Positions 1 through 14,498 of a DNA stretch of 14,498 nt are shown here, piece by piece. Position numbers and translations under genes: made by a program. The notes beneath the pieces were generated by a model that worked only from the letters and a program-made list of their open reading frames with translations, ran no database searches and had not been told where the DNA came from. The DNA lies in IMG/VR virus record IMGVR_UViG_2713896909_000003. One strand, 5' to 3'. Source of the stretch: a virus (lineage: Duplodnaviria > Heunggongvirae > Uroviricota > Caudoviricetes). Every line of letters starts with the position of its first letter. The stretch's first letter is position 1.

Positions 1-203
1 ACAAAATTTCAACGGGCATTGCCTACGGCACCTCCGCAGGCAGTGCTGGCTACTGGTTTTTACAGTGGCTTGATCAGGTCAGCCCGTCACAGTGGGCTGC
101 GATTGGAGTGCTGGGAAGTCTAGTTCTGGGCTTTTTGACTTATCTGACAAATCTGTATTTCAAAATCAGAGAAGACAGAAGAAAGGCTGCGAGAGGTGAA
201 TAA
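1..203 (+). CDS. S: Holin, class II pinholin (phage 21 S-like), 5'-truncated by window edge
   Basis: Frame ending at TAA 201-203 translates ...[66 protein letters not shown], which I recognise as the phage 21 S pinholin (two TM segments, charged C-tail). Stop overlaps the downstream start (TAATG). Confidence 0.85.
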
Positions 204-700
204 TGCCTCCATCATTACGCAAGGCTGTTGCAGCTGCTATTGGTGGCGGGGCTATTGCCATAGCGTCTGTGCTCATCACTGGTCCAAGTGGTAACGATGG
301 TCTGGAAGGTGTCAGCTACATACCATACAAAGATATCGTTGGTGTATGGACTGTATGTCACGGGCATACAGGAAAAGACATCATTCCCGGTAAAACGTAT
401 ACCGAAGCAGAATGCAAAGCCCTCCTGAATAAAGACCTTGCCACGGTCGCCAGACAAATTAACCCGTACATCAAAGTCGATATACCGGAAACAACGCGCG
501 GCGCTCTTTACTCGTTCGTTTACAACGTGGGCGCTGGTAATTTCAGAACATCGACGCTTCTTCGCAAAATAAACCAGGGCGATATCAAAGGCGCATGTGA
601 TCAGCTACGGCGCTGGACATACGCTGGCGGTAAGCAATGGAAAGGGCTGATGACTCGCCGTGAGATTGAGCGTGAAGTCTGTTTATGGGGGCAACAATGA
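203..700 (+). CDS. R: SAR endolysin, T4-lysozyme-like muramidase (phage 21 R-like)
   Basis: 165 aa ORF. N-terminal Gly/Ala-rich weakly hydrophobic segment ([20 protein letters not shown]) typical of a signal-anchor-release domain, followed by a Glu35/Asp44/Thr50 lysozyme-type triad ([17 protein letters not shown]). Immediately follows the holin gene. Confidence 0.88.
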
Positions 701-1164
701 GCAGAGTTACCGCGATTATCTCCACACTGGTTATCTGCATCATCGTCTGCCTGTTGTTGGCTGTTAATCATTACCGTGATAACGCCATCTCCTACAAAGA
801 GCAGCGTGACAAAAACGCCAGAGAGTTGAAGCTGGCGAACGCCACCATCGCTGACATGCAGCAGCGTCAGCGTGATGTTGCTGTGCTCGATGCAAAGTAC
901 TCGAGAGAATTAGCCAATGCGAAAGCTGAAAATGAAACTCTGCGCGCTGATGTTGCCGCTGGTCGTAAGCGCCTGCGGGTCAATGCCAGTTGCTCCGCAG
1001 CCGTGCGTGAAGCCACCGGACCCACCCGCGTGGATAATGCAACCAGCCCCCGACTGGAAGACACCGCTGAACGGGATTATTTCACCCTCAGAGAGCGGCT
1101 GATGACGATGCAGATGCAACTGGAAGGGGCACAGGAGTATATCCGCACTCAGTGCATTAAGTAG
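697..1164 (+). CDS. Rz: i-spanin Rz (inner-membrane spanin)
   Basis: [20 protein letters not shown]... has an N-terminal TM helix then a coiled-coil-like periplasmic domain, closely resembling lambda Rz. ATG 697 overlaps the R stop (ATGA). An in-frame ATG at 685 exists but the lambda-type start is 697. Confidence 0.85.
917..1102 (+). CDS. Rz1: o-spanin Rz1 (outer-membrane lipoprotein), embedded in Rz in the +1 frame
   Basis: 61 aa ORF wholly inside Rz: [22 protein letters not shown]... (signal peptide with lipobox-like VSAC) then Pro-rich mature part ([30 protein letters not shown]), very similar to lambda Rz1. Confidence 0.8.
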
Positions 1165-1206
1165 CCTTTTTATCGTGGTAAACATTTCGCAGGGTATGAG
1201 GTATTT

Positions 1207-1557
1207 ATGCCATCACTAATCCCACGCGCCTGCCGTAAGCGTGGATGTGCAGGCACAACAACAGACAGTTCTGGTTACTGCGATAAACATCGTGGCGAAG
1301 GATGGGTACAGCATCAACGCGGACTGAGTCGCCACCAGCGTGGCTATGGCTCGAAATGGGATGCCATACGTGCGCGCATACTGAAGCGTGATAATCATCT
1401 GTGTCAGAACTGCCTGCGCAATGGGAGAGCCGTTGAAGCCAGAACGGTGGACCACATCATTCCGAAAGCTCATGGTGGCACGGATGCAGACAGTAACCTG
1501 CAGAGTCTGTGCTGGCCCTGCCATAAAGCAAAAACAGCGCGCGAACGCATCAATTGA
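1207..1557 (+). CDS. HNH endonuclease (packaging-associated, HK97 gp74-like)
   Basis: 116 aa with paired CxxC zinc-finger cysteines and an HNH core (CQNC...DHIIPKAHGG...SNLQSLCWPCH). GAGG Shine-Dalgarno 7 nt upstream. Sits directly upstream of the terminase genes. Confidence 0.8.
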   Translation: MPSLIPRACRKRGCAGTTTDSSGYCDKHRGEGWVQHQRGLSRHQRGYGSKWDAIRARILKRDNHLCQNCLRNGRAVEARTVDHIIPKAHGGTDADSNLQSLCWPCHKAKTARERIN

Positions 1558-1705
1558 TAACAGTTCCCATCTGCAGGGGAGGGGCGGGTCAAATCTCTGC
1601 AACCCAGGCTGCTCAGGACCGCCGCCTGACCCTTCCTCACATCGCCGCAGGTTCGAAAACTTTTTTTTGGAAATGTGATTAAACGATTGATAGGTAAAAC
1701 CGATT
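1558..1705. other. Intergenic region between HNH and terminase small subunit; candidate cos/packaging site
   Basis: 148 bp non-coding gap, the only sizeable one in the window. Contains a G-rich tract (gcaggggaggggcgggtc, ~1573-1590) and a T9 run (~1662-1670). In HK97-like phages cos lies between the HNH gene and the small terminase gene. The exact cleavage site cannot be determined from sequence alone. Confidence 0.35.
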
Positions 1706-2188
1706 ATGCCAGGACCCCCGAAAACCCCGCCACGCCTGCATTTGATACGAGGCAACCCCTCAAAACGCCCCGTTAAAGACCCCAAAAAAACCGCTAAAAA
1801 GGATGAAAAAGGTCTCCCTAAAATTCCGCAACATTTAGGGGCACAGGGGAAGTACTGGTTCAGGCGAATGGCGGAAGAATTGAATGCGGAAGGGATCATT
1901 TCTCAGCTTGATGCGCGTGCACTCGAGTTACTGGTGGAAGCCTACACCGAATACCGGCATCACTGCGAAACACTCGATGTTGAGGGTTATACCTACCGCA
2001 CGGAAACGCAGAATGGCGATGTGATGATCAAGGCACATCCGGCTGCGGCGATGAAGGCGGATGCCTGGAAGCGGATCCGGGCGATGCTTGCAGAGTTTGG
2101 TATGTCACCGGCAAGCCGGGCTAAAGTAAATACCGCCGGACCGGATGATGTTGATCCACTGGCAGAGCTTTTAAAAGCGAGAGACTGA
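1706..2188 (+). CDS. Terminase small subunit (P27 family)
   Basis: 160 aa, basic Pro/Lys-rich N-terminus (MPGPPKTPPRLHLIRGNPSKRP...) typical of P27-family small terminases. Stop overlaps the large terminase start (TGATG). Weak Shine-Dalgarno. Confidence 0.75.
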   Translation: MPGPPKTPPRLHLIRGNPSKRPVKDPKKTAKKDEKGLPKIPQHLGAQGKYWFRRMAEELNAEGIISQLDARALELLVEAYTEYRHHCETLDVEGYTYRTETQNGDVMIKAHPAAAMKADAWKRIRAMLAEFGMSPASRAKVNTAGPDDVDPLAELLKARD

Positions 2189-3945
2189 TGGCAAAAGTGG
2201 CTGACGGGATCCGCTACGCCGAACGTGTTGTTGCAGGAGAAATTGTTGCTGGCGAATTTGTCCGTCTGGCCTGCCAGCGTTTTCTTGATGATCTGAAGTA
2301 CGGCGAAGAGCGGGGGATTTATTTCAGTGAACCCCGTGCACAACACATCCTGAATTTCTATAAATTTGTGCCTCATGTAAAAGGGGCGCTGGCAGGCCAG
2401 CCCATTGAGTTGATGGACTGGCATGTATTTATCCTCATTAATATTTTTGGCTTTGTCATTCCGCTGGTAAATGAAGAGACCGGGGAAGTTGTCATGCGCA
2501 GCGATGGCAGCGGACGCCCGGTGATGGTGCGCCGGTTCCGGACGGCCTACAACGAAGTTGCCCGTAAAAACGCAAAATCAACCCTGTCATCGGGTATCGG
2601 CCTGTATATGACGGGGGCAGATGGTGAAGGCGGTGCTGAGGTGTATTCAGCCGCAACCACGCGTGACCAGGCCAGAATTGTGTTTGAAGACGCCAAAAAT
2701 ATGGTCAGAAAAGCCCGGTCGACACTCGGGCGATTGTTTGATTTCAACAAGCTGGCGATCTACCAGGAGCAGAGCGCATCAAAATTTGAACCGCTTTCCT
2801 CGGATGCAAACAACCTGGACGGTCTGAACATCCACTGCGCCATTATTGATGAGCTGCATGCACATAAAACCCGCGACGTGTGGGACGTTCTGGAAACGGC
2901 AACCGGTGCCCGTCTGCAGTCCCTGTTATTTGGCATCACCACGGCTGGCTTTAACAAGGAAGGGATTTGTTACGAGCAACGCGATTACGCCATCAAGGTA
3001 TTGCGAGGCTATAACAGCGACGTGGAGGGCGCGGTAAAAGACGACTCCTACTTTGCAATTATTTACACGCTCGATGAGGGAGATGATCCGTTTGATGAAA
3101 CGGTCTGGCAGAAAGCGAATCCGGGCCTGGGCATCTGTAAGCGCTGGGATGATCTGCGTCGTCTGGCGAAAAAGGCGAAGGAGCAGGTCTCGGCGCGGGT
3201 GAATTTTTTCACGAAACACATGAATGTGTGGGTCACTGCCGAATCTGCCTGGATGGACATGATTAAGTGGGAGAAGTGCGAATACATTGCTCCACAGCAT
3301 GAGCTGAAAACATATCCCATGTGGGTCGGTGTAGACCTTGCTCATAAGATTGATATCTGTGCGGCGGCAAAACTCTGGCGAACCGATAACGGACATGTTC
3401 ATGCCGATTTTAAATTCTGGCTTCCGGAAGGACGGCTGGAGCGGTGCTCGCGGCAGATGGCGGAGCTTTACCGGAAATGGGCGGAGATGGATAAGCTTAT
3501 CCTGACGGATGGTGATGTTATCGATCATGCTCAGATAAAAAGTGATTTACTGGAATGGATTGGTGGTGAAAACCTCAGGGAACTGGGATTTGACCCGTGG
3601 AGCGCAATGCAGTTCAGTCTGGCGCTGGCTGAAGAAGGGATACCGCTGGTGGAAGTTCCGCAGACGGTCCGCAATCTGTCAGAGGCCATGAAGGAAACGG
3701 AATCACTGGTCTATGCCGGGCGTTTCCATCACAGCAATCACCCGGTTATGAACTGGATGATGTCTAACGTTACGGTAAAACCGGACAAAAACGACAATAT
3801 CTTCCCGAATAAATCCACGCCTGAAGCCAAAATCGACGGCCCTGTTGCGCTTTTTACGGCCATGAGCCGCTTTCTGGTAAATGGCGGGGACGTGAATGAC
3901 TTTCTGTCCACGCTTGATCCTGATGAGGACCTGTTAATTCTGTGA
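2188..3945 (+). CDS. Terminase large subunit (ATPase/nuclease)
   Basis: 585 aa ORF directly coupled to the small subunit gene. Hydrophobic stretch followed by DE (HCAIIDELHA) resembles a Walker B motif. Size and position fit an HK97-type large terminase. Confidence 0.85.
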   Translation: MAKVADGIRYAERVVAGEIVAGEFVRLACQRFLDDLKYGEERGIYFSEPRAQHILNFYKFVPHVKGALAGQPIELMDWHVFILINIFGFVIPLVNEETGEVVMRSDGSGRPVMVRRFRTAYNEVARKNAKSTLSSGIGLYMTGADGEGGAEVYSAATTRDQARIVFEDAKNMVRKARSTLGRLFDFNKLAIYQEQSASKFEPLSSDANNLDGLNIHCAIIDELHAHKTRDVWDVLETATGARLQSLLFGITTAGFNKEGICYEQRDYAIKVLRGYNSDVEGAVKDDSYFAIIYTLDEGDDPFDETVWQKANPGLGICKRWDDLRRLAKKAKEQVSARVNFFTKHMNVWVTAESAWMDMIKWEKCEYIAPQHELKTYPMWVGVDLAHKIDICAAAKLWRTDNGHVHADFKFWLPEGRLERCSRQMAELYRKWAEMDKLILTDGDVIDHAQIKSDLLEWIGGENLRELGFDPWSAMQFSLALAEEGIPLVEVPQTVRNLSEAMKETESLVYAGRFHHSNHPVMNWMMSNVTVKPDKNDNIFPNKSTPEAKIDGPVALFTAMSRFLVNGGDVNDFLSTLDPDEDLLIL

Positions 3946-3962
3946 AACAGCTTATTACTGAT

Positions 3963-4103
3963 ATGACCGGGCTGATCGGTTTCGGTCTGCTCACTGCTGG
4001 CGTTTATCTGTATGCAGGTCTGCCAGCGTCTCTGATGTTGTCTGGCTGTTTGTTGCTGCTTTATGCACTGGTGGTGTCCATGAGGAGAAAACATGCTTCT
4101 TGA
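3963..4103 (+). CDS. Hypothetical small membrane protein (46 aa, two predicted TM segments); not in supplied ORF track
   Basis: ATG 3963 to TGA 4101-4103 gives MTGLIGFGLLTAGVYLYAGLPASLMLSGCLLLLYALVVSMRRKHAS: two hydrophobic stretches and a basic tail. An in-frame GTG at 3942 would give 53 aa. It fills the terminase-portal gap exactly and overlaps the portal start by 11 nt. No strong Shine-Dalgarno, so coding status is uncertain. Confidence 0.3.
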   Translation: MTGLIGFGLLTAGVYLYAGLPASLMLSGCLLLLYALVVSMRRKHAS

Positions 4104-5319
4104 TGCTCTGTTTCGCAGTGAGCCTCTGGAAAATCCCTCGATTCCGGTAACCGGAGAGGCCGCTGAGACGGATAATATTTTTGCCCGGGAAGTGTATGTC
4201 AGTCCGGAAACATCCATGAAGCTGGCTGCTGTCTATGCCTGTATTTATGTTATTTCATCCAGTGTGGCTCAGATGCCCCTGCATGTGATGCGAAAAACGA
4301 ATGAGCATGTTCAGCCGGCACGCGATCATCCGTTGTTCTGGCTCGTTCATGATGAACCTAATGCCTGGCAGACCAGCTATAAGTGGCGGGAACTGAAGCA
4401 GCGTCATGTGCTGGGGTGGGGCAATGGTTATACGTGGGTAAAACGCAATCGTCGTGGCGAGGTTACCAGCCTTGAATGCTGTATGCCATGGGAAACCACG
4501 TTACTTAACACCGGTGGGCGTCATACTTACGGGGTGTATAACGAAGAGGGGGCATTTGCGGTAAGTCCGGACGACATGATCCATATCAGGGCGCTGGGAA
4601 ACAATCAGAAAATGGGACTGAGCCCGATCATGCAGCATGCTGAAACCATTGGTATGGGAATGAGTGGCCAGCAGTATACCAGCGCCTTTTTTAACGGTAA
4701 TGCCCGTCCTGCCGGTATTATTTCTGTGAAAAATGAACTGAACGAACAGAGCTGGGGCAGGCTTAAAAATATGTGGCAGCGGGCGGTGACAGCGCTTCGC
4801 AGCCAGGAAAATAAAACCATGCTGCTGCCTGCGCAACTGGATTACCGCGCTCTGACAGTTTCTCCGGTGGATGCTCAGATCATTGATATGACCAAGCTGA
4901 ACAGGTCGATGATTGCCGGGATTTTTAATGTCCCGGCGCACATGATTAATGACCTGGAAAAAGCCACATTTTCGAATATTACGCAGCAGGCGATTCAGTT
5001 TGTTCGCTACACGATGATGCCCTGGGTTGCGAACTGGGAGCAGGAGCTTAACCGTCGCCTGTTTACCCGTACAGAACGGGCTGCCGGGTATTACGTTCGT
5101 TTCAACCTCACGGGGTTGCTCCGTGGGACCCCACAGGAGCGTGCGCAGTTCTATCACTTTGCCATTACAGATGGCTGGATGAGCCGGAATGAAGCCAGGG
5201 CATTTGAGGATATGAACCCGGTTGACGGTCTGGATGAAATGCTGGTCAGCGTAAATGCAGCAAATCCGTTGAATAACTTTAAAGATACAAAAGGCAAAGA
5301 GGAAAAGAACGATGAATGA
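4093..5319 (+). CDS. Portal protein (HK97 family)
   Basis: 408 aa. GAGGAG Shine-Dalgarno at 4082-4087. Position after the large terminase and size fit an HK97-type portal. Confidence 0.85.
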   Translation: MLLDALFRSEPLENPSIPVTGEAAETDNIFAREVYVSPETSMKLAAVYACIYVISSSVAQMPLHVMRKTNEHVQPARDHPLFWLVHDEPNAWQTSYKWRELKQRHVLGWGNGYTWVKRNRRGEVTSLECCMPWETTLLNTGGRHTYGVYNEEGAFAVSPDDMIHIRALGNNQKMGLSPIMQHAETIGMGMSGQQYTSAFFNGNARPAGIISVKNELNEQSWGRLKNMWQRAVTALRSQENKTMLLPAQLDYRALTVSPVDAQIIDMTKLNRSMIAGIFNVPAHMINDLEKATFSNITQQAIQFVRYTMMPWVANWEQELNRRLFTRTERAAGYYVRFNLTGLLRGTPQERAQFYHFAITDGWMSRNEARAFEDMNPVDGLDEMLVSVNAANPLNNFKDTKGKEEKNDE

Positions 5320-5911
5320 CCGTGAAACGCGCTGTTACAGCGGGGAGGTGCGGGCGGAACAATATGATAATGCCCCGACCCACATTCTGGGGTATGGCTC
5401 GGTATTTAACAGTCGTTCAGAACCTCTGTGGGGATTTCGTGAAATCATCAAGCCGGGGGCTTTTGACGATGTACTGAATGATGATGTACGTGGCTTGTTT
5501 AATCATGATCCTAATTTCATTCTCGGACGAAGTTCTGCCGGCACGTTGTCATTGTCGGTGGATGAACGCGGTTTACGTTATGACATTGTTGCACCGGATA
5601 CTCCGACTATTTGTGACCTGGTGCTGTCTCCAATGTTGCGTGGTGACATTAATCAGTCCTCATTCGCGTTTCGTGTCGCCCGTGATGGAGAGAGCTGGTA
5701 TGAAGACGACGAGGGGATTGTTATCCGGGAAATCACGCGCATTTCCCGTCTGTATGACGTCAGCCCGGTGACATATCCGGCCTATCAGGACGCAGACTCT
5801 GGTGTCCGCTCAATGAAAGCCTGGCAGGAAGCGCGGGCGAGTGGTGCGCTGAAGAAAGCTGTTAATGAACGAATGGCGCGTGAGCGCCTTTTGACCCTTC
5901 TGAATGCATAA
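5312..5911 (+). CDS. Prohead maturation protease (HK97 gp4-like)
   Basis: 199 aa. Start overlaps the portal stop by 8 nt. Contains candidate catalytic His (GLFNHDPN) and Ser (INQSSFAF) in the expected order, and sits between portal and capsid genes. Confidence 0.8.
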   Translation: MNDRETRCYSGEVRAEQYDNAPTHILGYGSVFNSRSEPLWGFREIIKPGAFDDVLNDDVRGLFNHDPNFILGRSSAGTLSLSVDERGLRYDIVAPDTPTICDLVLSPMLRGDINQSSFAFRVARDGESWYEDDEGIVIREITRISRLYDVSPVTYPAYQDADSGVRSMKAWQEARASGALKKAVNERMARERLLTLLNA

Positions 5912-5925
5912 GGATACTACTGACG

Positions 5926-7143
5926 ATGAAACTTCATGAGATGAAGCAAAAACGAAACACCATTGCAAAGGATATGCGTGCACTGCATGAAAAAATTGGT
6001 GATAACGCATGGACTGATGAGCAACGGGCAGAGTGGAACAGGGCGAAAGCTGAGCTGGATGCGCTGGATGAGCAAATCGCCCGTGAAGAAGAGTTGCGCC
6101 GTCAGGATCAGGCATATGTGGATGAGTCCGGGCCGGAAGAGCGCCAGAATAATGAGGCGGAGAACGGGAAAAAGGCGGTGGAAGAGAAGCGCGCTGCGGC
6201 ATTTAACCGTTTTCTGCGTGCCGGATTTGCAGAACTGAATGCTGAAGAGCGTAATCTGATGCGTGAACTGCGGGCTCAGAGTGTAACAACGGATTCTCAG
6301 GGCGGATATACGGTGCCCACGCAGATGCGTAACAAAATCATTGACACCATGAAGGCTTATGGCGGGATTGCCAGTGTGGCGCAACTTCTGACCACGTCAA
6401 CCGGGCAGGATATCACCTGGTCAACGTCTGACGGCACGACTGAAGAGGGCGAACTGCTGGCGGAAAATACAGCCGCAACGGAACAGGATGTGACGTTCGG
6501 GACTGCTATTCTGGGGGCTAAAAAGCTGTCATCAAAAATAATTCGTGTGTCCAATGAGCTGCTCCAGGACAGTGGGGTAGATATTGAATCTTATCTGGCA
6601 AACCGTATTGCCCAGCGTATTGGTCGTGGAGAGGCAAAATATCTGGTTCAGGGGACCGGAACGGGATCACCGTTACAGCCAAAAGGGCTGGCAGCGTCGG
6701 TGACGGGAACTATCCAGACTGCAGCCTCTGCCGCTTTCACCTGGAAAGAAATGAATGCCCTGAAACATGCCATTGATCCGGCATATCGTGGTGGGCCGAA
6801 ATACCGCTGGGCATTCAATGATGCCACATTGCAGACTATTGAAGAGATGGAGGATGGACAGAAACGCCCGTTATGGCTGCCGGATATTGCAGGCGGTACG
6901 CCGGCTACTGTGCTGGGGATCCCTTATGTTATTGATCAGGCTATTGACGGGATTGGTACCGGGAAAAAATTCATTTTCCTGGGGGATTTCAACCGCTTTA
7001 TCATTCGCCGCGTTACTTATATGGAACTGAAACGTCTGGTTGAGCGTTATGCTGAGTTTGATCAGGTGGCATTTCTGGCTTTCCATCGTTTTGACTGTGT
7101 GCTGGAAGATGTGGCAGCCATTAAGGCGCTTACTGGCAAATAA
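5926..7143 (+). CDS. Major capsid protein, HK97 type, with N-terminal delta (scaffolding) domain
   Basis: 405 aa. The first ~110 aa are charged and coiled-coil-like (EQRAEWNRAKAELDALDEQIAREEELRRQ...), followed by a capsid-type body. AAGGA Shine-Dalgarno upstream. No separate scaffold gene is present. Confidence 0.85.
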   Translation: MKLHEMKQKRNTIAKDMRALHEKIGDNAWTDEQRAEWNRAKAELDALDEQIAREEELRRQDQAYVDESGPEERQNNEAENGKKAVEEKRAAAFNRFLRAGFAELNAEERNLMRELRAQSVTTDSQGGYTVPTQMRNKIIDTMKAYGGIASVAQLLTTSTGQDITWSTSDGTTEEGELLAENTAATEQDVTFGTAILGAKKLSSKIIRVSNELLQDSGVDIESYLANRIAQRIGRGEAKYLVQGTGTGSPLQPKGLAASVTGTIQTAASAAFTWKEMNALKHAIDPAYRGGPKYRWAFNDATLQTIEEMEDGQKRPLWLPDIAGGTPATVLGIPYVIDQAIDGIGTGKKFIFLGDFNRFIIRRVTYMELKRLVERYAEFDQVAFLAFHRFDCVLEDVAAIKALTGK

Positions 7144-7164
7144 CCACACGTTGTTCTGTTACAG

Positions 7165-7187
7165 ACCGCGCCGACGCGGTTTTTTTA
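7165..7187 (+). terminator. Rho-independent terminator after the major capsid gene
   Basis: Stem accgcg (7165-7170), loop ccga, stem cgcggt (7175-7180), then a T-run (7181-7186), 22 nt after the capsid stop. Confidence 0.6.
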
Positions 7188-7219
7188 TGCCCGCACAGTG
7201 TTGCGGGCAGGAGTTTCTG

Positions 7220-7537
7220 ATGGCAGCAATAGTTGAAAAACTCAGGGCGCAGTGCCGTATTGATACAGATGATGCAACTGATGATGAGTTACTGATGCTG
7301 TATTTCCGGGCGGCCTGCCGCAAGGCAGAAAATTTTATCAACCGTAAGCTTTATGAGGAGACGGTGCCGGAAGGTGATCCTGAAGGGGTGCTTATAGCTG
7401 ATGATGTTTTGCTGGCGCTCATGTTGCTGGTCGGACACTGGTACGAAAACCGGGAAAATTCCTCAGATGTCAGCAAGGCACCAGTCCCGTTTGGTTTTTC
7501 TTCTCTGCTGGAGCCTTATCGTTTTATTCCTTTGTAG
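7220..7537 (+). CDS. Head-tail connector protein (gp6-like)
   Basis: 105 aa from ATG 7220 with AGGAG Shine-Dalgarno 6 nt upstream: MAAIVEKLRAQCRIDTDDATDDELLMLYFRAA... The ORF track extends this frame to 7040, but that extension overlaps the capsid gene and terminator and is not credible. Confidence 0.75.
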   Translation: MAAIVEKLRAQCRIDTDDATDDELLMLYFRAACRKAENFINRKLYEETVPEGDPEGVLIADDVLLALMLLVGHWYENRENSSDVSKAPVPFGFSSLLEPYRFIPL

Positions 7538-7545
7538 GAGGAACC

Positions 7546-7884
7546 ATGCAGGCGGGCAGATTACGTGATCGTGTGGTTATTCTGAATGCCACCACCGTTC
7601 GGTCTCCGTCAGGGCACCCTGTGGAAACAATGACGGAGGGGGCAACCATATGGGCAGAAGTTAAGGGGATCAGTGGCAGGGAGAGAATATCCGGAGGCGC
7701 AGAAACAGCTCAGGCTACAGTGAGGGTCTGGATGAGATTCCGGCGAGATGTAACAGCAACTTCATGTCTGAAAGTGCTGACTGGTGCATTCAAAGGCGCG
7801 ATTCTGAGTATAGACGGTCCGCCGATACCGGATGCCCGTGCCACACGGCTTGAGATACTCTGTTCTCAGAAGGGGAATGTGTGA
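7546..7884 (+). CDS. Head-tail adaptor / head closure protein
   Basis: 112 aa with strong AGGAGG Shine-Dalgarno at 7536-7541. Position and size fit the head closure gene of HK97-like phages. Confidence 0.7.
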   Translation: MQAGRLRDRVVILNATTVRSPSGHPVETMTEGATIWAEVKGISGRERISGGAETAQATVRVWMRFRRDVTATSCLKVLTGAFKGAILSIDGPPIPDARATRLEILCSQKGNV

Positions 7885-8330
7885 TGGATTTCAGTCTTGA
7901 TTTTTCAGGTCTGGCGGATATTGCACGGGATCTGGAGACGCTCAGCAGGGCAGAAAACAATAAGGTTCTGCGCGATGCCACCCGTGCCGGTGCTGAAGTT
8001 ATGCGGGATGCAGTTGTTGAACGTGCGCCGGAGCGAACCGGGAAACTGAAGAAAAATGTGGTTGTTCTCACGCAGCGTTCAAAGCGTCGGGGAGAAATTA
8101 TCTCGGGTGTCCACATTCGCGGACGGAACCTGCGAACCGGAAACAGTGATAACAGCATGAAAGCCAGCGATCCCCGAAATGCGTTTTACTGGCGCTTTGT
8201 GGAGCTGGGAACGATAAACATGCCCGCGCATCCATTCATTCGCCCGGCTTTCGATACGACAGAGGAGCTGGCGGCGCAGGTTGCCATACAGCGAATGAAT
8301 CAGGCTATTGATGAGGTCTTAAGTAAATGA
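7884..8330 (+). CDS. Tail/neck component, HK97 gp10 family
   Basis: ~148 aa. ATG 7884 overlaps the previous stop (TGATG); an alternative GTG start lies at 7881. Position matches the HK97 gp10-family slot. Confidence 0.7.
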   Translation: MDFSLDFSGLADIARDLETLSRAENNKVLRDATRAGAEVMRDAVVERAPERTGKLKKNVVVLTQRSKRRGEIISGVHIRGRNLRTGNSDNSMKASDPRNAFYWRFVELGTINMPAHPFIRPAFDTTEELAAQVAIQRMNQAIDEVLSK

Positions 8331-8671
8331 GGGAAGCCACACTGTATTCCCTGCTGTCTCAATTGGCCGGAGGACAGGTTTATCCTTATGTGGTCCCGCT
8401 GACGGAGGGAAAGCCTGCGGTATCTCCGCCGTGGCTGGTGTTTTCTGTGGTGTCTGACACGGCGTCTGATGTGCTTGATGGTCAGGCTGAATCCAGAATT
8501 ACCGTGCAGATCGATGTCTGGGCAACGGTGCCTGATGACGCAGATGATATCCGAGAACAGGCGCTTGATGCGGTAAGGCAACTTGTACCCTCCGTTATTT
8601 CTAAAACGCAGGGTTATGATCCTGATTCCCGTCTGAGCAGAGCCACGCTTGAATTTCAGGTAATAGCCTGA
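8327..8671 (+). CDS. Tail completion / tail terminator-like protein (DUF3168-like)
   Basis: 114 aa. Start overlaps the previous stop (ATGA). Lies immediately upstream of the major tail gene. Family assignment is from gene order and recalled similarity. Confidence 0.6.
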   Translation: MREATLYSLLSQLAGGQVYPYVVPLTEGKPAVSPPWLVFSVVSDTASDVLDGQAESRITVQIDVWATVPDDADDIREQALDAVRQLVPSVISKTQGYDPDSRLSRATLEFQVIA

Positions 8672-8712
8672 GGTCGTTAATGATTTTACCCACCCGCCGC
8701 TGGCGGACCCCC

Positions 8713-8735
8713 CCCGCCGCTGGCGGGTTTTTTAT
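8713..8735 (+). terminator. Rho-independent terminator upstream of the major tail gene, preceded by a duplicate of its hairpin
   Basis: Stem cccgcc (8713-8718), loop gct, stem ggcggg (8722-8727), then tttttt-a-tttt. The same 13-mer ccgccgctggcgg also occurs at 8694-8706, 20 nt upstream. Confidence 0.6.
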
Positions 8736-8750
8736 TTTCAGGAGACGAGT

Positions 8751-9455
8751 ATGTCCTCTAATTTTGAGCGTTCGCAACTGACGAAAATTATGATTTCGTC
8801 TGCACCGGTAACAGCAGAAACCCTGGATTCTGCCAGCTATCTTGGCCTGAGCTGTACAATCAAAGAGGTGCAGTTTACCGCAGGACAAAAGCAGGATATT
8901 GATGTCACCACGCTGTGTTCTGTTGAGCAGGAAAATATTAACGGTCTTGGTGCCGCGTCAGAGATTTCCATGTCAGGCAACTTTTACCTCAATGCTGCCC
9001 AGAACGCGTTGCGCAGTGCCTATGACAATGACACCACGTATGGCTTTAAAGTTATTTTTCCGTCAGGAAACGGATTTACCTTTATGGCAGAGGTGCGTCA
9101 GCATACCTGGTCTGCAGGAACCAATGGTGTTGTGGCTGCAACGTTTTCCCTGCGCCTGAAAGGTAAACCTGTGCTGATGACAGAGCCGCTGAAAGTGAAG
9201 GTCGATTTAAACAGCACGCTGCAGGTTTCTGCCGGAGCGAAACTCGAAATGATGGTTGAGGCTGCCGGTGGTGTGCCGCCTTATTCTTATGCCTGGAAAA
9301 AAGGTGGTTCTCCTGTTTCCGGACAGACGGCGGCAACGTTCAGTAAGGCATCAGCAGCATCCGGTGATGCGGGTGCGTATACCTGCGAGATTTCTGATTC
9401 AGCAAGCCCGGTTAACAAAGTGACCTCCACTTCCTGCACTGTTACCGTCAGTTAA
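8751..9455 (+). CDS. Major tail (tube) protein with C-terminal Ig-like domain
   Basis: 234 aa, AGGAG Shine-Dalgarno at 8739-8743. The C-terminal ~90 aa has an Ig-like signature (...SGDAGAYTCEISDSASPVNKVTSTSCTVTVS). Confidence 0.8.
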   Translation: MSSNFERSQLTKIMISSAPVTAETLDSASYLGLSCTIKEVQFTAGQKQDIDVTTLCSVEQENINGLGAASEISMSGNFYLNAAQNALRSAYDNDTTYGFKVIFPSGNGFTFMAEVRQHTWSAGTNGVVAATFSLRLKGKPVLMTEPLKVKVDLNSTLQVSAGAKLEMMVEAAGGVPPYSYAWKKGGSPVSGQTAATFSKASAASGDAGAYTCEISDSASPVNKVTSTSCTVTVS

Positions 9456-9469
9456 TGAGGATAGATGTG

Positions 9470-9841
9470 ATGACTAAAAATATCCGTAATCTGGCACTGG
9501 CAACGATGTCGGGGTTTCGCCATAAAACTGTTGATGTGCCTGAATGGGAAGGGGCAACGGTTGTGTTACGGGAACCTTCTGCAGAAGCCTGGTTGCGCTG
9601 GCAGGAGATCGTTAAAGCAAAAGATGATGAGACACCGTTATCCGTTGCGGAGCGCGCCCGCCGAAATCTGGAGGCGGACGTTGAACTGTTCATTGATGTT
9701 CTGTGTGATACCGGGCTGCAACCTGTATTTTCAGAGGATGATCGTGAACAGGTGATTGCCGTGTATGGCCCGGTGCATGCACGGCTTCTTCGCCAGTCTC
9801 TGGAACTGATCAGTGATGCCGGAGAGGTTAAAAAAAAGTAG
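9470..9841 (+). CDS. Tail assembly chaperone (lambda G-like), 0-frame product
   Basis: Located between major tail and tape measure genes. ATG 9470 has a GAGGA Shine-Dalgarno 7 nt upstream; the ORF track's in-frame ATG 9455 (TAATG overlap) is an alternative start. Ends at TAG 9839-9841 directly after the slippery site. Confidence 0.75.
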   Translation: MTKNIRNLALATMSGFRHKTVDVPEWEGATVVLREPSAEAWLRWQEIVKAKDDETPLSVAERARRNLEADVELFIDVLCDTGLQPVFSEDDREQVIAVYGPVHARLLRQSLELISDAGEVKKK

Positions 9842-10143
9842 CGCTTCCGGGGATGCGTTTTCTGATGATGCTGGCGCTCAGGATGGGGCGCACATTGTCA
9901 GAGTTACGCCGGGAAATGTCCGCATCAGAAATCATGATGTGGGCAGAATTTGACAGGTTCAGCCCGCTGGGGGACGAACGGGCTGATATCCGGGCTGCCC
10001 AGATTGTTTCAGCTGTTTACGGTGCGCAGGGGGTCAAAGTGCCACTGAATGATGCGCTTCTTCAGTGGGAGCAGGAGCAGACAGAAGGCGCCTCAGATCC
10101 ATTTGCCGGACTGGAAAACGCGCTTTTAATAGTGTCTCAGTGA
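9470..10143 (+). CDS. Tail assembly chaperone frameshift fusion (GT-like); join(9470..9838, 9838..10143) via -1 frameshift
   Basis: The -1 frame opens exactly at the slippery heptamer (stop TAA at 9829-9831 in that frame) and runs without stops to 10143. The downstream ORF has no Shine-Dalgarno of its own. The G/GT arrangement is conserved in long-tailed phages. Confidence 0.7.
9832..9838 (+). other. Programmed -1 ribosomal frameshift slippery heptamer A_AAA_AAG
   Basis: Heptamer a-aaa-aag at 9832-9838 within an A8 run, identical to the E. coli dnaX slippery site, followed immediately by the 0-frame stop TAG. Confidence 0.7.
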
Positions 10144-10151
10144 GTCAACAT

Positions 10152-10174
10152 AACCGCTTCGGCGGTTTTTTTTC
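10152..10174 (+). terminator. Rho-independent terminator between the chaperone and tape measure genes
   Basis: Stem aaccgc (10152-10157), UUCG-type tetraloop ttcg, stem gcggtt (10162-10167), then a T8 run. Confidence 0.6.
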
Positions 10175-10183
10175 GTCCGGAGA

Positions 10184-13100
10184 ATGAGTGTGGCGACATT
10201 ACGTGAACTGATTATTAAAATTTCGGCAAACTCCCGGTCATTCCAGTCAGAGATCGCCCGGGCTTCGCGTATGGGGCAGGATTACTACCGCACCATGCAG
10301 AACGGAGGCCGGCAGTCTGCTGCTGCATCCCGTGAAATGCGGCGTGCACTGGCAGAAGTGACGGATCAGATAAATACGGCGAAGTCTTCGGCACTGAATA
10401 TGGCGGGGGCATTTGCCGGTGCTTTTGCCACTGGACATCTAATATCTCTTGCGGATGAATGGAGTTCAGTAAATGCCCGTCTGAAGCAGGCCACGCAGTC
10501 AAGTGATGATTTTCAGGCATCACAACGTGAATTAATGGCAATCAGCCAGAGAACGGGGACGGCTTTTTCTGATAACGCCAGCCTTTTTGCCCGCTCTGCA
10601 GCTTCCATGCGGGAGTATGGTTACAGTTCTGAGGAGGTACTGAAAGTCACCGAGGCGCTCTCCACGGGCCTGAAATTATCCGGTGCCAGTACAGCAGAAG
10701 CCAGTTCGGTGATCACGCAGTTCAGCCAGGCACTGGCGCAGGGAGTGCTGCGCGGTGAAGAATTTAACGCCGTGAATGAGAGCGGTGATCGTGTTATTCG
10801 TGCGCTGGCCGTGGGAATGGGCGTTGCCCGTAAGGATCTGAAGGCCATGGCGGATAACGGAAAACTGACCGCCGATAAGGTTGTTCCTGCACTGATTAGT
10901 CAGCTTGGGGCGTTGCGTGATGAATATGCAGCAATGCCTGATACGGTTTCATCCTCTGCAACCAAAGTTGAAAACGCCTTTATGGCCTGGGTTGGTGGTG
11001 CGAACGAGGCAAGCGGAGTGACGAAGACGCTCTCCGGGGTGCTGAATGGTATTGCAGGCAATATTGACACCGTGGCAACCGCTGCCGGTGCTCTGGTTGC
11101 CGTCGGGGTAGCCCGATATTTTGGCAATATGGCGTCTTCTGCTGGATCTGCAACTGCCGGATTAATTACTGCAGCCAGAAACGAAGTGGCTCTTGCGGAA
11201 GCGCAGCTCCGGGGGACGCAGATAGCAACAGCCAGGGCGCGTGCGGCGGTTTATCGTGCGCAACAGGCGGTTGCTGCTGCTCGCGGTACCGAAAGGCAGG
11301 CAGCCGCAGAATCGAAACTGGCTGCTGCCCAGGCGTCACTTACCCGTAATATTGCGGCCAGAACAGCAGCACAGACAACACTGAATAATGTCACGTCAGT
11401 GGGGAGTCGTCTGTTAAGTGGGGCACTGGGACTGGTTGGGGGTGTGCCGGGGCTTGTCATGCTGGGGGCTGCGGCCTGGTACACGATGTATCAGAATCAG
11501 GAGCAGGCCAGAGAATCTGCACGCCAGTATGCCGCAACAATCGACGAAATTCGCCAGAAAACGTCGGCAATGTCGCTTCCTGAAGCGTCAGATAATGAGG
11601 AAAAGACGCGGCAGGCACTGGAGGAACAAAATCGCCTGATTAGCGAACAGGAAGGAAAAATTCGCGGACTGAAAAATCAAATTGCTGATTATCAACGTTG
11701 GCTTGATGAAAGTTCGCAGAGTGGTTCGGGTGCTGAAATCATCCTTAAAGGGCTTGCAGAAGCAACAAATCAACTGGCAGTTGAACAGTCTCGCCTAACT
11801 CAAATGCAGGGCAAAGCGCAATCCATTCAGGATGTGCTTGCCGGGCTGGAGGAGCGACGGGGGGCGTTGATCCGTCAACAGGCGGCGGAACAAAACAAAG
11901 CGTATCAGTCCCTGTTGATCATGAACGGGCAGCATACCGAGTTTAATCGCCTTCTCGGGCTTGGTAATGAATTACTTCAGCAGCGACAGGGGCTGGTGAC
12001 TGCACCATTACGGCTGCCACAGGCCACCCTGGATGATAAGCAGCAGACTGCACTGAATAACAGCAAGCGCGAACTGGCTCTGTCCCGTCTGAAGGGGGAA
12101 GCGCGTGAGCGTGCCCGACTGGGCTATGTTGCGGATGATCTTGGTTTTGTGGGGGAGGCGTATCAGACAGCCAGACAGAATTATATCAATAACTCACTGG
12201 ATGCATGGCGAAATAACCAGGCAAATAAACCCAAAACACATAAAAAGACCGAAGCGGAAAAAACAGAAGATATTTATAAACAGCTGATTAAACAGCAAAA
12301 AGAACAAATAGCACTGGCAGGGCAAAATACTGAACTGGCTAAGATGAAATATCAGGTCAGTCAGGGCGAATTATCAACCCTGTCAGAAGCGCAGAAAAAA
12401 ACGCTTTTACAGAATGCGGCACTCATCGACCAGAAAAAAATTCGCGAGCAGCTTGCCGCGTATGAAAGCAGTCTGGCGGACAGTAACGCCAGTGTCAGAG
12501 CATCAAATGAGGCTCAGTTACTGGGATATGGTGAAGGCTCACGGATGCGTGAACGACTTCAGGAAATGTGGAGTATCCGGCAGGCGTTTGAGCAGAAAAA
12601 TAATGAGCTGCTGAGACAGTATCAGACCGGAGAAATTGAAGAATCCCTGTGGAAACAGGAAAAAGCACTGAATGAAAAATATCTGGAAGAGCGTCTCAAC
12701 GATCAGCAGGATTATTATGCAAAGGCTGATGCTTTACGCAGTAACTGGAATGCCGGACTCCAGGAGGGACTGACGAACTGGGCAGACAGTGCCACTGATT
12801 ATGCTTCGCAGGCGGCAGATGCTGTCGTTTCCACTATGGACGGGCTGGTATCAAATATTTCCGATGCACTGGCCGGGAATGTTGTGGACTGGAGAAACTG
12901 GGGGAGTTCAATTCTCCAGGAAGTTTCAAAAATTCTGATGAACGCTGCCATCGTTAACGGGCTGAAGTCACTTTCCAAAAGCATGTCCGGTGCCGGAGGA
13001 TGGCTTGGTACGGTCGGCGACTGGCTTTCCGGTGCAGTGGCAAACGCAAAAGGTGGTGTTTACACATCGGCAAATCTGAGTGCTTACAGTAACACCATTG

Positions 13101-13402
13101 TGGATACACCGACGTATTTTGCTTTTGCGAAAGGTGCCGGGCTGATGGGCGAGGCCGGGCCTGAAGCTATCATGCCACTGACTCGGGCAGCGGACGGCTC
13201 TCTTGGAGTCAGAGCCATTGGCAATGTGAATGGTGGCGGTGGATTTGTTTATTCTCCCGTGTATCACATCAGCATTCAGAATCAAGGGAGCAATGGCGAG
13301 ACAGATACGCAGTCAGCCAGGGGGCTGGTGGATCTGATCGACAGCAGGGTTGTGTCAATTATGCAGTCATCACGTCGGGACGGAGGATTATGCAGTGCCT
13401 GA
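10184..13402 (+). CDS. Tail tape measure protein
   Basis: 1072 aa, Ala/Gln-rich helical protein with a central hydrophobic Gly-rich segment (GALGLVGGVPGLVMLGAAAW). The C-terminal region (GGVYTSANLSAYSNTIVDTPTYFAFAKGAGLMGEAGPEAIMPL) resembles lambda H. Start may be ATG 10184 or in-frame GTG 10190, which has better Shine-Dalgarno spacing. Confidence 0.88.
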   Translation: MSVATLRELIIKISANSRSFQSEIARASRMGQDYYRTMQNGGRQSAAASREMRRALAEVTDQINTAKSSALNMAGAFAGAFATGHLISLADEWSSVNARLKQATQSSDDFQASQRELMAISQRTGTAFSDNASLFARSAASMREYGYSSEEVLKVTEALSTGLKLSGASTAEASSVITQFSQALAQGVLRGEEFNAVNESGDRVIRALAVGMGVARKDLKAMADNGKLTADKVVPALISQLGALRDEYAAMPDTVSSSATKVENAFMAWVGGANEASGVTKTLSGVLNGIAGNIDTVATAAGALVAVGVARYFGNMASSAGSATAGLITAARNEVALAEAQLRGTQIATARARAAVYRAQQAVAAARGTERQAAAESKLAAAQASLTRNIAARTAAQTTLNNVTSVGSRLLSGALGLVGGVPGLVMLGAAAWYTMYQNQEQARESARQYAATIDEIRQKTSAMSLPEASDNEEKTRQALEEQNRLISEQEGKIRGLKNQIADYQRWLDESSQSGSGAEIILKGLAEATNQLAVEQSRLTQMQGKAQSIQDVLAGLEERRGALIRQQAAEQNKAYQSLLIMNGQHTEFNRLLGLGNELLQQRQGLVTAPLRLPQATLDDKQQTALNNSKRELALSRLKGEARERARLGYVADDLGFVGEAYQTARQNYINNSLDAWRNNQANKPKTHKKTEAEKTEDIYKQLIKQQKEQIALAGQNTELAKMKYQVSQGELSTLSEAQKKTLLQNAALIDQKKIREQLAAYESSLADSNASVRASNEAQLLGYGEGSRMRERLQEMWSIRQAFEQKNNELLRQYQTGEIEESLWKQEKALNEKYLEERLNDQQDYYAKADALRSNWNAGLQEGLTNWADSATDYASQAADAVVSTMDGLVSNISDALAGNVVDWRNWGSSILQEVSKILMNAAIVNGLKSLSKSMSGAGGWLGTVGDWLSGAVANAKGGVYTSANLSAYSNTIVDTPTYFAFAKGAGLMGEAGPEAIMPLTRAADGSLGVRAIGNVNGGGGFVYSPVYHISIQNQGSNGETDTQSARGLVDLIDSRVVSIMQSSRRDGGLCSA

Positions 13403-13736
13403 GTCTGAAGTTTTTAACTGGATCCCCCGCGAGGGGATGGAGACGACACGAAAGCCATCTGTTATTACGGTAAAGTTCGGTGACGGATATGAACAGCGAC
13501 GGGCTGGTGGTCTGAATGCGGATCTGAAAACGTTTAAACCGGTGTTTCGTGTCACAGATGAATATTCCCGTGCTGCGCTGGACAGTTTTTTATCCCGTCA
13601 TGCCGGGATACGTGCTTTTTTGTGGCGTCCGCCAAAACACAACAGAACCGTCCGGGTTGTCTGCAGGGAGTGGAGTATTTCGGATAATGCCATGTATACC
13701 GATTTTAACTGTACCTTTGAAGAGGTCACTCACTGA
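13395..13736 (+). CDS. M: Minor tail protein M (lambda M-like)
   Basis: Contains FGDGYEQRRAGGLNADLKTF, matching lambda M (FGDGYSQRAPAGLNANLKTY). GTG 13395 has a GGAGGA Shine-Dalgarno 7 nt upstream and gives a lambda-M-like length (113 aa). The ORF track's ATG 13350 would overlap the tape measure gene by 53 nt and is less likely. Confidence 0.7.
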   Translation: MPESEVFNWIPREGMETTRKPSVITVKFGDGYEQRRAGGLNADLKTFKPVFRVTDEYSRAALDSFLSRHAGIRAFLWRPPKHNRTVRVVCREWSISDNAMYTDFNCTFEEVTH

Positions 13737-14434
13737 TGCAGGATATACAGCAGGAAACACTGAATGAGTGTACAAAAGCGGAGCAATCCGCGCTGGTCGT
13801 GCTCTGGGAAGTCGATCTGACAGAGGTCGGCGGAGAGCGTTATTTTTTCTGTAATGAGCAGAACGAAAAAGGTGAGCCGGTCACCTGGCAGGGGCGACAG
13901 TATCAGGCGTACCCCATTCAGGGGAGCGGATTTGAGATGAACGGTAAAGGAGCCAGCGCCAGGCCAACGCTGAAAGTCTCTAATCTGCACGGCATGGTCA
14001 CCGGGATGGTGGAAGATTTGCAGAGCCTGGTCGGCGGAACGGTGGTCAGGCGTAAGGTTTACGCCCGTTTTCTGGATGCGGTGAACTTCGTCAACGGAAA
14101 CAGTGACGCCGATCCTGAGCAGGAGGTGATCAGCCGCTGGCGCATTGAGCAGTGCAGCGAACTGAGCGCGGTCAGCGCGAGCTTTGTGCTGTCCACACCG
14201 ACGGAAACGGATGGCGCTGTTTTTCCGGGGCGCACCATGCTGGCCAACACCTGTACCTGGACCTATCGCGGTGATGAGTGCGGTTATCACGGTCCGGCGG
14301 TCGCGGATGAATATGACCAGCCGACATCCGATATCACGAAGGATAAATGCAGCAAATGCCTGAGCGGCTGTAAGTTTCGCAATAACCTCGGCAACTTTGG
14401 CGGTTACCTTTCCATCAACAAACTTTCGCAGTAA
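13736..14434 (+). CDS. L: Minor tail protein L (lambda L-like)
   Basis: 232 aa (MQDIQQETLNECTKAEQSALVVLWEVDLTEVGGERYFFCNEQNEKGEPVTWQGRQYQ...), very close to lambda L as I recall it, including the C-terminal Cys cluster. Start overlaps the M stop (TGATG). Confidence 0.9.
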   Translation: MQDIQQETLNECTKAEQSALVVLWEVDLTEVGGERYFFCNEQNEKGEPVTWQGRQYQAYPIQGSGFEMNGKGASARPTLKVSNLHGMVTGMVEDLQSLVGGTVVRRKVYARFLDAVNFVNGNSDADPEQEVISRWRIEQCSELSAVSASFVLSTPTETDGAVFPGRTMLANTCTWTYRGDECGYHGPAVADEYDQPTSDITKDKCSKCLSGCKFRNNLGNFGGYLSINKLSQ

Positions 14435-14438
14435 ATCC

Positions 14439-14498
14439 ATGACACAGACAGATTCAGCGATTCTGGCGCACGCCCGGCGATGTGCGCCAGCGGAGTCG
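14439..14498 (+). CDS. K: Tail assembly protein K (lambda K-like), 3'-truncated by window edge
   Basis: MTQTDSAILAHARRCAPAES matches the N-terminus of lambda K (MTQTESAILAHARRCAPAES...). Only 20 codons are in the window. Confidence 0.8.
   Translation, partial: MTQTDSAILAHARRCAPAES

Follow-up and report, generated by a model that had tools for sequence, protein, structure and literature searches.

The window (the whole 14,498-nucleotide stretch of viral DNA that was analysed) carries a lysis cassette at 203-1164, made up of a lysozyme gene (203-700) and an Rz gene (685-1164), and about 2.8 kb downstream a small gene that occupies the slot between the genes for the large terminase subunit (TerL) and the portal. 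TerL is encoded at 2188..3945 on the + strand (Pfam TerL_ATPase and TerL_nuclease). The portal gene, of the HK97 family (Pfam PF04860), lies at 4093..5319 (+) with its ATG at 4093, and is the constant 3' neighbour of the small gene. The small gene itself spans 3942..4103 (+) and, from the sequence and the ORF list, consists of a GTG start, 53 codons in all and a stop; its translation is MKQLITDMTGLIGFGLLTAGVYLYAGLPASLMLSGCLLLLYALVVSMRRKHAS. It overlaps both neighbours. Its GTG (3942-3944) forms a GTGA overlap (3942..3945, +) with the TerL stop TGA (3943-3945), and at its other end it shares 11 nt with the portal gene (4093..4103, +), its stop TGA (4101-4103) lying inside the conserved L-D codons of the portal. 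An earlier note on this DNA had given the position of the ORF, the 147-nt gap between TerL and portal, and the 11-nt run into the portal, all of which agree with the sequence.

The locus was compared with a set of 80 viral contigs whose portals are 82–100% identical, gathered by a portal-alignment search. Two lengths had been offered for the product, 53 aa from GTG 3942 and 46 aa from an internal ATG at 3963, and the comparison favours the former and speaks against the latter. The position of the GTG is occupied by ATG in 58 of the 80 homologous loci, and homologues conserve K2 and D7, on which grounds we place the start at GTG 3942 and take the product to be 53 aa. Met8 is not conserved; it is limited to the E. 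coli clade, with V, I, L or A at this position in other members, and the 46-aa form appears the less likely product.

The arrangement of the junctions suggests how the gene is read. The overlap with TerL, as (A/G)TGA, recurs with its geometry unchanged in 78 of the 80 loci and is present in both 51-codon variants too, and a Shine-Dalgarno sequence is absent 5' of the small gene in 36 of 42 distinct loci; we infer that GTGA acts as a signal for termination-reinitiation coupling. Translation from GTG 3942 would then begin with ribosomes finishing TerL, which would imply a copy number that is low and no higher than that of TerL. In the L003 type the small gene has its own Shine-Dalgarno sequence and follows TerL after a 12-nt gap. 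The portal Shine-Dalgarno, AGGAG at 4083-4087, is within the tail codons of the small gene, which also hold the first portal codons, and an SD-like word precedes the portal start in all 42 distinct loci. With the portal ribosome-binding site in its last codons and its stop 11 nt into the portal, the small gene would thus be read with TerL and the portal as one coupled series.

A run of 53 open codons would by itself be no rarity (the chance is (61/64)^53 = 0.08), so the case for a gene rests on conservation. The ORF is intact in 80 of 80 contigs, 78 having the same 162-nt geometry and two being the 51-codon variants. The earlier note had proposed looking among relatives for substitutions biased towards synonymous changes, and for frameshifts or stops in this reading frame. 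No frameshift or stop was found at any of the 80 loci, and the bias is clear: median pN/pS is 0.35 in the gene's own frame, while the two other frames give 0.97 and 2.2, and in-frame pN is below pS in 799 of 799 pairs. Mismatch by codon position is 0.36/0.20/0.53, lowest at position 2. Constraint on the portal is stronger, with a pN/pS of 0.14. Among relatives the nucleotide identity falls to about 60% with the protein pattern still kept. Sequence comparison thus strongly supports 3942..4103 as a true coding gene within the late head operon.

Several other explanations for this stretch were tried and rejected. An antisense ORF of 159 aa (3738..4217, − strand) was discarded because stops occur in that frame in relatives. 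Programmed frameshifts were considered at both junctions, −1 to fuse TerL to the small protein and +1 to fuse the small protein to the portal, and at neither is a slippery sequence conserved among relatives; the "fusions" present in databases (e.g. P0034, P0060, P0126) are single-nucleotide-error variants from small clusters. An RNA element at the locus was likewise rejected, there being no Rfam match and an unexceptional fold (z-score −0.88).

These data also bear on two suggestions of the earlier note, that the interval might be a non-coding spacer that happens to be open, or a moron-type peptide. Together with an RNA structure at this position, they make up an account in which the ORF is either untranslated or a recent, independently expressed membrane peptide. 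It can draw on the chance of about 0.08 for the open frame and on the lack of the gene in HK97, but a spacer is contradicted by the frame-specific purifying selection, by the intact frame at every locus, by a protein pattern that outlasts nucleotide similarity, and by homologues in Ralstonia and Vibrio phages and in alphaproteobacterial contigs, and an RNA structure by the Rfam and folding results. A classic moron fares no better: no promoter-like or terminator-like site was found on the + strand in 3400-4400, the GC content of 0.49 is like that of the neighbours (0.51–0.52), a Shine-Dalgarno sequence is lacking in most distinct loci, and the gene accompanies every one of the 80 related portals. 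We regard this whole class of explanation as extremely improbable.

As a gene call, the small gene is not new. The description of it as unannotated is true only of the ORF track, with its 60-aa cutoff, that the earlier note had used; RefSeq E. coli prophages, phage Evi and vB_EcoS phages annotate the same gene as a CDS for a "hypothetical protein", and a matching gene is present in 630 of 5426 complete genomes (RefSeq E. coli prophages). It is thus already catalogued, in hundreds of E. coli genomes and under PHROG 7105/502. The small protein matches PHROG 7105 end to end (9.4e-20; residues 1-52 on profile positions 1-52 of 52) and PHROG 502 ("membrane protein") more weakly (1.3e-6), whereas the order is reversed for a protein of 60 aa that another E. 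coli prophage encodes at this position (PHROG 502, 8.8e-26; PHROG 7105, 5e-4). Both forms are recovered by one profile search. These profile matches place the small protein in the PHROG 7105 family, a relative of PHROG 502; both are sequence clusters, and show what the protein resembles and not its role.

The family is large. A profile search of a library of 1.84 billion proteins returned 433 representatives at 50% identity; among the 150 of these that were listed nearly all are 45–70 aa long, and the listed representatives share D7, G13, G20 and G35 and mostly a basic tail. A length of 52–53 aa was seen in 104 of the first 122 homologues retrieved, and Enterobacterales homologues of this length form 244 clusters at 90% identity. 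Another of this length comes from Ralstonia phage Dina, and further homologues from Vibrio phages and alphaproteobacterial contigs. A word-indexed protein search with the single sequence gave only near-identical E. coli and Shigella entries. Scans of Pfam (even at E<=10) and NCBIfam gave no family and no relevant family, respectively, and PADLOC no match. Full-text literature searches found no paper on the gene, its accession numbers or its PHROG identifiers; papers dealing with SPP1, and with terminase–portal insertions in actinophages, were set aside as not relevant. A small two-helix ORF lies uncalled in the TerL–portal slot of SfV and of Bacillus phage phIS3501. The phIS3501 ORF was tried as a homologue and is not detectably homologous, its score of 4.7 bits being equalled by an unrelated control.

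The proposal of two hydrophobic helices followed by a basic C-tail is borne out. The protein has a GRAVY of 0.99, and an AlphaFold2 model (mean pLDDT 84) consists of helices 2-25 and 27-52 with a one-residue break at 26. The first predicted transmembrane helix (residues 8-25; 3963..4016, +), assigned from hydropathy, column composition and the modelled helix 2-25, has conserved G10, G13, G20, Y/W22 and L23, with the near-invariant D7 just ahead. A four-residue turn, G26-L-P-A (4017..4028, +), is placed at the model break and predicted to be on the periplasmic side; 96% of the close family and 71% of the superfamily have no charged residue there. The second predicted transmembrane helix (residues 30-46; 4029..4079, +), assigned from hydropathy, AlphaFold2 and column conservation, contains the invariant G35 and small residues at 42 and 46. 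The sequence ends in the basic tail MRRKHAS (4080..4100, +), and the mean net charge of the C-tail is +2.7 across the close family and +1.8 across the superfamily. Hydropathy, charge and the AlphaFold2 model predict that the protein is membrane-associated, and it is probably an inner-membrane hairpin. Both termini are placed in the cytoplasm by the positive-inside rule, the topology being derived solely from charge and hydropathy. A sequence-profile search of the PDB gave no match, and Foldseek of the model against the PDB returned only noise (E>6).

The small gene follows the portal and not the terminase. Portals that are 82–100% identical are all accompanied by the small gene (40–98% identical) despite differing TerL neighbours, the TerLs beside them being 31–37%, 72%, 90% or 99% identical to that of the window. 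In the reverse case, a TerL 98% identical over 574 aa stands beside a small protein of 29% and a portal of 28% identity. Each of eight remote members has a PF04860 portal immediately or shortly downstream. In three loci (L098, L107 and L108) unrelated genes separate TerL, where present, from the small gene, and the small-gene stop still overlaps the portal start. The C-terminal tail of TerL, DFLSTLDPDEDLLIL (3898..3942, +), forms one mosaic unit with the small gene and portal: it is kept on TerLs of just 36–37% overall identity that pair with this portal type, and a different tail stands in its place in L003, where the rest of TerL is 98% identical. Comparison across these loci shows the small gene to be part of the portal/head module; it is part of neither the terminase module nor the lysis cassette. 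Within that module it diverges far faster than its neighbour, the small proteins being 40–68% identical where portals are 83–88% identical; a partner closely co-adapted to the portal would not be expected to do so.

The gene is absent from HK97, in which TerL and portal abut, so that the earlier note was right to set it outside the canonical HK97 set. It is absent also from AsXd-1, Pseudomonas phi2, Moraxella Mcat31, Streptococcus Javan630, Caulobacter TMCBR4 and Vibrio 1221, and with so many HK97-type phages lacking it the gene is therefore no general requirement of HK97-type assembly. What we see is one of the few non-canonical genes fixed in the TerL–portal junction across very distant HK97-type head modules; neither exchange of the terminase or the lysis cassette nor insertion of unrelated genes has parted it from the portal. 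Adjacency and overlap by themselves would favour co-inheritance with the portal, and the linkage is thus no proof of interaction.

It might be asked whether the peptide matters at all. The ORF could serve mainly to carry ribosomes from the TerL stop to the portal start, and so to set the ratio of portal to TerL, the peptide having little or no function. The start-stop overlaps at both ends, the portal Shine-Dalgarno inside the ORF and the moderate constraint on the peptide (pN/pS 0.35, against 0.14 for the portal) would suit this, and HK97, phi2 and Vibrio 1221 couple TerL and portal directly with no gene between. Such an ORF would not be expected, however, to conserve D7, G13, G20 and G35 from enterobacterial phages to alphaproteobacterial contigs, nor to hold a near-constant length and a two-helix pattern over 433 clusters at 50% identity; the L003 type, with its own Shine-Dalgarno and gap, and the three loci that keep the gene away from TerL, also argue against a role in coupling. 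We consider this explanation very unlikely.

A more serious alternative, possible though doubtful, is that the protein is a late membrane effector unrelated to the portal, acting in lysis timing as a holin or antiholin accessory, through an effect on membrane potential, or blocking superinfecting DNA, and that its position is historical. Its fast divergence relative to the portal would fit a conflict-type or loosely constrained protein, and the filing of PHROG 502 was counted in favour; lysis genes are embedded within morphogenesis or packaging operons in T7 and P2. In size class, two transmembrane helices, predicted cytoplasmic termini and charged C-terminus it is also like the class II holins and pinholins, such as S21 of phage 21. 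Against S21, however, the small protein scores −1.8 bits (the S21 sequence served as a control), and it matches no holin profile, neither a Pfam holin family at E<=10 nor PADLOC giving a hit. Class II holins differ further in setting: the small gene stands outside the lysis cassette and, itself or as a related gene, co-occurs with at least three different ones (a P21-type SAR endolysin, the different cassette of Evi, and a Phage_holin_3_7/Peptidase_M15_4 cassette). The conserved dual-start motif of holin/antiholin genes is absent, the Met1/Met8 pair that might mimic it not being conserved among members. Holins work by mass accumulation, whereas the lack of a Shine-Dalgarno and reinitiation after TerL predict low expression, and no promoter was found for expression in the lysogen. 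An effector would, in addition, leave the deep positional conservation beside the portal unexplained. As far as sequence can tell, the portal linkage would favour neither of the two roles that the earlier note had suggested, superinfection exclusion and lysis timing.

Our preferred reading is that a coding gene for a membrane hairpin, translated by coupling and belonging to the portal module, supplies a cofactor for the portal; to this reading as a whole we give a probability of about 0.45. As proheads initiate or DNA is packaged, the small protein would act together with the portal on the cytoplasmic membrane; it might, for instance, be a tether or an assembly cofactor for the portal or prohead, present in few copies. 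The cofactor function, taken as a separate claim, is tentative and on the unlikely side; a PHROG scan of the small protein gave no assembly-chaperone family. More specific, and less probable still, is the idea that in a large branch of HK97-type phages (with gamma-, beta- and alphaproteobacterial hosts) a dedicated hairpin recruits or nucleates the portal, or a complex of TerL tail and portal, at the membrane. We know of no membrane assembly or membrane-bound initiation in HK97-like proheads. If the small protein does act on the portal, HK97-type assembly or packaging would include a membrane step that HK97 itself lacks, and if the recruitment idea is true, head assembly or packaging in this branch would be membrane-associated, as is known for T4 and not for HK97-like phages. 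Action on the portal is easy to test, since inducible carriers are in hand (Evi, PhiR49_2 and SfV).

Three further known systems offer comparisons. Morons and superinfection-exclusion proteins of the HK97 gp15 type are alike in kind and setting, as small membrane proteins encoded among HK97-like virion genes, but the small gene differs from them in having no promoter or terminator of its own and a composition native to the operon, in being universal among portal relatives, and in being probably coupled translationally on both sides. Lambda gpW is encoded in the same slot, between the large terminase (A/TerL) and portal (B) genes. It is a soluble head-tail joining protein, whereas the small protein is almost wholly hydrophobic and matched no connector family in the PHROG scan. 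In T4, the membrane-bound portal initiator (gp20) on the inner membrane depends on the viral chaperone gp40 (PMC9958956). As a hypothesis of mechanism only, the small protein may be likened to gp40: each is a small phage factor linked to the portal, and the small protein is predicted to lie in the inner membrane and is genetically inseparable from its portal.

The window is the late region of an HK97-like temperate phage of E. coli. It contains genes for a P21-type SAR endolysin (203-700), Rz (685-1164), an HNH endonuclease (1207-1557), a P27-family small terminase (1706-2188), the large terminase TerL (2188-3945), and the portal (4093-5319), followed by the S78 protease, major capsid, and tail genes, in that order. 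At its N-terminus the endolysin carries a phage 21-type signal-anchor-release sequence, and the holin gene lies upstream of the window; phage Evi has a near-identical head module behind a different lysis cassette. Between TerL and portal is a small ORF (3942..4103, + strand) of 53 codons from GTG 3942, whose coordinates in the earlier note agree with the sequence and the ORF list. GTGA is shared by the TerL stop and the start of the ORF, whose own TGA stop (4101-4103) falls 11 nt within the portal gene; the portal Shine-Dalgarno AGGAG (4083-4087) lies inside the ORF's codons for the basic tail MRRK.

Since the chance of an open 53-codon frame is about 0.08, conservation was tested in a close set of 80 viral contigs with portals 82–100% identical to that of the window. 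The ORF is intact in all 80, with identical geometry in 78 and 51-codon variants in two. Over 42 distinct sequences (799 pairs) the median pN/pS is 0.35 in the annotated frame, 0.97 in the +1 frame and 2.2 in the +2 frame; the portal N-terminal region gives 0.14. Mismatches at codon positions 1, 2 and 3 are 0.36, 0.20 and 0.53. The earlier note had named two checks in relatives, for synonymous-biased substitution, which is seen as pN < pS in 799/799 pairs, and for stops or frameshifts, of which the 80 contigs have none. A 159-aa antisense ORF (3738..4217, − strand) spanning the TerL–portal junction is open only in the window's clade, has stops in relatives, and is a by-product of sense-strand coding. 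No Rfam family matches the small ORF, and its RNA fold is unexceptional (z = −0.88). These results refute the open spacer that had been suggested; the gene is real, and the observation of it was correct.

The gene is not unannotated, as had been thought, but already catalogued, both as a hypothetical protein (in RefSeq E. coli prophages, phage Evi, and several vB_EcoS phages) and as a PHROG family. Full-length matches to 3700-4400 of the window occur in 630 of 5426 complete genomes. ORFs of 52–53 codons with both overlaps are kept in the diverged phages SfV, Morganella IME1369_02, Edwardsiella EPP-1, Klebsiella MC05, EcoS-733R5, and Salmonella F1055, at 46–62% protein and ~60–69% nucleotide identity. 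In the SfV reference record (U82619.2) the small gene (2289-2450) is unannotated, and the portal (2392-3666) starts 48 nt 5′ of the conserved GTG 2440 used by relatives. The product is probably the 53-aa form, as an ATG occupies the GTG 3942 position in 58/80 loci, K2 and D7 are near-invariant across relatives, and Met8 (ATG 3963), from which a 46-aa form had been read, is confined to the E. coli clade.

The protein is almost all hydrophobic (GRAVY 0.99), and an AlphaFold2 model from a 50-sequence alignment has helices at 2–25 and 27–52 (mean pLDDT 84), in keeping with the two hydrophobic helices and basic C-tail noted before. Net tail charge is +2.7 for close-family proteins and +1.8 across the superfamily, the N-terminus carries almost no net charge, and the four-residue turn is as a rule uncharged, from which the positive-inside rule predicts that both termini are cytoplasmic. 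In helix 1 the conserved residues are D7, G10, G13, G20, Y/W22, L23, and G26, and helix 2 has G35, A42, and A46; small residues recur at i/i+7, a spacing that suggests tight packing between the helices. There is no match in Pfam, NCBIfam, PADLOC, or PDB sequences, and no meaningful fold match. The protein does match PHROG 7105 over its whole length (9e-20), and also PHROG 502, "membrane protein" (1.3e-6); the 60-aa protein that fills this slot in L003, another E. coli prophage, reverses this ranking. Profile searching of 5.8 billion proteins yielded 244 clusters (90% identity), mostly of 52–53 aa and drawn from many Enterobacterales. When 1.84 billion representatives were searched with a profile and no filter, 433 matched at E<=0.001; of the 150 listed, nearly all are full length and 45–70 aa. 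Since this set takes in the PHROG 502-type "WLIYPPAGF" forms, the two types constitute one superfamily. Its members include Ralstonia phage Dina gp25 (72 bits) and, from Vibrio phage K266, a protein scoring 38 bits; a literature search found no paper on any family member.

The gene is of interest for how strictly and how deeply it is linked to the portal. All eight remote members placed on contigs are directly upstream of a PF04860 (HK97-family) portal. In three alphaproteobacterial-type contigs, L098, L107 and L108, the genes upstream (2678-4204, 687-3204 and 915-2366, respectively) are unrelated and host-like (an ABC substrate-binding protein, a Trans_reg_C/TPR-repeat transcription regulator, and ApbA), and in L098 and L107 they part TerL from the small gene. 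The small gene, here 67 aa, still overlaps the portal start in all three contigs, whose head clusters may have decayed or been domesticated. Further upstream in L108 (428-807) are a second 67-aa ORF and then a 58-aa ORF.

Among close relatives, a near-constant portal and small gene are joined to widely differing terminases. Locus L024 shares 31% identity with the window in TerL, 98% in the small protein, and 100% in portal; the SfV-type loci share 36–37%, 40–68%, and 82–87%, and other groups 72%, 90% or 99%, 55–98%, and 85–100%. Conversely, L003 shares 98% over 574 aa of TerL, 29% of the small protein, and 28% of portal, its TerL departing only in the last 11 residues. The recombination joint is ~55 nt 5′ of the TerL stop. 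The tail DFLS(T/S)LDPD(E/D)DLLIL (3898-3942, the last 15 codons) is common to otherwise unrelated TerLs with this portal type, including some only 36–37% identical overall, whereas the L003 TerL ends ...SEHLVSVGIRSL, as do unrelated TerLs with the L003-type portal, which pairs with the tail ...GIRSL (sites compared: L003 3200-3246; SfV 2245-2292; contigs L099 and L100, near 3945-3989). The TerL tail follows the portal type rather than the remainder of TerL, which fits a short portal-docking tail that recombines together with the head module as one unit; from tail sharing and joint position, the mosaic unit is TerL tail, small gene, and portal. The gene is independent of the lysis cassette; it co-occurs with a P21-type SAR endolysin (window), another S/lysozyme set (Evi), and Phage_holin_3_7 with an M15 peptidase (L099). 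In locus L054, protease and capsid are 100%, portal 87%, small protein 53%, and TerL 37% identical to the window, implying a joint inside or just past the portal gene. In E. coli KFu019 (1-7246) the TerL 5′ of the small gene is a 5′-truncated pseudogene directly preceded by a second, different HK97-like element (capsid, protease, portal, connector, HNH, TerS, TerL), an arrangement suggestive of a tandem or rearranged prophage junction.

The gene is not universal among HK97-type phages. TerL and portal abut, or the slot is short and empty, in HK97, Aeromonas AsXd-1, Pseudomonas phi2, Moraxella Mcat31, Streptococcus Javan630, Caulobacter TMCBR4, and Vibrio 1221, and in Xanthomonas MK21 it holds a homing endonuclease. 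The 189-nt gap of Bacillus phage phIS3501 (JQ062992.1) is filled by an unannotated 53-aa two-helix ORF (2218-2379) with a C-terminal RR; since no homology between it and the enterobacterial family could be detected, it is a positional analogue only.

A classic moron brings its own signals, is foreign in composition, and occurs sporadically. The small gene differs on each count, with no promoter-like or terminator-like site flanking it, a GC content (0.49) in line with its neighbours, and presence in 80/80 portal relatives; the moron-type reading offered earlier is, like a non-coding spacer, effectively excluded, and the analysis establishes a conserved gene encoding a two-helix hydrophobic protein of the portal module. 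The absence of such sites, the lack of a Shine-Dalgarno before the gene in 36 of 42 distinct loci, and a strong portal Shine-Dalgarno within it in all 42 argue that ribosomes would reinitiate on it after TerL and couple onward to portal, and that the protein is low-copy and expressed only late. That it is purely a coupling ORF is most improbable. A late membrane effector independent of the portal, acting in lysis timing or late exclusion, is the main rival reading, which we hold tentatively; a holin must build up to high levels, which the presumed low copy number fits poorly. Our best guess is that the small protein may instead act with the portal or prohead at the membrane, as a low-copy cofactor or tether, to which we assign a probability of roughly 0.25–0.3. 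Against this, it diverges far faster than the portal, HK97 lacks the gene, and adjacency by itself favours co-inheritance. The guess of a portal cofactor draws on an analogy with T4, whose portal initiator is bound to the membrane and needs the viral chaperone gp40 (PMC9958956).

Follow-up and report, generated by a model that had tools for sequence, protein, structure and literature searches.

An A_AAA_AAG slip site abutted by a stop codon in the tail assembly chaperone genes of an HK97-like Escherichia coli prophage: a probable −1 ribosomal frameshift of the lambda G/GT type

The window analysed here, the whole stretch of 14,498 nt, carries a run of phage structural genes whose coordinates are collected in Table 1. 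Upstream of the tail genes lie lysis genes, the small and large terminase genes and those for the portal, an S78 prohead protease and an HK97-fold capsid protein, as well as genes for head completion, an HK97-gp10-like protein and tail completion, a head and tail gene set that identifies the window as an HK97-like late operon. The window matches 11 E. coli phage records at 97–98% identity, and prophages matching it occur in 902 of 5426 complete E. coli genomes. Between the major tail and tape measure genes stand two ORFs, a G-like tail assembly chaperone and a T-like frame that is open from 9832, and this gene order fits the G/GT class. The features of that class as laid out by Xu, Hendrix and Duda (2004), namely two-ORF synteny, a −1 overlap, an in-phase slippery sequence and homology of both halves, are all found at the locus.

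Table 1. Features of the tail chaperone locus, in window coordinates.
Feature	Position	Strand	Evidence
Major tail protein gene, with C-terminal Ig-like domain	8751..9455	+	phrog_158, E 2.5e-108; Pfam Ig_2 / I-set
G-like tail assembly chaperone ORF, 123 aa, ending ...GEVKKK-TAG	9470..9841	+	PF06222 Phage_TAC_1, E 2.4e-58, full length; phrog_344
SD-like GGAGAGG, possible minor 5' stimulator, not conserved	9821..9827	+	upstream 4-mer survey
TAA closing the −1 frame right before the heptamer	9829..9831	+	frame arithmetic
A8 homopolymer run containing the slip site	9830..9837	+	direct read
Slippery heptamer A_AAA_AAG (Lys-Lys), in phase; putative −1 shift site	9832..9838	+	read and frame arithmetic
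TAG, 0-frame stop abutting the slip codon; candidate 'shifty stop' pause element	9839..9841	+	direct read
T-like extension in the −1 frame, 101 codons plus TGA	9838..10143	+	PF06223 Phage_tail_T, E 1e-19
Tape measure protein gene	10184..13402	+	Pfam Phage_HK97_TLTM, TMP_3, Tape_meas_lam_C

Two further observations concern the neighbouring genes. The Ig-like domain at the C-terminus of the major tail protein is in frame and is matched by Pfam Ig_2, Ig_3 and I-set, and also by Hoc-like PHROGs; at the same position, related E. coli prophages are annotated with an 'immunoglobulin domain-containing protein', a 'phage tail protein' or a 'hypothetical protein', and this variety suggests domain swapping. 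Moreover, two strong hairpins resembling intrinsic terminators occur on the + strand inside the late operon, one at 8713-8737 (CCCGCCGCTGGCGGG, then a run of T) shortly before the major tail gene and the other at 10152-10175 (AACCGCTTCGGCGGTT, then T8) separating the T ORF from the tape measure gene. Rho-independent terminators are annotated at comparable places in the RefSeq record of phage HK446, and those of the window are presumably read through via late antitermination.

The chaperone gene was listed as an ORF spanning 9455-9841. Its start is probably the ATG at 9470 rather than 9455, since a GAGGA lies 7 nt upstream of the former and both the GenBank phage records and RefSeq use it. At its 3' end the 0 frame reads ...GCC GGA GAG GTT AAA AAA AAG TAG. 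A preliminary description of this DNA had stated that the 0 frame closes with EVKKK and a TAG, that the last two Lys codons fall within a run of eight A forming the heptamer A_AAA_AAG, that the −1 frame is shut by a TAA just before this heptamer and opens at it to run as far as 10143, and that the heptamer is of the dnaX type rather than that of lambda. Direct reading, translation and frame arithmetic confirm all of this at every coordinate. From 9832 the −1 frame stays open to a TGA at 10141-10143 and translates as KK-VALPGMRFLMMLALRMGRT... (also given as KK-VALPGMRFLMMLALRMGRTLSEL...), with its first ATG at 9853. The predicted fusion, join(9470..9838, 9838..10143), would comprise 224 aa. Profile phrog_14766, which has 224 positions, is matched at 1-121 by the G ORF and at 126-220 by the T ORF, and hence covers both halves, in the way expected of a G-T fusion.

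The 0 and −1 frames overlap by only 10 nt (9832-9841), so that a single in-phase heptamer position is possible, and it is filled. As AAAAAAG is expected at about 1e-4 per position per strand, chance is unlikely to have filled the sole position allowed. By itself the word is unremarkable in the window, where five matches on both strands compare with 2.87 expected; therefore, the case for significance lies in position, phase and conservation, not in the word. A second + strand copy in the major tail gene (9297-9303), close to where the Ig-like domain begins, was rejected as a heptamer site for being out of phase (AAA AAA GGT). Two other recoding routes at the chaperone were likewise discarded: readthrough of the TAG, after which the 0 frame meets a TGA 8 codons further on, and a −2/+1 shift, the +1 frame being open for just 47 codons without T homology.

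Conservation of the site was surveyed in 10 phage loci and 73 genomic loci, the latter obtained in one scan of GTDB species representatives with a 6-sequence alignment as query; removal of duplicates and of three disrupted loci (L026, L040 and L069) left 76. Of these, 75, drawn from many Enterobacterales genera and Burkholderia phages, have an in-phase A_AAG at the homologous position, and the 76th, from a Halomonas phage, has A_AAA_AAC there. The full motif is A_AAA_AAG in 46 loci, G_GAA_AAG (HK97/HK446 type) in nine, G_GGA_AAG (lambda type) in six and A_AAA_AAC in one, while 14 retain a bare A_AAG tetramer following GCA, GAA or GTA. In the 46 A_AAA_AAG sites and the single A_AAA_AAC site, AAA precedes the last slip codon without exception (47/47). 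All 73 loci that matched the T-motif check have the T half in the −1 frame (three were unresolved by it), and none of the 76 has it in another frame. The A run is between 3 and 9 nt long, most often 7. A 0-frame stop abuts the AAG in 45 loci, and A_AAA_AAG followed by an abutting stop is the commonest layout (30/76). The 10-nt overlap recurs in ten other loci, where GCT AAA or GCT GAA codon pairs create it. Slip position, phase and the choice of AAA AAG are kept even in homologues that are about 30% identical, and this family-wide conservation of the slip position is the decisive evidence against chance. The arrangement in the window is thus typical of its family and not an exception to some lambda norm; the unusual character implied by the preliminary description disappears once A_AAA_AAG is seen to be the majority motif and its combination with an abutting stop the most frequent layout.

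Several minor features emerged from the same survey. The 45 abutting stops comprise 30 TAA, 15 TAG and no TGA, while TGA accounts for 14 of the 31 non-abutting stops; the base following the abutting stop is A in 26 cases, C in 17, G in two and T in none. Weak termination contexts, coding of the T protein and common ancestry are possible reasons for these biases in stop identity and following base. The relatives of HK97/HK446 type (L003, L013-L016, L019 and L027) have neither a canonical heptamer nor an abutting stop; they carry the non-canonical in-phase G_GAA_AAG and then TCT CAA CCC CCG GCG TAA, where the conserved Pro-Pro codons shortly 3' of the slip site might act as a pause. Among the three disrupted loci, L026 shows a frameshift earlier in G. 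In Serratia sp. L9 (L040) six A at 1159-1164 stand where relatives have seven, placing T in the +1 frame. The prophage remnant of Candidatus Symbiopectobacterium endolongispinus (L069) has a genomic A9 at 1154-1162 that brings the G and T halves into one frame; it reads ...AKKK-VTQPGMQFLM, which is the predicted junction, and its G gene is broken further upstream. The homopolymer variants of L040 and L069 may be mutations or assembly errors, and they show the run to be labile.

The closest documented counterpart of the site comes from the catalogue of Sharma et al. 2014 (NAR 42:7210, PMC4066793), whose cluster A_AAA_AAG_25 has as its type gene ECs1801, a 'tail assembly chaperone', and bears the mark [true], meaning that −1 programmed ribosomal frameshifting was safely inferred. 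ECs1801, a chaperone of the Stx-phage type from prophage Sp9 of E. coli O157:H7 Sakai, is 68% identical to the G protein of the window, and its locus has the same order of major tail, G, T and tape measure genes. It ends AGA AAA AAG TAG, with heptamer and abutting TAG identical to those of the window. The codon before AAA AAG is AGA in ECs1801, giving an A6 run, whereas AAA in the window gives A8; further differences are the −1-frame overlap, 25 nt in ECs1801 versus 10 nt in the window, and the upstream GGAG, which ECs1801 lacks. More distant members of the Phage_TAC_1 family, the RefSeq phages HK446 and HK542 and the Burkholderia phage Bcep176, have their slip position as in the window when the proteins are aligned. 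Bcep176, at about 29% identity, carries A_AAA_AAG in phase with the stop 11 codons later; HK446 has G_GAA_AAG and a stop 5 codons later, and HK542 has G_GGA_AAG and a stop 1 codon later.

Frameshifting in tail chaperone genes is conserved across dsDNA tailed phages (PMC5009743, PMC10885494), and the lambda G/GT case was described by Levin et al. 1993 and Xu et al. 2004, 2013 and 2014, as reviewed in PMC5009743. Lambda resembles the window in having two ORFs between the major tail and tape measure genes and a −1 shift near the 3' end of G, at an X_XXA_AAG heptamer ending in the Lys codon AAG, and the T halves of both belong to the same Pfam family, Phage_tail_T. It differs in that its heptamer is G_GGA_AAG (Gly-Lys) and its G protein belongs to another Pfam family than the Phage_TAC_1 (HK97-type) G half of the window; moreover, the lambda G stop is found several codons downstream of the slip site, unlike the stop in the window, which abuts the slip codon. 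The heptamer of the window is identical to that of dnaX (tau/gamma) of E. coli, where it is likewise decoded by a single tRNA-Lys (PMC5009743). Heptamer and tRNA are, however, all that the two sites clearly have in common. In dnaX, the heptamer is preceded at 10 nt by a strong SD-like AGGGAG and followed at about 6 nt by a stable stem-loop, the shift reaches about 50% and the shifted product is the shorter one. The window, by contrast, has no dnaX-like stable stem-loop 5–9 nt 3' of the heptamer, its SD-like element is weak, not conserved and a doubtful counterpart, and its shifted product is longer, as the −1 frame runs for 101 codons where that of dnaX is truncated.

Whether the two halves are made as one protein or T is made on its own can be judged from the codons that separate the slip site from the first possible T start. 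The −1-frame peptide is conserved from the first post-slip codon onwards (V-x-x-P-x-x-x-F-L-M-x-L-A-L-R-x-G-R/K-T), entropy over the first 11 −1-frame codons is highest at the third position (1.37, versus 0.92 at position 1 and 0.80 at position 2), and in many loci the conserved stretch precedes the first ATG. Conservation that begins at the slip site favours a G-T fusion and disfavours an independently started T. It is very unlikely, in our estimation, that no recoding takes place and that T is a free protein of 92-96 aa, initiated at ATG 9853, 9865 or 9868 or by termination-reinitiation after the TAG at 9839. GenBank and RefSeq do list a separate T or DUF4035 protein, ATGs are found 12-27 nt 3' of the stop and the Pfam T domain begins downstream of the candidate ATGs; nevertheless, the codons between slip site and first ATG are under protein-level constraint in the −1 frame throughout the family, and T always lies in that frame, adjoining G or overlapping its end, and the overlap contains the slip motif. 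Nor do the candidate starts have a properly spaced Shine-Dalgarno sequence, as the preliminary description had already held in denying the downstream ORF a ribosome-binding site of its own: a GGGG is immediately adjacent to ATG 9853, and ATG 9865 and 9868 are separated from it by 12-15 nt. Annotators choose different starts, ATG 9853 (96 aa) in the GenBank phages and ATG 9865 (92 aa) in RefSeq/PGAP, where the product is called 'phage tail assembly protein T' or 'DUF4035 domain-containing protein'. A single product is also indicated by phrog_14766 and by the RefSeq records of HK446 and Bcep176, in which the homologous pair is annotated as a joined (frameshifted) CDS, and the lambda T sequence is described solely within gpGT (PMC5009743). 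That the heptamer is a coincidence, a mere Lys-rich C-terminus without any recoding role, would accord with the five copies of AAAAAAG in the window against 2.9 expected, and is effectively refuted by the family survey: position, phase and AAA AAG choice are conserved over 76 loci, including homologues of about 30% identity, which leaves this reading a negligible probability.

Transcriptional slippage, by which RNA polymerase would stutter on the A8 run and add one A, so that ordinary translation of an A9 mRNA yields the ...KKK-VALPG... fusion, appears improbable, though less so than either of the preceding readings. The run does have eight A; slippage is efficient on runs of 9 A/T in many bacteria, 8 A are apparently productive in some IS elements (PMC1088944, PMC5009743), and A9 runs are present in two family members (L012 and L085). 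Since both routes give the same protein, ...EVKKK-VALPGMRF, mass spectrometry cannot discriminate between them. What weighs against slippage is that the A run measures just 3-4 nt in 29 of the 76 loci, with 7 as the commonest length, so that it cannot be the mechanism of the family. Besides, a single phase is fixed, with AAG as the 0-frame codon in 75 of 76 loci and AAA AAG the fixed choice of codons; polymerase needs neither the phase nor the G, whereas a ribosomal slip on tRNA-Lys(UUU) requires both, and this pattern fits the latter. The run-length changes of L040 and L069 are genomic, carry no transcript-level evidence and point to a labile run rather than to slippage as a mechanism in use. 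A minor contribution of slippage in the A8 variant of the window is possible.

As for elements that might stimulate a ribosomal shift, a downstream RNA structure was rejected on the basis of folding z-scores, RNAalifold and explicit pair counts. Folds of 9839-9900, 9839-9930, 9843-9880 and 9800-9900 gave z-scores between −0.8 and −1.3 in three cases and +0.9 in the fourth. The hairpins of the window downstream of the heptamer are no better than those of shuffled sequences (z about −1.2), and they begin 2 nt and 25 nt 3' of it, which is not the usual spacing. RNAalifold returned 0 consensus pairs for 56 homologous 82-nt segments, and helices 1 and 2 of the window are paired in 41% and 45% of cases, equal to slid controls; a third helix of 6 bp is paired in 72%, within the invariant LALRxGR codons and with almost no covariation. 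The folding of the region 3' of the site, which the preliminary description had proposed as a check for a stem-loop or pseudoknot, thus reveals no structure beyond shuffles and none that is conserved, and an Rfam scan of the whole window at the gathering threshold produced no matches. On the 5' side, the heptamer is preceded by GGAG at a distance of 7 nt and by GAGG at 4 nt. An SD-like 4-mer occurs within 20 nt upstream in 40 of the 76 loci, mostly at Glu/Asp codons, and is missing in the closest relative that likewise ends in AAG-TAG (L006, ECs1801); this upstream element is a possible minor contributor.

In lambda, the ratio of G to GT is about 30:1, implying a shift of roughly 3%. The heptamer A_AAA_AAG alone supports 0.29% frameshifting in a reporter, and 4.3% and 39% when accompanied by the IS911 or IS3 stimulators (PMC4066793 Table S3). 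Set against the lambda value, the unaided figure makes some context effect likely at the site of the window. It is plausible, judging from the sequence comparisons, that the abutting stop stands in for a downstream structure. The idea of such a pause is not new, being the old 'shifty stop' concept of Weiss, Dunn, Atkins and Gesteland 1987, as cited in PMC5009743. The window has its characteristic feature, a stop immediately 3' of the slippery run, where a slow A site would favour re-pairing of the peptidyl-tRNA. The best-known natural examples, prfB and antizyme, are +1 shifts.

The specific proposal that the stop acts as a slow-to-decode A-site codon, giving peptidyl-tRNA-Lys time to re-pair in the −1 frame, is one we entertain seriously while judging the balance to lie somewhat against it. 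Still more tentative, and rather doubtful as a generalization, is the notion that in the Phage_TAC_1 (HK97-type) family the abutting stop, and not RNA structure, would be the main −1 stimulator. It would fit the exclusive use of TAA and TAG as abutting stops, the fourth base being A or C in 43 of 45 and never U. It would also fit the tetramer-only sites, in which the heptamer has decayed to a bare A_AAG and the stop abuts in 14 of 14, compared with 31 of 53 canonical heptamers (Fisher p = 0.003, a value that ignores shared ancestry). If this were true, the AAG-bound peptidyl-tRNA-Lys would slip with a weakly terminating stop in the A site, competition by the release factor would set the G:GT ratio, and the level of RF1 and the termination context would matter. 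In any case, the family survey provides a clean natural data set on the abutting stop versus RNA structure as a bacterial −1 stimulator.

Taken together, the data make it highly probable, as far as sequence comparison can tell, that this HK97-like E. coli prophage uses programmed −1 ribosomal frameshifting at the locus, after the manner of lambda G/GT. The earlier proposal that A_AAA_AAG drives a −1 frameshift in the tail chaperone finds support in the Pfam assignments, the synteny and the conserved −1-frame peptide. Most ribosomes translating the chaperone ORF would terminate at TAG 9839 and release the 123-aa G-like protein, while a minority would slip back one base at the heptamer, which is among the shiftiest in E. 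coli, an organism with a single tRNA-Lys (PMC5009743, PMC4066793). AAG pairs less well than AAA with this tRNA, whose anticodon is mnm5s2UUU. Once in the −1 frame, the ribosome would continue GTA GCG CTT ... to the TGA at 10141-10143, the shift being unaided by any conserved RNA structure, and would give the 224-aa fusion ...GEVKKK-VALPGMRF.... If lambda is a guide, the G part would bind the tape measure protein and the T part would recruit the major tail protein. Production of the fusion, its efficiency and the roles of both products are what we infer from the observed anatomy, homology and synteny, together with the family-wide conservation of the slip codon and the trans-frame peptide.

The slip site is real, functionally important to the phage, ordinary and already known. 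With ECs1801, a close homologue, in the catalogue of Sharma et al. 2014, this specific arrangement is already in the literature, and the biological consequence is small, a further case of a well-understood recoding event. The remaining gap is one of annotation. In the GenBank record of vB_EcoS-689R5, which was checked, G and T are two proteins, and they are also separate in its relatives Evi and phi467, as well as in the two RefSeq records inspected in detail among about 900 E. coli genomes with the prophage. No joined CDS was seen in the inspected records of this phage type or among the names of cluster members, and the exact 224-aa fusion is not in a collection of 15 billion proteins. The locus should read join(9470..9838, 9838..10143) with ribosomal_slippage. 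In the same collection the halves are separate entries, G on at least 1000 contigs and T in versions found on 647 and 71; they carry different names, and T appears with two start codons.
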